Origin: an uncultured delta proteobacterium
GTDB lineage: Bacteria > Desulfobacterota > Binatia > UBA9968
Assembly (NCBI GenBank): GCA_963745035.1
Contig: CAVUVW010000027.1
Span: 32,001 to 96,000, forward strand
Length of the DNA stretch: 64,000 nt
Reading direction: 5' to 3'
Shown: one piece after another, positions 1-64,000 of the stretch
Numbering within the stretch: position 1 is the stretch's first letter
How the letters are laid out: every line of letters begins with the position of its first letter
The notes under the pieces: generated by a model
Databases searched by the model: none
Seen by the model: only the letters and a program-made list of their open reading frames with translations
What the model was told of the DNA's origin: nothing
Position numbers and translations under genes: made by a program

Positions 1-153
1 TTTGATCTTGGCGTGGGCCTTGGGGCTGAATAGCGTCTTGCCGTAGAGCATGTTGGGCAGCACGAGGTCGTAGCCATAGACGATTTGCCCGGTAACTTTT
101 TCGTCGGCATCGACTCGGGTGACGGGTTTTCCGACGACGGTGAGTTCAGACAT
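1..153 (-). CDS. Xanthine dehydrogenase/CoxL-family molybdopterin-binding subunit, N-terminal part (runs off the window)
   Basis: Manual translation MSELTVVGKPVTRVDADEKVTGQIVYGYDLVLPNMLYGKTLFSPKAHAKIK is the typical N-terminus; AGGAG RBS upstream; follows the CoxM/CoxS-like genes. Absent from the ORF track. Confidence 0.9.
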   Translation of the reverse strand, partial: MSELTVVGKPVTRVDADEKVTGQIVYGYDLVLPNMLYGKTLFSPKAHAKIK

Positions 154-173
154 TCTTAACTCCTCTACGAGTT

Positions 174-281
174 GTTCAAGCCGTTCAAGGCATTCAAGCT
201 GTGGTGCGGAGGCTACATTCCTTAAAACCGCTCGAAGGATTCAACGATTTGAACGGAGCGAAGCGGTTGAACGGCTTGAAC
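174..281. repeat. Intergenic palindromic element with a 15-bp perfect inverted repeat
   Basis: GTTCAAGCCGTTCAA (174-188) pairs with TTGAACGGCTTGAAC (267-281); internal TTCAA/TTGAAC sub-repeats. Confidence 0.75.
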
Positions 282-764
282 TTATTGAACGTGTTTGTTT
301 CGCATCATCGCCGCCGCGTCTTGCACCGCTTGAATGATCTTTGCGTAGCCGGTGCAGCGACAGAGGTTGCCGGAGAGCGCGTAGCGAATCTCTTCTTCGC
401 TGGGATTTTGGTTTTCATCGAGCAGCGCCTTGGACATCATCAACATGCCGGGCGTGCAGTAGCCGCACTGCGCCCCGCCGTCTTGAATGAATGCCTTCTG
501 GATCGGGTGCAGCTCGGGACCGATCTTGAGGCCTTCGATGGTGACGATGTCGGCGCCTTCGAGCTCGGCCGAGAGAACCAAACAGGAATTCACCGGCTTG
601 CCGTTCAAAAAAACCGTGCAAGCGCCGCAGTCGCCGGTGCCGCAGCCTTCCTTCGTGCCCGTTGCGCCGATCTCATCGCGCAAGAGATCAAGCAAGAGAC
701 GATGGTTCGGGACCTCACGGCTGACGCGCGTGCCGTTCAAGGTAAATTGAATCTGCTTCTTCAT
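282..764 (-). CDS. CoxS/XdhC-type (2Fe-2S)-binding small subunit
   Basis: GTKEGCGTGDCGACTV, QCGYCTPG and GNLCRCTGY motifs. Confidence 0.95.
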   Translation of the reverse strand: MKKQIQFTLNGTRVSREVPNHRLLLDLLRDEIGATGTKEGCGTGDCGACTVFLNGKPVNSCLVLSAELEGADIVTIEGLKIGPELHPIQKAFIQDGGAQCGYCTPGMLMMSKALLDENQNPSEEEIRYALSGNLCRCTGYAKIIQAVQDAAAMMRNKHVQ

Positions 765-781
765 GGTAACCTCAAATTCAC

Positions 782-853
782 TGGAGTACTGGAGTATTGG
801 AGTGATGGGTCTCGGATTCTCTTGCCCAACACTCCAATACTTCCATTACTCCA
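782..853. repeat. Intergenic palindromic element built from 8-bp TGGAGTA(C/T) units
   Basis: TGGAGTACTGGAGTATTGGAGTGATGG opposite CCAACACTCCAATACTTCCATTACTCCA. Confidence 0.7.
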
Positions 854-858
854 TTCTT

Positions 859-1768
859 CTAGTATCTTCTTTCGCGCCGCTCGACCCACGACTTCGCTGG
901 TCCAACGGCGGCGTTGAGAAGCGCCCGCTTGGTCATGACTCCTACCATGGCGCGGCGGTAATCGGCGGAGGAGCGCACGTCGCTGATGGGTTTGCTTTCT
1001 CGCGCTGCTTCGTCGCCTACTTGGGTGGCAAGCTCTTCGGTCAAGAGCTTTACCTTCAAGCAACGCTTCGGAATTCTTGGCTCGGATCGGCGTCGGGGCC
1101 ACCGCGCCGAGCACGATCCTGACCCCGGTACACTTCTTGTCACTGCCAAGATTGTAGGCGACCGCCACGCCGATGTAGGCGAGGTCCATCATGTCGCGCG
1201 GCGAAAATTTGATGTATTCGCCGACCAATTGCGCGCCGGTTTTGGGGATTGTAATTTCGGTCAGGATTTCGTCGGCGCTCATGGCGTTTTGTCCCGGGCC
1301 GCGGAAAAACTCTTCCAGGGACATGGTTCGTTCACCGGCGGTGCCGGCGATCTTCGCCGTCGCGTTGAGCGCGATCAGGGTCGGCGCCACGTCGGCAGAC
1401 GGCGTAGCGTTGGCCATGTTGCCGCCAATGGTGGCGCGGTTGCGAATCTGGATCGAGCCGACTTCGGCGGCACTTTGAGCGAGAAAAGGATACTTCTTTG
1501 TGATCACGGGCGAGGTCTCGATCGCGTACATGGTCGTCAGCGCGCCGATGGCGATGCTGCCGTCGTTGTTCTCGCGAATGCCGCTCAGTCCCGGCACGCG
1601 TTTGAGATCGACGATGTATTTCGGCAGCAAGCCTTTTTCTTTCATCGCGATGACCAAGTCGGTGCCGCCGGCAAGAAAGCGGCCGCCGGGGCCGTTTTCT
1701 TTGAGCAGCCGGCTGGCCTCTGCAAGAGTCGCCGGTTGGTAAAAATCAAATGGCTCTGTGCGTTTCAT
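859..1768 (-). CDS. CoxM/XdhB-type FAD-binding medium subunit (one frameshift near 1050)
   Basis: AGGTDL and QIRNRATIGGN motifs; the C-terminal PISDVRSSADYRR lies in the adjacent frame (ORF 859..1149). Confidence 0.9.
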
Positions 1769-1780
1769 AAACAAAAAGAC

Positions 1781-1810
1781 TGTAGGGGCGACCGGCCGGT
1801 CGCCCCTACA
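1781..1810. repeat. GTAG-type REP-like perfect palindrome
   Basis: TGTAGGGGCGACCGGCCGGTCGCCCCTACA is its own reverse complement; a near-copy lies at 15297-15324. Confidence 0.85.
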
Positions 1811-1837
1811 AATAATCACTCCTGTTGTTGCCGGCCG

Positions 1838-3208
1838 TTAAATAAGCGGCTTGAGCGCTTTGCCGATCGCCTTGCCGCAGGGCTCGCCGTCTCGCATCTG
1901 GACGTGGCCGCGCACGACGGTCAACACCGGCATGCCTTTGACTTTCCAGCCATGCCACGGCGACGGTTTGTTCTTGCTGTGGAGTTTGTTGACGTCGATG
2001 GTGCCTTCCTTGTCCATGTCGACGACCGTGATGTCGCCGTCCGAGCCGAGCCGAATTGCGCCCTTCTTCGGATAGACCTGCCAAACTTTCGCCGGGTTCT
2101 CGGAGGCGACTTTCACATACTGGTTGAGGGTCAAGCGGCCCTTGTTCACTTCAGTCAAGATCAACGGCACGCCGGTTTCAACCCCGCAGAATCCGGAGAT
2201 GCAATCCCAGATCGCCGGCTTCGTGAGCTTGCCGTAAATGTCGGAGCCTTTCTCATCCAAGGTGTGCGGCGAATGATCGGTTGCAAGTGTATCGACGTAA
2301 CCTTCGCGCAGACCTTGCCAAAGAACTTCCGCATGGTCCTGGGTGCGGACCGGCGGATTCATCTTGAGCAGCGAGCCGACTTTGTCCATGTCGTTCGGTT
2401 CGCGCAGGAGATAGTGCGGGCCGGTTTCGGCCGTGACTCTCAAGCCGCGCGCCTTGGCGTCGCGCACCATGTACGCCGCCTGCTTCGAGCTCATATGGAA
2501 GACGTGCAGCTTGGTGCCGAAAGTTTCGGCGAAGAAGAGCGCGTGGTGCACCGATTCCGCCTCGCAGATATCCGGCCGGGAGGCTTCCCAGTAGCGCGCC
2601 TCGTTCTTGTTTTCCTGTTTCAGTTTGTTGGTGCAGTAGGCCATGATCTGGCGATTCTCGGCATGGATGCCGAGCGGCAGCTTCGACTGCGCGATGTAGT
2701 CGAAGGCTTCCATGCACATGCCGTCGTCGGGGAAGGGAAGATTGCCGATGGTTTCGCCGAAGAAGATCTTGTAGCCGATGGCGCCGGCGGCGGCCATGGG
2801 GAGAATGTCTTTGGTGTTCGTTTGCACGACGACGCCGGTGATGCCGAAATCGACCAGCGATTTGGCTTCGCCCAGTTCCTTCTTGACCTTCACCTGCTCG
2901 GCGTCGGACGTCGGCGGCACCGTATTCGGCATGTCGACGACCGTGGTGATGCCGCCGCAGACCGCCGCGGTCGATCCGGTGGTGAAATCTTCCTTGTGGG
3001 TCATGCCGGGTTCGCGGAAATGAACGTGGCCGTCGAAGAGGCCCGGCAGGATATGCTTGCCTTTGACGTCGATTTCTTCTTTGCCCTGAGGCAGTGAATC
3101 GTCCGCGCCGATGGCGACGATCTTTTCGCCGCTGATGGCGACACCGCCTTTGAACGTCGCGTCGGGTGTCACCACCCAACCATTTTTAATAACCAAATCT
3201 GCTGCCAT
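1838..3208 (-). CDS. Dihydroorotase/allantoinase-family cyclic amidohydrolase
   Basis: DGHVHFREPG, GGITTVVDMPNT, KMNPPVR and ATDHSPH motifs; start MAADLVIK after a GGAGG RBS. Confidence 0.9.
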   Translation of the reverse strand: MAADLVIKNGWVVTPDATFKGGVAISGEKIVAIGADDSLPQGKEEIDVKGKHILPGLFDGHVHFREPGMTHKEDFTTGSTAAVCGGITTVVDMPNTVPPTSDAEQVKVKKELGEAKSLVDFGITGVVVQTNTKDILPMAAAGAIGYKIFFGETIGNLPFPDDGMCMEAFDYIAQSKLPLGIHAENRQIMAYCTNKLKQENKNEARYWEASRPDICEAESVHHALFFAETFGTKLHVFHMSSKQAAYMVRDAKARGLRVTAETGPHYLLREPNDMDKVGSLLKMNPPVRTQDHAEVLWQGLREGYVDTLATDHSPHTLDEKGSDIYGKLTKPAIWDCISGFCGVETGVPLILTEVNKGRLTLNQYVKVASENPAKVWQVYPKKGAIRLGSDGDITVVDMDKEGTIDVNKLHSKNKPSPWHGWKVKGMPVLTVVRGHVQMRDGEPCGKAIGKALKPLI

Positions 3209-3242
3209 TGTCTTTCTTTCCTCCTTCTTTGATTTCCAATAT

Positions 3243-3966
3243 CTAACCGTCGCTGGCCACAGCCCGCAGCCCGCGCATCGCTTGCCGCTGCTCAAGATCA
3301 GCCATGACATTTTTCTTGCCCGCTTGAATGTGATTGCGCAGGATCGCCACCGCCTGCCCCGCATCGCGCCGCTCCATGGCTTCGAGCAGACATAAATGCT
3401 CCTGATGCGCCGACATCCCGCGCGCCGGATCATACAAACCGTCGGTCCGGCGCTTGAGCACGATGCGCTCGAACACGTGGCTCAAAGTGTTTTTGAGCGT
3501 CTCGTTACCGGTAAGCTCGGCGATCGCAAGATGGACGTCCTGATCATAAATTAAGCGCTCGCGCGTGAATCGGTTTTGCACGTCCAGGCCGTAAACGTTC
3601 ATCTTCTCCCGCAGCTCGCGAAGCGCCGCATCGGAGACGGTTTGCGATGGCTTTCTCCACTGCGAAAGCTTCCAAGGCTTCACGGAGCTCATAGAGCTCT
3701 TCCGCCTCTTGCATTCTAATTTCTTTGCAGGTAAAACCGCGATTCGGTAGAAAGGAAACGTATCCTTCCTGGACAAGCCGAGTCAATGCTTCGCGAATAG
3801 GCGTCCGACTCACGCCGAGACGTTCACTGAGCTGTTGGTGATGCAATTTTTGTCCCGGCATAATCTCGTTGCACAGAATCAGATTCTTAATTTGATTGTA
3901 AACGCGGGCTGAAAGGTTTTCGACGGCGCGCGTTTTGGTTTTGGCTCTCTTCAGCGGGTAAGGCAT
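3243..3966 (-). CDS. GntR/FCD-family transcriptional regulator (frameshift near 3640)
   Basis: wHTH LSERLGVSRTPIREAL in ORF 3544..4023; FCD C-terminus EH...HI in ORF 3243..3776. Confidence 0.88.
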
Positions 3967-3975
3967 CAGCTGGTT

Positions 3976-3989
3976 TTTTGCATGCAAAA
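3976..3989. promoter_or_regulatory. Candidate GntR operator palindrome
   Basis: Perfect 14-bp palindrome TTTTGCATGCAAAA 10 bp upstream of the gntR start, in the divergent promoter region; a half-site ATGCAA follows. Confidence 0.45.
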
Positions 3990-4215
3990 GTTTATGCAAT
4001 GTCGCGAAACCTATCTGATCCAATCTGTGTTGTCAACGAAGGTTACTTTCCGCTTGAAAAATCAAATTAAAATGATAAGAAGCTTCCGACCTGATGGTCC
4101 GAAGGCTACGCGATTGTTGCGCTAAGGAAGAATTTTCAGCGTCGAACGTCGAGAATGGAGCGTCGAGGACTTATTTGTCGGGAATTTATTTCGGGAATTT
4201 ATTTAAGGAGGGATT

Positions 4216-5031
4216 GTGGCACAGACTAAATTACAGGCGATTGGATTGCGGCACGAGTACTACCAGCCGCGAACGGGCGGCAGACTTTTGGCGCTGGACA
4301 ACATCAATCTGCAGGTCGAAGACGGCGAGTTCGTGACCATCGTCGGGCCCAGCGGTTGCGGCAAGACAACCTTTATCAATCTCTGCGACGGCTTGCTCAA
4401 ACCCACCGCCGGAAAGATCATGATCGACGGCAAGCAGATTACGGGCCCGGGAACTGACCGCGGCATGGTGTTTCAGGATTCCTGCCTGATGCCCTGGCGC
4501 ACGGTGTTCAAGAACGTGATCTTTGGTCTCGAGTGCCAAAAACTCGATAACGGCGAAGGGCAGGCGCGCGCCAACAAGTTCATCAAGCTGGTCGGTTTGC
4601 AAGGATTCGAAGAACACTACCCGCACGAACTTTCCGGCGGTATGCAGCAGCGCTGCAATCTGGCGCGCGCTCTCACGGTCGATCCCAAGATCCTGATCAT
4701 GGACGAGCCGTTCGCCGCTCTCGATGCGCAAACGCGCGAAATCATGCAGGCGGAGTTGCTGCGTATTTGGAGCGAGGCCAGGAAAACGATGCTTTTCATC
4801 ACTCACCAGATCAACGAAGCGATCTATCTGGCTGATCGAGTGATCGTGTTCGGCGCGCGCCCAGGAAAAGTCAAAGAAATGATCAAAATCGACCTGCCGC
4901 GGCCGCGCGAACTGTCGATCAAGCGCGATCCCATGTTCTTGCAATATGAAGACAGCTTTGGAACTTGATCGAAGAAGAGGTCAAGAAGACCATGGTCGCA
5001 AGACCAGATCGTGCACAACATCAACAACTAG
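4216..5031 (+). CDS. NitT/TauT-type ABC transporter ATP-binding protein (frameshifts near the 3' end)
   Basis: GPSGCGKT, LSGGMQQR and MDEPF motifs; natural C-terminus ...WNLIEEEVKKTMVQDQIVHNINN* (TAG 5029-5031) recovered by indel correction. Confidence 0.88.
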
Positions 5032-5055
5032 CAGTGTCGGATCAGGAGTTAGCAC

Positions 5056-6751
5056 ATGGGGAGTCGTTCAATTCCCAATCCCTGATTCTAATCGGCTGTA
5101 CAGCTTTCGTCCTATATCTTGCGGGGATTCCGCTTCTGATGCTGCTTTACGGCAGCATCAGAAGCGCACCCATTGGCGAGCCGGGCGCGACTTACACGAT
5201 TCAGAATTACATCAAGGCGTACTTCGATAAGGAGTTCTATCTCCTTCTTCTCAATTCGGTCTATTACGCCCTCGGCACTTGCACCCTCACGTTTCTCATC
5301 GGGACGTTTCTCGCCTGGGTGAGCGAGCGGACGAACACGCCGTTCAAAAAACTGTTCATCGTCATGTCCTTGATCCCGTTCATTATTCCCGGGATCTTGA
5401 GCACGATTTCGTGGATACTTTTGCTCAGCCCGAAAATCGGCTTGATCAATATTGTCATTAAGGAAGCCTTCGGACTCGAGGCGGCGCCGTTCAACGTCTA
5501 CTCGATGTGGGGAATGATCTGGGCGGAGTCGATTCATCTCTATCCGCTGGTGTTTCTCTTGATGTCGGCGGCTTTCCGCAACATGGATACCTCTTTGGAA
5601 GAGGCGGCCCTCACCGCCGGGTCGAGCACCTGGCAAACTTTTCGGAAGGTGACGCTGCCGCTCATGCGCCCGGCGATGTTCAGCGTGTTGTTGATCAATT
5701 TCATCCGTGGCATCGAGGCTTTCGAAGTGCCGGCGCTGATCGGCGTGCCGGCCAAAATTTCGGTTTTCACCACCAAGATTTTTCTCGCTATTCATCAGTT
5801 TCCGTCCGACTTCGGGCTCGCCGGCGCCTATGCGGTGACGCTTTTGGTGATCAGCACGGTCGGGGTGCTGATTTATGGAAAGATCACGCGCCGGGAAGAA
5901 CGCTACGCAACGGTGACCGGTAAAGGTTATCGGCCGCGGGTGATCGATCTCGGGAGCTGGAAGTACGTCACTCTGGGAATTTCCTTCTTGATATTTTTTT
6001 CTGGCCGTCATCATGCCCGTATTCGTTTTACTCTGGTCATCGTTCATTCCTTACTATGGCGTGCCTTCCATGGAACTGATGCAGAAGATGACCTTTGCCA
6101 ACTATCACTACATCATCAATTATCCGTTGGCGTGGACCGCGTTTAAAAATAGCTTCTATCTGTCCGTGGGCTCCGCGACATTGGTCATGCTGCTGACATC
6201 GGTGATCGCTTGGATCACCGTGAAGACCAAGTTGCCGGGAAGAGGCTTCCTTGACACGATGACTTTTATCCCGATCGCCATGCCCGGGATTGTCTTGGGC
6301 GTGAGCTTGATCTGGGTTTATCTCACTTTGCCCATTCCGATCTATGGAACGATTTGGGTCTTGCTGCTTGGCCTATATGACGAAATACATTCCCTACGGC
6401 ATTCGCGCCGCCTCGGCCTCGATGATTCAGATCAATAAAGAGCTGGAAGAGGCCTCGTTCACCGCCGGTGGAACATGGTTTCAGACTTTTCGGAAAATCA
6501 TTCTGCCGTTGTTGATGCCCGGCTTTACAGCCGGTTGGATCTATATCAGCATCATTGCATTGCGCGAATTGTCCACGTCGATTTTGCTCTATTCATACAA
6601 CAGCACCGTTTTATCGATCATGGCGTTTGATCTTTGGGAAGGCGGCCAGTACACCTATGTCTGCGCTCTGGGCGTGTTGATGGTCTTGCTGCTGGTCAGC
6701 ATGGCTGCCGTCGCGCGCAAGCTCGGCGCCAAAATCGGTATCGCGGAATAA
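5056..6751 (+). CDS. Fe3+/polyamine-type ABC permease with two EAA repeats (frameshifted)
   Basis: AGGAG RBS and ATG at 5056; two LEEAA/LEEAS motifs spread over ORFs 4965..6146, 6013..6438 and 6344..6751. Confidence 0.85.
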
Positions 6752-6817
6752 GATACTCGGTTCTGAGTCTGACCGGTCGCCGCTCTCGTTGCGGCTGCGG
6801 GGTCATCTGGAGGAGAA

Positions 6818-7968
6818 ATGGCAGAAAAAAGAGACATGGTGCAAATCGGCGCGCTGGAGAAATATCTTCGGCGAAGACAAGGAACGCGTCCATGTTCTTA
6901 AGGGAGTGACGCTGAACATTCCCGAGGGATCGCTTTACACGTTTCTTGGCCCGAGCGGCTGCGGCAAGACCACAACGCTCCGCTGCGTGGCCGGTTTGGA
7001 GCGTCCGGACGGCGGCAAGATCAGCATCGGCGGGCAGACCGTTTATGCTTCGGGCGAACGGGTCTACGTGCCGACCAACAAGCGGCCGATCGGGATGGTG
7101 TTCCAATCCTACGCCATCTGGCCGCACATGACGGTGGCGGAAAACGTCGCCTATCCGCTGACCATCCAGCGGAAATCCAAGGACGTGATCAAACGCAGAG
7201 TCGGCGATGTTTTGAAAATCGTCGGGCTAGACGGTTTGGAAGATCGTCCGGCGCCTAAACTGTCCGGCGGGCAGCAGCAACGGGTTGCCTTTGCGCGCGC
7301 TCTGATCAACGAGCCGAAAGTCATGCTGCTCGACGAGCCGTTGAGCAATCTCGACGCCAAATTGCGCGTGCAGATGAGATCCGAGATCAAGGCGCTGCAG
7401 CGCAGAACCAATATTACGACCATCTTCGTCACCCACGACCAGGCGGAGGCGTTGGCCATCTCGGACCAGATTGCGGTCATGCACGGCGGGGTGTTGATCG
7501 AAGTCGGCGCGCCGCATCAGCTTTACTCTCGGCCAACTCGCCGCTTCACCGCGACATTCTTAGGTCTCACCAACTTGATCGACGGCAAGATCGTCGAGCT
7601 CGACGGCGATGGCAAGCCGGGAAAGATCCAAACCAAAAAAGGGCTGCTCTCGTTCATCCCGGCGCCGGGACTGAAGAAAGATCAAGCGGCGGTGATATCG
7701 ATCCGGCCGGAGAACATTCCCCTATACAAGGAGAAACCGCGCGATTTCGGAAAACGTTCTGGAAGGCACGGTCAAGGAAGCGGTTTTCATGGGCGACTCT
7801 TATCAGTGTAAAGTCGCGGTGGGAGATGATCTCCTGGCCGTGCATACTCATCCTTTCAACTCCGTAAGCCCTGGAGACAAAGTTTATTTGCAATTGGATC
7901 CCGCGAGTTGCAACGGCTTGCCGGCGGACGATAAAGAGGGTGTTGATGAATCGATGTTGGGGGACTAG
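6818..7968 (+). CDS. PotA/FbpC-type ABC ATP-binding protein with TOBE domain (frameshifted)
   Basis: GPSGCGKTT, LSGGQQQRVA, DEPLSNLDAKLR and THDQ motifs; GGAG RBS at 6812; C-terminus in another frame ending at TAG 7968. Confidence 0.88.
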
Positions 7969-8006
7969 AATGCGCCCAAGCCGAGATTGAAAGGAGACTT
8001 ATTGAA

Positions 8007-9497
8007 ATGACCGCACTAGAGGCTAGGAAACTAGCCGAAGACGAAATGAAAGCCGGGAAAACCCCGAAGTACACCGACCTGCGTGAATGGTTGGAGATCG
8101 TCGACAGCGTCGGCGAACTGAAAAAGATCGATGGCGCCGATTGGAACCTCGAAATGGGTACCCTGGCCGAGCTATTATCCCGCGAAACCAAAAGCGGCTC
8201 CGTGCCGGCGGTTCTATTCGACAACGTCCCCGGTTATCCAAAAGGTTTCCGCACTCTGTTCGCCCAAAACGCTTCGTTCAAACGCATGGCGTTGAATTTG
8301 GGCCTGGACATGAACCTTTCCAGTCTCGATTTGGTGCGCGCCTTCCGCCAAAAGCTCGTGACTCACGAGCCGATCAAGCACAAGGTCGTCACCAAAGGGC
8401 CGATTCTTGAAAACGTCGATTCCGGCGACAAGGTCGACCTGCTCAAATTCCCGGTTCCTTTCATGCACGAATTGGATGGCGGCCGCTTCATCGGCACCGC
8501 TTGCTTGGTGACCACTCGCGACCCCGATGAAGGCTGGGTAAATTTCGGCGCTTACCGCGGCATGGTGCATGACAAAAATAGCATGGGCCTCTACATCTCT
8601 CCCGGCAAGCACGGCAGCATTCAGCGCAACAAGTATTTCGAACGCGGCAAGCCTTGCCCGGTCGTCGTTTCGGTCGGCCAGGATCCGGTGTTGTTCATGG
8701 TTTCCGGTAACGAGATCGACTACGGCGTGTCAGAATTCGATTATGCCGGCGGTCTCAAGGGCGCTCCCATCGAAGTCATCGAAGGCAAATCCACCGGCTT
8801 GCCGTTCGCGGCGCAAGCGGAAATCGTCATCGAAGGTTGGATGGATCCGACCGACCGAAAGACCGAAGGTCCGTTCGGCGAATGGACCGGTTATTATGCC
8901 AGCTCGAGCCGTCCGGAACCGGTGATCCGCGTCGAAAACGTTTATTACAGAAACGATCCGATTCTCTGCTGCGCTCGTCCGGGCCGTCCGCCGTCGGATT
9001 ATTCCATCGCCAAATGCATGGTGAAGGCGGCGTTGATCTGGGAGCAGGTCGAAAAAGCCGGCGTTCCCGATGTCAGAGGCGTATGGTGCCACGAGGCCGG
9101 CGGCGGCCGCCTGTTCAACATCATCTCGATCAAGCAGCGCTATCCCGGCCATGCGCGCCAGGCCATGTTGGTCGCTTCCCAAGTCCATGCCGGCGCGTAT
9201 CTCGGGCGTTACGTGATCGTCGTCGACGAGGACATCGATCCGACCAACACCTTCGACGTGATCTGGGCGTTGGCCAGCCGTTCCGATCCGGTGGAGTCGA
9301 TCGAAATTCTCCGCCGCTGCTGGAGCGGCCCGCTCGATCCGCGCATTCAACCCGGCAAGAAGGGCTTCAACTCCCGCGCGGTGATCGATGCTTGCCGTCC
9401 GTTCGAGTGGATGAAAGATTTCCCGCCGGTCGCCGAGTCTTCGCCTGAGCTGAAGGAGAAGATCTACAACAAGTGGAAGAAGGTTATCGAAGGATAG
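8007..9497 (+). CDS. UbiD-family prFMN-dependent (de)carboxylase
   Basis: DGGRFIGT, GAYRG, EGPFGEWTGYY and VDEDIDP motifs. Confidence 0.93.
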   Translation: MTALEARKLAEDEMKAGKTPKYTDLREWLEIVDSVGELKKIDGADWNLEMGTLAELLSRETKSGSVPAVLFDNVPGYPKGFRTLFAQNASFKRMALNLGLDMNLSSLDLVRAFRQKLVTHEPIKHKVVTKGPILENVDSGDKVDLLKFPVPFMHELDGGRFIGTACLVTTRDPDEGWVNFGAYRGMVHDKNSMGLYISPGKHGSIQRNKYFERGKPCPVVVSVGQDPVLFMVSGNEIDYGVSEFDYAGGLKGAPIEVIEGKSTGLPFAAQAEIVIEGWMDPTDRKTEGPFGEWTGYYASSSRPEPVIRVENVYYRNDPILCCARPGRPPSDYSIAKCMVKAALIWEQVEKAGVPDVRGVWCHEAGGGRLFNIISIKQRYPGHARQAMLVASQVHAGAYLGRYVIVVDEDIDPTNTFDVIWALASRSDPVESIEILRRCWSGPLDPRIQPGKKGFNSRAVIDACRPFEWMKDFPPVAESSPELKEKIYNKWKKVIEG

Positions 9498-9522
9498 TCG
9501 AGACTTCGAATTCAGATAATAG

Positions 9523-9558
9523 AATGGCGGCCGTGCTAGACGGTCGCCATTTTTTTTG
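9523..9558 (+). terminator. Rho-independent terminator
   Basis: AATGGCGGCCGT / ACGGTCGCCATT stem followed by a T-run, immediately after the UbiD gene. Confidence 0.8.
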
Positions 9559-9643
9559 GCCATGCGGGCGCAGCGAATCGAGGACTATTTCAAATTTCTT
9601 CGTTGTGGCGCAGAGAAGCGGTCGCAGATCTCTCGCTGCGATT

Positions 9644-11571
9644 TTACAGACTTCGACCTCGTGGCCGGCTGCTTGCAGTTTTCGTCTGAGTCATTGTGGT
9701 TGCGCTGCGACCTGCGCCGCTTGCGGCGCGGCGCTTGATGAGTTGGGTCACGATTACCATGGCCCCGAGGCCGCCCCCTGCCAGGTCGGTCCAAATTCCA
9801 GGAAAAACGAGGCATATTCCACCACCGATGAGCAATGCTCGCTGCCAGTAGGAAGCGGCGGTGAGGAAATAGCCGTGCAGTCCGCCGGCGAACAGCGCGA
9901 TGCCGACCGTGGCCGTCGCAAAGCTCCATACGATGGTCGGCCAGTCGCCGATCATCAATAACGCGGGCTGATAGACGAACATGAAGGGGATGATGAAACC
10001 GGCGGCGCCGATTTTCATGGCGGCCCAGCCGCTGTCCCACATGTCCGCTTTTGCCAGGCCGGCGGCGGCGAATACCGCGAGCGCCACGGGCGGCGTGATC
10101 GCCGAGAGAATCGCGTAATAAAAGGCGAACATATGCGCCGCCGGCTCGATGACGCCGAGCTTCATGATGCGCCGGGATGAGCAACGCGGTGAGGACGATG
10201 TAAGAGGGGGTGGTAGGGAGGCCGGTACCGAGCACGATGGCCGCAAGCATCGTCATGAACAGCGCGATAAAAAGGGTGTTCTGCGCCAGCGCGACGACCC
10301 ATTGGGTAAAGACGATACCCAGCCCCGACAGAGTAACCACGCCGATCATGATGCCGGCGGAAGCGCAGGCGAGCGCTACCGGGAGCGAATTCTTTGCGCC
10401 GTCCACCATCGCCTCGATGACGTTGGAGAGCGTGACAGTGATCGCGCGTCGACTTGCGCAGAGCGGCCGCCGGGAAGCAGGCGAGCGTTCCGGCAAGCGC
10501 GGCGAGCGGCGCGCTGTAGCCCGAATACATGACGGCTAAAAGTATGATGATCGGCAAGAAGAGGTGTCCGCGCTCTGCCACGACCACGCCGAGCTTTGGC
10601 AGCTCCGAGCGGGGCACGCCGACGATGCCGCGGCGTTTGGCCTCGAAGTGGACCGCGCCGAAGCAAGCGACGTAGTAGAGAATGGCGGGGATGATCGCCC
10701 AGATCACCACTTGCCTGTAAGGAACGGCAAGGAACTCAGCCATCACGAAAGCAGCGGCGCCCATGATCGGCGGCATGAGCTGGCCGCCGGTCGACGCGGT
10801 CGCTTCGACGCCGGCGGCGAAATGCGGCGGAAATCCCGAGCGCTTCATCAGCGGGATCGAGATCGGTCCGTCGACCATGACGTTGGCGACCGCGCTGCCG
10901 GAGATCGTGCCGAACAGGCCGGAGCTGATGACCGAGACTTTGCCGGGACCACCGGCGCTGTAACCGGTCAGCGCCATGGCAAAGTCCATGAACAATTGGC
11001 CGATGCCCGTCCGCTCCATGAAGCTGCCGAACAGCACGAAAATGATCACGAACGACGCCGACACTCCGAGCGCCTGGCCGAAAATACCCTCCGTCGTCAT
11101 GTAGAGCTGATCGAGCATGCGCATCGGCTCGAGCTTGGCAATGAACAGCCCGTACAGGATGAAAATAATCGAGATGACGGGCAGCGACACATCGACACAA
11201 CGGCGGGTCGCTTCGGTCACCACCACGAGCAGGATCGTGGCGCAGATCATGTCCGAAGCCGTCAGCGCGTCGATGTAATAGATGCGCGTAACGACGTACT
11301 CGTAATTGATGAACAGGTAGAGGAGCGACGCTGCGGCGAGCGCCAGCCACGCGTAATCGATGGCGGTTGGGATCGGCCTTTGGGTGCCTGCCTTGGCGCC
11401 GTAAATCAGGAAGGCTAGAACTAGCGCGAACAGCAGGTGCGTGCCGCGAAAAATGATCGCTTCCGGCTGGCCGGCCAGAATCACCCACATGTGATAGAGG
11501 CCCATGGCGACGGCGGTCACCGTCACCGCAAGACGGGTCAGGGCGGCGTAACTGAAGTGGATCTCTTTCAC
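9644..11571 (-). CDS. TRAP transporter 4TM/12TM fused permease (two frameshifts)
   Basis: GGPGK, GTISGSAVANV, STGGQLMPPIMGAAAF, GTGLPTTPSY and ITPPVALA motifs over three frames; next to TAXI. Confidence 0.9.
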
Positions 11572-11655
11572 CCGAGCTTCCGGCGCTCTCTTATCGTGCG
11601 CAGGCGAAAATCGCAGCTCATCGGTGTGCCGACAAGCGCGTCGCCGCCGGTTCGG

Positions 11656-12609
11656 CTATCTCACTTTCACCGTGACGCCGGCTTCTTTGTAGAACTTGGC
11701 CGCGCCGGGATGGAACGGCACGCCGATGTCTTCGGCCATCCCTTTCGGGCTCAGCGTCTTGATGTCCTTCACGATGGCTGACAGTTGCTGGGTGTTTTGC
11801 GCGATGGTCTTCGTCATAGCGTAGACCAAGTCTTCCGTGAGCTTGCAGGAAGCGACGATGTGGGTAGCATAGCCGATCACCTGCACATCCTTGTCCTGTT
11901 TCGGATAGGTGCCCTTGGGGATCGTATTCAGCGTGTAGCCGGGATTGAGCTTCTTCATCGCCTCGATCTGGTTGCCAAGATCGAGCAGCTTGATCTCGCG
12001 CGAAGTCGCGATGTCCATCACCGCGCTGGAGGGAATCGTCGTGCCGGCCGTGAAGGCGACGGCGTGGCCATCCTGCACCTGGGTCACGGCATCGGTGTAG
12101 GACACAAAGCTCATCTTTACGTCGTTGTAGGTCAACCCGTTGACCTGCAAGAGCTGCTTGGTGATCTCCTCGGCGGTGTTGCCGCGCGGTTGCGCGGCAA
12201 TCGCCTTGCCTTTGAAATCCTTGATCGAGTTGACCCCTGCATCAGCGCGTACGACCACCTGGAAATATTGCGGGTAGAGCGTCGCGACGTTGCAGACGTT
12301 GCCGTGCGGCTTATTGAACGGCGCTTTGCCGGCGACTGCATCGACCGTAGAAATCGAGTTGCCGATGCCGATATCGGTCTTGCCTTCTTCGATGCCGCGC
12401 ACGTTGGCGATGCCGGCGCCCGGCAGCGCTTGCACCGATGTGTTGGCAATGGCCTTTTCCCACAAGTCCTTGAGTTGGCCGCCAAGCGGCACCCAAGCGC
12501 CGCCCTGCGGCCCGGTCATAAACTTGAGCTCGGCCGCGGATGCGGTCGGTAAAACCGTGGTACTAAGAATGAGCAAACCCAACGTCAAAACACAGCAATG
12601 TTTTTTCAT
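11656..12609 (-). CDS. TAXI-family TRAP solute-binding protein
   Basis: Signal peptide, TGPQGGAW, LYPQYFQVVV and VPFHPGAAKFYKE. Confidence 0.93.
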   Translation of the reverse strand: MKKHCCVLTLGLLILSTTVLPTASAAELKFMTGPQGGAWVPLGGQLKDLWEKAIANTSVQALPGAGIANVRGIEEGKTDIGIGNSISTVDAVAGKAPFNKPHGNVCNVATLYPQYFQVVVRADAGVNSIKDFKGKAIAAQPRGNTAEEITKQLLQVNGLTYNDVKMSFVSYTDAVTQVQDGHAVAFTAGTTIPSSAVMDIATSREIKLLDLGNQIEAMKKLNPGYTLNTIPKGTYPKQDKDVQVIGYATHIVASCKLTEDLVYAMTKTIAQNTQQLSAIVKDIKTLSPKGMAEDIGVPFHPGAAKFYKEAGVTVKVR

Positions 12610-12745
12610 GGCGTTTCTCCTTTCGTGCGTACCGCCGAGCGAGCAGCACTGACAGCGGCGCGCTCGGAGAGATTCGCGTCGGCGTGTGACTACCGTCTTT
12701 TTTTAGGTCGAGTTCCAAGGATTTTATAAAAATGCTGACCGGGAG

Positions 12746-13150
12746 TTACTTGGTTCCCAGCCAGCCATGCTCCGAAAGGTCGACCGTGACGCCGTCCGGC
12801 ACGATGAACTTGACCTCGACATTGCCGCGCTTCGCCATTTCATCGGTTCCGGGATAGGGACGATGCACGGCGCCCGCCTTCTCGATCCGGGCACGTCCCT
12901 CGGCCATACTCTCGACTTCGAAACCGAAATGATGCAAGCCCGTGTACTTGGGCGCGCCTTCGGTGGTGGCCGGATCGTCGTACTTGAACTTTAAGATCGC
13001 GAGATTCACATGGCCGTCGCTCAGATAATAGCCCTCGGAAGTAGGGGTGTTGACCTTGCCGACTTGCTGCAAGCCGAGGCCTTCGATGTAAAATCGCGCC
13101 GTCGCCTCGGGATCACGTGTGCCGATCGCAATGTGCCGAATGCGTGCCAT
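12746..13150 (-). CDS. VOC/glyoxalase-family protein
   Basis: IRHIAI, GLHHFGFEV and PDGVTVDLSE. Confidence 0.88.
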   Translation of the reverse strand: MARIRHIAIGTRDPEATARFYIEGLGLQQVGKVNTPTSEGYYLSDGHVNLAILKFKYDDPATTEGAPKYTGLHHFGFEVESMAEGRARIEKAGAVHRPYPGTDEMAKRGNVEVKFIVPDGVTVDLSEHGWLGTK

Positions 13151-13358
13151 TGTCTACCTCCATTCCTTTGCAGGTTCGCTAATTATTTCTGCGGAAATGA
13201 CACTCGGTGAGTGAATCGCGAAGGGGCGGTGTGCCGATTTCCGCGAAGTGAAATCGCCGCTAATCTAGTTCTATCGCTGGAGCATTGCAATCTCATTGCG
13301 TGCGCGACTTCCAGCAGCATCCTTGTCATTCCGCGCAAACTGACATATTTCTCCGGCC

Positions 13359-14426
13359 ATGCGCTACGGGCTTTTCTATTTGCCGTCGTCGCTGCCGGCG
13401 ACACGCGCCGAAGGTGCGGAGCGGTTCCGCACCATCATCGATCAGGTTGTCTACGGCGAGGAGATCGGCTTCGATTCCGTTTGGCTCGCCGAGCACCATT
13501 TTCATGCGTTCGCGGGGATGTTTTCGGCGCCCACTGTGATCGGCGCGGCGATTGCCGAGAGAACGAAAAGGATGCGTATCGGCACGGCGGTCCTGCTCTT
13601 GCCGTATCACAATCCGCTTCGTGTCGCGGAAGATTACGCGACCCTCGATTGTTTGAGCAACGGCAGGCTCGAATTCGGCATCGGCCACGGATTCGTGAAA
13701 TGGGAAGCGCTGACATTCGGCATCCCGCTCGACGACTTGCGTGTTCGTTTCAAGGAAAATATCGAGGTGGTGCTCAAAGCATGGAGCGAGCCCAAGCTCG
13801 ATTACAAAGGCCGGTTCTACGACTATAGCGGCGTACAGGTCTGGCCGCGGCCGTTGCAGGAGCCCTATCCGGCCGTCTGGATGGCGGCGACCACTTCGGT
13901 TGAATCCTTCGAGCTATCGGGACGCTGTGGGTTTCACATGATGCTCATCCCGTTTCTGAATGAAGTCGAAGAGCTTCGTCGCAAGATGCAAGCTTATTTC
14001 GAGGCGCGCCAAGCGGCGGGGTTTGATCCCTCAACGGCGCGCGTGCTGGGCGCATATCATGCCTATGTCGGCGAAACTGCCGCGGAAGCACGCTCGGCTG
14101 GCGCGCGAGGACTCGCCGAATACAACTCGGCGGCGAGAGAGGCTCACAGCCTGACACCGGGCATGGCCGATCCTGCGTCTTATCGTAGTCATGAAAAGCA
14201 CCGCGAGCAGATGAAAGCGCTCACGTTCGACGAATTGGTCGATCAGGGTCGAGTGCTTGTCGGTACGGCGGAACAAGTGCGCGAAAAATTGGAATATGTT
14301 CGCGAGCGGCTTTATCTCACCGATGTGGCGGGAAACTTCGCCTTGGGTGGATTGACCGATGCGCAGGCGCGCGTGTCGATGCGACGATTCATGGAAGAAG
14401 TAGCGCCGAAGATTCGTGATCAGTAG
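13359..14426 (+). CDS. LLM-class flavin-dependent oxidoreductase
   Basis: GFDSVWLAEHHF, RIGTAV and NPLRVAEDYATLDCLSNGRLEFGIG. Confidence 0.93.
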   Translation: MRYGLFYLPSSLPATRAEGAERFRTIIDQVVYGEEIGFDSVWLAEHHFHAFAGMFSAPTVIGAAIAERTKRMRIGTAVLLLPYHNPLRVAEDYATLDCLSNGRLEFGIGHGFVKWEALTFGIPLDDLRVRFKENIEVVLKAWSEPKLDYKGRFYDYSGVQVWPRPLQEPYPAVWMAATTSVESFELSGRCGFHMMLIPFLNEVEELRRKMQAYFEARQAAGFDPSTARVLGAYHAYVGETAAEARSAGARGLAEYNSAAREAHSLTPGMADPASYRSHEKHREQMKALTFDELVDQGRVLVGTAEQVREKLEYVRERLYLTDVAGNFALGGLTDAQARVSMRRFMEEVAPKIRDQ

Positions 14427-14513
14427 CATTCATTCTTCATTGAGAATAACATTGACATGAAAGAAACTCAGGAATAAGAAGCAGCCAGCAGATTGTAATC
14501 CGTGGAGGTGAAC

Positions 14514-15281
14514 ATGGGCAAGCTCAGGCATATCGCGTTTATTTCGGCGGAGCCGAAGAAGCTGAGCGATTTTTATCAGAAGTATTTCGGCTTCGAGGAG
14601 TGCAAGGTCTTCCCGAGCGGATCGAGAATGGTGATCGATCCGCTGTTCAATCTGGCATTTCTGCAGAGCCGAGGCGACCAAGCAGGGGCCGTTGTCGGCA
14701 CGCACCGGGCGGACGGCGCCGAAGTCGAGCGCCAACCTGGAATTCATCACTACGGTTTTCTTGTCGATAATTTGGATGAAGCCGTGGCCAAGCTGCCCGC
14801 CTCGCTCAATCGCGGCGCAAGTCCGCAAGTGTCAGCCGGAGTCGGCGGCGCCGAAGGTGCGCGACCGGCGGAGATGCGCTTTGTCGATCCGTGGGGCAAC
14901 AACGTCGATCTATCCTCGCGAGGATTTTTAGGCAGAGAAGAGAATAAACTTCCGGGAGTGCGATTGCTCGCCGTGCATGTTCCCGATTTGGCCGCGGCCT
15001 GTGAATTTTACCAACAGCAGTTCAATCTCAAGGTCGTCGGCTGGACCGATGACGGGACAATTCGCCTGAGCGACGGCACCGTGACGCTCTTGCTTACCAA
15101 GTCACAAGTGCGGCCGAAGAGCGGCGTGCAATACTTCGGCATTCAGGTTGACGATCTCGCAGGCGTTAAGAAGCGCTTGCGGGATGGTGGTGTGGAGATC
15201 CGAGAAGGGTCGCAGGAGATTCGGTTGACCGATCCGGAAGGCAATCAGGTGGCAGTCTCGCAAAGTGGTTGGGCGAACTGA
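14514..15281 (+). CDS. Two-domain VOC-family protein
   Basis: LRHIAF, GIHHYGF, DPWGNNVDLS and DPEGNQV repeats; GGAGG RBS. Confidence 0.85.
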   Translation: MGKLRHIAFISAEPKKLSDFYQKYFGFEECKVFPSGSRMVIDPLFNLAFLQSRGDQAGAVVGTHRADGAEVERQPGIHHYGFLVDNLDEAVAKLPASLNRGASPQVSAGVGGAEGARPAEMRFVDPWGNNVDLSSRGFLGREENKLPGVRLLAVHVPDLAAACEFYQQQFNLKVVGWTDDGTIRLSDGTVTLLLTKSQVRPKSGVQYFGIQVDDLAGVKKRLRDGGVEIREGSQEIRLTDPEGNQVAVSQSGWAN

Positions 15282-15296
15282 TCCGCAAACCTCATA

Positions 15297-15324
15297 GTGG
15301 GGGCGACCGGCCGGTCGCCCCCAC
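15297..15324. repeat. REP-like perfect palindrome (GTGG variant)
   Basis: GTGGGGGCGACCGGCCGGTCGCCCCCAC, between convergent genes. Confidence 0.85.
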
Positions 15325-15326
15325 AT

Positions 15327-16283
15327 CTACCGTAGACCCAACTCCTTCTGAATTTCTCGTAGAATACTGAAATCGGCGATCTCGCCGAGTGGCACTTCGC
15401 GAGTGATTTTTGCGTCGCGCTTGGCCTGATCGATCAGCAGCTTCAATCCATCCTCAGGGATGCCGCCGTCGGCGCTGATGACTTTTACCGTCGCATCATA
15501 GGACGCGTAGGCGTGTTCCGGCTTGGCCTTTCCCCACTCCATTAAAATTTTTGCGGCTTCCTCCCGATTGTCGCGAATGAAACGGCTTGCCTTGATCAAG
15601 GCTTTGGTCGTCCGTTTAACCTGGTCGCGGTTTTGCTGAATCGATTTCGCGTTCAATCCGACACCGGACAGCGGATAATTCAGATATTCATAGGCGCGCG
15701 CCAGAACGTTGAATCCCGACTTCTTGCCCTCGAAGTCCCATGGCGGTGAGGTGACCACGGCGTCGGCGAGTTTTTGTTGCAATCCCGCAAACCGGCCAGA
15801 ATCCGGGCCGAGCGGCACGAATTGAACTTCCTTGTCGGGATCGACGCCGTTGCGCGCCAGGATAATTCTTGCCAGGACTTGCGTGGCGTCGCCGAAGCCG
15901 GCGAGACCGATTTTTTTGCCGCTCAGATCTTTAATCGATTTGATATCCGCGCGCGCGAGCAAGACGTGCGGAGAGCTGGTCATCAAACCGGCCACTAAGC
16001 GAACCGGCAATCCGCGAATCGCCGCCCGAATCACGGTACCGGTCAACAGAGTGAAATCGATGTCACCGTTCGAGAGCGCAGCGATCGACGGCGCGGCGCC
16101 CATGACGACAATGTCGGCGTCGAGTCCTTCGTCCTTGAAAAATCCCTTACGCTGCGCAACTCCGGCGGGTAGAAAAATCATGTTGTAGCCGCCGGAGACC
16201 GAGATGCGGATTTTTTCCGCGGCGTAAGCATCGAAAACGCCGAAGAAGACGGCTAGGAGCAGGCCAAAGCGGATTCCCGTCAT
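15327..16283 (-). CDS. NitT/TauT (SsuA/THI5-like) ABC substrate-binding protein
   Basis: Signal peptide, KGFFKDEGLD and DLSGKKIG; paralog of 60542..61495. Confidence 0.88.
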   Translation of the reverse strand: MTGIRFGLLLAVFFGVFDAYAAEKIRISVSGGYNMIFLPAGVAQRKGFFKDEGLDADIVVMGAAPSIAALSNGDIDFTLLTGTVIRAAIRGLPVRLVAGLMTSSPHVLLARADIKSIKDLSGKKIGLAGFGDATQVLARIILARNGVDPDKEVQFVPLGPDSGRFAGLQQKLADAVVTSPPWDFEGKKSGFNVLARAYEYLNYPLSGVGLNAKSIQQNRDQVKRTTKALIKASRFIRDNREEAAKILMEWGKAKPEHAYASYDATVKVISADGGIPEDGLKLLIDQAKRDAKITREVPLGEIADFSILREIQKELGLR

Positions 16284-16383
16284 AATGAACCTCCGAACGG
16301 CTCGACGCTTTACGAAGTTTATAACCGCCAGCACGAACTGCTTCCCGACCTACAATGACTTAGACGCGTTGTAAGGCGGTTGG

Positions 16384-16866
16384 TCATCTTTTTTGGACTC
16401 CAATCAGCGCAAAGAACTCTGTCTCCATGTGATGAAGCGCCTCAGCGTTGCCGTGCTTGAAGTCTCTGAAGGGCTGCCAAAACCGAAATATTCGTGTACG
16501 GCGGAAGGGGCGAAAAACGACGGCGAGCGGATTGAATCGCCGGTAGCCGCCGAAATGATGGAACGCTAGCCGAGCTAGTGAAATGCGCCAGCGCTTACGC
16601 TGCGACCAATTGAGAACAACGGCCCGTTCGCCGATGTACGGAAGAATGTGTTGATCGATATATTCGCGCCAAATGGGGCTTTCGGAGTAGACGAAGAGGA
16701 TGTCACGCCCGCGCAAGCACCACCACATCCAAATGGCGATGTGTAGACAAACCGTTGATACGACAAAGAACAGAAGCGCGACCGTTATAAGGATGATTAT
16801 TACCGGAGCGAAAGAAATGATGAGTGCCAGCTGCCACCATTTGAATTTCGATTCTCGACTCTCCAT
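16384..16866 (-). CDS. Hypothetical membrane-anchored protein (possible thioredoxin-like soluble domain without CxxC)
   Basis: 160 aa; long N-terminal hydrophobic segment, then a beta-alpha-beta-alpha-(Pro)beta-beta-alpha-like pattern judged by eye. Confidence 0.55.
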   Translation of the reverse strand: MESRESKFKWWQLALIISFAPVIIILITVALLFFVVSTVCLHIAIWMWWCLRGRDILFVYSESPIWREYIDQHILPYIGERAVVLNWSQRKRWRISLARLAFHHFGGYRRFNPLAVVFRPFRRTRIFRFWQPFRDFKHGNAEALHHMETEFFALIGVQKR

Positions 16867-16889
16867 GAGCCTGCTGACCAGGTTAACCG

Positions 16890-17420
16890 CTACCGCCGGT
16901 TGTCGTTAGACTCGGGCCGCAGATTGTCGATCGGCTGAATAAGCTGCGTCTCGACATCGTCGGGTATTTCAGCACGGCGCACAATCTTTGGCCATAGCTC
17001 AAGCGGCGGTGCTTTGATCAATGACGCATCGAGCGCGACATCATCAAGATCGTCGTGCAAAAAAGGGCGCTGGCCGCAATGACGGGCATCGCACGAGGCG
17101 CGGATCCCCGGACGGCACTCGCGCCAATGGCAGATGCGGCCGATGTAGTTACCGGACGGATCGGCCAGAAAGATGTCAGCACCTCTATTTTGGCTCTGAG
17201 CGTGTCCTTTCAGTCTTCGACCCGCGGCTGCTAGGTGAGTGAGATCGGCGTCATCATCGACAGTGACCAGCACGTCGGCATCCTTCGGATCGGTTTTGCC
17301 TGTTGTCAGCGAACCGATGAGCGCGATGCGACGAACACCTGGAAAAAATCGAGCATGCTCGACAAACTGCCGGACCTCGGAGAGTAGAACAGTTCGAATT
17401 GTTGACTCGCCGTTTGTCAC
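16890..17420 (-). CDS. Nucleotidyltransferase-domain protein with Cys/His-rich insert
   Basis: Pol-beta/MNT motif RIALIGSLTTGKTDPKDADVLV; CHWREC...CDARHC cluster. Confidence 0.7.
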   Translation of the reverse strand: MTNGESTIRTVLLSEVRQFVEHARFFPGVRRIALIGSLTTGKTDPKDADVLVTVDDDADLTHLAAAGRRLKGHAQSQNRGADIFLADPSGNYIGRICHWRECRPGIRASCDARHCGQRPFLHDDLDDVALDASLIKAPPLELWPKIVRRAEIPDDVETQLIQPIDNLRPESNDNRR

Positions 17421-17755
17421 CTGTCATTGCCTAGCATGTAAATAAGGTTGCTGGCCCATTGTTCTATCTGCGTTGAGGCGAATCGTTCAAACATCCCGCG
17501 TGGAACGTCCGCTATGCCCGATACTTCCAAGGTCGAGTCATCGTTATTCGCGATTTACCTTCTTGATCGACATATTGTCAATCGTGGGTCGCTGGCGAAC
17601 CTTCAACACAGCTGGTCAGTAGAGAGCACGCGCGATCAGAGGTTCTCAGGATGCGACTTGGATTAGGAGCGATTCTAGAGTCGATCCTTACTCCGTCGCA
17701 ATCTACTTGACCTGTTCCAAGCGCGGGGTGTAGTTGTGGCGAAGCAAGGACGGGC

Positions 17756-17778
17756 GGCGTATGCAATACGCCTTTACA
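17756..17778. repeat. Degenerate REP-like palindrome
   Basis: GGCGTAT-GCA-ATACGCC followed by TTTACA, just upstream of the cupin gene. Confidence 0.45.
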
Positions 17779-17816
17779 AAGAATCATTGGGCGACCATTC
17801 AAGACTAGGAGGTAAG

Positions 17817-18191
17817 ATGCGCGTACTTAAAATTGGTGAGCTGCAGGAAAAACCGATGGATACCGCGACGCCGATCGCCGGGTGGACTGGTGGAGAGGTG
17901 AGCCGGACGCGGCAAGCGGTGATCGGCGACGGGCAGTCGGAAAATTTTCGCTGCAACGTCGTCAACTTTCGCGTCGGGGCGACCACGGGGTGGCATGTGC
18001 ATGATTGCGACCAGATTCTCGTCGTTACGGCGGGGAAGGGCAAGGTTGCAACTGAAGGCGAAGAGCGCGACATCGCCGTCGGCGATATCGTGCATATCAA
18101 AGCCGGCGAGCGCCACTGGCACGGCGCGACAGCGGAAACTCCGATGTCGCACATCACGGTGACGACGGTCGGCAGCACCTCGAAGCATTGA
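17817..18191 (+). CDS. Cupin-domain protein
   Basis: GWHVHDCDQIL and GDIVHIKAGERHWHG metal motifs; GGAGG RBS. Confidence 0.9.
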   Translation: MRVLKIGELQEKPMDTATPIAGWTGGEVSRTRQAVIGDGQSENFRCNVVNFRVGATTGWHVHDCDQILVVTAGKGKVATEGEERDIAVGDIVHIKAGERHWHGATAETPMSHITVTTVGSTSKH

Positions 18192-18233
18192 GCAGCGTAC
18201 TGATCCGGCTTTAGCTTCGGAGGAGGAATAGTC

Positions 18234-19124
18234 ATGCAAATTCTCAAAGGCGACTTGAGTAACGTCAAAGGAATCCCTCCGAGCGGGCTCTGCGTCGGTG
18301 TTCATCGGGCGGGCGCCGTGCACCAGAAGATGGTCGCGAAGCACGGCGAAGGTCTTGCGGTCTGGTCGCTCAGACCCGATCTTGATTTCATCGCTTTCAA
18401 AAAGGAAGGGTTGGGGGAACAGGGAATTCGCTCGACTAGCGACATGGAATCAATAGACGCGGATGAAAAACTGATATACGGCGTGCGCGGGGCGCCGCCC
18501 GAGGTGAGAGAAAAAGCGCGCGAAAAAGGCCTCACGCTGCTGGCCGACGCGACCTGTCCTTTCGTGACTCAGCAGGAAGAGGCGGAAATCGAGCTGCTGA
18601 ACGCCGGCTGTCACCTGGTCGTTCTCAGCAGCCGCACGCATCACGGCATCCCAAGGCTCCAGGGGATTGCGCAAGCGAAAGGCAAAGAGGTCTTTATCGT
18701 CGAACGCGAAGAAGAAGTCCATTCGATTCGTCTCACTCGTTTCGAGCCCATCGGCGTGATTGTGCAGACGACCTTCTGGTTGGAAACTTACAAGAAAATT
18801 ATCGGGCGCATACTCGAGCGCTTCGCCAACGTGCAGATTCGCAACACAGCTTGCATCGACTCGCTGCAGCGTCTTCCAGAAGTCGAGAAGCTTGCCAAAC
18901 AAGTCGATGCGATCATTATTTTCGGCTGGACCGAAGGAATGACAACCCGAATGGTCGAAGTTGCGCGGGCTTTCAATGCTCATGTGCACAAAATTGAAAA
19001 AGTCGACGATCTCCAGCTCGATTGGCTGCGGGGAAAAGAGAAGGTGGGCATCATCGGCGCCAACGAGACTCCCGAATGGATGATCAATGAGGCAATCGAG
19101 CGCATCAAAAGCATGGCGGCCTGA
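18234..19124 (+). CDS. IspH/LytB-family [4Fe-4S] protein, divergent (HMBPP-reductase-like fold)
   Basis: Three cluster cysteines retained (GLCVGV, DATCPFV, NTACID) and VQTT; substrate-binding His/Glu/SSN motifs altered. Confidence 0.85.
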   Translation: MQILKGDLSNVKGIPPSGLCVGVHRAGAVHQKMVAKHGEGLAVWSLRPDLDFIAFKKEGLGEQGIRSTSDMESIDADEKLIYGVRGAPPEVREKAREKGLTLLADATCPFVTQQEEAEIELLNAGCHLVVLSSRTHHGIPRLQGIAQAKGKEVFIVEREEEVHSIRLTRFEPIGVIVQTTFWLETYKKIIGRILERFANVQIRNTACIDSLQRLPEVEKLAKQVDAIIIFGWTEGMTTRMVEVARAFNAHVHKIEKVDDLQLDWLRGKEKVGIIGANETPEWMINEAIERIKSMAA

Positions 19125-19127
19125 GCT

Positions 19128-19409
19128 ATGCCGAAAGTGACTTTCATGCCGGCCGGACAGTCCTTTGAAGTGGCGGCGGGCACGACGATCCTGGTTTCGG
19201 CGATCCAGAACGGCTTACAGCTGCGCCACGACTGCACCGAAGCGATTTGCGGCACGGACCGGGTGAAGATCCTGTCCGGTAAAGAACAGCTGAGCGAAAA
19301 GGATGAGAACGAGGAATTGACCCTCGAAATGATGAACGCAGAGCCGGACGACAGGCTGGCTTGCGTCGCGCGGATTATCGGCGACGTGACTGTCCTAGTG
19401 ATCGACTGA
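19128..19409 (+). CDS. [2Fe-2S] ferredoxin (CxxxxCxxD...C)
   Basis: HDCTEAICGTDRVKI...RLAC; starts 3 nt after the IspH-like stop. Confidence 0.88.
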   Translation: MPKVTFMPAGQSFEVAAGTTILVSAIQNGLQLRHDCTEAICGTDRVKILSGKEQLSEKDENEELTLEMMNAEPDDRLACVARIIGDVTVLVID

Positions 19410-19458
19410 ACAACCCAAGGAAAACCGAGAGAGCTTACCGCCCGATTAAGGAGTAGCG

Positions 19459-20013
19459 ATGGCTTACATCAAAACCATCCCGCCTGCAGAGGCGACCGGC
19501 AAGCTCAAAGAGGTTTACAGCGCCAGCAGCGGGCCGTCGGCGGCGCGCGGAAAGGTGGCGATGATTCGCCAGGTACAGAGCTTGAATCCTGACGCTCTTG
19601 CGGCCTGGAGCGCCCTCGGCGCTGAGATCATGCATGGCCGGTCGCGGATCACGCGTCGCCAGCGCGAGATGATCGCCACGGTGGTATCAGCAGCCAATCA
19701 CTGTAGTTATTGAATGACGGCGCACGGGGAGGCTCTCCGTACTGAATCGAACGACGATCCTCTGGTCGAAGGCATCAAGCGGGATTACACCCAGTTGAAT
19801 TTGCCGGCGGCCGAGCGGGCGATGTTGGATTACGCCGTAAAACTGACGGCGGCGCCGTCGAGCGTCGATGAAAGCGACATCAAAAACTTGCGCTCCCACG
19901 GCTTCGACGACCGGGATATTCTAGATATCGTCTACGTGATCTGCCTGTACAATTTTAACGACCGGATGGCGGACGCGACCGGAATCAAAGGGCATGATTT
20001 TCTGGCGGGTTGA
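19459..20013 (+). CDS. AhpD/carboxymuconolactone-decarboxylase-like peroxidase-related protein, probable selenoprotein (UGA=Sec at 19711-19713)
   Basis: ORFs 19459..19713 and 19714..20013 are in the same frame; readthrough gives REMIATVVSAANHCSY-U-MTAHG, matching the family NxCxYCxxxH motif; 184 aa. Confidence 0.85.
19722..19742 (+). promoter_or_regulatory. Candidate bacterial SECIS hairpin
   Basis: ACGGGGA-GGC-TCTCCGT stem-loop (one G-U pair) starting 11 nt after the UGA, with G in the apical loop. Confidence 0.6.
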
Positions 20014-20042
20014 ACTTCAGCGCGCTCAAAAGGCAAAGAATG

Positions 20043-20146
20043 CTTCGACGAGTCAGCATGAACGGAACATCACCAATAACATCCAATCCCCTCCGCTCGT
20101 CCTGAGACTGTCGAAGGACTGGATTCCCGCGAAACATGCGGAAATG
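20043..20146. repeat. Mosaic of palindromic REP-like elements
   Basis: CTTCGAC..TCAGCATGAACGG / CCGCTCGTCCTGAGACTGTCGAAGG (same family as 37178-37255), followed by CTGGATTCCCGC..ACATGCGG (reverse copy of the 37801 family arm). Confidence 0.65.
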
Positions 20147-20181
20147 CGGATTTTGGAGCCGGTGGCTCGGGAGATTCAGCG

Positions 20182-20289
20182 ATGATCGAGCTTTATCACA
20201 ATGACATGTCGGTTTGCGCGCAGAAGGTGCGCCGGCTGCATCTTTACGAGGAGAGAGTGTTTTTTAAGTCGTCGCAGAAGTACGCCTAG
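20182..20289 (+). pseudogene. Glutathione S-transferase N-terminal stub
   Basis: MIELYHNDMSVCAQKVR is a typical GST start with a GGAG RBS; similarity stops after about 17 codons. Confidence 0.55.
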
Positions 20290-20466
20290 ACTTTCATGCT
20301 AGATCTTGAGTTCGGGCGTCTGGTCTTTAGATATCGCTTCCGTGCTGGTTCAAGCCTACCTGCAGCCAACATCGCACGTCCGATTTGTGCGCAGAAATCG
20401 TCATCACCGCATAGAAGCGCAAAAAACTCGGTGCCTCCGACGGGGTCGGCCCTCAAATTTCTGCAT
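20286..20466 (-). pseudogene. Truncated, frameshifted second gene-cassette ORF
   Basis: ATG lies inside the attC core GTTATGC; reads MQKFEG/DPVGGTEFFALLCGDDDFCAQIGRAMLAAGRLE; no downstream attC. Confidence 0.45.
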
Positions 20467-20522
20467 AACAGCAAGTTAAGCCGCCAATCGGTTCCTTGGT
20501 CAGCTTCAACTTTATGTTAGGC
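20463..20522 (-). mobile_element. Integron attC site (60 bp)
   Basis: Minus strand: R'' GCCTAAC, 5 nt, L'' GTTGAAGC (extra G), 21 nt, L' GCTTAAC, 5 nt, R' GTTATGC. Confidence 0.85.
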
Positions 20523-21004
20523 ATACGCGCTCCAGAATTTGCTCTACAACTTCCTTTAGCGGCGCCGATGTGTCTATCTCATACGATGCACCACGACGTA
20601 ACAGTGGCTCGACCTCGTCCATATTCCGAATCACTTCTTCGCGCTCCGCAGCGGTCTTACCATAAGGATTATTGGTCCGGGTGGATAATCGGTTAAGAAT
20701 GACGTCCCGAGGTGCACTCAGGAGGACAACATCTGTAAGTTGGGAGTAGAATTTGACCTGATTTTCGGCACATCCGCTGATGAATAGCGGGAGTGCTCCG
20801 GCATTGCTCAAGGCTTTCTCAACTAAATCCTCACACCAAACCTGGTTCCCAGCTGAGTCCCGATAGGAATGCGCCGGATCGTCCATGTCAATGGCACGAA
20901 AGCCCCTTTTCCGAAGCTCTTCGACGACACTCGATTTGCCGGTCGCAGACATCCCGGTGAGCAGGACCCTGGGGGCTTTCATTGGCTCGTTCATGTATGC
21001 CTAA
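20469..21004 (-). mobile_element. Integron gene cassette (orphan; no intI in window)
   Basis: Core G/TTAGGC at 21005-20999 immediately before the ATG is complementary to the cassette's own R'' GCCTAAC; single ORF with no room for a promoter. Confidence 0.8.
20512..20994 (-). CDS. P-loop nucleoside/shikimate-kinase-like (AAA_18-type) protein
   Basis: VLLTGMSATGKSS Walker A and lid motif RLSTRTNNPYGK. Confidence 0.85.
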   Translation of the reverse strand: MNEPMKAPRVLLTGMSATGKSSVVEELRKRGFRAIDMDDPAHSYRDSAGNQVWCEDLVEKALSNAGALPLFISGCAENQVKFYSQLTDVVLLSAPRDVILNRLSTRTNNPYGKTAAEREEVIRNMDEVEPLLRRGASYEIDTSAPLKEVVEQILERVCLT

Positions 21005-21178
21005 CTATTAAGTGAGGCGCTGTAGGCGCCGAAAATGCGGGTCGGCTTATCTCCGGCGGCGGCTGACAGTACAATCTAAAATTTGCTGCAATATCCATCC
21101 GCTACCCCATCCTGTCAAGGTCAGCATTACCGAAAAAAGCAGACCGGAGCGGCGGGTTGTTTGCCTGCGTCGACAAGT

Positions 21179-21207
21179 AGATCCTTCGGCATCGCCTCAG
21201 GATGACA
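21179..21207. repeat. REP-like half element
   Basis: AGATCCTTCG..CTCAGGATGACA; related inverse arm TGTCATCCCGA..GGGATCT near 50796-50826. Confidence 0.45.
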
Positions 21208-21292
21208 TTGGGGCCCTCTAAGTATTGAGCTTTACGCCCTTGCCCGGCAGGAAGGTTCCGTCGTAAAGAAAGATAGGGGACGAGGGACGATT

Positions 21293-22451
21293 ATGAAATT
21301 CTCGATCTTCATGATGCCGCTGCATCATCCGACGGAGAACCCGTCGTTGGCGTTTCGATCGCGACATCGAGTTGATTCATTACGCCGAGGAGTTGGGCTT
21401 TGACGAGTTTTTTATCGGCGAGCACCACTCCGGCGGCTGGGAAACCATGCCGGCGCCGGAGATGGCGCTGGCCAAAGCCTCGGCGCGGGCGCATCGCATT
21501 CGCCTCGGCACTTCCGTCATCAGCGTGCCGTTTCACCATCCGTTTCACGTCGCCGAGCGTATGGCATTTCTGGACCACCTGACGCATGGTCGAGCCATTC
21601 TCGGCGTCGGTCCTTGCGCTTTGGTTACGGATAAGAATCTCTTCGGATTGGCGACCGAAAAGCTATACCCGATGATGGCCGAATCCGTGGACATCATCGT
21701 GCGCCTGCTCGAGTCGCCGGAGCCGGTCGATTACGACGGGCAATTCTGGAAAATTAAACAAATGCGCCTGCAACTGCGCTCCTACCAGCAGCCGCGCATG
21801 CCACTCGCCATCGCGTCATCGGGAAATCGGGTCAGCATCGAACTCGCCGGGAAGTACGGCATGCTGTTCTTGTCGCCGGCGGGGAAAAATATACGGAACA
21901 ATCAATCCAAAGCCGAGCAGTGGAAGGCGGTCGAAGCGACCGCCGCAAAGCACGGCATGCAAACTTCTCGCGACAACTGGCGCATCGCTACTTGCGTGTA
22001 CCTCGCCGAGAGCCGGGAAGAAGCGTGGCGCGACGTCGAAGCGAGCATCGATCGCGACAAGGAGTATTTTTTTTCCATCGGCTTGAAGGCGCCTTACGAA
22101 GCTTATCCGGGGCAGCCGGCGCATGAAATCACGGCGCGTTCGGGCGCCGACCGCCGCGATTGGATCATCGGCACGCCCGACGACGCTATTGCTCAGATCG
22201 AGCGCATGCAGGCGGAAACCGGCGGTTTCGGTGGCTTGATGGTGACCACGCACGAATGGACTTCAACCGATAAGCTGCGCCGATCCTATGAACTATTCGC
22301 GCGCTATGTGATGCCACATTTTCGCGGCCACACCGACGGCTATCGCGACCAATGGCGGCGTATTCAGGAAGCTGTCAATAATGGTGGGAATGTAAGTGAG
22401 AGCGCCGGCAAGTCGGGCAACGCTACTCTTAAAGAGGGTGCGCGATCATGA
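21293..22451 (+). CDS. LLM-class flavin-dependent monooxygenase (frameshift near 21357)
   Basis: MKFSIFMMPLHHP start, GFDEFFIGEHHS and HPFHVAERMAFLDHLTHGR. Confidence 0.9.
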
Positions 22452-22517
22452 AAGACGAACAGCGCTGTGCGCGCGGTAAGTGAGCCCGCCGGTCAGCCGG
22501 GAAACCATTGCAGGGGA

Positions 22518-22871
22518 TCACTCGCGTTGAGGCATAAGTTTATAGATCTCGTCTGCCGCAAGCCTGCGTTTCGCGGTGGCGCGTGCTATCTCCGCCCTTT
22601 TCTCGGTGAGATAAACCAGATGCTCGACCTCGGCGACGTCTTTTTCCGTCGCCCATAGACGCTCGGCCTTTTCCATAGTCAATCTAGTCTGGTCCAGAGC
22701 CACCGCTGCGCGCCCGACAACATTGGGATCCTGTCGGGCGCGTTCATAGGCGTTGCGCGCGCGGTCCAAAGCCGGATTTCGCGCCGTTACGCATCCGACG
22801 AAAAAAAATGCCAGTAGCGCGAGGGACGCAAGGCTCGCTCGGCAGCGATCCGGCAAGGTATCCAACCTCAT
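22518..22871 (-). CDS. DUF4398-domain lipoprotein
   Basis: Lipobox FFVGC; ALDRAR...VEHLVYLTEKRAEIA helical pattern. Confidence 0.75.
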   Translation of the reverse strand: MRLDTLPDRCRASLASLALLAFFFVGCVTARNPALDRARNAYERARQDPNVVGRAAVALDQTRLTMEKAERLWATEKDVAEVEHLVYLTEKRAEIARATAKRRLAADEIYKLMPQRE

Positions 22872-22874
22872 GGG

Positions 22875-23309
22875 TCACTCCTTGGCAGTGGTCCTGGTCG
22901 GGCTGCGCTCCATTTCCTGTCGCAGCGCGTCGATCGTTCGCCGCAGGCGATCCGCGGCTTGGTACGTAATCTCCGCGTCGGCTTTGGCTTCCGCCAGCTC
23001 GGCTTCCACTTCCGCCGTTTCCGCCAGCCGGCGGGCTTCGTCGTATCTGCCCGCGGCCATGGCTTTCTTCGAGCTTTCCAGCTTTTCGCGCGCGCGCTGA
23101 AGGTCCATGGGCGCCAACTCGTCGGCCCGCGCCTCGGCAGCCGTGCGCAACTGGACCTCCGCCCGCGCCAAAATGTCGGTCGGCGGTTTGGCGGTGGCGC
23201 AGCCGCCGGCGAGGAAGGCGACCATCAAGAACAAACAGGCAGCGGTCGCCGCCCGCGCGAGCGCGGGGCGCCGCATCCCGCTACGTTTCGGATCGAAGAT
23301 TTTTCTCAT
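22875..23309 (-). CDS. DUF4398-domain lipoprotein
   Basis: Lipobox LAGGC; LAPMDLQRAREKL...ARRLAETAEVEAELAEAKA. Confidence 0.8.
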   Translation of the reverse strand: MRKIFDPKRSGMRRPALARAATAACLFLMVAFLAGGCATAKPPTDILARAEVQLRTAAEARADELAPMDLQRAREKLESSKKAMAAGRYDEARRLAETAEVEAELAEAKADAEITYQAADRLRRTIDALRQEMERSPTRTTAKE

Positions 23310-23452
23310 GATTTTTCCCTCGCTCGGGACTCTCTGCGCGATTTGCCGCTGCCAAAATTGTATAACTCTCAAAGCCAAGTACAAGATGGAAGCGGACATG
23401 CGCCAAGCGGGTGTTTTCGTGCCATCGAGTAACGCGGCCGTCGGACATTACC

Positions 23453-24655
23453 ATGTATTTCTATCGCGTGCCTCTCGCCGTGCCTTATTGGAGCGGCGCC
23501 ACGTATCAACGCGTTCTCCAAGCGCTTCGATCGGGAAGCGTGGTCGAAGGCATCGACCTCGATGATCTGCGATCTCGCATCGTCGAGACGCTCGGCGTCC
23601 GGGACGCGATTCTCTGCTCGTCGGGAAGCCTGGCGCTCGAGCTGGCGCTGCGCTGGTGCGGCGTAGGGACGGGCGACGAGGTGGTGATCCCAACGTTTTG
23701 TTGCAGCACGGTGGTCCCGCCGATCCTTGCAGTCGGCGCCCAGCCGGTCTTGGCCGACGTAGGCGAAGAGCTTAATCTTACCGCTGACACAGTCGGCGCG
23801 GCGCTCACGCGGCGCACCCGCGCCGTCATCGTGCCCCATCTGTTCGGCAATCCCGCCGAAATCGCCGCGATTGCCGGCCTCATCCGAGACAAAAATATCC
23901 GCCTCATCGACGACGCGGCCCAGGCGCTCGGCGCCAATCTTCATGGACAGCCGCTCGGTAGCTTCGGCGATATCGGGATTTTGAGCTTCGGCGCCGAGAA
24001 GGTCTGCTTCGGCGTGGGCGGGGGCGCGGTGGTTTCGCGGCGCGAAGATTTTTCGCAGGTGCGCGCTCAACCGGCGTTGCAGCGGCCGCGAGCTGCTGCC
24101 GCGCTCGGCGTCTTTGCGTCAACCCTGTTCTGGCGCCGCTGGCGGCGCTTCACGGTGCCGCTGCAAACCGTGATTGCGCGCAAGCGCGGCCGAGACCCCG
24201 CGGCACCGCCGCGCGGCTATCAAAGCCAAGGCATGGCCAATTTGCAGGCGGCGATCGCGTGCAGCTTGATGGAAACCCTGGCCGAAAATATCGCGGCGCG
24301 CCGGACGCGCGCGGACGCCTATCGGCGATTCTTGGCGGGCACGGCCGGCGTCGAATTGATCCCGCACCGGCCCGGCTCGGCTTGCTTGACACAAGTCATC
24401 CGCTGTCTACCTCCCGCCGGCGGGCGCGATGCGGCCGCCGAAGTGATCGCGGCGCTCGGCCGGCGCGGCTATGAAATCCAGGGCAGCTACGTGCCGATTC
24501 ACCTGCTGCACAACTTTTTCATGTGCGTCTGGGACCGTCTGCCGCATGCCGATCGGATCTGGAACGATCTCGTCGAGTTACCGTGCGAGCCCGGGGTGCC
24601 TCTCGCGTACGTCGAAAAGATCGCCGCCGTCGTCAAGGAGACGATCCATCGCTAG
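23453..24655 (+). CDS. DegT/DnrJ/EryC1/StrS-family PLP aminotransferase
   Basis: SSGSLAL, GDEVVIP, HLFGNPA, IDDAAQALG and SFGAEK (PLP lysine). Confidence 0.9.
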   Translation: MYFYRVPLAVPYWSGATYQRVLQALRSGSVVEGIDLDDLRSRIVETLGVRDAILCSSGSLALELALRWCGVGTGDEVVIPTFCCSTVVPPILAVGAQPVLADVGEELNLTADTVGAALTRRTRAVIVPHLFGNPAEIAAIAGLIRDKNIRLIDDAAQALGANLHGQPLGSFGDIGILSFGAEKVCFGVGGGAVVSRREDFSQVRAQPALQRPRAAAALGVFASTLFWRRWRRFTVPLQTVIARKRGRDPAAPPRGYQSQGMANLQAAIACSLMETLAENIAARRTRADAYRRFLAGTAGVELIPHRPGSACLTQVIRCLPPAGGRDAAAEVIAALGRRGYEIQGSYVPIHLLHNFFMCVWDRLPHADRIWNDLVELPCEPGVPLAYVEKIAAVVKETIHR

Positions 24656-24733
24656 CCAAGCGTTCGAATTTTCTCGTGCTCTGCTGTCCGGCCGCTCGCG
24701 GGCTCTTTGCTCCTCGACTGGAAGCGGAATTGT

Positions 24734-27331
24734 ATGATAACCAGCAGGAAGATGATCGCTTGCACGAGCCGTCATTTTTACCTTTGCGCGCTTCTTGCCG
24801 TGGTCTTGTTCTCGTCGTGCAGCTCCGCGCGCACCAGCTCGCGATATATTCGGTTGATCGCCTCGGTGGCCTCGGACGGGTTTACCAACTTCGAAACCGA
24901 GCCGGTGCGGCCGTTGGCCCTCTCGCCGGACGGTCATTTCCTTTACGCCCTCAACACGGCCGACGACCGCTTGGAAATCTTCGATACGCGCGGCGCGGAA
25001 CTGCGCTCGATCGGCGAAACCGCAGTCGGCCTACGGCCGGTGGCGATTGCCCTGCGCGGCAATCAGGCGTGGGTGGTCAATCATCTCTCCGATTCGGTCA
25101 GCGTGATCGATGTCAGCGAGCCGAGCCGGCCGCGCGTCGTGCGCACCCTGCAAGTGGGCGATGAGCCGCGCGGCATCGTGGTGGCGGGGCCGGGCCGCGA
25201 TCGGGTATTCGTCGCCAGCGCGTATCGCGGCGAAACCCTTACGCCCGGCATCGGCCGCGCGCAGGTGTGGATTTTCGAGGCGGCACGGCTCGACGCGGCG
25301 CCGAAGGTGCTGACTCTATTCGGCAGCAAGCCGCGGGCGCTGGCCGCCTCCGACGACGGACGCAAGGTTTACGCCGCCGTATATCTCTCGGGCAACGGCA
25401 CAACGACGGTCTCGGGCGAAGACGCGGCGCGCTTGGGCCGCGCCGCGCAGTTGTATCTCGACAACGTTCCCTACGGCGCAGTTCCCAAACAGGGACCGAT
25501 CGTGCGCCGGGTCGATGGCCGCTGGCGCGACGATGCGCAGCGCGACTGGAGCGCCGCCATCCCTTTCGATCTGCCCGACTACGACGTGTTCGGGATCGAC
25601 GCGGCCGTGGAGAACCCCACTGTTGTCGAGTCGATCGGCGGGGTCGGCACGGTGCTGTTCAACATGGCGGTGCAGCCCGGCAGTGGCGAAGTCTGGGTGT
25701 CGAACACTGAAGCTTTAAATTTTATTCCCCATGAGCCGCGCCTCCGGGCAAATTTCGCGCAAAATCGGGTGACCCGGATTCTTCCCGACGGGGTGGGTGG
25801 GAAGAATCCGGAAACTAGTTTTGCTGAAAAAGTCCGCGCGGTCGATTTGAACCCGCACATCGATCGTAGCGCCGCCGCCGGTTTGCCGACGGCGCGCGAG
25901 CTGAGCCTGGCGCAGCCGCTGGATCTTGTGTTTCATCCCGACGGCAGCCGGGCCTACGTCGCAGCTTTCGGCTCGCGCAAGGTCGGCGTGCTCGATGGCG
26001 TGGGAAAAGTCATCGACCGCATCGCGGTGGGCTTCGGACCCGGCGGCTTGGCGCTCGATGGGCGGCGCGAGCGGCTCTACGTTTTGAATCATCTCGACGC
26101 GACGATCTCGCTCGTCGACTTGCGGACGCGCCAAGCCTTCGCCACCGCGCGGCTGCGCCACGATCCCACCCCCGGGTTCGTCAAAGCCGGCCGTCCGTTT
26201 CTTTACGACGCCGCGATCAGCTCCAGACACGGCGATCTTTCCTGCGCGAGCTGCCATGTGTTCGGCGACGCCGACGGCTTGGCCTGGGATCTCGGCGACC
26301 CGGCCGGTCCGCGCATCGACTATCCCGTGAAACTCAAAAACTCCGGACTGCTTGAGCCGCGCCAATCGCTTCACCCGCTCAAAGGACCGATGGTGACCCA
26401 GAGCCTGCGCGGCCTCGCCAACGCCGCGCCTTTCCACTGGCGCGGCGACCGCTTCGGCGCTGCCTACGCGCCGGGAGAGGACATCGCGAGCTTCAAGGAT
26501 TTTAATCACGCGTTCGTCGATCTGCTCGGACGCGCGCAACCCATCGCCGACGGCGCGATGGAAGCTTTCGCGCGTTTCGCGCTGACGATCCGCTACCCGC
26601 CGAATCCCCATCAAAGGCTCGACCGGCTCATGGACGCCGAGCAGAAGGCGGGTTTTGAATTTTTCGCCGGACCGTTTCTTTCCGCGTCGGGTGCGGAGAA
26701 CTGCGTCGGATGCCACAGCCTGCCGACTGGAACCAATCAACTGGTCAATTTTGAGCATACTCAAGTGGGGCGCGACATGAAGACCGCCCATCTGCGCAAC
26801 GTCTACGATAAGATCGGACGGTTCAATGTGCCGGGGCCGCAGGTCTCCGGTTTTGGTTTGATTCACGACGGTACCTTCGACACAGTGGCGAACTTCCTGC
26901 GCATGGACGGATTTGTTTTTCCCGGCAAGACCGAAGAAGAGAAGGACCTGATCCGCCGCCAACTGCACCATTACATCATGGCCTTCGATACCGGCATGGC
27001 GCCGGCGGTAGGCTGGCAGCTCACCTTCACCGGTGAGCCGAGTGCCGGCGAGCGCCAACTGCTCCATCTTTTGGAGATTCGATCGGCGGCAGAGGAATGT
27101 GATTTGACGGCGCGCGTCTGGGAAGGGAGAGCGCAGCGCGGTTGGTTGTATCGCGAGTATGCGTATTACGGCGACCGGCGCGACGAAAAGCCGATCGAGA
27201 CGGACGCTTTACTCGGCCGTTATCGTGAGAGCGGAGAACCGATCACCTTTACCTGCGTCCCGCCCGGAGACGGGCGGCGCAGCGCCCTCGATCGCGATCT
27301 TAACGGAGTCTTGGACGGCGACGAGTACTAG
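24734..27331 (+). CDS. YncE-like beta-propeller fused to a di-heme cytochrome c domain, putative lipoprotein
   Basis: Lipobox LFSSC; YVTN-like repeats; two heme motifs CASCH and CVGCH; HWRGDR. Confidence 0.85.
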   Translation: MITSRKMIACTSRHFYLCALLAVVLFSSCSSARTSSRYIRLIASVASDGFTNFETEPVRPLALSPDGHFLYALNTADDRLEIFDTRGAELRSIGETAVGLRPVAIALRGNQAWVVNHLSDSVSVIDVSEPSRPRVVRTLQVGDEPRGIVVAGPGRDRVFVASAYRGETLTPGIGRAQVWIFEAARLDAAPKVLTLFGSKPRALAASDDGRKVYAAVYLSGNGTTTVSGEDAARLGRAAQLYLDNVPYGAVPKQGPIVRRVDGRWRDDAQRDWSAAIPFDLPDYDVFGIDAAVENPTVVESIGGVGTVLFNMAVQPGSGEVWVSNTEALNFIPHEPRLRANFAQNRVTRILPDGVGGKNPETSFAEKVRAVDLNPHIDRSAAAGLPTARELSLAQPLDLVFHPDGSRAYVAAFGSRKVGVLDGVGKVIDRIAVGFGPGGLALDGRRERLYVLNHLDATISLVDLRTRQAFATARLRHDPTPGFVKAGRPFLYDAAISSRHGDLSCASCHVFGDADGLAWDLGDPAGPRIDYPVKLKNSGLLEPRQSLHPLKGPMVTQSLRGLANAAPFHWRGDRFGAAYAPGEDIASFKDFNHAFVDLLGRAQPIADGAMEAFARFALTIRYPPNPHQRLDRLMDAEQKAGFEFFAGPFLSASGAENCVGCHSLPTGTNQLVNFEHTQVGRDMKTAHLRNVYDKIGRFNVPGPQVSGFGLIHDGTFDTVANFLRMDGFVFPGKTEEEKDLIRRQLHHYIMAFDTGMAPAVGWQLTFTGEPSAGERQLLHLLEIRSAAEECDLTARVWEGRAQRGWLYREYAYYGDRRDEKPIETDALLGRYRESGEPITFTCVPPGDGRRSALDRDLNGVLDGDEY

Positions 27332-27370
27332 TGGGGCAGAGCCGCAAGCAAGAAGTGAAAAGGATGATTT

Positions 27371-27455
27371 CACCGCAGAGACACAGAGCTCGCAGAGTTC
27401 GGAATAGTTGCTAATGACAAACTCTTATCTCGGCGTACTCTGCGCCTCCGCGGTG
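27371..27455. repeat. CACCGCAGAG...CTCCGCGGTG palindromic element
   Basis: Left arm CACCGCAGAGACACAGAG, right arm CTCTGCGCCTCCGCGGTG. Confidence 0.65.
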
Positions 27456-28601
27456 CGTTCTCTTCCGTATCACGGTTTGCTGCTGACGCTGCTTTGGCTG
27501 CCGGCATGCGCGGGGCTGCCGGCGCGCGGCAGCTTGGACGGGCAGGCGATCGAAACCCGGGTCGATTCTGAAATCGCGCGCTATTTTTTGGCGAGCTATC
27601 TCGGCGGTAAGAGAAGCGCGCCCGAGCTCGATGAGCGCATCGATGGACTCTATCGAAACAGCTCCGGCGTGCTCCCGGATCGCGCTGAGCTCAAGCGCTT
27701 GAGCGATGAGTTTTCGCCGGACTTTGCCGCGCTCTATTTCGCCGATCGGCTCGCGCGGTTTTCCGACAATCGCCGGCTGCGTCTGGCCTATGATCGGGCG
27801 CGCGCGCTGGCGCAAAATGATCTGCGCCGATCCGGCGCGCTCCTGGCGGCCATTGCCACCGACTATGAGATCGTGTTCGTGCCTGGCTATCTCTACAAGC
27901 GCCATCGCGTCACCGGCGCCGATCTCGCCGCGCCGCGTGCCGCGCTCCGGAAAGCCGGCCTCGCGCCGGGATTCATCGAAACCAGTGAAGATGGAGCCAT
28001 CGAGGCGAACGCCGAAATTATCGCCGCCGCCGTCCGCGCGCGCACGGACGGCCGCCGACTGATCCTGGTGAGCGTGAGCAAGTCAGGACCCGAGGTCGCT
28101 GCGGCGTTGACGCGTCTGGGCGCCGGCGGGGCAAGCAAAGTCGCCGCATGGGTCAATATCGCCGGCGCCTTGCAGGGCAGCCCGCTGGCGGACGAAAGTA
28201 TCTCGCAATGGGAGGACGTCATCGGCCAAGTCGATATCGCCGGGCTAACAAGCCTGAGCACGGCGCGGAGCCGGCAGCGTTTCGCCAGCTTTCACGTGCC
28301 GCGGCACGTGCTGGTGTTGAACTACATCGGCGTTCCGCTCGCCGCCAGCGTTTCCTGGCTCGGCCGCGGCGGCTATGCGCAGCTTCGCGTGCACGGACCC
28401 AACGACGGCCTGTCGTTGCTGCCCGATCTGATTTATCCGGCGGCGGCGACTCTCGCTGAAATCGGCCGCGACCATTTTCTTCTCGACGATCACACCGACG
28501 CCGCAACCATCGCGCTCGCAATCACCGTGATCCGTTATGTCGAGCTCGGCGGCGGCGCGGAGGTTGCCGCGGAACTCCGGCAGGAGAAAGCAAGACCATG
28601 A
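27453..28601 (+). CDS. Alpha/beta-hydrolase (lipase-like) lipoprotein
   Basis: Lipobox LPAC; FVPGY oxyanion segment, VSVSKSG nucleophile elbow, NDGL Asp, RDH His. Start uncertain (27414 ATG or 27453 GTG). Confidence 0.7.
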   Translation: MRSLPYHGLLLTLLWLPACAGLPARGSLDGQAIETRVDSEIARYFLASYLGGKRSAPELDERIDGLYRNSSGVLPDRAELKRLSDEFSPDFAALYFADRLARFSDNRRLRLAYDRARALAQNDLRRSGALLAAIATDYEIVFVPGYLYKRHRVTGADLAAPRAALRKAGLAPGFIETSEDGAIEANAEIIAAAVRARTDGRRLILVSVSKSGPEVAAALTRLGAGGASKVAAWVNIAGALQGSPLADESISQWEDVIGQVDIAGLTSLSTARSRQRFASFHVPRHVLVLNYIGVPLAASVSWLGRGGYAQLRVHGPNDGLSLLPDLIYPAAATLAEIGRDHFLLDDHTDAATIALAITVIRYVELGGGAEVAAELRQEKARP

Positions 28602-30064
28602 ACGACATTCACATTGTCGATACCACGCTCCGCGACGGGCAATTGAGCCTCTGGGCTTTGGGGATGAGGACCGGCGCGATGCTGGCGATCGCCGAGCAGA
28701 TGGACCAATGCGGTTTTGAATCCATGGAATTTTTCGGCTTTGCCGGCTACATCAAGATGGTTCGCGAGCACAAGGAAAATCCATGGGACTGGATGGCCAT
28801 GGGGGCGAAGAAATTTCACCGCACCCGGCTGCGCTATCACGGCGGGCTCGCCACCGGCTTTGAGAAAATTCCTCGTTCGCTGCGCCTGCTGATGATCGAG
28901 CGGGTGGTCGCTCATGGCATCACCCTCACGCGCTCCTCCGATCCGTGGAACGACTACGAAGCCGCCGCCGTGGAAATCGACGCGCTCAAAAAGCTCGGCA
29001 TGGACGTCGTCATCAACATCATCTATTCGGTTTCGCCGCGCCACACCGACGCTTACTATGCGGAGCGGGCGCGCCAGGCGGCGGCGATCAAGCCCTATCG
29101 TATCTGCTTTAAAGACGTGGGCGGGTTGCTGACGCCCGATCGTGCGCGCGCTCTTATTCCGCTGATCCGACAGAACATCGGCGCCATTCCCCTCGAGTTT
29201 CACGGCCACTGCAACAACGGCTTAGCGCCGTTCAATTATCTGGAGGCGATCAAGCTCGGCGTGAATATTCTCCATACGGCGATTCCGCCGCTTGCCAACG
29301 GCTCCTCGCAGCCGTCGATATTCAATATTGCGTCCAACGCTCGGGCGCTGGGATTTACGCCCCTCGTCGATCTGGACGCGATCAAGCCGGTGGAAAAACA
29401 TTTTACTTACATCGCCAAGCAGGAGGGCCACCCGATCGGCGCGCCGCGCGAGTACGACCACGGGCAGTACCTGCACCAAGTCCCCGGCGGCATGATTTCA
29501 AATCTGCGTTATCAGCTTCGGACCATGGGCATGGAAAATCGTTTGTCGGAGACGCTGGAGGAAGCGGGACGGGTACGCGCCGAATTCGGCTACCCGATCA
29601 TGGTGACGCCGCTGGCCCAGTTTGTCGGCAGCCAGGCGGCGATCAACGTCATCACCGGCGAGCGCTACAAGGAAGTGACCGATCAATCGATCCAGTACGC
29701 GCTCGGACACTGGGGCAAAGAAGCGCCGCTGGTGATGGACGCCGGCGTCCGCGACAAGATCCTCGCTCGGCCGCGAGCGAAGGATTGGCAGCGTTGGTCG
29801 CCGCCCGATCTGTCACTCGCGGAAGTGCGGCAAAAATTCGGCGGCGCCGGCGTCTCCGATGAAGAGCTGGTTTTGCGGGTGATTGCCGGCGAGGCGGCGG
29901 TGCAGGCGATGCTCGCCGCCGGCGCGCCGCGCGAATACCTGAACGCGCGCCAGCCGCTTGTCCGGCTGATCGCGGCCCTCGCCGCTCGCCGCGACTGCAG
30001 CCGCGTATACATCCGCAAAGATGGTTTGCTGCTGCGTATGGAAAGAAATCAGACTGGGTTCTAG
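28598..30064 (+). CDS. Pyruvate carboxylase subunit B / oxaloacetate decarboxylase alpha-like carboxyltransferase without a biotinyl domain
   Basis: DTTLRDG, CFKDVGG, HGH, HQVPGGMISNL and MVTP motifs; no MKM biotinylation motif. Confidence 0.88.
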   Translation: MNDIHIVDTTLRDGQLSLWALGMRTGAMLAIAEQMDQCGFESMEFFGFAGYIKMVREHKENPWDWMAMGAKKFHRTRLRYHGGLATGFEKIPRSLRLLMIERVVAHGITLTRSSDPWNDYEAAAVEIDALKKLGMDVVINIIYSVSPRHTDAYYAERARQAAAIKPYRICFKDVGGLLTPDRARALIPLIRQNIGAIPLEFHGHCNNGLAPFNYLEAIKLGVNILHTAIPPLANGSSQPSIFNIASNARALGFTPLVDLDAIKPVEKHFTYIAKQEGHPIGAPREYDHGQYLHQVPGGMISNLRYQLRTMGMENRLSETLEEAGRVRAEFGYPIMVTPLAQFVGSQAAINVITGERYKEVTDQSIQYALGHWGKEAPLVMDAGVRDKILARPRAKDWQRWSPPDLSLAEVRQKFGGAGVSDEELVLRVIAGEAAVQAMLAAGAPREYLNARQPLVRLIAALAARRDCSRVYIRKDGLLLRMERNQTGF

Positions 30065-30161
30065 CCCGGATGATTCGTGCGAGGGCGACGCTTGGGCAAT
30101 GGGCCCGTGCGTTTGTTGCGCCACCGAGTTGCCGGCAAAAACGTTTGGATCGGTGATGGAA

Positions 30162-30416
30162 TTACGCTGCTTGACTCACGGCACCGGCGCCCTCTTTCGG
30201 TGCCATTGCCGCGGCCCGCCGCCGCAGAACGTTTTGGCGCACGGCATCCGGATTCAATCCGATCTGATCGCAAATCCAGATGAGGCTGCCGAGAGCATTG
30301 TTTTTCGAGCATAGCCAGGCGCGCGCCGGCTTGGCGAGATGGTCCGGTCCGGAGAGATCCTGCATCGCCAAGCTGAGCACCGACATCCACAGAGTTTGTT
30401 CCGGTTCGTTCATCAT
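30162..30416 (-). CDS. Hypothetical protein (PEQTLWMSVL...WICDQIGLNPDAVR)
   Basis: 84 aa with a GAGGT RBS; downstream of the Zn-ribbon gene in a likely two-gene unit. Confidence 0.6.
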   Translation of the reverse strand: MMNEPEQTLWMSVLSLAMQDLSGPDHLAKPARAWLCSKNNALGSLIWICDQIGLNPDAVRQNVLRRRAAAMAPKEGAGAVSQAA

Positions 30417-30423
30417 AATCTGA

Positions 30424-30663
30424 TTACCTCGATTTCGCGGCTTGATCGTTTTCGAGTTCCAGCGCACCGACAGCCATGCTGCCCAGTTTAGAGTTCGTCG
30501 CCGCCGAAGCATTGCCCCGGAGGATGAGCCACTTCAACGAGTGGTCGCATTTGCGGCAGATAGCGTTGATCGCGCTCATTGTCGGGCTGTATTTCAGAAA
30601 CATGGTCACCATTCTGGCGCGGCACTTGGGACATTGGCGGTTTTTGAGATACTTGAGCCTCAT
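30424..30663 (-). CDS. Small Zn-ribbon protein
   Basis: CPKC...CRKC in 79 aa; sigma54 motif upstream. Confidence 0.55.
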   Translation of the reverse strand: MRLKYLKNRQCPKCRARMVTMFLKYSPTMSAINAICRKCDHSLKWLILRGNASAATNSKLGSMAVGALELENDQAAKSR

Positions 30664-30696
30664 ATTCGATGACGATCTTACGGTGCAATCCCTTTG

Positions 30697-30712
30697 AGCA
30701 ACCAACATGCCA
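30697..30712 (-). promoter_or_regulatory. Sigma54 (-24/-12) promoter
   Basis: TGGCATGTTGGTTGCT = GG-N10-GC with TTGC. Confidence 0.7.
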
Positions 30713-30949
30713 ACGAAGTTGCCTGCAAGTCATAGAGTGGTTTTTCTAAGTTGGCGATAATCGGAGTTTTATTTCTTTCGCCCAAGCCGGCGGCGGTGCG
30801 CTCCCGCTCTTCGGCCGACATTTTCGACCCAGAACCTGACAAATTTGTATATCCCGTCCCAGGTAGCCCGTTGACACACCCGCGTGGCATTCGATAATCT
30901 CCGTCGCGTCATCGCTCATGAGCAGCCTGGCGCTCAAACGGAGGCAAAC

Positions 30950-33122
30950 ATGAAAAAGTCCCAAGGTTTCTTTCTGGCGACGGCGGCCTTCGCCGCCGCG
31001 ACATTGCTCTTGGTATCGTCAGCCCCGTTGAGCAGCCAACAGGGCGCGACGGTGAACATCGACAACGACGACATCGGTGGCGTGGTGAGCAGCGCCAAAG
31101 GGCCGGAGGCGGGGGTCTGGGTTATCGCCGAGACCAGCGATTTGCCGACCCGGTTCGCGAGGATGGTGGTTACCGATGATCGGGGCCGCTACGTGCTGCC
31201 GGATTTGCCGAAAGCCAGTTACAGCGTATGGGTGCGCGGCTACGGACTGGTCGATTCGCCGAAGGTCAAAGCGACGCCCGGCAAGAACCTCAATTTGAAA
31301 GCGGTGGTCGCGCCGAACGATGCCGCCGCGGCGCACTACTATCCGGCGATCTATTGGTATTCGATGCTGAAGATTCCCGACGGGAGCGAGTTCGGCGGCA
31401 AGGGAAAAATTCCCGCGAAGATAACGCAGAATCGAATGGGTGGATTCGATGAAAGACAATGGCTGCGTCAACTGCCATCAGCTTGGGACAGCTCGCCACG
31501 CGTACTTTCCCGAAAAACGTTCCGCATCCGCTTAACGATTTCAAGACTTCTGAGGAAGCCTGGTTTCGCCGAATCCAGTCCGGCCAGGGCGGCGAAACAA
31601 TGTTTAATCTTGCCGTCAACGAACTTGGTGCAGCTCCATTGCGCTATTTTGCCGATTGGACCGACCGCATCGCCAAAGGCGAGTTGCCTCACGCCAAGCC
31701 GCCGCGACCGCAAGGAGTCGAACGTAACATAGTCGTCACGACTTGGGACTGGCTTGACGATAAGCATTATCTGCACGACCTGATCGCTTCGGACCGGCGC
31801 TATCCAACGGTAAATGCCTACGGACCGCTTTATGGCTCTACGGAGCACAGCACGGACTTCATGCCGGTTCTCGACCCCAAGAAACATAACGCCGTCAACA
31901 TCGTTGCCCCGGTCCGGGATGCCAATACGCCTGATGGCGATCGGGGCCGGTTATGCGGCTAGCGATAAAATTATGCAACCGTCGCCTTACTGGGGCACTG
32001 AACGGATTTGGACGAGCAGAAGCCAATAACCACAACGGGATGTTTGACCGAAAAGGCCGGGTCTGGTTTGCGGCTACCGTCCGCGCACCCAACAATCCCG
32101 ACTTTTGCAAGAAGGGTTCGGACCATCCCTCTGCCAAGAGGTTTCCACTTGAGCGAACAAATCGCCAGCTGACGATGCTTGATCCCACGACTGGTCAATA
32201 CACGTTTATAGACACTTGCTTCGGTACACATCACCTGCAATTTGGGTACGATGCTAATGAAACGTCTGTGGACCAGCGGCGGTGGGCAGGTGATCGGGTG
32301 GGTTAACACTAAAATGTTGGATGAGACAGGCGATCTTGCCAAGTCCCAGGGTTGGACGCCGATGATTCTGGATACTAACGGCAACGGGAAGCGCGACGAG
32401 TACGTCGAGCCCGACCAGCCGGTAGATCCGACCAAAGACAAGAGAATATCAGCAGGCTTCTACGCCGTGATGCCGAGCCCGGTTGATGGTTCGGTCTGGG
32501 GTACCACGAGGGCTTTCCCGGGGGCTGTCGTTCGTATCGCGCCGGGGTCGAATCCGTCGGAGACGGCGCTTGCAGAAATTTACAAAGTCCCGATGCCCGG
32601 ATTTGGAATTCGCGGCGGTGACATCGACCGTAAGGGCGTCGTGTGGGTATCGCTTGCGAGTGGACATCTCGGAAGCTTCGACCGGCGCAAATGTAAAGGT
32701 CCTCTTAATGGTCCGAAGGCGACGGGTGATCACTGCCCGGAGGGCTGGTCGTTCCATCAATATCCGGGTCCGGGCTTCAAAGGCATCGGTGAAAACAGCG
32801 CGGAGTCGAGCTACTATAGCTGGGTTGATCAGCACAACACTTTTGGCCTTGGTGAGGACGTGCCCATGTCAACGGCTAACTTGCACGGTGGCTTAGATCG
32901 CGTTGAAAGACGGCAAGATGATCCTATTAGCCGTACCGTATCCGCTTGGTTTCTATGCGAAGGGCTTTGACGGCCGCATCGACGACTTGAAGGCGGGTTG
33001 GAAAGGCCGCGGATTGTGGAGTTCTAGCGGTGATCGCGCACCATGGTTGATGGAGCGCGGCAAGGGCGGTAAGCCGATGGCTGTGCACTTCCAAATACGA
33101 CCCGAATCCACTGGCGAAGTGA
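30950..33122 (+). CDS. Secreted carboxypeptidase-regulatory-like domain / monoheme c / beta-propeller protein (about 6 frameshifts)
   Basis: Signal peptide; GPEAGVWVIAET...TDDRGRYVLPDLP; NGCVNCHQLG across the first shift; one protein stitched from ORFs 30884, 31459, 31953, 32242 and 32903, ending RPNPLAK*. Confidence 0.75.
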
Positions 33123-33172
33123 GGCGCAACAGCGACGGCGGATATTAGTTAAAGAACCAGACGAACGCAGGG

Positions 33173-33209
33173 ACAGGCTTGCGCTTGGATCGAGCGCAAG
33201 CCTGTTTTT
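33173..33209 (+). terminator. Rho-independent terminator
   Basis: ACAGGCTTGCGCT / AGCGCAAGCCTGT stem followed by TTTT. Confidence 0.8.
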
Positions 33210-33269
33210 GTCCGCATCTTTGTTGCGCCCTTCTACGGCTAAGTTTTCTCGCGCGAAGCGAAATCTTTC

Positions 33270-33716
33270 ATGTTAGTTAACCGCCGCACGCTGCGTATCG
33301 AATGGGGGCAGTGCGATCCCGCGGGAATCGTCTTCTATCCGCAGTATCTGATCATCTTCGATACCAGCACCGGCTGGCTATTCGAGCGCACCGGTTTGTC
33401 GCCGTCGGCAATGCGGAAGAAATACGGCATCGTCGGCATGCCGATCGTCGAAGTGGGCGCGCGCTTTGTCCAGCCTTGCCGCTTCGACGAGGAAATAGTT
33501 GTCGAGAGCGAAGTGGGCGAGTGGGGTAAAAGCAGTTTCACCGTGCGCCATCGCATTCTTCGAGAAGGCGAGCTTGCGCTCGACGGCTTCGAGAAGCGTG
33601 TCTGGGCCGGTCCGCACCCGGAGCGAACCGGCGCCATCAAAGCCCAAGCGGTTCCCGCCGAAATCATCGCCAGTCTTTCGGATGAAACCGGCAACACGCT
33701 CGTGGCCCTCAAGTGA
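33270..33716 (+). CDS. 4-hydroxybenzoyl-CoA thioesterase-family (hotdog) protein
   Basis: IEWGQCDPAGIVFYPQY motif. Confidence 0.9.
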   Translation: MLVNRRTLRIEWGQCDPAGIVFYPQYLIIFDTSTGWLFERTGLSPSAMRKKYGIVGMPIVEVGARFVQPCRFDEEIVVESEVGEWGKSSFTVRHRILREGELALDGFEKRVWAGPHPERTGAIKAQAVPAEIIASLSDETGNTLVALK

Positions 33717-34068
33717 CTTGGCGAACAAATCGTCCAAGGGAGTACAAAAGGGACACAAATACCGCGACTTCCACGACGTCGGGATACGCTCCAGGGAATC
33801 CGTATTCGGCAGAGAATGGACCATGCCACGTTGAGTCCCCGCGCCCGCTGAACGCCATAGCCATTGGGAAACAATGGCTGAATTCGATCTTGTTACGATC
33901 ATTACCACTGCGGGAGCCGGTCGGGACTGTTATTTGGCAAGCAGTTGTGGCTAGTTATTTCTAAGCCGTCGACTCGCCGGCCAACTCGCAGACGGCGAGG
34001 GCCAGCGCGCCGGTCGAGCGATTTCAGCGATAAGATTTCAGCGATAGAAAGGACAGGAGGTTTTTTTC

Positions 34069-35133
34069 ATGCCAGTGATCGATGCCGACACCCACGTCGA
34101 CGAATCCGAAGCTACGTGGGCGAAGTTGCAGAACACTCCCTACGAGAAATATATACCGGTGACCGTTTCCATGCCGCCCGATGAGGCCGAGCGCGCCGGC
34201 TACAACGCCACAACCAGCCGCTGCTGGGTCGTCGAAGGCCGGCTGCAAAACCGCGCCCTCCGCGACGAAGTGAATCATCCGCCGCGGGTGCGGCGCGAGC
34301 TCGACGACGTGCCCGGCCGGCTCGCGCACATGGACGAGATGGGCGTGGACGTTCAGGTTATTTTTCCGACCTTCTTTATCCGCTACAACACGATGAACGC
34401 GGAAGCGGAATGGGCGCTGACCACAACCTACAACCGCTGGCTTGCCGAAAAGTGCGCGAATACCAAAGGGCGCCTGCGTTGGGCGGCGGTGCTGCCACTG
34501 CTGCAGCCCGACAAAGCGGTCGAGGAGCTGCGCTGGGCGAAGGAGCACGGCGCCTGCGGCATCTTCAAGCGCGGATTCGACCTCGACCGCAAGGTAACCG
34601 ACGCGCACTTTTTTCCCATTTACGAGGAAGCGAGCGCGCTGGAGCTGCCGCTGTGCATCCACACCGGCCATCCGCTTCCGGGCAGCGAGTGGGACCGGGG
34701 ATTTCCGATCATGTATTCGTTTACGGCACTGGTGAGCTCCGGCATCGCGAAAAAATTTCCCAAGCTGCGTTTCGGTCTCATCGAATCGGGAGCATCGTGG
34801 ATTCCCTACACGATTTCCCAGTTGGGCGCGCAAAAGCGCGTAACCTTGCGCGGCCAGGGGACTCGACTGCCCCGGCTGTTCGAGCTCGAACCGGAAATTT
34901 TCCGCGCCAACCGGTTGTTCGTTACCCTCGATCCGATCGATGACGTGGAGTCGTTGCTGCGGTTCGGAACGGAAGACAGCCTGATGATCGGCACCGACTA
35001 CAGCCATACCGACATCTCCGCCAACCTGAGCGCGCTTGACGAAGTGCGGAGCTGGGCGGAGGAGGGGCGGATCAGCAAAGCCCAGGCGCGCAAAATCCTA
35101 GAGACCAACTCCCAGGCGTTCTACGGACTGTAG
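34069..35133 (+). CDS. Amidohydrolase_2-family protein
   Basis: IDADTHV, CIHTG, ESGASW and GTDYSH. Confidence 0.9.
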   Translation: MPVIDADTHVDESEATWAKLQNTPYEKYIPVTVSMPPDEAERAGYNATTSRCWVVEGRLQNRALRDEVNHPPRVRRELDDVPGRLAHMDEMGVDVQVIFPTFFIRYNTMNAEAEWALTTTYNRWLAEKCANTKGRLRWAAVLPLLQPDKAVEELRWAKEHGACGIFKRGFDLDRKVTDAHFFPIYEEASALELPLCIHTGHPLPGSEWDRGFPIMYSFTALVSSGIAKKFPKLRFGLIESGASWIPYTISQLGAQKRVTLRGQGTRLPRLFELEPEIFRANRLFVTLDPIDDVESLLRFGTEDSLMIGTDYSHTDISANLSALDEVRSWAEEGRISKAQARKILETNSQAFYGL

Positions 35134-35241
35134 AAGCCGGGCCGTGCCCGGTTGCGGGTGTCGGCTGATCTGTTAGGTTTGGCGGAGTTTGACGCCGGAA
35201 GCGGGAGCGCAGAAAAATTGGATTCCACGGGAGGAGAAAGC

Positions 35242-37113
35242 GTGAAAACAGCGACGGCCAGAAAACCAAGCGAGACAAAAGATCGGCAATCGAACCGGGT
35301 CAGCATCGACCGGCCGCAAAATCTCGGCAAACCGAAAATGAACTGGGGCAGCGATGTCGTCGCCGAAGTCACCCGGCGCCTCGATTTGAAATACATCGCC
35401 CTCGTGCCCGGCGCCAGCTATCGCGGCTTTCACGACAGCATCGTCAATTATCTCGGCAACAAGAATCCGCAGATGGTGATCTGCCTGCACGAAGAGCATG
35501 CGGTATCCATCGCCGACGGCTACGGCAAGGTGACCGAGCAACCGATGGCGGTGGCGCTGCACTCCAACGTCGGTCTCATGCACGCGACCATGACGATCTT
35601 CAACGCCTGGTGCGATCGCACGCCGATGATCATCTTCGGCGCCACCGGTCCGGTGGACGCGCACAAGCGCCGTCCGTGGATCGACTGGATCCACACGTCG
35701 AAGGATCAGGCGTCGATGATCCGCCATTACACCAAGTGGGACGATCAACCGGCCTCGCCGCAGGCGGCGGTGGAGTCGGTGCTGCGCGCCAATCAGATTA
35801 CCCGCAGCGCGCCCACGGGGCCGGTCTACGTCTGCCTCGACGTCGGCTTGCAGGAGGAGCCGCTTAAAGAGAATGTCTCGATTCCCGATCCGGCGCGTTT
35901 CGCGCCCGCGCCGTCGCCCGCCGTGCCGCGCGCTTCCGTCCTCGCGGCTTTGAAGGCGATCGACAAGGCAAAGTTCCCGTTGATTCTCATGGGGCGCGTC
36001 TCGCGCAAGCAAGCCGATTGGGACCGCCGCGTGCGCTTCGCGGAAACGATCGGGGCTGCGGTGCTGACCAGCACCAACGATCCATCTTCGTTTCCGACGA
36101 TGCATCCGCTGCATCTTGCCGCGCCGTGTCTGCGTCCGAGCAAGGCGGCCACCGCGCTGATCGAGAAAGCCGATCTGATCATCAGCATGGACTGGCTCGA
36201 CCTGGGCGGCGTTTTGCGCCTGGCGCTCGGCTCCTCGCAGACGCAGCAACCTGCCGACAAGACGATCATCCATTGTTCCATGGACAATTACCGGACCAAC
36301 GGCTGGAGCATGGATCATCAAGCGTTGGCAGCAGCCGATATACCGATCCAGGCCGAGCCCGATACATTCATCGCCCAGATGCTCGAAGAATTGGAGGCGA
36401 AGAAAGCTCCCAAGCTAAAAACCCGGCCCGAGCTGAAAAACATCGTGCATTGGAACGACGCTCTCGGCGCCAATGCAAAAGCCGCGAACGGCAAATCGAT
36501 GACCCTTTGGGATATGGCGATGACCGTCCGCGAGTTCGCCCAGAAGCGGCCGGTCACGTTCGCGCGTCTATCGCTCGGCTGGCCCGGTGAAGCCGATGTG
36601 TTCGACGGCCCGCTGTCTTTTATGGGCAACGACGGCGGCGGTGGAGTCGGCACCGGGCCCGGACACTGCGTCGGTACGGCGCTGGCGCTCAAGGGCAGCG
36701 GCCGGATTCCCGTCGGCATTATCGGCGACGGCGATTATCTGATGGGCGTGCAGGCGCTGTGGACGGCGGCGCACATGGACATTCCTCTGATGATCGTGGC
36801 GGCGGACAATCGCTCGTACTTCAACGACGAAATGCATCAGGAGAGGGTCGCGCAAATGCGCGACCGTCCGCCGCAGAATCGCTGGATCGGCCAGCGCATC
36901 GACGATCCGCGGGTGGATCTCGTCGCCATGGCGCGCGCCCAGGGATTCGACGCCGAAGCGCCGGTAACGACCGCCGAAGCGCTCGCAAAGGCGCTCAAGA
37001 AGGGCGCGGACATCGTCGCCAAAGGCGGACGCTATTTCATCGATTCGGTGATCGAGCCCGGCTACGCCGAAAGTGGACCGGATCAGCGTGCGGACATGGT
37101 GAAAAAGAAATGA
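35242..37113 (+). CDS. Thiamine-pyrophosphate-binding enzyme (ALS/benzoylformate decarboxylase family)
   Basis: CLHEEHAV catalytic Glu and GDGD...DN TPP motif; GTG start after GGAGGAG. Confidence 0.9.
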   Translation: MKTATARKPSETKDRQSNRVSIDRPQNLGKPKMNWGSDVVAEVTRRLDLKYIALVPGASYRGFHDSIVNYLGNKNPQMVICLHEEHAVSIADGYGKVTEQPMAVALHSNVGLMHATMTIFNAWCDRTPMIIFGATGPVDAHKRRPWIDWIHTSKDQASMIRHYTKWDDQPASPQAAVESVLRANQITRSAPTGPVYVCLDVGLQEEPLKENVSIPDPARFAPAPSPAVPRASVLAALKAIDKAKFPLILMGRVSRKQADWDRRVRFAETIGAAVLTSTNDPSSFPTMHPLHLAAPCLRPSKAATALIEKADLIISMDWLDLGGVLRLALGSSQTQQPADKTIIHCSMDNYRTNGWSMDHQALAAADIPIQAEPDTFIAQMLEELEAKKAPKLKTRPELKNIVHWNDALGANAKAANGKSMTLWDMAMTVREFAQKRPVTFARLSLGWPGEADVFDGPLSFMGNDGGGGVGTGPGHCVGTALALKGSGRIPVGIIGDGDYLMGVQALWTAAHMDIPLMIVAADNRSYFNDEMHQERVAQMRDRPPQNRWIGQRIDDPRVDLVAMARAQGFDAEAPVTTAEALAKALKKGADIVAKGGRYFIDSVIEPGYAESGPDQRADMVKKK

Positions 37114-37177
37114 AGGGCATGACTGTGCGAGCGGATGAGACGCAGACCACTAAGACGACGCTAAAGCTCTCTTGGAC

Positions 37178-37255
37178 TCCTTCGACAAACTCAGGACGAA
37201 CGGAAATAAGATTAAAATCAGTAAGAAATTTCCGTGCATGCTGAGCTTCGAAGGA
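37178..37255. repeat. Palindromic REP-like element
   Basis: TCCTTCGACAAACTCAGGACGAACGG ... CCGTGCATGCTGAGCTTCGAAGGA; same family as 20043-20118. Confidence 0.7.
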
Positions 37256-37319
37256 CGATGTCTTACCAATTCGGAGTGAGCGGTAACCTAGCCGCTCTCT
37301 CTTTGCAGTGCTCATGTCC

Positions 37320-37757
37320 TCAACGCGGGCCGATGCGCAGGTTTACCGTGCCGAGATAGATTTCCCTGAGAAACCAGACCAGCCCGACAAAAAACGTCGC
37401 CATGGCGGCGACGAACAAGATCGTCACCGAAATCGTCGCATTGAAATGCAGGGAAGCGCTCAGGAACAGTACCGCAATGACGGTGCAGATGAGCAGCGCG
37501 GTAGTGGTACAAAAGGTAATGGCGCGGTAGATCAACTGCGCGCGGCGCGACAGGATGTCGAGATCGGCGCGCAATGCGCCGACCAGCTCCGGAGCGGCGC
37601 GCTCGAGTCGCTCTTCCAAGAGGCGGGCGCGATCGATAATCCTGCCGAGCCGATTGGTCATGACGGCCAGGATGGCGCCGATGCCGGTGAGCAGAAACAC
37701 CGGCGCCACGGCGAGCTGAATCACGTGGGCTATGACGATGTCAGGGTACTCAGGCAC
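37320..37757 (-). CDS. DUF2721-family membrane protein
   Basis: IQLAVAPVFLLTGIG...TNRLGRIIDRAR...FLREIYL. Confidence 0.85.
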   Translation of the reverse strand: MPEYPDIVIAHVIQLAVAPVFLLTGIGAILAVMTNRLGRIIDRARLLEERLERAAPELVGALRADLDILSRRAQLIYRAITFCTTTALLICTVIAVLFLSASLHFNATISVTILFVAAMATFFVGLVWFLREIYLGTVNLRIGPR

Positions 37758-37800
37758 AGAGGATGTTTTGCCGCGGTAACGTAAGCGCTCATCCGGATCC

Positions 37801-37877
37801 GTCATTCCCGCATGTTTTAAGCGGGAATCCAGGCGAGTCCGGACTGGGCCCCCGATAAAAACATTCGGGGGCGACGA
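37801..37877. repeat. About 77-bp interspersed element with ATTCCCGC-N9-GCGGGAAT hairpin
   Basis: Highly similar copy at 59307-59381. Confidence 0.8.
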
Positions 37878-37929
37878 TCTAGACAACGTCACTATTCAAT
37901 TTTGACATTTTCCGGCATGCTGCGGGTTT

Positions 37930-38124
37930 TTAATCGTTCGACCTTTCAGCGTTGCTGCGGATCCACTGCTTCAGATCTTTTTCTTCTTCGTCTTTGTGCG
38001 CGTGGTGCATCTTTGCGTGCAGCCAGCCGAGCTCGACGACTTCTTCTAAAGCACCCGAGATCACGACCGTGCAGCCTTGGTCGCTGGGATACTTTCTGCA
38101 ATCGATTTTGAAGCGATCCGCCAT
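37930..38124 (-). CDS. DUF1059-family small metal-binding protein
   Basis: IDCRKYPSDQGC...HAKMHH; AGGAG RBS. Confidence 0.8.
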   Translation of the reverse strand: MADRFKIDCRKYPSDQGCTVVISGALEEVVELGWLHAKMHHAHKDEEEKDLKQWIRSNAERSND

Positions 38125-38144
38125 CTTCCGCTCCTTTCGTCAGC

Positions 38145-39167
38145 TTACTGCAAACCGAAGATCTTGCCGTACACGCCGGTGAGTCGGTCGACCATCTCGG
38201 CGTGCTCCTGCTTCATGTAAATCGCTTTCTTGCCTTGGACGAATTTATAGGCCGGCGTTCCCGGAACGAAGGCCGAGGTGTGGCCGCCGAACTTCTCAAG
38301 AATTTCCTGAGCGGGCGGGGTTGGCAGAAAAGCCGAAAAGAGATGCCCGGCGTTGGGATGCGGCGCCCCTTTGATGACGCCGGCGTTGTACGCCGGCGAG
38401 ATCACCGGCGTGACTTCTTCGGCGTGGACGATCGGCGAGCCGGCTACTTTCGCCTGATGCACGAAGCTGTCGGTCAACGTGATCGCCACCAGGACTTCGC
38501 CTAACTGCATGCGACTGTAGATTGTGCCGAGCGGTCCCAAAATAGGCTGCTGCGCGGCCAGGCCTTTCACATATTCAGTCGCCTTAGCTTCGCCCCAGAG
38601 CGTCGCCAATCGGGCGAGATGATGGGTCGCGGTGGACATGCCGAGCTTGCCGCCCTTCCACTTGGGATCGAGCAGATCCTGCCAGCTTTTGGGCACATCC
38701 TTGGCGGCAACGAACTGCTTGTTATAGGCGGGCAAGGCGAACTGATTGGCCAATATCACAGTGCCGCTGTCGTATTGGATCGCCTGTGGCGCGACGCCGA
38801 CTTTGGCGTAGTCATAGGTCTTGTGCAGTTTTTTTAACCAGAGCGTGGCGTGTCCGCCGTCGTGGATCAGCATGACGTCCCATTCTTGCGGCTGGCCGGT
38901 GGCGGCGATGCTGACGATTTTCCCGACGTCCCGGGTCATGGCTCCGGCGGGAGTGAAATTAACTTTGATGTTGAGACCGTATTTTTTGTTAAACGCTTCG
39001 CCGAGCCGCTGCGCGCCTTCCGGAGTCAACGTCGAGGGGGCGTAGAGCTCGAGCACCCCTTCTTTTTTTGCTCCGGCGATCAGATCATCGATGGGCGCGC
39101 CGTACGCCGCGGGATGCCAGAGTACCAGCGCCAAAACAGCCGCGATCAAGGAACCAAGAAAATTCAT
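38145..39167 (-). CDS. ABC extracellular solute-binding protein (Fe3+/AfuA-like)
   Basis: Signal peptide, AKKEG, PKSWQDLLDPKWKG and APHPNAG. Confidence 0.88.
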   Translation of the reverse strand: MNFLGSLIAAVLALVLWHPAAYGAPIDDLIAGAKKEGVLELYAPSTLTPEGAQRLGEAFNKKYGLNIKVNFTPAGAMTRDVGKIVSIAATGQPQEWDVMLIHDGGHATLWLKKLHKTYDYAKVGVAPQAIQYDSGTVILANQFALPAYNKQFVAAKDVPKSWQDLLDPKWKGGKLGMSTATHHLARLATLWGEAKATEYVKGLAAQQPILGPLGTIYSRMQLGEVLVAITLTDSFVHQAKVAGSPIVHAEEVTPVISPAYNAGVIKGAPHPNAGHLFSAFLPTPPAQEILEKFGGHTSAFVPGTPAYKFVQGKKAIYMKQEHAEMVDRLTGVYGKIFGLQ

Positions 39168-39299
39168 CGCTCTCACGAGATGCCTCCGTTTCCCAAGGCA
39201 CTGCCTGCTGCGCTTCGGAGGCACTCTATTTCCAAGATGGCGGTTTGGCAAGATCGAATGAACGAGAACACGCGCAAGGGCCGAACAGCCGGAGCTTCG

Positions 39300-41222
39300 T
39301 CACGGAGCGGCGCGCCGCGCTATCGGCGGACGGTCCTCGGTCGGCTCCAAGGAAATCAGCGGCAGGAGTTGATCACGAGCTTCCTGCAACGTGCCCGCGA
39401 TGCGGTCGGCTCCCGCCGACTCGAGTGACGCGCGGCTCTGCTCGAGATCTCCGTACGGTCCCCATCGGCCGACCAGAATCTTCACGTCGGGAAAACGCGC
39501 GCGGATGCGTTTGCAAAGATACCGTGTGTGCGCGAGCCCGCCGGGGGCGACGGCGCCGATGCAAACCAAACCGGGCTGTCTTTCCTCGACCAGAGAGACC
39601 ATCTCGGAAGCGAGTCTGTCGGCGGCAACGACCTCGATTTTACAGCGTGCCGAGTCGAGAATTCGTTCGAGCGCCAGCAGCGCCACCTCATCGCCCTTGC
39701 CGTCGGCGGGAAGGCCGAGGACGCTGACGATACGCTCGGACGGATGATGCTCGGGTCCGCGCGGGCCGTCCTCCCGGTCGGACGACGTCGTTTCCCCGCG
39801 CCGCTCGTCCAGCTCTTCGAGGATCGCGCGGGTGCCTCGGTAAACGGCCTGCTCGTCTCGTTCTGAAAGGTGGCCGCGGCGCCGATCGGCTTTGGCCTGG
39901 CTCAGCGCGGGAATCAAGACGTTGTCGTAGAGCTCCGCCTCAGGATGGTTCTCGAGGTAATCTTCGACGATCTCTTCGCCTTCGTCCTGATCTTCGGCCA
40001 GCATGCGCTGGTAGTAGTTCACGTGCGGCTCCAAAGCAGGTAGATCGCTCAGCAGCACGGTGACGAAGGTCATTTCGGGGACGTATTTGGCGAACACTAC
40101 CAGGCAGACCGTGAGAGGCGTCGCCAGCACCAAACCCATCGGTCCCCAAAGCCAGGTCCAGAAAGCGGCCATGACCAAAATAGCAATTTCAGAAACGCCG
40201 GCGCTTTCACCGTACAACAGCGGCTCCAACAGAAGATTGGTCGTCAGCTCAAGGACGATAAACGCGCCGATGACCAGGAGCGGGATAGTCCACCCCGGAA
40301 AATGCGCCAAGCTCAACGCCGTCGGCATGATCGCCGCCAGCCAAGGGCCGACATAGGGGATGAAGCGCAGCACGATCGCCATGAAACCCCACAAGACCGC
40401 GTACGGCACGCCGATCAAGGAAAGGACGGCCGCCACCGCAATGCCGAAACCACTGTTGAGTAAAAGCTGCGCCAGCAAATAGCGGCTTATCCTGTAGCCG
40501 GCTTCTTCCAAGGCTTTGGTCGTCACCGTCAATCGGCTGTAGCCGAGAACGCGAATGAGCCGATTGCGCAACTCCTCCCTTTGGATGAGCATGAAAACGA
40601 CGAGCACGAGGGCGAGGCCGACGGCGGCCAGGCGTTCCACCATCGGACCGGTGGCGAGAGGAATCGGCCAGAAAGCCGACTCCTCCTCAGCGGAGACCAC
40701 GACTTCCCGCGGAGGTTCGCCTTGAGTCGGTTTGGATTTGTTCAATTCGCTCTTAACGTCTTCGACGGTCTCTTCGACCTTTTCCAAGGCGCCGCCTTTC
40801 TTGAAATTGCGCAGGTCGGCGATTTTAGCGCGAATATTTCGACGGTACTGCGGCAACTCGTTGGCGAGGTCGCCAATCTGGCGCGCAACGAACCAACCGG
40901 CTCCGAATAAAATCGCCAGCGCTAATATCGTGCCGATGGCAACGGCGAGGATGCGGCCTAGTCCGAGCCGCTCGAGCGCGCGCACAATCGGGCTTAGAAC
41001 AAATGTCAGCAGGATCGCGATCGCGATCGGAACAAGCACTTCCTGCGCCCAGTAAAGAATGGCGATAACCAAGATCGCTGAGGGAAAAAAAATCCAACCG
41101 GGCAGATTGTCGTGATTGAGATCAAGGGCTCGTGTCCCGACCGTCTGCTTTGAAGAATCGGAACCCGTTTCTGGAACCGACGCAGGGCGGCTCTTTGGTC
41201 TTTTGAAAATAGCAGAGAGCAT
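39300..41222 (-). CDS. AI-2E-family transporter with C-terminal cobalamin-binding-like domain
   Basis: LRFIPYVGP and WTWLWGPMGLVLATPLTV; soluble C-terminal Rossmann-like extension. Confidence 0.88.
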   Translation of the reverse strand: MLSAIFKRPKSRPASVPETGSDSSKQTVGTRALDLNHDNLPGWIFFPSAILVIAILYWAQEVLVPIAIAILLTFVLSPIVRALERLGLGRILAVAIGTILALAILFGAGWFVARQIGDLANELPQYRRNIRAKIADLRNFKKGGALEKVEETVEDVKSELNKSKPTQGEPPREVVVSAEEESAFWPIPLATGPMVERLAAVGLALVLVVFMLIQREELRNRLIRVLGYSRLTVTTKALEEAGYRISRYLLAQLLLNSGFGIAVAAVLSLIGVPYAVLWGFMAIVLRFIPYVGPWLAAIMPTALSLAHFPGWTIPLLVIGAFIVLELTTNLLLEPLLYGESAGVSEIAILVMAAFWTWLWGPMGLVLATPLTVCLVVFAKYVPEMTFVTVLLSDLPALEPHVNYYQRMLAEDQDEGEEIVEDYLENHPEAELYDNVLIPALSQAKADRRRGHLSERDEQAVYRGTRAILEELDERRGETTSSDREDGPRGPEHHPSERIVSVLGLPADGKGDEVALLALERILDSARCKIEVVAADRLASEMVSLVEERQPGLVCIGAVAPGGLAHTRYLCKRIRARFPDVKILVGRWGPYGDLEQSRASLESAGADRIAGTLQEARDQLLPLISLEPTEDRPPIARRAAP

Positions 41223-41276
41223 ATCGTCTACGGAGCTAAGCGGCTCGAAGACATTGCGGCGCTCGGCCGATCAGAT

Positions 41277-41292
41277 CGCCTCGTGCGTGCCA
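41277..41292 (-). promoter_or_regulatory. Sigma54-like promoter of the AI-2E gene
   Basis: TGGCACGCACGAGGCG: perfect -24 box and GC at -12, but lacks TT. Confidence 0.5.
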
Positions 41293-42025
41293 TTAAGACG
41301 GTTCTGAGGGACGATAAAAACTGCCAACCAAGCCCATGCTGCGGCTTCAGGCAATTTTTCCGCGTTTCATGGAAGGAGCAACCAAGGGGCCAAGAAAAAA
41401 GCCCTAGATTTCGTGACAGGTGCGCGACATCAGTAGGCGTTTTACCGACAAGGTTGATCGTTTGACGGTATCGGCCTGCCAGCCACTCAGCCCAGAAATC
41501 CGCTGCGCATGTTTGCCGCGCAGGGCGCAATCGCGTCGGAGGCAAGGAAGCTTAAACTCGGCGTGGCGCGCGCCGCGGTCAATTTGCGCCGGGGCTAGGG
41601 TTTTCTGCGCATCCGGTAAACAAGGAGATAAAAGGACAGCATGGCGTAGTTGTAAAAAAAATCTTCGACCGGAATCAGATGTCCGAAAGCGGGCACGCGG
41701 TCAGAACGGAATTGACGCGCAGAAACGGCGCAGTAACAGATCGCGCTGTAGAGCTTGCTATGGAGCAGCGCACGGTCGAGGAAAAGGCATGCAGTTCGCC
41801 ATCGCGGTCCTAAAAACCATCAGCGGCCGGCGCCACAGCTCTCGCCCGACCGGCTGTTCGTAAATCTCCGATGCTTTGGCGACCATGTACCAGCGATTGA
41901 AGTTGATGCCCGCGAATCAGATGTGACGATCGAGAGGATCGGCCGGCTGGGCACAGGTGGAAATCGTTGAGTCCATGGAGATCGTTCGCGGTTCGAGCAA
42001 GAAACATAAGCTGAAAAACCCGCCT

Positions 42026-43328
42026 TCACAAGCCGGTGCCGGCGCGCGGTTTTTTCGGCGGTCGAAGGAACAGACTTAAGACGGCCGAGGCGAACAGCAT
42101 GCCGATAAAGATGCTGAACGAAAGCTGGTAGCTTTGGGTGGCGTCGAAAAGCAGGCCGAAAAAGGGCGGGCCACAGGCGGAGAACGTGCTGGTGATCAGC
42201 GAGCCCATGCCGCGGATTTTGCCGAGGGAGATGCGGCCGAAATAGTTGGCCCAGATCATTTCCGCGAGGATCGCGGTGCCGCCCATGCCGATGCCGTACA
42301 GAAAAGAAGCCGGCGTAAAGCGAAGCGAGCCCGGGGTTCGCCAGCGCGAGCAAGATGCCCGCCGCCTGGACAAGAAATTTCGCCATGATGAGCCGGGCGA
42401 TGTTGCCGCGCTCGGCGAGCAGACCCCAGACCATCGGCGTGCTGAACTGCATGACGGCGATGATGCTCATCACCAGCGCCGCGACCATCGCGGCGTGGCC
42501 CTGATCGCTCACGAAAGAAAAAACATGAAGATTGAGTCCGGTCACGCCGACGTGGGACACGCCGAAGGTGATGACGATGAGCCAGAAGGCCGAAGTGCCG
42601 AGCGCCTCGCGCCGGCTCCAGTCGACGTCGCTCACGCGGCGCGCTGGCGCTTTGGGTTCGCCGGTGTTGCTCGCATACGTCGCCTCGACCGCGCCGCCGT
42701 CCGGCAGAAGTCCCATGTCCTCGGGGCGGCGGCGCATGAAGAGCAGAGAAGGGCCGACGACCAGGGCGAGTGTCACAATGCCGAAGACGAACCATGCGCC
42801 GCGCCATCCGGCATAGAGAATCAGCGAGGCGGCCGCCACGGGCATGCAAACCTTTGCCAAACCGTGGCCCATGCCGGCGAGAGCGAGCGCGCGCCCGCGC
42901 ATGCGCACGAACCATTGTGAGATGGAAACGTTCACGACCATGGAGCCCATAAGCATGTCGCCGGGACTCACCAACAGCCAGCGAACAATCGCGAATTGCC
43001 AAAAATCGCGAACCTGACCGAGCAGGAGAAAACCGACGCCGGAGATCAAACCGCCGGCAGCCATGAGCCACTTGCCGCCGTGGCGGTCAAGCAAAGTGCC
43101 GATCACCGGAGCGGTAGCCGCGCCGATGAGAATTTCGCCGGAGCGAATCAAGGAGAAGGTGCCGCGGGAGAGACCCAGATCTTGCGAAAGCGGCTTGAGG
43201 AAGACGGCGAGAGTGCTCGAGATCGAAAAGGCCGAGGCGATGTGGGCGAGAAAACCGACGGCGACGATCACCCAGCCGTAAAAAAATCTTGCCTCGTTGG
43301 TTGTCTGCGCGCGGTTGGAGACTGGCAC
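42026..43328 (-). CDS. MFS transporter (frameshift near 42300)
   Basis: FFYGWVIV, GTLLDRHGGK and WFVRMRGRA; C-terminal NYFGRISLGKIRG in ORF 42026..42373. Confidence 0.88.
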
Positions 43329-43451
43329 GCCGTGTTTGTATCAGGGATCGCGCAGCGAATTCACAGGTCGGCGCCGCGGATGTGATACGAAATAAAGATG
43401 GGACCGCGAAGCACGCTGGTCGATTGCCCGAGAAGATGCTTCTAATCGCTA

Positions 43452-43814
43452 CTAAGTGCCGGAGAGACTCTGCACTACGGTTTTCAGCTCCTGAATATCG
43501 ATCGGCTTGGTCAAATAGGTTGAGGCGCCGATTTTCAGGCATTCATTGCGGGTATCGATGGTCGGGTAGGCCGTGATCATGACGACGTTGGTTGACGGCG
43601 AGCGCTTCTTGATTTCGGACAGCAGGACTACACCATCGACCGGGAACATTTTGATGTCGAGAATGGCGAGATCGAAGTTTTCTTTATCGACCAAGTCCAG
43701 GGCTTGATACGCGTTGTTCGCGGTTCGGACGGAATATCCTTCCTTGGAAAGGATGCGCTCGAGCAGAACCAAAAGGTTTTCCTCGTCATCGACAACCAGG
43801 ACCGATCTATCCAT
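43452..43814 (-). CDS. Single-domain response regulator (receiver)
   Basis: VVDDE, LDIKM, ITAY and YLTKP. Confidence 0.92.
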   Translation of the reverse strand: MDRSVLVVDDEENLLVLLERILSKEGYSVRTANNAYQALDLVDKENFDLAILDIKMFPVDGVVLLSEIKKRSPSTNVVMITAYPTIDTRNECLKIGASTYLTKPIDIQELKTVVQSLSGT

Positions 43815-43904
43815 CACAGTTATTCTCTTGCGTCCCACACGCCTTTTGCTCGTTTACTCGTGCCAAAAATCAACGAGTCTGTCAATTTTAAAATGCCCGG
43901 CTGC

Positions 43905-44123
43905 CTATTTTCTATAACCCACCACCACCATGCCGGCGCCGACGAGCAGCGCCAAGCCGCCGAGGACCGGCGGCAGCGGGATGGATTTCTCTCGTTCTGC
44001 GGTCGCCTTGAGCGGCCCGATCTCGGCGATTTTTTCCTCGCTCGTATAGGTAATGCGCTGATAAGAGAGCGCGACAATCCCCAGAAGAATCAAAAGGATG
44101 CCGACGATAACCAGTGGTTTCAT
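43905..44123 (-). CDS. DUF3185-like small membrane protein
   Basis: Two TM segments with EIGPLKATAEREKSIPLPP between them. Confidence 0.8.
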   Translation of the reverse strand: MKPLVIVGILLILLGIVALSYQRITYTSEEKIAEIGPLKATAEREKSIPLPPVLGGLALLVGAGMVVVGYRK

Positions 44124-44165
44124 AGGGTTCCTCGCGACGCTAAAACGGTGCGATACTTGCGCGCT

Positions 44166-44411
44166 CTACTCCCTAAACTCGGCGGCGGCATCGGCTCGGC
44201 GAAAGCGATTTCGAAACTTCGTGAGCCAATGACCCGCTTCCGCCCGCAGTTTATCGGCTTCCTCGTTCAGGTAACCTAGGCCACTGCCCGCGCCGCGGCG
44301 TAGCTCCTCGCGCATCTCATGGCCGCGGCGGGGCGCCCAAAGGAGCCCCGCCAGCAAGCCTAAACCAAGGCCGATCACAAGGTAGGTAACGCTTTCATGG
44401 TTCGTTTTCAT
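44166..44411 (-). CDS. YtxH-domain protein
   Basis: GLLAGLLWAPRRGHEMREEL. Confidence 0.85.
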   Translation of the reverse strand: MKTNHESVTYLVIGLGLGLLAGLLWAPRRGHEMREELRRGAGSGLGYLNEEADKLRAEAGHWLTKFRNRFRRADAAAEFRE

Positions 44412-44437
44412 CCAATCCTCCCTTGCGCCGGTGCACG

Positions 44438-44761
44438 TCAGTTGCGCCGCTGAACCTGCAAGTTGTTCTGGACGCGACGCACGCCGTCTACCTGCCTCGC
44501 GAGCTCTTCCGCCCGCCGTTTTTGCTCGGCAGATTCGACCACGCCATTAAGCGCCACGACCCGGTTCGTGGTGTCGACATCGACCCGCGTCAGATTCGCC
44601 GCCCGCTCGCCGACCAGCTTCGTTTTCACCGAAGCGCTGATCGTTGTGTCGTCAACATTCTGTCCCGCGCTTTGTCCCGTCAGCGACGTGCAGCCATTGA
44701 CGGACAAGATCAGGCTCAACGCGACACCCAGCAAAATCGGCTTCAGAGTTGAAAATTTCAT
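44438..44761 (-). CDS. BON-domain (OsmY-like) lipoprotein
   Basis: Lipobox VNGC; DDTTISASVKTKL...VDGVRRVQNNL. Confidence 0.9.
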   Translation of the reverse strand: MKFSTLKPILLGVALSLILSVNGCTSLTGQSAGQNVDDTTISASVKTKLVGERAANLTRVDVDTTNRVVALNGVVESAEQKRRAEELARQVDGVRRVQNNLQVQRRN

Positions 44762-44794
44762 AGGGTCTCCTTGCATCCGTCCTATTCCTATTCT

Positions 44795-45019
44795 CTAGTA
44801 AACGATCGAGCCGCGCTCGATCTGACGCTTGCGTTCCTCATACTCGCGGCGAGAAATCCGCTCGCGCCTGTAATCGTCTTCGAGCTTATCCATTTGCCGG
44901 TAAGCGTTGATCTCATAGCCGGCGCCGGTGGCGAGACCGCCGACCGCCGCGCCACCCAGAAACTCACAGCCCCACTGAGTGGTGCCTGCCAGTAACAATA
45001 GCGCAAGAATCTTGTTCAT
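44795..45019 (-). CDS. Small glycine-zipper lipoprotein
   Basis: QWGC lipobox, GGAAVGGLATGAGY; AAGGAG RBS. Confidence 0.75.
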   Translation of the reverse strand: MNKILALLLLAGTTQWGCEFLGGAAVGGLATGAGYEINAYRQMDKLEDDYRRERISRREYEERKRQIERGSIVY

Positions 45020-45105
45020 GACCTATGCTCCTTTCTAAATTCTAAATGTGACGAATCAATTTTTTGACCCGTCGTTGGGCTTGCAGCGCCGAGCTGCGCG
45101 CCCCG

Positions 45106-45258
45106 TCAAATTCGTCCCATTAACAACAGCACAATAATCACGACGAGCACTAAACCGAGTCCGCCGCTCGGGTAATATCCCCAACCGGAACTGTATGGCC
45201 AGGACGGCAGTGCGCCGATCAACAGGAGTATCAGCACGATGAGTAGTATTGTTCCCAT
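45106..45258 (-). CDS. DUF3309-family small membrane protein (50 aa, not in ORF track)
   Basis: MGTILLIVLILLLIGALPSWPYSSGWGYYPSGGLGLVLVVIIVLLLMGRI; GAGGAG RBS. Confidence 0.9.
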   Translation of the reverse strand: MGTILLIVLILLLIGALPSWPYSSGWGYYPSGGLGLVLVVIIVLLLMGRI

Positions 45259-45329
45259 ATAGGCTCCTCGGAATTATAGGCTCCTCTTACTGCTTGCATG
45301 TGCGACGCGATGCGTTCGAAGTGGGAGAG

Positions 45330-45345
45330 TTCAAAGCATGTGCCA
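45330..45345 (-). promoter_or_regulatory. Sigma54-like promoter of the small-protein operon
   Basis: TGGCACATGCTTTGAA (-12 is TTGA instead of TTGC). Confidence 0.55.
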
Positions 45346-45680
45346 AGGGACAACCAAGCTAAGAACGCTGTGCTTTTCATAGTTTAGGCGAGACTAGAGC
45401 AATCGAATGAGAGTTTTGTCTGACTTTGGCGGTGCCTCTAGGAGGAAAAAGACCGACGGCCGCCAACGTCTCTACCCTGCAACCAACGTCATTTCTCTAT
45501 GGGAGCAAAGTGCGCCGCGGCAAAGGCGCGATTTTTTTTCGCTCACACGGACGGCCGCCGTCGCAGCCTAACTCCTGACATTTTGTAGAAAAAGCTCCGC
45601 ATTTCCGCCGCAGCCCTAAACCGTGCGATGGAGCGCGGAGAAGAGTTTTCTTCAAAGAGGAAGCTTGCGCGCCGACATCG

Positions 45681-45696
45681 TGGCATAAGCGTTGCT
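45681..45696 (+). promoter_or_regulatory. Sigma54 promoter
   Basis: TGGCATAAGCGTTGCT, 50 bp before ORF 45747. Confidence 0.75.
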
Positions 45697-45746
45697 GTAT
45701 AACGCGGCAAGCGTGACGGAGTTTTTAAAAAGGGAGGCTGCGAAGT

Positions 45747-45932
45747 ATGCGCACCAAGAGATCTGTTAATACGACGCTGGGAGAATTGATCGCGGCGGTA
45801 ACCGACGAAGTGATGCCGCTGGCCGGGAGCCAAGCCAATACCGACGCTCTGGTCTCATATATTGTAAATGATCTGCTCGTCGCCAAGCGCGTGCGGCTAC
45901 GCAGGCGTTCGGCCTTGCGAGCAAGGATGTAA
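45747..45932 (+). CDS. Hypothetical small protein
   Basis: 61 aa, TTLGELIAAVTDEV...; GGGAGG RBS; sigma54 motif upstream. Confidence 0.65.
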   Translation: MRTKRSVNTTLGELIAAVTDEVMPLAGSQANTDALVSYIVNDLLVAKRVRLRRRSALRARM

Positions 45933-45974
45933 TAAAAAGGATGTAATAAAAAGGATGTAATAAAAAGGATGTAA
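45923..45974 (+). repeat. 14-bp tandem repeat x3.7 (AAGGATGTAATAAA)
   Basis: Units start at 45923, 45937, 45951 and 45965 (partial). Confidence 0.95.
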
Positions 45975-45999
45975 ATGGAGCGGCGAGCAAGCCTGCGTT

Positions 46000-46590
46000 A
46001 TGAAAGACTGGGCAAACATCGCGGCGCGCTGCACATTCCAGCTTCGAGCAGGCGCGCGACGCCTTGAAAACGACCCCGGCGGGTCGCCGACATGTGTGCG
46101 CTCACAAGACCTAGCAACTTTGAACTTCAGGCTCTGGTTGCTACTGGCCATCGCTTTGACGCTAGCTCAGGGCTGTTCGGCGCTCTCTCCCAATCTTATT
46201 CAACGCGATGAAATGGTTACGCGTCGCTCGGCGCCGGCTGCCGGAAAACCATCGGCGCCGACGCTCGGCCCGGTTAACGTGGGCCACGCGTCGTGGTACG
46301 GACCCGGTTTCATCGGCAAGAAAACCGCGAGCGGGGCTATCTTCGATGACAGCAAGCTCACCGCAGCGCACAAGACCTTGCCGCTCGGCAGCAAAGCGAA
46401 AGTCACCAATCTGAGCAATGGTCGGAGTGTGAAAGTCGAAATCAACGATCGCGGCCCGTATGCCGGCAATCGAATCATTGATCTATCCAAGGCCGCAGCG
46501 CATGCGCTCGGCATGATTGAGAACGGCGTTGTTCGGGTGCGCGTCGATGCGCTCGATGCGAGCGGCGCAGAGCCGGACGGCTCGAGCTAA
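46000..46590 (+). CDS. rlpA: RlpA-family septal ring lytic transglycosylase (DPBB domain)
   Basis: GHASWYG, TAAHKTLPLG and INDRGPY...IIDLS; lipobox AQGC; start uncertain. Confidence 0.85.
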   Translation: MKDWANIAARCTFQLRAGARRLENDPGGSPTCVRSQDLATLNFRLWLLLAIALTLAQGCSALSPNLIQRDEMVTRRSAPAAGKPSAPTLGPVNVGHASWYGPGFIGKKTASGAIFDDSKLTAAHKTLPLGSKAKVTNLSNGRSVKVEINDRGPYAGNRIIDLSKAAAHALGMIENGVVRVRVDALDASGAEPDGSS

Positions 46591-46647
46591 GCCTCCGCAT
46601 GCGCCGGGTCGCTAAATCGCGGTGACGGTGACGAGGGATGTGAAAAA

Positions 46648-46785
46648 ATGCAGGTCTATGTCGCGTTGCAGCCCGTGGTTGCTTTGATCGCCGGAATTTT
46701 GATTCTGCTAATACCGCGCTTATTGAACTACATCGTGGCGCTCTATTTGATTATCACGGGAATATTGGGACTTGTTCGAATGTGA
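46648..46785 (+). CDS. DUF3096-family small membrane protein (45 aa, not in ORF track)
   Basis: [45 protein letters not shown]. Confidence 0.9.
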
Positions 46786-46834
46786 CATAACAGAACGGGC
46801 ATGCGTGCGCGCCCGTGGAAAGGAGGACGGACCA

Positions 46835-46999
46835 ATGTTGAACTGGGCTATAACTTTTCTGGTGATCGCGCTGATCGCCGGTCTGCTCGGCTTGAGCGGA
46901 ATCGCCGGCGCAGCCACGCAGATCGCCTGGATCCTTTTCGTGGTCTTCTTGATTTTGTTTATCGTGGGTCTGGTGATGGGTCGAAGACCACCGGTTTAA
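46835..46999 (+). CDS. DUF1328 (UPF0391) small membrane protein
   Basis: [35 protein letters not shown]; AGGAGG RBS. Confidence 0.92.
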
Positions 47000-47329
47000 C
47001 GTGGGAACAACACAGTCATCTCTTTGATGTCTCGATAACGACACAGGGAACCAGCCTCGTTGACTTGCCTGCCCCGGGTCTCGGTTGCTCGCTTCACGTC
47101 GAGCAACCGGGACCTCCCGCCACAGGTTTGGCTTCGAGCTTTTTAGTTCCCTGACGACGAAATAGTTAAATCTCTTGTGTCTCTTGTGTGACGGCGCACG
47201 CGACAATCGCTTGCGCGCAGCGGGCAGGACAATGTGCAAGCAGATATCGCCACGTCAGTGCGGCGTTGGCTTGCTACTTACTCACTTTGGCTTTAGTATA
47301 GTAGAAATCGAAAAAATAGAGAGGGAAAC

Positions 47330-47716
47330 ATGCCAGCGTCAACTACATTACATGAGCCGTCCGACGCATTATCGGCGCGGACCATCGACATGCATCGCGC
47401 CGTGGTTTCGCTGATCGAAGAGCTGGAAGCGGTGGATTGGTACAATCAGCGCGCGGAAGCGGCCCAGGACCCGCAGCTGCAGGCGATTCTCAAGCATAAC
47501 CGGGACGAAGAAATCGAGCATGCTACGATGACGCTCGAATGGATCCGGCGCCACATGGCGAAATTCGACGAGACGCTGAAGCTCTATCTGTTTACCACTG
47601 GAGACATCACCGCCATCGAGGAGAAGATCGAGGGGAAGACGGAAGGCGGTCAAGGGACAGCCGAACGGAAGACCAAGCCGCTGCGCCGCACCGTCGGGGA
47701 GATGAAGGGAAGCTAG
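47330..47716 (+). CDS. Encapsulin-associated ferritin-like protein (EncFtn/Flp)
   Basis: LHEP, SLIEELEAVDWYNQR and HNRDEEIEHA; C-terminal tail ending RRTVGEMKGS. Confidence 0.92.
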   Translation: MPASTTLHEPSDALSARTIDMHRAVVSLIEELEAVDWYNQRAEAAQDPQLQAILKHNRDEEIEHATMTLEWIRRHMAKFDETLKLYLFTTGDITAIEEKIEGKTEGGQGTAERKTKPLRRTVGEMKGS

Positions 47717-47719
47717 GCA

Positions 47720-48544
47720 ATGAGCGAAGAAAAAAATTCAGAAGTCATCACCGCCGAGCTGATGCAGCAAATCGAAAATGCCGCGGTCTCGGCCGCGCGT
47801 GACGTGCTCAGCGGCCGGCGCATTATCGACGTCGAAGGGCCTTACGGCGTGGGCTTGACCACAGTGGAAGTCGGCAACGACGACAAATGCCGCGAGCCGG
47901 GACCGCTGGAAGCGAGCGCGGTCGTGAGCCATGCGCGGTCGGTGCCGATGATCTACCGCCGGTTTGCGATTTCCAAGCGGCGCATCGCCGCGTTCCGAGA
48001 AATGGGACAGCCGCTCAATCTGAAAGTCGCCGAAGACGCAGCGCAAGCGGTCGCCGCTCGTGAGGAAGAATTCATCTATTTCGGCCAGCCCGATTTTAAC
48101 CTTAGTGGCCTGCTCACGGCGCCGGGGCGGCAGACGGTCAAGGCCGGCAACTGGGATAATGTCGATGAAGTGTTGGCCGACGTGATCAATGCCGTCAATG
48201 TTCTGGACAGCAAGGGTTATCGCGGCCCGTACGCACTGGCTTTAGCGCCGGAGCTTTACAACAATCTTTTTCGGCGTTATCCGGGATCGGATTTACTGCA
48301 AATCGAGCATCTCAAGCGCTTGTGCACCCGCGGCATCGTGAAAGCGGCGATCGAAGGTTGCGTGCTGGTGGCGCGCGACGTGGGCTCGATCGTGCTAGGG
48401 CAAGACTTGCAGATTTCCTATCTCGCCACCGACGCGGCACACGAACACTTTGCCATCAGCGAGTCGCTGCTGCTGAAGATCGAAGCGCCGGACGCGATCT
48501 GCACGATTCCGGGAGAACGCAGCCAAGCGATCAAGCCAGCCTGA
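47720..48544 (+). CDS. Family 1 encapsulin nanocompartment shell protein
   Basis: GRRIIDVEGPYG, EEEFIYFG, GPYALAL and LGQDLQISY; 3 nt after the cargo gene. Confidence 0.92.
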   Translation: MSEEKNSEVITAELMQQIENAAVSAARDVLSGRRIIDVEGPYGVGLTTVEVGNDDKCREPGPLEASAVVSHARSVPMIYRRFAISKRRIAAFREMGQPLNLKVAEDAAQAVAAREEEFIYFGQPDFNLSGLLTAPGRQTVKAGNWDNVDEVLADVINAVNVLDSKGYRGPYALALAPELYNNLFRRYPGSDLLQIEHLKRLCTRGIVKAAIEGCVLVARDVGSIVLGQDLQISYLATDAAHEHFAISESLLLKIEAPDAICTIPGERSQAIKPA

Positions 48545-48788
48545 GATCACGGAAGAAGCTTGAACCGCAGCGCCGCGCTCCCGCAGCGCTGCGACGAGAT
48601 TTTCATCATCGAAGGCCACTCACTGCGAGTTTCTCGAGTATCCTTTCTCGTCGCCGGCGTCTTTTGTCAGATAAATTCTTCCAACCTCTCAGCGGATGCA
48701 AGGAGAAGTGCTCCGCGATGCTATTTCCATCGCACGCTACCGCGCGATAAACCGGCGAAAAGACGGTCTTCGTTTGCGTTTACTGGCG

Positions 48789-48804
48789 TGGCACTGGATG
48801 TGCT
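48789..48804 (+). promoter_or_regulatory. Sigma54 promoter
   Basis: TGGCACTGGATGTGCT = GG-N10-GC, 75 bp before the PRC-barrel gene. Confidence 0.65.
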
Positions 48805-48879
48805 CTTACGCGCCAACAGGGACATGACGATTCGCGCGATCGCGGATCGTCATGGACGACGAAGGGGAAGGAGCGGTCC

Positions 48880-49626
48880 ATGCTACGAAGGATGAAGGAT
48901 CTCAAAGGCTTTGCAATCGGCGCGAAAGACGGCGACGTCGGCGCAGCGAGCGATTTTATTTTCGACGACAAGAACTGGACGGTGCGCTATCTCGTCGTCG
49001 ATACCAATCCTTGGCTGCCCGGCGGCAAGGTGCTGATTTCGCCGATCATCACCGGTCAGGCGGAATGGGAGCAAAAGCGCCTGCCCGTGCTTCTGACGCG
49101 CGAACAGGTGAAGAATAGTCCGGACATTCGCATGGACGAAGAGCTCTCGGCGCAAGACGAAGTCAAATATTACGACCATTACGGTTGGCCCTATTACTGG
49201 GTGGGCGCCGGCATGTGGGGGCCCGTGACCGTACCCCAGGATCTGCTCGACAAAGAAGTCGAGCGCACAATCGAGCTCACGCAGCAGGCCAATGAATCCC
49301 ATTTGCGCAGCATGAAGGACGTGAACGGTTACACGATCCAGGCGACCGATGGCGATATCGGCCGCGTCAACGACTTCATCATCGACGACGAGCCTTGGGT
49401 GATTCGCTACGTCGTCGTCGATACCGGCAACTGGTGGCCCGGCAAGAAGGTGCTGATCGCGCCGGCGTGGATTTCCCGCGTCGACTGGAAAAATTCAAAT
49501 CTCTACGTCAATCTGCCGCGCCACGCGATCAAAGACGCGCCGGACTTCGACCCCGATAAAATCGACCGCGAGTACGAGGCCCGGCTGCACCAACACTATG
49601 GCCAGGAAAATTACTGGTGGTGCTAG
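48880..49626 (+). CDS. Tandem PRC-barrel protein
   Basis: Two repeats of DGD.G...DFI.DD..W..RY.VVDT..W.PG.KVLI.P. Confidence 0.9.
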   Translation: MLRRMKDLKGFAIGAKDGDVGAASDFIFDDKNWTVRYLVVDTNPWLPGGKVLISPIITGQAEWEQKRLPVLLTREQVKNSPDIRMDEELSAQDEVKYYDHYGWPYYWVGAGMWGPVTVPQDLLDKEVERTIELTQQANESHLRSMKDVNGYTIQATDGDIGRVNDFIIDDEPWVIRYVVVDTGNWWPGKKVLIAPAWISRVDWKNSNLYVNLPRHAIKDAPDFDPDKIDREYEARLHQHYGQENYWWC

Positions 49627-49813
49627 TGTGTCCGGCACAGCGGTCGAGGACAGAGGATAGAAGGTCGATCTCATTGTGCGATCAGATCGATCTTGTGAGA
49701 AAGGGCGCTCCGCGCTTTCTTCGCGCCGATTCAGGCGTGAAATCTTTTTGGCGCCGCCTGCCTTGACATAGTTTGTGACTGTCGGCTAGCTTATTCGGCA
49801 TGTTTAGCCAGGT

Positions 49814-50731
49814 TTGTTTATCCGCGTTTTGTGTGGACGATCGCCTGGAGGCAGGAGCGCGCGCTTGGTTTTGCCGCTGTTAGTTCGCGGCTTGAGCCGC
49901 GTGCCGTTGCGCTGGCTGCATGCCGCGGGATTTCTCGTCGGCTGGTGCGTCTATTGGTCTTCTTCAGGATACGCCAAACGCATGAAGGCGAATCTGACGA
50001 CCAGCGGAATCCCACGGGACCCGTCAAGTTATCGGCGCTTGCTGCGCGCGGCGGTCGCGCACAACGGCAAAGCGCTGATGGAGCTGCCGGTGGTATGGTT
50101 TCGGGACGATCAAGCGGCGGCGCGGCTGGTGGCGGAATGTCGGGGCTGGGAGCGGATCGACTCCCTGCGCCGCCAGGGTCGGAGCATTATTTTTCTCTCG
50201 CCGCACATGGGCTGCTTCGAAATCGCCGCGCGCTACGTCGCCGGCCATTTCCCGCTCACGGTCATGTACCGCCCGCCGCGGGCGGCATGGCTCGATGCTT
50301 TAATGGAGAGCGGCCGGACCAACAAGCAGCTCGAGCTGGCGCCCACCAATTTCAAAGGCGTGCGCATGCTTTCCAAGGCGCTTCGGCGCGGCGACTCCAT
50401 CGGCTTATTGCCCGATCATGCGCCCGGTCTTGGAGAGGGGGTGTGGGCGAATTTTTTCGGCAAGCCGGCGTTTACCATGACCCTGCCGCGCAAGCTCCAG
50501 CGCGCGAGCGGCGCCGCGTTCATGATCACGTTCGGCGAACGTCTGCCGGGAGGCCGGGGCTTTCGGCTGCATTTCGAGCCGCTGCCGGAGCGCGACTTCA
50601 ACGAAGAAAAATTGAACCTGGCGATCGAAAACCTGGTGCGCCGCTATCCCGAGCAATATTATTGGAACTATAAACGCTACAAGCGAGTGTCGCGGCGCCT
50701 GGGCGACGCCGCCCAGAGCCGGCGCGCTTGA
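49814..50731 (+). CDS. Lipid A biosynthesis lauroyl/lysophospholipid acyltransferase (LpxL/HtrB family)
   Basis: SPHMGCFE, LLPDH, FFGKPA and PEQYYWNYKRYK; start uncertain. Confidence 0.88.
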   Translation: MFIRVLCGRSPGGRSARLVLPLLVRGLSRVPLRWLHAAGFLVGWCVYWSSSGYAKRMKANLTTSGIPRDPSSYRRLLRAAVAHNGKALMELPVVWFRDDQAAARLVAECRGWERIDSLRRQGRSIIFLSPHMGCFEIAARYVAGHFPLTVMYRPPRAAWLDALMESGRTNKQLELAPTNFKGVRMLSKALRRGDSIGLLPDHAPGLGEGVWANFFGKPAFTMTLPRKLQRASGAAFMITFGERLPGGRGFRLHFEPLPERDFNEEKLNLAIENLVRRYPEQYYWNYKRYKRVSRRLGDAAQSRRA

Positions 50732-50759
50732 GGTGGCGCCCGGATTCAGAAATTCCTCC

Positions 50760-50900
50760 CGCCAAGGCGCAAAGTCGCCAAGGGACGGCAAAGGCTGTCA
50801 TCCCGAACGACGAATGCGAGGGATCTAAGAAAGATTTCTCTCGTTCGTCAGACTGTGTGAAAACTCCGCTTATGGTCCGACGGCGCTCATCACGAGCGGA
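50760..50900. repeat. Mosaic of degenerate REP-like arms
   Basis: CGCCAAGGCGCAAAGTCGCCAAG, TGTCATCCCGAAC..GGGATCT and CCGCTTATGGT..CACGAGCGG. Confidence 0.45.
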
Positions 50901-51131
50901 ATCACTTTTTTGCGATATTACTTACTTAACCGCTTGATCGCTTAAATTTCCTCGACGATGGCATCCAGGGTGGCGGCCATCGACTCGTGCATCGCTTCGG
51001 GCTCGGAGCCCTCGACGAAGTAGGGACGATAGCCGGGTGCGGAGCGGGCCGCACGGGACTCGATTTGCCGATTCACATACGATACTCTTTTCCTTCGATC
51101 GCACGACACTGGTTCAGGGAATAAACCTGAT

Positions 51132-51386
51132 ATGGCGCTACTCGTATCGATGCCCGTTGAAGTTTACGACGGCCTGCTGCAGAAATGCTCGAAGTTGAGC
51201 CGCGAGTATTTGATCCTCAAAAACGGCGTCGTCCGCCGCGACCGGGAAGAAAGCTCGGCGGCGCCGACGGTGGAAATTCTTTGCGAGGCGCAGCGGGCGA
51301 AATTTCTGCTTGATTTCGCAACGCTGGTCTACCCCCCAGCCGCCCCTTACATCGAACAGAGCATCAACCTCGCGCGCGACGACTGA
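51132..51386 (+). CDS. Hypothetical protein
   Basis: 84-aa ORF with normal composition; no family recognised. Confidence 0.55.
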
Positions 51387-51765
51387 CGCGCACGCCAGGG
51401 TAATTTCAGGCGATATTCGGACGGGGCATATGCCGTCCCAACCGCGGTGGCGCCCGGCTCGACCTGTCGCAAGATTGCGACAGATGCCGGCGGCAATTTC
51501 CTGTGAATGGTTCGGGTCATGGCAGGCCGCGAGGAATGAATCTTCCTCGCGCGACAGGAAAAATCCTATGGGGTCTTTGTCAGTCGAATGCCCGTGGGCC
51601 GATCGCGCCGGTGGCTCATCGTTTTGATCAGCCGTAATCGCTGCCGAAGTTTTCAGTCCCGCGGGAATCGTTCTCGTTATTTTTTACGCGTTTGAAGCCG
51701 CCTGTTTATGCAGGTCGGTTTTGCAGCGGGTAACACCACTCGGAAAGTTTGCCCTTCCAAGAATC

Positions 51766-51781
51766 TGGCATAAGAGTTGCG
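51766..51781 (+). promoter_or_regulatory. Sigma54 promoter of the chaperone cluster
   Basis: TGGCATAAGAGTTGCG, 14/16 identical to 45681-45696. Confidence 0.75.
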
Positions 51782-51906
51782 CCGCGGACGAGGTGAGTCT
51801 GCTGCGGTGCGAGGCCCCGCACGCAAAGCTTCACCGGCCGGTCCGCGACGCGTAAGCTTCCCGTCTCCGCCGACCGCTTTCACCAAGCAGCGCTCAGGTC
51901 TGCGTG

Positions 51907-52634
51907 ATGCTGGCGAAAAGTCATTATTTGACTCTGGGTATTCCTCAAAACGAGAGCGCCGGTGGAATCCGCCGGGCGTTTCGCGAACACGTGAAGCGTT
52001 ATCATCCCGATCGCGTGGGTTCGGCGCGAGCGCGGTTTTTTCAGGAAATCGTCGAGGCTTATCACACGCTGTCCAGCCCCGAGCGGCGGCGCGCATACGA
52101 TCGCGGCTTGTCTCACGCCGAGGGTGGCGCCGCCGCGGTCCCTGCGGTCTCGCTTGCCAAGCATGATGGTGCCGTCGGACTCGGCGAATCGCTCGATCCA
52201 AGGAGCGACGACCCATCCGGCAGATTGCCTCAAGTGGCGCCGGTATTGCGGTTCGTTCTGGGTCAAAGATGCGCTCTTCGAAGCGGCGTTGGCCCAAGCC
52301 AGCAGGAACCTGACCGCCGCGAGCTCCGGCGCCGCCGGCCTCAGCGCAGCGCCTTTCAGTGCAGATCGTGCTCTCGCAACTCGAAGCGTTGCGCGGCGGG
52401 ACTCTCGGTCTGTTAGTGCCGAGCTGCGCGCCTTGCGAGCGCTGCGGCGGCTCCGGCGCGCAGGGAGTTTTCCCGTGCGATCTATGCGACGGCGAAGGCT
52501 TGCGCGAAGAGGAGGAGAGCGTGCGCGTGACGATTCCCCCCAACGTCGGCGACGGCACGCTCATCGAGGCGCCGCTGCGCGGCCTCGGGCCGCATCATTT
52601 CTATCTGTGCGTGTGCGTGCGTGTGGCGTCTTAA
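51907..52634 (+). CDS. J-domain protein with two CxxCxGxG repeats (frameshifted)
   Basis: YHPD motif in ORF 51904; CERCGGSG and CDLCDGEG in ORF 52359. Confidence 0.8.
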
Positions 52635-52653
52635 GGCGCCGCGCGCGTGATGA

Positions 52654-54559
<1,906 letters not shown>

Positions 54560-54620
54560 AAATAAGCAATTGGCAACAGGCCACTAGGCAATAGACGACA
54601 GAGTTTTTCTTTTTTTCTTT

Positions 54621-55103
54621 ATGGAAGCGCCGGAAGAACCGAAGAACGCGGAACCCCGAGCGGCGGAGCTCGAGCGGTTGCGGGAGGAGTTGCGGCGCGA
54701 GCACGACGCGGTGCTGCGCGCGCTCGCCGATTTCGACAATTATCGGCGCCGTATGGAGCGCGAGCAGGGAAGCGCCGTCCGGCGCGGCAAGCGCGAGGTG
54801 ATCCTGCCGCTGTTGGAGGTGCTCGACGATTTTGACCGCGCGCTGGAGCACTTGCGCGATGCGCCGCCGGCGATTGCTACGGGCGTGCAGGCGCTGCACC
54901 GCAAGCTCCTCGGCTTGCTCGCCGCCCAGGGGATCGACCGCTTCGACAGCGTCGGCGAGGACTTCGATCCGCGCGTCCACGAGGCGTTGGGCACGGTCGC
55001 CAGCGAGAGTATTCCAACGGGAAAAGTTGCCGAAACTCTCCAGCGTGGTTATCGTTGGAATGATGAAGTGCTCAGACCGGCGCGGGTGCGGGTGGCGGAA
55101 TAA
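54621..55103 (+). CDS. grpE: Nucleotide exchange factor GrpE
   Basis: ADFDNYRRR, FDPRVHEAL and GY...VLRPARVRV. Confidence 0.95.
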   Translation: MEAPEEPKNAEPRAAELERLREELRREHDAVLRALADFDNYRRRMEREQGSAVRRGKREVILPLLEVLDDFDRALEHLRDAPPAIATGVQALHRKLLGLLAAQGIDRFDSVGEDFDPRVHEALGTVASESIPTGKVAETLQRGYRWNDEVLRPARVRVAE

Positions 55104-55172
55104 AGCGGCGGTGCGCGATTCGCGCAAGCGCCGCGCGCGCCACAAACTCCAGGCGCAACCGGCGTAAACTCA

Positions 55173-56186
55173 ATGGCGGTCCAATTTCGCGATTACTACG
55201 AAGTCCTCGGCGTAAACAAGAGCGCGTCCGATGCCGATATCAAGTCGGCGTTTCGCAAGCAAGCGCGCAAGTATCACCCCGACGTTAATCCGGGCGACAA
55301 ATCCGCCGAAGAGAAGTTCAAGGAAATCAACGAAGCTTATGAAGTGCTTTCCGATGCGGAGAAGCGCAAACGCTACGATCAGCTCGGCCCCAACTGGAAG
55401 GCGGGGGAAGAATTTCGCCCGCCGCCCGGCTGGGAGCGGGAATACACCGGCGACATGGGCGACATGTTCGGTGGCGGGGCGAGCGGATTCAGCGATTTCT
55501 TCGAGTCTTTGTTCGGCGGCCGTCGCGGTGCGCGCGCCGGCGCCGGGTTTGCGATGCGCGGGCGCGATATCGAAGCGGAGATCGCGCTCACTCTCGAGGA
55601 GGCGCATCGTGGCGGGGTGCGCAGCGTGACCCTGCAGGCGACCGAAACCTGTCCCGATTGCCGCGGCACGGGCTCCAAGGACGGGAAGACTGCCTGTCCG
55701 ACGTGCCGGGGCGGCGGCGCGGTGCGCCGGCCCAAGTCTCTCGAAGTGACGATTCCTCAGGGGCTGCGCGAAGGTTCGGTGATTCGCCTGGCCGGACAGG
55801 GGGAGCCCGGCATGAGCGGCGCGCAGGCGGGCGATCTTTTTCTGCGCGCGCGCATCCAACCGCACCGGCTCTTCGAGCCGAGCGGCGCGGACGACGTTCA
55901 GGTCGAGCTGCCGGTGGCGCCGTGGGAGGTCGCGCTGGGAGCAAGAGTCATGGTGCCGACTTTGGAAGGGCCGGTGGAGATGACCATTCCCGCCGGAACT
56001 CAGGGCGGCCAGCGGCTGCGGCTCCGCGGCCAAGGCCTCAATCGCCGCGGCGGCGGCCGAGGCGATCAATACGCCAAGTTGAAGATCGTCGTTCCGCCGC
56101 AGCTTACGCCGCAGGAAAAGGAAATGTTCGAGAAGCTCGGCGCCGAGTCGCGCTTCAATGCGCGGGAGTTGATGCCCAACCGATGA
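55173..56186 (+). CDS. CbpA/DnaJ-type co-chaperone with a partial zinc finger
   Basis: [31 protein letters not shown] and VAPWEVALG. Confidence 0.9.
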
Positions 56187-56500
56187 CGACGATACATCGT
56201 TACGAGCTGGTGATTCGCCGGCGCGAGAGCCGGTATCTGACCCTCGATGCGCTTGCCGCGCACGCCGGCATGCATCCCGCGCTGGTCGAGCGCTATGTCG
56301 ACTGCGGGTTGATCGAGCCGAGCGCGCGCGAAGGCGACGCCGTATTTTTCGATACCGGAGCGGTGCCGCGGCTGCGGATGATCGGACGGCTGCGCGACCA
56401 TCTCGGCATCAACGTCGCCGGCATCGCGGTGATTCTGGATCTGCTCGAGCGCATCGACGCGCTCCAACGGGAAAACGAAAGCCGGCGGCGCGGACGCTGA
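56183..56500 (+). CDS. CbpM-like chaperone modulator (MerR-type HTH)
   Basis: [23 protein letters not shown]; ATGA overlap with the CbpA-like gene. Confidence 0.85.
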
Positions 56501-56565
56501 GCGGCGCGCGCTCGCGGCATGATCGGTGAAAATCTTCGCTCGGCGGCGGCTAACGGAGGAACGCG

Positions 56566-59214
<2,649 letters not shown>

Positions 59215-59306
59215 GACGCTGATGCGTGGAGTGTCTCGGGTTAGGATTGCTCGCGTGCGGTGCATCACCGCAGTTTGCTGCCTCAAGTAGCGCCGATCCG
59301 AAGTCC

Positions 59307-59381
59307 GTTATTCCCGCATGCTTTAAGCGGGAATCCAGGCGAATCCGGATCTGACCCCCCGATCAAGACATTCGGGGTGAC
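59307..59381. repeat. Second copy of the about 77-bp ATTCCCGC...GCGGGAAT element
   Basis: Aligns with 37801-37877. Confidence 0.8.
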
Positions 59382-59478
59382 ACCTTCGAGAGATGGCACG
59401 TCGCCGGATTGATACCGCGCTACTTGCAATGGGGGTTCTTCATTGTCGCACCGTTCGCCCTCCGCCGCTGAAGAGCCG

Positions 59479-60408
59479 CTAATCTCGCCGGATCAAACGG
59501 AGCGCGTTGTTCGCGAAAATATCTTCGCGCTCGGTGGCGCCGATCGGCAGCTCTTCGATGATCTTTTTTGCCCGGGGCAGCAACGGCAAGAGCGGCGGCG
59601 CATCGCTGCCGAAGACGAGATGTTTGGCGCCGACGGTTTGATATGCGCACATGATCGCCGGAGGATGATAGGCGACGGTGTCCATGTACAAAGTTTTTAA
59701 GTACTCGCTCGGGCGCTTGCTGATGAGCATGGGCTCGTAGGAGCCGAGCCCGGAGGCCCGGTCGCCCAGCTCATAGGCGTAATCCATGCGGCCGATGACG
59801 TCGCAGATGCCGCCGCCGAGATGGCAGCCGACGAATTTAACCCCGGGATGGCGCTCGAACACACCGCGCACGATGAGCCGGGCGATGCTCAGGCATTCAT
59901 CGAAGGGCCGACCGACGCTGGAAGCGAGCCGATAGTCGCGCATACGCTCCTCGCCGTAGCCCACCGATGGCGCATGCATCATCACCGGGATGCGCAGCGC
60001 GCTCACCAATTCGAAAAACGGTTTCGCCGCGTCGTCGTCGGGATAGGCGTGCTGGTGGCTCGAATTGATCAGCACGCCCCGAAGCCCATATTCGACAACC
60101 GCGCGCTCCAATTCCTTCACGAACGGCGCGCCGCCGCAGGGCAGGGCGCTGGTGAAAACAATGACGCGGTCTTTGTATTTCTGCTGAATCTCGGCGGCGT
60201 ATTCATTCCAGCGTCGCAGGAACGCGAGCGACTCCTCGTCGGTTTTTTCTTTGAGATAGTGGATCGTGTTGCTGACGACGCAGCGCTCGATGCCGGCCGT
60301 CTCGTGCGCCTCCAGCAGGTTTTCAATCGTGAACGGCGTGATGCCGCCCCAGCGGCGCTCTCTGGCCAGCTCGGGAGGATAGACATGGGCGTGCCAGTCG
60401 ATGATCAT
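59479..60408 (-). CDS. Amidohydrolase_2 (ACMSD-like) protein
   Basis: IDWHAH, CHLGGG and FGSDAP. Confidence 0.9.
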   Translation of the reverse strand: MIIDWHAHVYPPELARERRWGGITPFTIENLLEAHETAGIERCVVSNTIHYLKEKTDEESLAFLRRWNEYAAEIQQKYKDRVIVFTSALPCGGAPFVKELERAVVEYGLRGVLINSSHQHAYPDDDAAKPFFELVSALRIPVMMHAPSVGYGEERMRDYRLASSVGRPFDECLSIARLIVRGVFERHPGVKFVGCHLGGGICDVIGRMDYAYELGDRASGLGSYEPMLISKRPSEYLKTLYMDTVAYHPPAIMCAYQTVGAKHLVFGSDAPPLLPLLPRAKKIIEELPIGATEREDIFANNALRLIRRD

Positions 60409-60541
60409 GGAATCCTCCTTTATGATGCGCTAGTGCATTTCAATTCTGCATCCGAGACTTTTCTCTTCCCCCTCGACGGAGAAGATTAAGATGGGGGTAA
60501 TACTTCGAAGTAAGACGATCACCCCTACTCTAGCTCATCAT

Positions 60542-61495
60542 TTACCGCGGTTTTATCCCCAGCTCCGCCTGCGCCTCGCGGAGAAAGCTTAGGTCGACAA
60601 CTTCGCTCGGCGCGACTTCGCGCGTCACTTTGTTGCTGCGCCGAGTTTGCTCGATGACGAGCTTTAGGCCGTCTTCGGGTACGGCGCCGTCGGCGTTGAA
60701 CAAGTTTCGCAGGGCATCGTATGACGCGTAGGCGAATTCGCGCTCGACTTTGCCCCAGGCCATCAAGGTGCGCACGGCTTCGTCGCGGTTGTCGCGGATG
60801 AAACGGTTGGCGCGAATCGTCGCTTTGATGACGCGGCGGATCTCGTCGGGCTTTTCCTTGATCTTGCGCATATGCGTGCCGAGGCCGAGATAAGGGAAGC
60901 TGAATAATTCATAGGCGCGGGCGAGAATGCGAAAGCCCTGCCGCTCCATCTGCGCATCGGCCGGAGGCGAAATGACGACGACATCGACGACGCGCTGTTT
61001 GAGCGCCGTCAAGCGCGCGGCATCCGAGCCGAGGGCGAGGACCTTGATTTCTTTCTCCGGATCGATGCCGGCCTGCTTGATCATCAAGCGCGCCGCGACG
61101 TCGGGAGTGGCGCCGAAGCTGCTGATGCCGAGGGTTTTGCCTTTGAGATCCTTGAGCGTTTTAAGCTCCGGCTGCGAGATCAAGGTCATCGGCCAGTTGT
61201 CGAGATAGCCGGCGACGACTCGCACCGGCAGCCCGGCGATGGCGCCGCCGACCACGGCGCCGAAGAGCTGGCAGTAGTCGACGTCGCCGGTCGAAAGGGC
61301 GGTAATCGAAACGTTGGGGTTCATCCGGATGATCTCGGCGTCAAGGTTCTCGTCTTTGAAAAATCCTACCTTTTGCGCCATCGCAGCCGTCAAGTTGGGC
61401 ATGTTGGGATTGGACACAGCGATGCGAATGCGATCCGCGGCCTCGGCCTGGACGGCGAGCAGGAGCATCGTCAAAATTATGAGAATGGTACGCAT
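60542..61495 (-). CDS. NitT/TauT ABC substrate-binding protein
   Basis: Signal peptide, GFFKDENLD and DLKGKTLG; paralog of 15327..16283. Confidence 0.88.
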   Translation of the reverse strand: MRTILIILTMLLLAVQAEAADRIRIAVSNPNMPNLTAAMAQKVGFFKDENLDAEIIRMNPNVSITALSTGDVDYCQLFGAVVGGAIAGLPVRVVAGYLDNWPMTLISQPELKTLKDLKGKTLGISSFGATPDVAARLMIKQAGIDPEKEIKVLALGSDAARLTALKQRVVDVVVISPPADAQMERQGFRILARAYELFSFPYLGLGTHMRKIKEKPDEIRRVIKATIRANRFIRDNRDEAVRTLMAWGKVEREFAYASYDALRNLFNADGAVPEDGLKLVIEQTRRSNKVTREVAPSEVVDLSFLREAQAELGIKPR

Positions 61496-61624
61496 GAGTC
61501 TTAATGCGAATCGCGGTCAAAACGGAATCGTTGGGTCACCACGAACTGATTCATGACGTTACAGTCGCCCGCACGTAATGAAAATGGAGAGGTCCCTCCG
61601 CATGTTTTCTCCGCACAATTAGCC

Positions 61625-61799
61625 TGGATACCCGCCCCCGCTTTCGCGAGGGCATGCTTTCGAATCGCGGGTATGACGGAAGGCGGCGGTAAGTATCGGC
61701 ATTGGGAGCCTTCATATGTAGATCAGCGATCTGCAATTTTCGAAGAAACCGAAGGACACGAACGGTTTCGATGTAGCCGCGGGTTTCAAACCCGCCTAC
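61625..61799. repeat. REP-like elements
   Basis: CTGGATACCCGC...GCGGGTATGACG arm and GTAGCCGCGGGTTTCAAACCCGCCTAC (61773-61799). Confidence 0.55.
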
Positions 61800-61848
61800 G
61801 AATGCATAGCTTCGTTGTCTTCATGGTTCGATCGGCCGACCTCACCGA

Positions 61849-62268
61849 CTACCGTTCCTGGACGACGTTAAAACCGCTGTAGCCGCGGATCTTGTCGACG
61901 CGCACGAGCACGCCGTAGCCTTTGCGCTCCGGATCTTTGTCCAACTCGGCTTTGATCGTGCGCTTGAGAATATTCAGGCGCATCTCGCCGTCTTTGTGGA
62001 CCGTCGCTCGGCCGTAGAAGCGCCAGCCGATGCTTCCCGGCTGGTCGTAGTACAGCATGCAGACGTTGGGGTTCTTTTCCAAATTCGTGGTGCTTTGGCC
62101 GAGCGAGCGGTCCCAGAAGGCGATATGCTCCTCGTCGTAGACGAAGGTGCTGCCGCGAAAGCTCAGATCAGGATAGCCCTCCTCCGACGTGGTCGCCCAT
62201 ACGCAGTACTTTTTCTCTTCCAGCGCTTTGTCGACGCGCTGTTTCATATCGTCGGTGATCTTGATCAT
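61849..62268 (-). CDS. Pyridoxamine 5'-phosphate oxidase-family (split-barrel flavin-binding) protein
   Basis: ATTSEEGYPDLSFRGS, NLEKNPNV and FYGRA. Confidence 0.85.
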   Translation of the reverse strand: MIKITDDMKQRVDKALEEKKYCVWATTSEEGYPDLSFRGSTFVYDEEHIAFWDRSLGQSTTNLEKNPNVCMLYYDQPGSIGWRFYGRATVHKDGEMRLNILKRTIKAELDKDPERKGYGVLVRVDKIRGYSGFNVVQER

Positions 62269-62309
62269 GTTGCGTCCTCCTTGGTGCAAGGTTTGAGCTT
62301 GTATCCTGA

Positions 62310-63200
62310 TTATTTAAAGCCGTACAACGCCGCCGGATTGTCCACCAGGATTTTTTTTTGCAAGCCCGGATCGGGGGCGAACTCGGCGAGAAGATCGACG
62401 AGATCGCCGTCGTTCGGCGTATGGCCGGGCGCGAAATTATTCGAGTGCGGCCAGTCGGTGCCCCAGATGATCCGATCCGGTGCGGCGGCGATCACGGCGC
62501 GGGCGTATGGAACCACTTCCACGAACGGCAGGCCGAAATACGAATGCACTTTCGTGTTGCAAATCTTGTCCGCGCCGCTGACTTTGACCCAGACATGGTT
62601 GAGCGCGGCCAAGTCAAGCAGCAGTTGAAATCCCGGCTGGCTCAATCCTTCGGCCGGCTTCACGCGAGCGATGTGGTCGATCACCACCGGAATCGGCATC
62701 TTGCGGATGCGCCGCTCCTGCTCGATGAGATTTTTCAGGTCGATGTGCAGATCGACCGACCAGCCGAGCCAGGCAATATTCTCGACGCAGCGATCGAGCA
62801 TGTCGAGCGCCACGTTGCCGCGCGGCCGGTCGAGCAGGTTGAAACGCACGCCGCGGATACCGCCGTCGTGGAGACGTTGCAACTCCTCCTTCGAGGTTTT
62901 GTCAGCGATGCGGCCGACGCCGCGAAACCTGCCGCCGGACTGTTTGATCGCGTCGAGCGTTGCCGAATTATCCAGGCCGTGCACGCTTGGCTGCACGACG
63001 ACGGCCCGCGTGATGCTGACGACAGCGATCATCTTGAGATAATGCTCCAGGGGAGCGGCCGGCGGTGTATATTCGTGAGTCGAGACAAACGGAAATTGTT
63101 CCGGCGGGCCGAAGACGTGAAAATGGGTGTCGCAGGAATTCGCCGGCGGGATGAACTTGGGCTTCCGCGTGTTGGGATCCGGCGGGTAGCAATAGGGCAT
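62310..63200 (-). CDS. Amidohydrolase, 2-pyrone-4,6-dicarboxylate lactonase (LigI)-like
   Basis: CDTHFHVFGP, VQPS, GIRGVRFN, IDH and WGTDWPH. Confidence 0.88.
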   Translation of the reverse strand: MPYCYPPDPNTRKPKFIPPANSCDTHFHVFGPPEQFPFVSTHEYTPPAAPLEHYLKMIAVVSITRAVVVQPSVHGLDNSATLDAIKQSGGRFRGVGRIADKTSKEELQRLHDGGIRGVRFNLLDRPRGNVALDMLDRCVENIAWLGWSVDLHIDLKNLIEQERRIRKMPIPVVIDHIARVKPAEGLSQPGFQLLLDLAALNHVWVKVSGADKICNTKVHSYFGLPFVEVVPYARAVIAAAPDRIIWGTDWPHSNNFAPGHTPNDGDLVDLLAEFAPDPGLQKKILVDNPAALYGFK

Positions 63201-63344
63201 CGCTGATTTGCTCCAGGCAATCTTTTAGCCTAGTGAGAAGGCGCTGTCCAACGACGACGAAGCGTTGGAGACGCCTTGATTGTCCGGGCGAGCGGGAGTA
63301 AAAGCGGTTTCGGAGACGAGGTAGATTCGCCGAAGGAGCGCGCG

Positions 63345-64000
63345 ATGGCTAAGTTCCGAATACAATCACACGGCCGTTTGCAGGAGTGGGTTGCGGAAGA
63401 GAAAGGATATTTCAAGGACCAGGGATTGGAGTACGAGTTTCTCGTCAAGCCGATCGTCACCTGGACGGCGGACGTCGAGACCGTCGAGTCGGCGCCGGAA
63501 GATATCCCGCGCGGCGCTTTCGAATCGATCGAAGACGGGCGCGGTTGCAATTTGAGCGCGGCCTGCCATTGGACGGTGAACATGGCCGCCTCCGCGGGTC
63601 ACGGCAAGATGTGGGGCCGGGCCTATTCGGTTTCGCCGTCGGGAATCTTCGTGGCGCCCGACTCGCCGATCCGAAAGCCCGAAGAACTCGCCAACGTGCC
63701 GGTCACCGTCGGCTACCACTCCGGCAGTCACTATTCGACTTTGCAAGGGCTCGAGCAGTTTCTACCGCGCGGCGAAATCAAACTGCACTTCGGCGGTCTA
63801 CTGCTCGACCGGTTGGCGCTGCTCGCCGATCGGCAGGTTCCCGCGGCAAGTCTCTTCGGAGCACCGTTCTACGTCGCCGAACAGCTGGGCTTCAAGAAGA
63901 TCGTCGATACCACTTTCATGATCGGCCATCTGGTTACGGAGCACGCGGATCTCGAACAGGTCGAGCGCTACTTTGAAGCGCTGCGCCGCGCGCAGCACGA
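63345..64000 (+). CDS. NitT/TauT-like substrate-binding-fold protein without signal peptide (partial)
   Basis: MAKFRIQSHGRLQEWVAEEKGYFKDQGLEYEF...VGYHSGSHYST; AAGGAG RBS; open to the window end. Confidence 0.8.
   Translation, partial: MAKFRIQSHGRLQEWVAEEKGYFKDQGLEYEFLVKPIVTWTADVETVESAPEDIPRGAFESIEDGRGCNLSAACHWTVNMAASAGHGKMWGRAYSVSPSGIFVAPDSPIRKPEELANVPVTVGYHSGSHYSTLQGLEQFLPRGEIKLHFGGLLLDRLALLADRQVPAASLFGAPFYVAEQLGFKKIVDTTFMIGHLVTEHADLEQVERYFEALRRAQH

What the first reader, a model, noticed from the sequence alone, without database searches (positions are those of the whole stretch)
17817..20013. Candidate new redox system: cupin + remodelled IspH + Asp-ligated ferredoxin + AhpD-like selenoprotein
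Seen: four co-oriented genes separated by only 42, 3 and 49 nt, with clear RBSs on three of them. Three carry a non-standard feature at the metal or redox centre: an IspH with an altered pocket, a ferredoxin with Cys->Asp, and an AhpD with Cys->UGA. Established: IspH is a [4Fe-4S] enzyme with an open Fe site that needs a ferredoxin or flavodoxin donor; canonical ispH usually sits with cmk/rpsA or lspA; cupins often co-occur with CMD/AhpD genes. Inference: this is a dedicated non-isoprenoid reductive module, for example reductive dehydroxylation or deoxygenation of a non-phosphorylated substrate, with its own electron donor and a Sec redox partner. I do not know a described operon with this composition.
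Basis: partly seen in the sequence, partly recalled or inferred. Interest (0 to 1): 0.88.

Follow-up and report, generated by a model that had tools for sequence, protein, structure and literature searches.

The report
Remodelled IspH paralogue with Asp-ferredoxin partner
A soil bacterium of the Binatia carries, beside its normal isoprenoid enzyme IspH, a second IspH-like iron-sulfur enzyme whose substrate pocket is completely rebuilt and which always travels with its own unusual ferredoxin, pointing to an undescribed reductive reaction on a non-isoprenoid substrate.

Summary
Four co-oriented genes lie 42, 3 and 49 nt apart: a cupin, an IspH-like protein, a 2Fe-2S ferredoxin with Cys-x4-Cys-x2-Asp, and an AhpD-like CxxU selenoprotein.

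- **Conserved unit:** only the IspH-like gene plus the ferredoxin. The ferredoxin follows directly in 89 of 92 related loci. It was found in 5 of 5 tested genomes that carry the paralogue and in 0 of 5 close relatives that lack it.
- **Paralogue:** it keeps the three cluster cysteines and Thr-Thr. His41, His74, Glu126, Ser225/Asn227 and Ser269 are replaced, invariantly in 129 orthologues. All 6 genomes tested also hold a canonical IspH.
- **Cupin and AhpD selenoprotein:** recurrent but facultative neighbours. Longer collinear clusters add more AhpD(U) paralogues, an OCD-family enzyme and a reductive-dehalogenase-like protein. One genus pairs the paralogue with UbiD instead.
- **AhpD selenoprotein:** real, but a published family. 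Support is a hairpin after the UGA plus selA, selB, selD and tRNA-Sec in the genome.

Best reading: a two-component reductase for a non-diphosphate substrate. The substrate is unknown. I rate it a new variant of a known enzyme family.

The parts
17817..18191 (+). Small metal-binding cupin (124 aa). A facultative upstream neighbour.
   Evidence: Cupin_2 at 45.8 bits. Nearest NCBIfam model is (R)-mandelonitrile lyase at 83.5 bits, below its 140 cut-off. AGGAGG precedes the ATG. Orthologues of 83-93% identity lie upstream of the IspH-like gene in some loci. dN/dS is 0.09 against L018.
18234..19124 (+). IspH-like [4Fe-4S] protein (296 aa) with a rebuilt substrate pocket. The core enzyme.
   Evidence: LYTB at 154.9 bits. 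Every IspH equivalog model scores below its cut-off, e.g. TIGR00216 at 137.1 against 187.85. The AF2 model has pLDDT 90.7 and TM 0.83 to E. coli IspH:HMBPP structures. Pocket positions are invariant in 129 orthologues. dN/dS is 0.08-0.10.
19128..19409 (+). 2Fe-2S ferredoxin (93 aa) with C36, C41, D44 and C79. The presumed dedicated electron donor.
   Evidence: Fer2 at 41 bits. D44 aligns to the third Cys ligand of solved ferredoxins. The same C-x4-C-G-[ST]-D stretch aligns to E. coli SdhB residues 55-63. It is immediately downstream of the IspH-like gene in 89 of 92 loci and co-occurs with it across genomes.
19459..20013 (+). AhpD-like / TIGR01926 'peroxidase-related' selenoprotein (184 aa) with a CSYU redox motif.
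   Evidence: Read with TGA=U it gives one open frame. TIGR01926 scores 142.6 bits over residues 9-176, spanning the TGA. Orthologues of 77-86% identity keep the TGA. It is the only match above the family cut-off in the 7.4-Mb genome.
19711..19713 (+). In-frame UGA read as selenocysteine.
   Evidence: The genome holds tRNA-Sec at 76.7 bits, selB, selA, and selD with its own TGA.
19724..19740 (+). SECIS-like hairpin: 7-bp stem, 3-nt loop, starting 10 nt after the UGA.
   Evidence: Folds. Across 20 sequences 99.3% of cells are paired, against 28-66% when the partner is slid. One pair changes G-C to C-G in 5 sequences of one paralogue group, through a Gly->Ala change matched by a synonymous Leu codon change.

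Best explanation
The functional core is a two-gene redox module. One gene encodes an IspH-family [4Fe-4S] enzyme. It keeps the cluster-binding cysteines and the Thr-Thr that sits next to the substrate hydroxyl and the open Fe site. Every residue that holds the diphosphate of HMBPP, and the proton-donor Glu126, has been replaced. The clade has its own invariant set instead: an acidic residue at 51, R85, Q114-E115, H136-H137-G138, R141, F181-W182, and W232/E234/M236 in the Binatia orthologues. The other gene encodes a dedicated 2Fe-2S ferredoxin ligated by three Cys and one Asp, which delivers the electrons.

Inferred: the enzyme carries out IspH-type chemistry at the unique iron. The most likely reaction is a two-electron reductive dehydroxylation of an allylic-type alcohol. 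The substrate is not a diphosphate. Two invariant arginines, two histidines and new aromatic residues suggest a carboxylate- or aryl-bearing compound.

The cupin and the AhpD-like CxxU selenoprotein in the window are accessory members of a variable gene cluster with a catabolic or detoxification look. In fuller versions it also holds two to four more AhpD-like proteins, an ornithine-cyclodeaminase/mu-crystallin-family enzyme, a short reductive-dehalogenase-family protein, a beta-etherase-like GST and a divergent GntR/UTRA regulator. The window carries a reduced version of that cluster.

Shown: the residue pattern, fold, synteny, co-occurrence, purifying selection and Sec decoding capacity. Inferred: cluster content, electron transfer, reaction type and substrate class.
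For: 1. It is an extra copy. The own genome has a canonical IspH at 322.5 bits and the paralogue at 154.6 bits. Five of five other paralogue-bearing genomes also have both, at 311-325 against 143-158 bits.

2. The pocket is remodelled but under selection.
- The roles of Cys12/96/197, His41(42), His74, His124, Glu126 and Thr167 come from passages of PMC9745026 and PMC8837944.
- The positions are invariant in 127-129 of 129 orthologues, with no stops.
- dN/dS is 0.08-0.10.
- R85, Q114, E115, H137, G138 and R141 are also invariant in members only 30-45% identical (A2 and A4).

3. It is a distinct clade. In a library of 1.84 billion representatives, only 29 of 3810 hits reach E<=1e-30. Identity drops from 40-45% straight to about 30% for canonical IspH. 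In a 91-row tree, 9 rows sit on one side of a branch with SH-aLRT 99.

4. It has the IspH fold, with TM 0.83 to E. coli IspH.

5. The ferredoxin is coupled to it.
- It lies immediately downstream in 89 of 92 loci.
- In three g207 genomes an orthologue of 65-69% identity that keeps the Asp motif lies elsewhere in the chromosome. With G338 and G528 that makes 5 of 5 genomes.
- It was not found in 0 of 5 close relatives (98-100% complete) that lack the paralogue.

6. The context is rich in redox and aromatic-type families.

7. RNA-library contigs match parts of the IspH-like gene with 0-3 differences and the AhpD 5' part with 1 difference. This is a weak sign of expression.
Against: - No biochemical datum exists for any member.
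- The substrate cannot be derived from sequence.
- Neighbours other than the ferredoxin vary widely. In 45 of 83 loci none of the queried families is immediately upstream. The context therefore gives several incompatible hints: OCD family, RDH family, beta-etherase-like GST, UbiD.
- Three group-A loci (L023, L139, L140) lack an adjacent ferredoxin.
- The loci are metagenome contigs from related populations, so the counts are not independent.
- The gene context of the distant clade members (P0010, P0014, P0027, P0029) could not be examined.
- P0027 seems to lack the first cysteine.
- That Asp44 is the fourth ligand, rather than the equally invariant His34 or Asp35, is inferred from alignment only.
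- No RNA contig bridges a gene junction, so co-transcription is not shown.
Confidence: 0.6

Rival explanations
1. One reading: cupin, IspH-like, ferredoxin and AhpD-like selenoprotein form one obligate four-component redox system, with the selenoprotein as a redox partner of the enzyme.
For: The four are co-oriented with short gaps. The same contiguous order recurs in L085. The order cupin ... IspH-like-Fdx ... AhpD(U) is collinear in L076, L077, L018 and L003. The window's AhpD gene is the only TIGR01926 member above cut-off in 7.4 Mb, so chance adjacency is unlikely. AhpD-family genes are immediately upstream in 18 of 83 loci.
Against: Genus g207 (3 of 3 genomes tested) has the paralogue and the ferredoxin but no cupin orthologue and no AhpD homologue at E<=1e-10. 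In G528 and G338 the cupin orthologue lies on another contig or about 2 Mb away. The cupin appears anywhere in only 16 of 106 group-A loci and the AhpD(U) orthologue in 14 of 106; these are lower bounds because flanks vary.
Confidence: 0.12
2. It is a second HMBPP reductase isozyme, for example a stress- or oxygen-tolerant one, comparable to LytB1/LytB2 of mycobacteria.
For: It belongs to the LYTB family and fold. Two non-redundant IspH homologues in one genome are known (PMC4550268, abstract seen).
Against: His41, His74, Glu126 and the Ser/Asn residues are all replaced, partly by acidic residues. All IspH equivalog models score below their cut-offs. The gene is patchy within its own genus: 1 of 6 other genomes.
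Confidence: 0.07
3. It reduces a phosphate monoester analogue, for example hydroxymethylbutenyl monophosphate to dimethylallyl monophosphate. That would feed the UbiX/UbiD prenyl-FMN system.
For: In 26 of 26 group-B loci a UbiD-family gene follows within the locus, directly adjacent in 24. The invariant R85, R141, H136 and H137 could hold a single phosphate. This is inference only.
Against: No UbiD is present in the group-A clusters. Most genomes of the class lack the paralogue: 229 of 251. No UbiX was seen beside it. No paper found links IspH homologues to prFMN.
Confidence: 0.06
4. It is not a reductase. It would be a non-redox Fe-S hydratase or isomerase, or an Fe-S sensor protein, with the ferredoxin serving another role.
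For: IspH itself hydrates acetylenes, as told in PMC8837944. Loss of the Glu126 proton donor could mean different chemistry.
Against: The tight coupling and co-inheritance with a small ferredoxin is what one expects of an electron-consuming enzyme.
Confidence: 0.1

Closest known systems
IspH / LytB, HMBPP reductase (E. coli 3KE8, A. aeolicus 3DNF)
   Same: It matches Pfam LYTB. The three-domain fold agrees at TM 0.83. It has three cluster cysteines and the equivalents of His124 and Thr167/Thr168. It needs a ferredoxin- or flavodoxin-type donor.
   Different: The equivalents of His41, His74, Glu126, Ser225/Ser226/Asn227 and Ser269 are replaced. There is a 3-residue insertion after His124, and a new invariant Q-E pair sits 5-6 residues after the second cysteine. 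It scores below all IspH equivalog cut-offs. It coexists with a canonical IspH.
Mycobacterium tuberculosis LytB1/LytB2 (two IspH homologues in one genome)
   Same: Two LytB-family genes in one genome that are not redundant (PMC4550268, abstract only).
   Different: From recall, both mycobacterial proteins are regarded as HMBPP reductases with the canonical residues. Here the pocket is rebuilt.
[2Fe-2S] centre of E. coli succinate dehydrogenase SdhB
   Same: The same C-x4-C-G-[ST]-D spacing is present. BLASTP aligns window residues 30-56 to SdhB 49-74, with D44 on D63. That Asp63 ligates the cluster in the solved enzyme is recalled, not checked here.
   Different: SdhB is a three-cluster subunit of a membrane complex. 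Here the motif sits in a free 93-aa ferredoxin whose nearest solved relatives are all-Cys ISC-type and oxygenase-type ferredoxins.
AhpD-like selenoprotein families 1 and 2 (Zhang and Gladyshev, GOS and Sargasso Sea selenoproteomes)
   Same: It has the CMD/COG2128 fold family and a CxxU motif (PMC2398784 table). It matches TIGR01926 above cut-off.
   Different: Nothing essential differs. The tandem arrays next to an IspH paralogue are a context I did not find described: up to four TGA-bearing AhpD-like genes within 7 kb in L005.

Membership tests
IspH/LytB HMBPP reductase | Pfam LYTB domain and the IspH fold | tested here: met
   PF02401 at 154.9 bits. AF2 model with pLDDT 90.7. Foldseek TM 0.83 and E 1e-19 to 1e-22 to IspH structures.
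IspH/LytB HMBPP reductase | Score above the curated equivalog cut-off | tested here: not met
   TIGR00216 at 137.1 against 187.85. NF002187 at 142.9 against 276. All 8 IspH models score below their cut-offs.
IspH/LytB HMBPP reductase | Three cysteines binding the [4Fe-4S] cluster (E. coli Cys12, Cys96, Cys197) | tested here: met
   C20, C108 and C207 align. They are present in 127, 129 and 129 of 129 orthologues.
IspH/LytB HMBPP reductase | Substrate-binding histidines His41(42), His74 and His124 | tested here: not met
   D51 and R85 replace the first two. Only H136 (His124) is kept. The roles come from PMC9745026.
IspH/LytB HMBPP reductase | Glu126 proton donor | tested here: not met
   G138 in the HMMER alignment and R141 in the MAFFT alignment. 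No conserved Glu is present in this segment of the clade.
IspH/LytB HMBPP reductase | Thr167 next to the substrate hydroxyl | tested here: met
   The Q178-T179-T180 segment is invariant.
IspH/LytB HMBPP reductase | Diphosphate-binding Ser225, Ser226, Asn227 and Ser269 (roles partly recalled; Asn227 named in PMC8837944) | tested here: not met
   E234-G235-M236 and E278 occupy these positions.
IspH/LytB HMBPP reductase | HMBPP reductase activity / being the genome's MEP-pathway enzyme | not testable with these tools
   A separate canonical copy exists in 6 of 6 genomes tested. Activity needs the bench.
Plant/ISC-type 2Fe-2S ferredoxin (PF00111) | Fer2 domain | tested here: met
   41 bits against a cut-off of 21. 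Nearest structures are 1i7h and 9i2a.
Plant/ISC-type 2Fe-2S ferredoxin (PF00111) | Four cysteine ligands | tested here: not met
   The third ligand position is Asp44 in 24 of 24 and 13 of 13 orthologues.
AhpD-like CxxU selenoprotein (TIGR01926 / CMD) | Family model above cut-off, spanning the TGA | tested here: met
   142.6 bits against 81.8, over residues 9-176.
AhpD-like CxxU selenoprotein (TIGR01926 / CMD) | UGA at the second redox position, conserved in relatives | tested here: met
   CSY* and CRF* in 20 genes. The CxxU motif is as published.
AhpD-like CxxU selenoprotein (TIGR01926 / CMD) | SECIS stem-loop shortly after the UGA | tested here: inconclusive
   A 7-bp hairpin starts 10 nt after the UGA, with 99.3% of cells paired. 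Only one compensatory pair is seen, probably a single event, and the stem is also constrained by coding. No Rfam match.
AhpD-like CxxU selenoprotein (TIGR01926 / CMD) | Sec decoding machinery in the genome | tested here: met
   tRNA-Sec at 76.7 bits, selB at 346.9, selA at 592.3 and selD at 384.6 with one TGA.
(R)-mandelonitrile lyase cupin (NF049940) | Equivalog cut-off | tested here: not met
   83.5 bits against 140. It can only be filed as a generic Cupin_2 protein.

The most novel reading that the evidence does not exclude
A natural IspH-family enzyme has left isoprenoid metabolism. Together with a dedicated Asp-ligated [2Fe-2S] ferredoxin, it would perform organometallic-type reductive dehydroxylation, or a related reduction, on a carboxylate- or aryl-bearing substrate. 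In soil Binatia it would work within a gene cluster of up to ten genes that also recruits several CxxU AhpD-like selenoproteins, an imine-reductase/cyclodeaminase-family enzyme and a reductive-dehalogenase-like protein. That would be a new multi-component reductive catabolic pathway.
Probability: 0.35. Interest if true: 0.8.

Novelty: new variant of a known kind. Interest (0 to 1): 0.62.

Why it matters
IspH is studied intensely as a drug target and as a model of bio-organometallic Fe-S catalysis. As far as my searches show, it is treated as a one-substrate family. A conserved, selected subfamily that keeps the open-iron site but has exchanged the entire substrate-holding shell would show that this chemistry has been reused for another substrate. 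Its private ferredoxin with a rare Cys3Asp ligand set adds to that. Together they give a defined pair of small proteins to express and test. It also warns that genes annotated as HMBPP reductase in metagenomes are not all MEP-pathway enzymes.

Tried and rejected
- **Complex prediction.** The IspH-like (A4) with ferredoxin (A3) job returned "no answer": score 0.30, mark 0.32, controls not run. It counts neither for nor against binding.
- **Promoter and terminator scan** of 17300-20500 gave nothing usable for operon borders.
- **Rfam** on the whole window gave no match, so there is no curated SECIS or riboswitch hit.
- **Reads.** Only Logan contigs were available. Three RNA-library runs cover short pieces. 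No contig bridges a gene junction and large parts have no cover. Co-transcription and transcript ends could not be judged. The DNA run X1 covered only 17700-18058.
- **Metagenome scan with the clade alignment.** It kept only the 80 best loci, all 72-98% identical. The context of distant members (40-45% identity) was not reached.
- **ESM Atlas with P0010** returned only LytB clusters, with no useful taxonomy.
- **The search for homologous proteins with P0010 and P0004** showed only close relatives, all named HMBPP reductase or ferredoxin. No context was available.
- **Plasmid search with P0003** found 80 records, all below 60% identity. The ten listed lie at 26-28% and look like canonical IspH.
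- **Literature.** No paper describing a pocket-remodelled IspH paralogue or an IspH-UbiD/prFMN link turned up in the searches, or in the passages of PMC4746011 read. The library lacks most subscription journals, so this is not proof of absence. The Oldfield "four classes of IspH" paper, which I recall, was not found and not read.
- **SdhB ligand.** The search for an Asp63 statement found only an unrelated use of "Asp63". The ligand role stays recalled.
- **Substrate ideas considered, none testable here:**
  - 4-hydroxy-pyrroline-2-carboxylate type, suggested by the OCD family and UbiD neighbours;
  - cinnamyl-type alcohols, suggested by the beta-etherase-like GST, UbiD and VOC neighbours;
  - hydroxymethylbutenyl monophosphate.
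- **Counts.** The first synteny count used coordinate windows that were too tight and undercounted GST and cupin. It was replaced.
Full report
**What is there.**

The window is G000:C27:32001-96000 of a 7.4-Mb assembly in 28 contigs. Relatives found by sequence are titled Candidatus Binatia or "delta proteobacterium" MAGs from soils.

At 17817-20013 four ORFs lie on the + strand with gaps of 42, 3 and 49 nt.
- Cupin: 124 aa, Cupin_2 at 45.8 bits.
- LytB/IspH-family protein: 296 aa, PF02401 at 154.9 bits.
- Fer2 ferredoxin: 93 aa, 41 bits.
- CMD/AhpD-family protein: read through one TGA it is 184 aa and matches TIGR01926 at 142.6 bits against a cut-off of 81.8.

Shine-Dalgarno-like purine runs precede three of the four starts. 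The ferredoxin starts 3 nt after the IspH-like stop.

**The IspH-like protein.**

It scores below the curated cut-off of all eight NCBIfam IspH models, e.g. TIGR00216 at 137.1 against 187.85. The same genome has a canonical IspH elsewhere, at C13 with 322.5 bits.

I used the HMMER alignment to the A. aeolicus structure 3dnf, whose chain numbering reproduces Cys13, His42, His74 and His124. I also used a MAFFT alignment with canonical IspHs, including the genome's own.
- Kept: the cluster cysteines (C20, C108, C207), His124 (H136) and Thr167/168 (T179/T180).
- Replaced: His41/42 is D51 and His74 is R85. Glu126 is G138, or R141 in the MAFFT alignment, which places a three-residue insertion here. 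The Ser-Ser-Asn stretch is E234-G235-M236 and Ser269 is E278.

The roles of the cysteines, the three histidines, Glu126 and Thr167 are stated in PMC9745026 (passage). Those of His42/His124, and the hydrophilic site Glu126/Thr167/Thr168/Thr200/Asn227, are in PMC8837944 (passages). The roles of Ser225, Ser226 and Ser269 are recalled.

The AF2 model is confident (pLDDT 90.7). It superposes on E. coli IspH:HMBPP complexes with TM 0.83.

**It is a selected subfamily, not a decaying copy.**

- Among 129 near-full-length orthologues in 132 fetched loci, none has a stop. All 24 pocket and cluster positions examined are invariant in 127-129 of them.
- dN/dS against orthologues at 73-85% identity is 0.08-0.10.
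- A scan of 1.84 billion representatives gave 3810 hits, but only 29 at E<=1e-30. After the orthologues come a few full-length members at 45% and 40% identity (P0010, P0014) and at 36% and 34% (P0027, P0029). Canonical IspHs follow at about 30%.
- In a 91-row tree these nine rows form one side of a branch with SH-aLRT 99. The 82 other rows are only the nearest canonical representatives. Rows outside 255-345 aa were left out.
- R85, Q114, E115, H137, G138 and R141 stay invariant across the clade. Position 51 is Asp or Glu in the members aligned.

**Distribution.**

- In an even sample of 251 genomes of the class, the paralogue was found in 22, counting G000, at E<=1e-60. All 22 are in one order.
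  - Family f1, the window's own: 3 of 19, and only 1 of 6 other genomes of the window's genus.
  - Family f99, genus g207: 15 of 15.
  - Family f100: 3 of 3.
- In a 301-genome sample of the phylum, no other genome had a match above 35% identity.
- Five of five paralogue-bearing genomes tested also hold a canonical IspH.

**Synteny.**

I fetched 52 loci from one-genome-per-species contigs and 80 from metagenomes. These were the best 80 of 252 relatives, all 72-98% identical. I located 13 query families in them by tblastn.

Group A (106 loci, at least 75% identity):
- The ferredoxin is the next gene, under 300 nt away, in 89 of 92 loci with at least 400 nt of downstream sequence. The exceptions are L023, L139 and L140.
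- Immediately upstream, in 83 loci with at least 800 nt of flank:
  - an AhpD-family gene without Sec in 18;
  - a beta-etherase-like GST in 11;
  - the cupin in 8;
  - a GntR regulator in 1;
  - none of the queried families in 45.
- The contiguous four-gene order of the window recurs only in L085, 1 of 67 loci with enough flank.
- Longer loci show a collinear, co-directional series (L076, L005, L018, L011): cupin; AhpD(U); AhpD(U); AhpD-like without Sec; IspH-like; ferredoxin; OCD/mu-crystallin family; a 301-aa reductive-dehalogenase-family protein; AhpD(U), the orthologue of the window's gene; AhpD(U). A divergent GntR/UTRA regulator goes with it.
- The window therefore holds a reduced version of that series.

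Family assignments of the neighbours are all below equivalog cut-offs: OCD_Mu_crystall at 113.5 bits, TIGR02486 RDH at 108.6 against 160, beta-etherase at 142 against 440.

Group B (26 loci, 71-74% identity, genus g207): no ferredoxin is adjacent. Instead a UbiD-family decarboxylase follows, adjacent in 24 and in the locus in 26. Next come a TIGR00725/SLOG protein in 26 and an AI-2E transporter in 23. A VOC-family gene lies upstream in 14.

These contigs come from related populations and are not independent samples.

**Coupling of enzyme and ferredoxin.**

- In the three g207 genomes tested, an orthologue of the ferredoxin exists elsewhere on the chromosome, at 65-69% identity with the C-x4-C-G-T-D motif kept. 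In G540 it lies about 550 kb from the paralogue.
- With G338 and G528 that makes 5 of 5 paralogue-bearing genomes.
- In five close relatives without the paralogue (98-100% complete), the ferredoxin was not found at E<=1e-5.
- By contrast, the cupin orthologue was found in 2 of 5 paralogue-bearing genomes and not adjacent. AhpD homologues were found in 2 of 5, and only at 36-42% identity. Neither was found in the three g207 genomes.

The conserved unit is therefore the pair.

**The ferredoxin.**

- D44 aligns to the third cysteine ligand of solved all-Cys ferredoxins, in the C-x4-C-G-T-C stretch of 9i2a and 6icm.
- H34, D35, C36, C41, D44 and C79 are invariant in 13 of 13 sequences spanning 65-91% identity.
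- BLASTP places the motif on E. coli SdhB residues 55-63, which have the same C-x4-C-G-S-D spacing.
- That the SdhB aspartate ligates its [2Fe-2S] cluster is recalled, not verified here.
- dN/dS is about 0.2.

**The selenoprotein.**

- The TGA replaces the second redox residue, reading CSYU.
- The same codon is TGA in 20 AhpD-like genes of four paralogue groups.
- A 7-bp hairpin starts 10 nt after the UGA. It is paired in 99.3% of cells, against 28-66% when the partner is slid. One G-C to C-G exchange is achieved by a Gly->Ala change matched by a synonymous Leu change. That is probably a single event, and the stem is also under coding constraint.
- The genome has tRNA-Sec, selA, selB and a TGA-containing selD.
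- AhpD-like CxxU selenoprotein families are published (PMC2398784), so this part is a known kind.
- The gene is the only TIGR01926 member above cut-off in the genome, so its position next to the pair is unlikely to be chance.

**Expression.**

Contigs from three RNA libraries match pieces of the region.
- 18472-18647, 3 differences.
- 18843-19007, 0 differences.
- 19439-19685, 1 difference.
- 17700-17931, 3 differences.

The tool warns that DNA can be present in such libraries. This is only a weak hint.

**Interpretation.**

The evidence fits an IspH-derived enzyme that still uses the open iron of a [4Fe-4S] cluster and receives electrons from its private Cys3Asp ferredoxin. It acts on a substrate without a diphosphate.
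- Two invariant arginines and two histidines suggest an anionic group such as a carboxylate or a single phosphate.
- New Phe/Trp/Met residues suggest a more hydrophobic or aromatic body.
- The invariant Q114-E115 after the second cysteine is a candidate replacement for the lost proton donor. This is inference.

Reductive dehydroxylation of an allylic-type alcohol is the most economical guess. The neighbours point to catabolism of plant-derived, aromatic or amino-acid-derived compounds, but they do not agree on one substrate. Those neighbours are the OCD family, RDH family, beta-etherase-like GST, UbiD, VOC, cupin and CMD family.

**Comparison and novelty.**

In the searches, and in the passages read, I found no description of an IspH subfamily with a rebuilt pocket or of this pairing. 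Public sources name these proteins HMBPP reductase.

I rate it a new variant of a known enzyme family. The AhpD(U) and cupin parts are ordinary in kind.

Noticed in passing
L005:3114-9708 (also L076, L077, L017, L016): Tandem arrays of AhpD-like genes around the IspH-like gene. Up to four carry the in-frame TGA (CRFU or CSYU), and one has no Sec but a shifted C-x-x-C. That is a dense cluster of selenoprotein paralogues within about 7 kb.
   Followed up: partly
G000:C17:315264-319742 and C17:371273-371363 (L063, L071, L072, L055): selA, selB and selD lie next to one another. selD itself contains one in-frame TGA. tRNA-Sec lies about 50 kb away on the same contig.
   Followed up: partly
L005:7369-8271 and orthologues (22 of 106 group-A loci): A short (301 aa) cytoplasmic-looking protein of the reductive dehalogenase family (TIGR02486 at 108.6 bits, below cut-off) with two 4Fe-4S motifs. 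It lies between the OCD-family gene and the AhpD(U) gene. It is absent from the window.
   Followed up: no
L036:3915-9089 and 25 similar loci (genus g207): A conserved set: VOC, IspH-like, UbiD-family decarboxylase (nearest models phenylphosphate carboxylase beta and VdcC), TIGR00725/SLOG protein, AI-2E transporter. This is a different, fixed context for the same paralogue.
   Followed up: partly
L158:1864-2718: In G540 the unlinked ferredoxin orthologue is followed by a 284-aa ORF. By eye it resembles the PEP mutase / methylisocitrate lyase family. It was not scanned.
   Followed up: no
L019:4363-5887 and L045:468-1732: In L019 the cupin and IspH-like genes are hit in several frames. In L045 the IspH-like gene gives two overlapping hits. 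These are frameshifts or an assembly duplication in those records.
   Followed up: no
L007, L013, L014, L016, L049, L051: Copies 89-93% identical sit in MAGs titled Verrucomicrobiia, Gaiellaceae and Candidatus Udaeobacter. One Udaeobacter MAG has four such contigs. This looks like mis-binning of Binatia contigs rather than transfer.
   Followed up: no
window:14502-15281, 15327-16334, 21372-22451: Flanking genes: a two-domain VOC/glyoxalase-like protein (its family also occurs near L003, L018 and L019), a periplasmic binding protein on the minus strand, and a 359-aa ORF downstream that I took by eye for a luciferase-like monooxygenase (no family scan was run). None was analysed further.
   Followed up: no

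Follow-up and report, generated by a model that had tools for sequence, protein, structure and literature searches.

Positions 19459 to 20013 of the window (the whole 64,000-nucleotide stretch of DNA analysed here) very probably form a single AhpD-like selenoprotein gene, in which the UGA at 19711-19713 would be decoded as selenocysteine (Sec). The original prediction had proposed a hidden selenoprotein at this place; its observation is confirmed and its interpretation is supported. As judged from sequence comparison, the evidence supports a genuine selenoprotein gene of a catalogued family, one less novel than that prediction had implied.

The sequence ...AAT CAC TGT AGT TAT TGA ATG ACG GCG CAC... 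is present in the window as it was originally quoted. Under translation table 11 the region is divided into two open reading frames, 19459..19713 (84 aa) and 19714..20013 (99 aa), which abut and share one frame. Translating the TGA at 19711-19713 as U yields a single 184-residue product carrying C82-S-Y-U85-M-T-A-H89. The resulting TIGR01926-type coding sequence (19459..20013, + strand, as are all features of the gene given below) comprises 184 codons, numbered from the ATG at 19459 and with the predicted Sec as codon 85, and is closed by the TGA at 20011-20013. A Shine-Dalgarno-like AAGGAG (19448..19453) stands 5 nt ahead of the ATG of the whole gene, and nothing resembling such a box is found in the 15 bases ahead of the second ATG (19714). 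Thus, the two halves lie in one frame and the downstream ATG lacks a Shine-Dalgarno sequence, both as claimed at the outset. TGA doubles locally as an ordinary stop, ending both this gene and the upstream ferredoxin gene (19407-19409).

The read-through product matches the TIGR01926 model, 'peroxidase-related enzyme', with 142.6 bits (against 81.8), residues 9-176 aligning with model positions 8-173 of 178 and so spanning the TGA; the CMD/AhpD domain PF02627 is matched with a score of 50.2 (cut-off 23). Homologues of solved structure, namely 2pfx (E 4e-32), 3c1l, 2prr, 6k40 and 2oyo, were recovered at E values from 4e-32 to 2e-23 in alignments that cross the TGA. In the three alignments examined (2pfx, 3c1l and 2prr), a Cys lies opposite the TGA within the pattern N-K/H-C-x-Y-C-L/V-x-A-H-G. 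Cys likewise occupies this column in each of the 37 full-length database homologues (38-52% identity) of a 38-row alignment, A3. In A3, moreover, the first residue of the CxxU redox motif (Cys82, TGT at 19702..19704) is Cys in at least 90% of the rows, and both Glu70 and the histidine of CxxUxxxH (His89, CAC at 19723..19725) are invariant; His89 is encoded by CAC in 15/15 orthologues. The predicted coincidence of the TGA with the second Cys of the AhpD-like CxxCxxxH motif is therefore borne out, homologue alignments placing Cys at exactly this position.

An AlphaFold model built from the homologue alignment consists of a single helical domain (pLDDT 91.9, pTM 0.88), with the CxxU motif at the start of helix 83-97. 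It superposes on 2pfx, 2prr, 3c1l and 6k40 with TM scores of 0.82-0.86 over 167-186 columns (0.84 for 2pfx). Given this superposition, the two 'halves' are to be read as one fold, with the stop falling on its catalytic residue. At the sequence level the gene has every feature that defines the TIGR01926 AhpD-like CxxU family, and it would thus be an addition to a known family rather than a new kind of protein.

A six-frame search of 40 related genomes and the window's own genome (E <= 1e-10) returned 58 matches in 21 of the 41 genomes. An in-frame TGA is present in 51 of these matches, and two of the seven without it span only the region downstream of the site. Sixteen orthologues, among them the window's own gene, were excised and read together with 15 paralogues; identity is 68-84% for the former and 34-49% for the latter. 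All 31 genes carry C-x-x-TGA at the aligned codon (16/16 orthologues and 15/15 paralogues), in the forms CSYU, CRFU, CRYU and CFYU; the counts become 15/15 and 14/14 without the orthologue L033 and the paralogue L046, both from the unpublished genome G005. The alternation between Cys and UGA that had been suggested as a check is hence found, with Cys in the three structural homologues and the 37 database homologues and TGA in the 31 related genes. For 15 orthologues, dN/dS is 0.11 over codons 1-84 and 0.10 over codons 86-180, at a mean dS of 1.2-1.5; L036, whose N-terminus is frame-disturbed and which has a second TGA, was excluded from this set. The persistence of the TGA together with purifying selection downstream of it, at near-saturated dS, makes a neutral TGA or a dead downstream half untenable. 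In a wider sample of the phylum, only 3 of 150 other genomes were matched at E <= 1e-20, with five matches, four of which have the TGA. Most occurrences of the AhpD-like gene fall within the genus of the window and one sister family; elsewhere it is rare.

These results bear directly on the possibility that the gene is simply broken, i.e. that the TGA is a nonsense mutation or a sequencing or assembly error in a Cys-type AhpD-like gene, from which an 84-residue fragment or nothing at all is made. The genome is indeed a bin from a metagenome (28 contigs, 5.81% estimated contamination). Furthermore, a database protein of 85% identity (P0003) has Cys at the UGA column, so that a single step separates TGY from TGA among these relatives. 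Nevertheless, the TGA occupies the same codon in all 31 related genes, drawn from 18 other genomes besides the window's own and separated by the dS given above, the downstream half is under the purifying selection just described, and the TGA recurs in contigs of two other sequencing runs. We regard the probability of a broken gene as next to nil.

Those two contigs bear out the TGA at the DNA level, where the original prediction had recommended a check of raw reads. Record 3 of run X1, a 783-nt contig (19136-19918), crosses the TGA and differs from the window solely at 19638, while record 22 of run X9, a 389-nt contig (19567-19955), crosses it with no difference. X1 and X9 are public runs of two different studies, compared as contigs, and one of them could be the window's own source; against an assembly error, more weight falls on the 30 related genes taken from other assemblies. 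Run X2 contributes just a 35-nt piece over the UGA, with two differences at unlisted positions, and was kept out of the evidence. A contig from an RNA (metatranscriptome) library, X15 (247 nt, 19439-19685), ends short of the TGA and could be carried-over DNA.

The same set of genes can be used to judge whether residues 1-84 and 86-184 are instead made separately, the second from the ATG at 19714, and assemble into the AhpD-like fold. An ATG does directly follow the TGA in the window, 10 of the 16 orthologues have ATG or GTG as the codon 3' of the TGA, and gene callers yield exactly these two products. However, this codon is ACC or ACG in the remaining six orthologues and ACC, ACG or GGC in all 15 paralogues. 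A separately initiated second protein is excluded for 21 of the 31 genes, because none of these has a start codon directly behind the TGA. In addition, the second ATG of the window has no Shine-Dalgarno-like box before it, and a split would delete the catalytic second Cys that is invariant among the 37 homologues. The break would also have to occur without codon shift or gap in 31 genes: homologues in the form of two separately initiated proteins with a variable gap, the arrangement named in the original prediction as the one that would speak against it, were not encountered, the two halves abutting at the same codon without a gap in 31/31. A split gene is consequently extremely improbable, and we return to the reading of the two halves as one selenoprotein.

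The predicted SECIS hairpin is located at 19724..19740 and consists of a 7-bp stem (19724-19730/19734-19740) closed by the loop GGC (19731-19733). One of its seven pairs is G-U. The stem begins at the 11th base after the TGA, where a stem-loop had been predicted, and is recovered in the MFE and centroid folds alike; it lies within codons 89-94 (H-G-E-A-L-R). The 66-nt stretch is not more stable than shuffled versions of it (z = +1.26), 184 of 200 of which equal or exceed its stability, and an Rfam scan of 19600-19900 gave no match at E values up to 10, although such a scan is uninformative for short bacterial SECIS hairpins. Since the single-sequence fold is unremarkable, the significance of the hairpin has to come entirely from the comparison of related genomes.

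In that comparison, a 7-3-7 hairpin is found exactly 10 nt past the TGA in all 31 genes. Pairing was counted on an ungapped alignment, A1, with 30 distinct rows and 210 cells. Standard pairs account for 99.0% of the cells, a level reached by 0 of 500 shuffles; when the 3' partners are slid by one to three columns as a control, only 24.8-62.9% are paired. The two mismatched cells are in L029 and L037b. Compensatory changes are seen at two pairs: at 29-39, 20 sequences have G-C and 10 have C-G, and at 32-36, 29 have A-U and one has G-C. Pair 30-38 has two G-U variants, among them the window's own GGG codon. The compensatory changes probably represent two evolutionary events only, one in a single paralogue clade and one in a single sequence. 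The first loop base is G in 31/31 sequences (the invariant column 33), the loop being GGC in the orthologues and GTT in most paralogues.

The hairpin overlaps the conserved peptide H-G/A-E-A/F-L-R, and its conservation is for that reason partly due to the protein. To separate the two contributions, synonymous variation was considered among 15 orthologues. Outside the hairpin, 77 of 78 codons for invariant residues vary synonymously, with a mean codon heterozygosity of 0.452 (Met, Trp and Sec excluded). Within it, four of the six positions use a single codon and the other two show one deviant each, with a heterozygosity of 0.04, and every frozen third position pairs with a second-position base of the opposite arm. 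Hence, protein constraint alone is insufficient to explain the hairpin, as its codons are synonymously frozen against a variable rest of the gene.

The paradigm of bacterial SECIS elements is that of E. coli fdhF. Like such elements, the window's hairpin is a stem-loop that is embedded in coding sequence a short way downstream of the UGA and has a loop beginning with G, but it differs in its short 7-bp stem, its 3-nt loop, and in having neither a conserved lower stem nor an Rfam match. A published figure legend (PMC1088965) describes a conserved G in the apical loop of predicted bacterial SECIS elements. On the sequence evidence, the hairpin has what marks a bacterial SECIS element, namely its place shortly after the UGA and the G in its loop, and the prediction of a SECIS with an apical-loop G is upheld comparatively by G-first loops throughout, fixed spacing, covariation and the synonymous freeze.

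The components for decoding UGA as Sec, for which the original prediction advised a search (selA, selB, selC and selD), are encoded in the genome. A tRNA-Sec was found at 76.7 bits (gathering score 47), with the anticodon tca according to ARAGORN, and selA (592 bits), selB (347 bits) and selD (385 bits) all score over their family cut-offs on the genome's contigs. selD itself has an in-frame TGA, in the context ...K-A-A-G-U-A-A-K.... The Sec genes are on contig C17 and the window is on contig C27 of the bin mentioned above, whose estimated contamination could raise doubt. Nevertheless, among the 41 genomes searched in the window's order, 38 have a selA that exceeds the cut-off, and the completeness of the other three is 60-93%. 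Given the presence of selA in 38/41 genomes of the order, the Sec pathway is a trait of the lineage rather than a contaminant of the bin.

The complete pathway also bears on whether the residue inserted at the UGA is one of the standard amino acids (Trp, Cys or another), through a suppressor tRNA, near-cognate decoding or an alternative code. Two database entries (P0002 and P0005) are translated with W at the UGA column, and methods based on sequence cannot separate Sec from another residue. Yet TGA is a normal stop here, since it ends both the AhpD-like gene and the upstream ferredoxin gene, and the recoded column is that of an invariant redox Cys, a classic site of Sec/Cys exchange. Moreover, a conserved hairpin at fixed spacing is needed for Sec decoding and would be superfluous for simple read-through. 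Insertion of a standard amino acid is very improbable in our judgement, and Sec remains the preferred residue at codon 85.

Bacteria decode Sec by means of SelB, which carries GTP and Sec-tRNA(Sec), attaches to the hairpin when a ribosome arrives at the UGA, and thus brings in Sec. By the same route, the UGA at 19711-19713 would be decoded as Sec during translation rather than as a stop. The hairpin 10 nt on (19724-19740) would act as the bacterial SECIS that recruits SelB with GTP and Sec-tRNA(Sec), the decoding parts being supplied by the genome's selA, selB, selD and tRNA-Sec genes, while the second TGA (20011-20013), which is without such a hairpin, would end the protein. Cys82 and Sec85 would form a C-x-x-U redox pair at the N-terminus of a helix. 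By analogy with the Cys forms, this pair most likely cycles between a selenol/thiol and a selenenylsulfide state, with His89 and Glu70 as likely acid-base partners, and the product would either reduce a hydroperoxide directly or re-reduce a partner peroxidase. From these analogies we infer that Sec is inserted, what the substrate would be, and which parts His89 and Glu70 play.

The closest functional reference is DR1765 of D. radiodurans (PDB 6k40), whose loss is described as causing sensitivity to H2O2 and whose CxxC cysteines are needed for complementation (PMC8945050). DR1765 belongs to the same subfamily (E 6.7e-24; TM 0.85 over 186 columns) and has CxxC at the equivalent place; it differs in having Cys, not Sec, at the second position and is only ~30% identical in the fold alignment. 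AhpD of M. tuberculosis (1gu9) is of the same superfamily, with CxxCxxxH at the N-terminus of a helix, and is described as serving a peroxiredoxin as disulfide reductase, with a reported weak peroxidase activity of its own (PMC8945050). It nevertheless represents another family, TIGR00777; the window's protein scores 18.5 bits with that model against 191.95, which does not place it in the mycobacterial type, and 1gu9 superposes poorly (TM 0.43, rmsd 9.9).

Members of the AhpD fold also carry out other chemistry, such as that of the debrominase Bmp8 (6ohi/6ohj). The same recoding could accordingly serve a task other than peroxide metabolism, either Bmp8-like reductive dehalogenation or the dedicated reduction of a neighbouring product (cupin, luciferase-like monooxygenase or LytB-like/ferredoxin). 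Bmp8 was recovered in the sequence search (6ohi, E 0.0022) and again in the fold comparison (6ohj and 6ohi, TM 0.77); the orthologue lies between cupin and luciferase-like monooxygenase genes in the locus L057 as well as in the window; and no peroxiredoxin gene is found among the 16 ORFs scanned around the AhpD-like gene. On the other hand, the nearest solved relatives, at the E values given above, constitute the 'peroxidase-related' group, the sole member of this group with genetics, DR1765, is described as protecting against H2O2 (PMC8945050), and Bmp8 is far more distant, with 16-20% identity in the fold alignment. A non-peroxide role is in our view unlikely, if by no means far-fetched, and a role in the reduction of hydroperoxides or of a partner peroxidase is preferred.

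Sec-containing AhpD-like proteins had been said to be on record, and the literature agrees. AhpD-like CxxU proteins (COG2128) were described in 2005 as a new selenoprotein family, with 27 sequences from Sargasso Sea data (PMC1088965). A paper of 2008 places 'AhpD-like 1' among the most abundant families of the GOS data, with 299 selenoproteins and 902 Cys homologues (PMC2398784). More recently, a 2026 review has the entry 'AhpD-like protein, TIGR01926, CxxU' (PMC13188914), and a database paper of the same year takes the AhpD-like family as its browsing example (PMC13326102). The window's gene shares with this family the TIGR01926 model, a CxxU motif in which Sec takes the place of the second Cys, Cys homologues of wide occurrence and a SECIS just 3' of the UGA. 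It differs in its source, an uncultured soil-type lineage as opposed to marine reads, and in that its relatives have tandem arrays of several Sec paralogues. A further family, NF041238 ('AhpD_rel_CFYUT'), likewise has an AhpD-related domain with C-x-x-U, but is longer and of different architecture (a 357-position model), and is listed separately as a selenoprotein family in the 2026 review (PMC13188914). The window's protein matches only positions 151-335 of its 357, with 64.2 bits against 175, and is not a member of it. For the lineage itself, full-text searches for selenocysteine in Binatia and for selenoproteins in Binatota found no paper, although supplements of selenoproteome studies may list members from it.

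The conventional annotation of such genes is affected in the manner expected. The closest entries in a collection of 5.8 billion proteins (58-85% identity) are fragments. Among eight close database homologues that were aligned, three start just after the TGA (P0007, P0008 and P0121), two end just ahead of it (P0052 and P0069), two have W at this column (P0002 and P0005) and one has Cys (P0003). In a further entry, P0004 (67% identity in the alignment), the motif is lost to a local frame problem. All full-length database entries at about 50% identity or less have Cys. The contention that gene callers split this gene therefore agrees with the database, where five of these eight homologues are cut at the UGA and two of the eight read through it as W.

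In the window, the AhpD-like gene follows three genes on the + strand: a cupin-domain gene (17736..18191; PF07883), a LytB-like gene (18234-19124; PF02401), which lies directly upstream together with a 2Fe-2S ferredoxin gene (19128-19409; PF00111), the latter ending in the TGA at 19407-19409. The LytB-like and ferredoxin genes, possible operon partners of the AhpD-like gene, are 3 nt apart, and 49 nt separate the ferredoxin gene from the AhpD-like gene. The cupin gene is an upstream neighbour conserved in relatives, and is given here for context only; its homologues (75-87% identity) adjoin AhpD-like genes in L043/L057, L037, L044 and L050. The best syntenic locus, L057, has the order NMT1-like (- strand), cupin, AhpD-Sec, luciferase-like and DegT-like. 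The order in the window is that of L057 with three additions, namely a DUF6932 gene and a 160-aa ORF ahead of the cupin gene, the LytB-like and 2Fe-2S ferredoxin genes between the cupin and AhpD-like genes, and, past the AhpD-like gene, a kinase-like gene (AAA_18) encoded on the other strand. A fixed operon with the LytB-like and ferredoxin genes was considered and rejected, as L057 has neither. By tblastn, a ferredoxin homologue was found in none of the related loci examined, and LytB only at the edges of L037 and L044. Because the pair is absent from L057, and ferredoxin from the related loci, it is not a conserved partner of the AhpD-like gene.

Downstream of the gene, a 35-residue ORF (20182-20289) belongs to no Pfam family and was later recognised by comparison with the GST gene of a relative. 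The first 17 codons of that GST gene remain at 20182-20232, 100% identical; the GST gene is complete downstream of the orthologue in the genome G015.

Several sister genomes of the same genus have three to five AhpD-like genes in tandem, three or four of which carry C-x-x-UGA and the hairpin. These arrays adjoin cupin, LytB-like, GST and luciferase-like monooxygenase genes. The window's genome has the present copy and one distant AhpD-like gene with CPYU, on contig C14. It is conceivable, though in our estimate a long shot, that the gene is the surviving member of a lineage-specific module of several selenoproteins, serving a selenium-dependent redox or detoxification pathway whose substrates would be other than simple peroxides.

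Taken together, our results are of value chiefly for annotation, in that a standard gene caller gives two meaningless fragments where the correct reading would give an uncultured, soil-associated lineage one more redox selenoprotein. What is known of selenoproteins is unchanged, the family, its motif and the mechanism being already established. The gene is also well suited to teaching how a SECIS can be embedded in a reading frame, with six codons frozen and the rest of the gene saturated at synonymous sites. The tandem selenoprotein arrays of the sister genomes are the lead most worth following; if they do constitute a dedicated pathway of the sort just outlined, the selenoprotein operons of this uncultured soil lineage would be of a new kind.

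The genome bin that supplied the window (G000) holds further genes with an in-frame TGA along with the machinery for Sec insertion. On its contig C17, selA, selB and selD are consecutive (315264-319742), and tRNA-Sec is found at 371273-371363, about 50 kb beyond them. Its selD contains a single in-frame TGA and is itself a selenoprotein gene too. Furthermore, a distant second AhpD-family gene in this bin (24% identity; locus L052, minus strand, C14:324125-324655) has an in-frame TGA within a C-P-Y-U motif.

Among close database homologues of the AhpD-like gene in the window, P0003 (85% identity) carries Cys in place of Sec, hinting at Sec/Cys exchange inside this group. P0002 and P0005 have W at the Sec column as deposited, presumably a product of translation under a TGA=W code. 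One orthologue, L036 (G024:C96:17211-17756), has a second TGA as well as a scrambled stretch of 20 residues at its N-terminus, pointing to either a frame error or a gene copy in decay; dN/dS and codon-use counts leave it out.

The surroundings of the selenoprotein gene were compared with related loci. In the best syntenic locus, L057 of G004 (contig C5), the DegT-like aminotransferase gene (5863-6998) aligns with the window copy as three separate segments whose query ranges overlap, suggesting indel errors in the G004 assembly or a broken gene. Upstream in the window, two genes, one LytB-like (IspH family) and one for a 2Fe-2S ferredoxin (18234-19409), separate the cupin gene from the AhpD-like gene; this pair is missing at the corresponding position of L057, and LytB homologues with 98% identity over 54-55 residues adjoin the paralogue arrays in two other loci, L037 and L044. 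On the minus strand, window 16384-17420 holds a DUF6932 gene, which scores 27.6 bits (cut-off 27), and a neighbouring 160-aa ORF that matched no family; the NMT1-like gene lies on one side of the two and the cupin gene on the other. Neither the DUF6932 gene nor the ORF has a counterpart in L057, and together they may constitute an inserted two-gene module.

Downstream, window positions 20182-20232 are 100% identical to the first 17 codons of a glutathione S-transferase (GST) gene in G015, with no similarity beyond; the complete gene (261 aa) lies 3' of the G015 orthologue, at 6743-7528 of locus L055. This segment is a GST gene remnant and marks a deletion or rearrangement directly downstream of the selenoprotein gene.

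Finally, AhpD-like genes were found in tandem in five relatives, with three to five per array: G004:C9:614838-618889, G015:C2:386940-390418 (L055 2441-5919), G018:C41:52652-56221, G019:C16:39713-44655 and G012:C316:3768-7279. With the window gene as query, no extra array copies were found in G000 (bin 92.6% complete). Three or four members of each array share the C-x-x-TGA and hairpin of the window gene, and four of the five arrays also include one AhpD-like copy without the TGA. In these arrays, a single selenoprotein family has undergone lineage-specific expansion.
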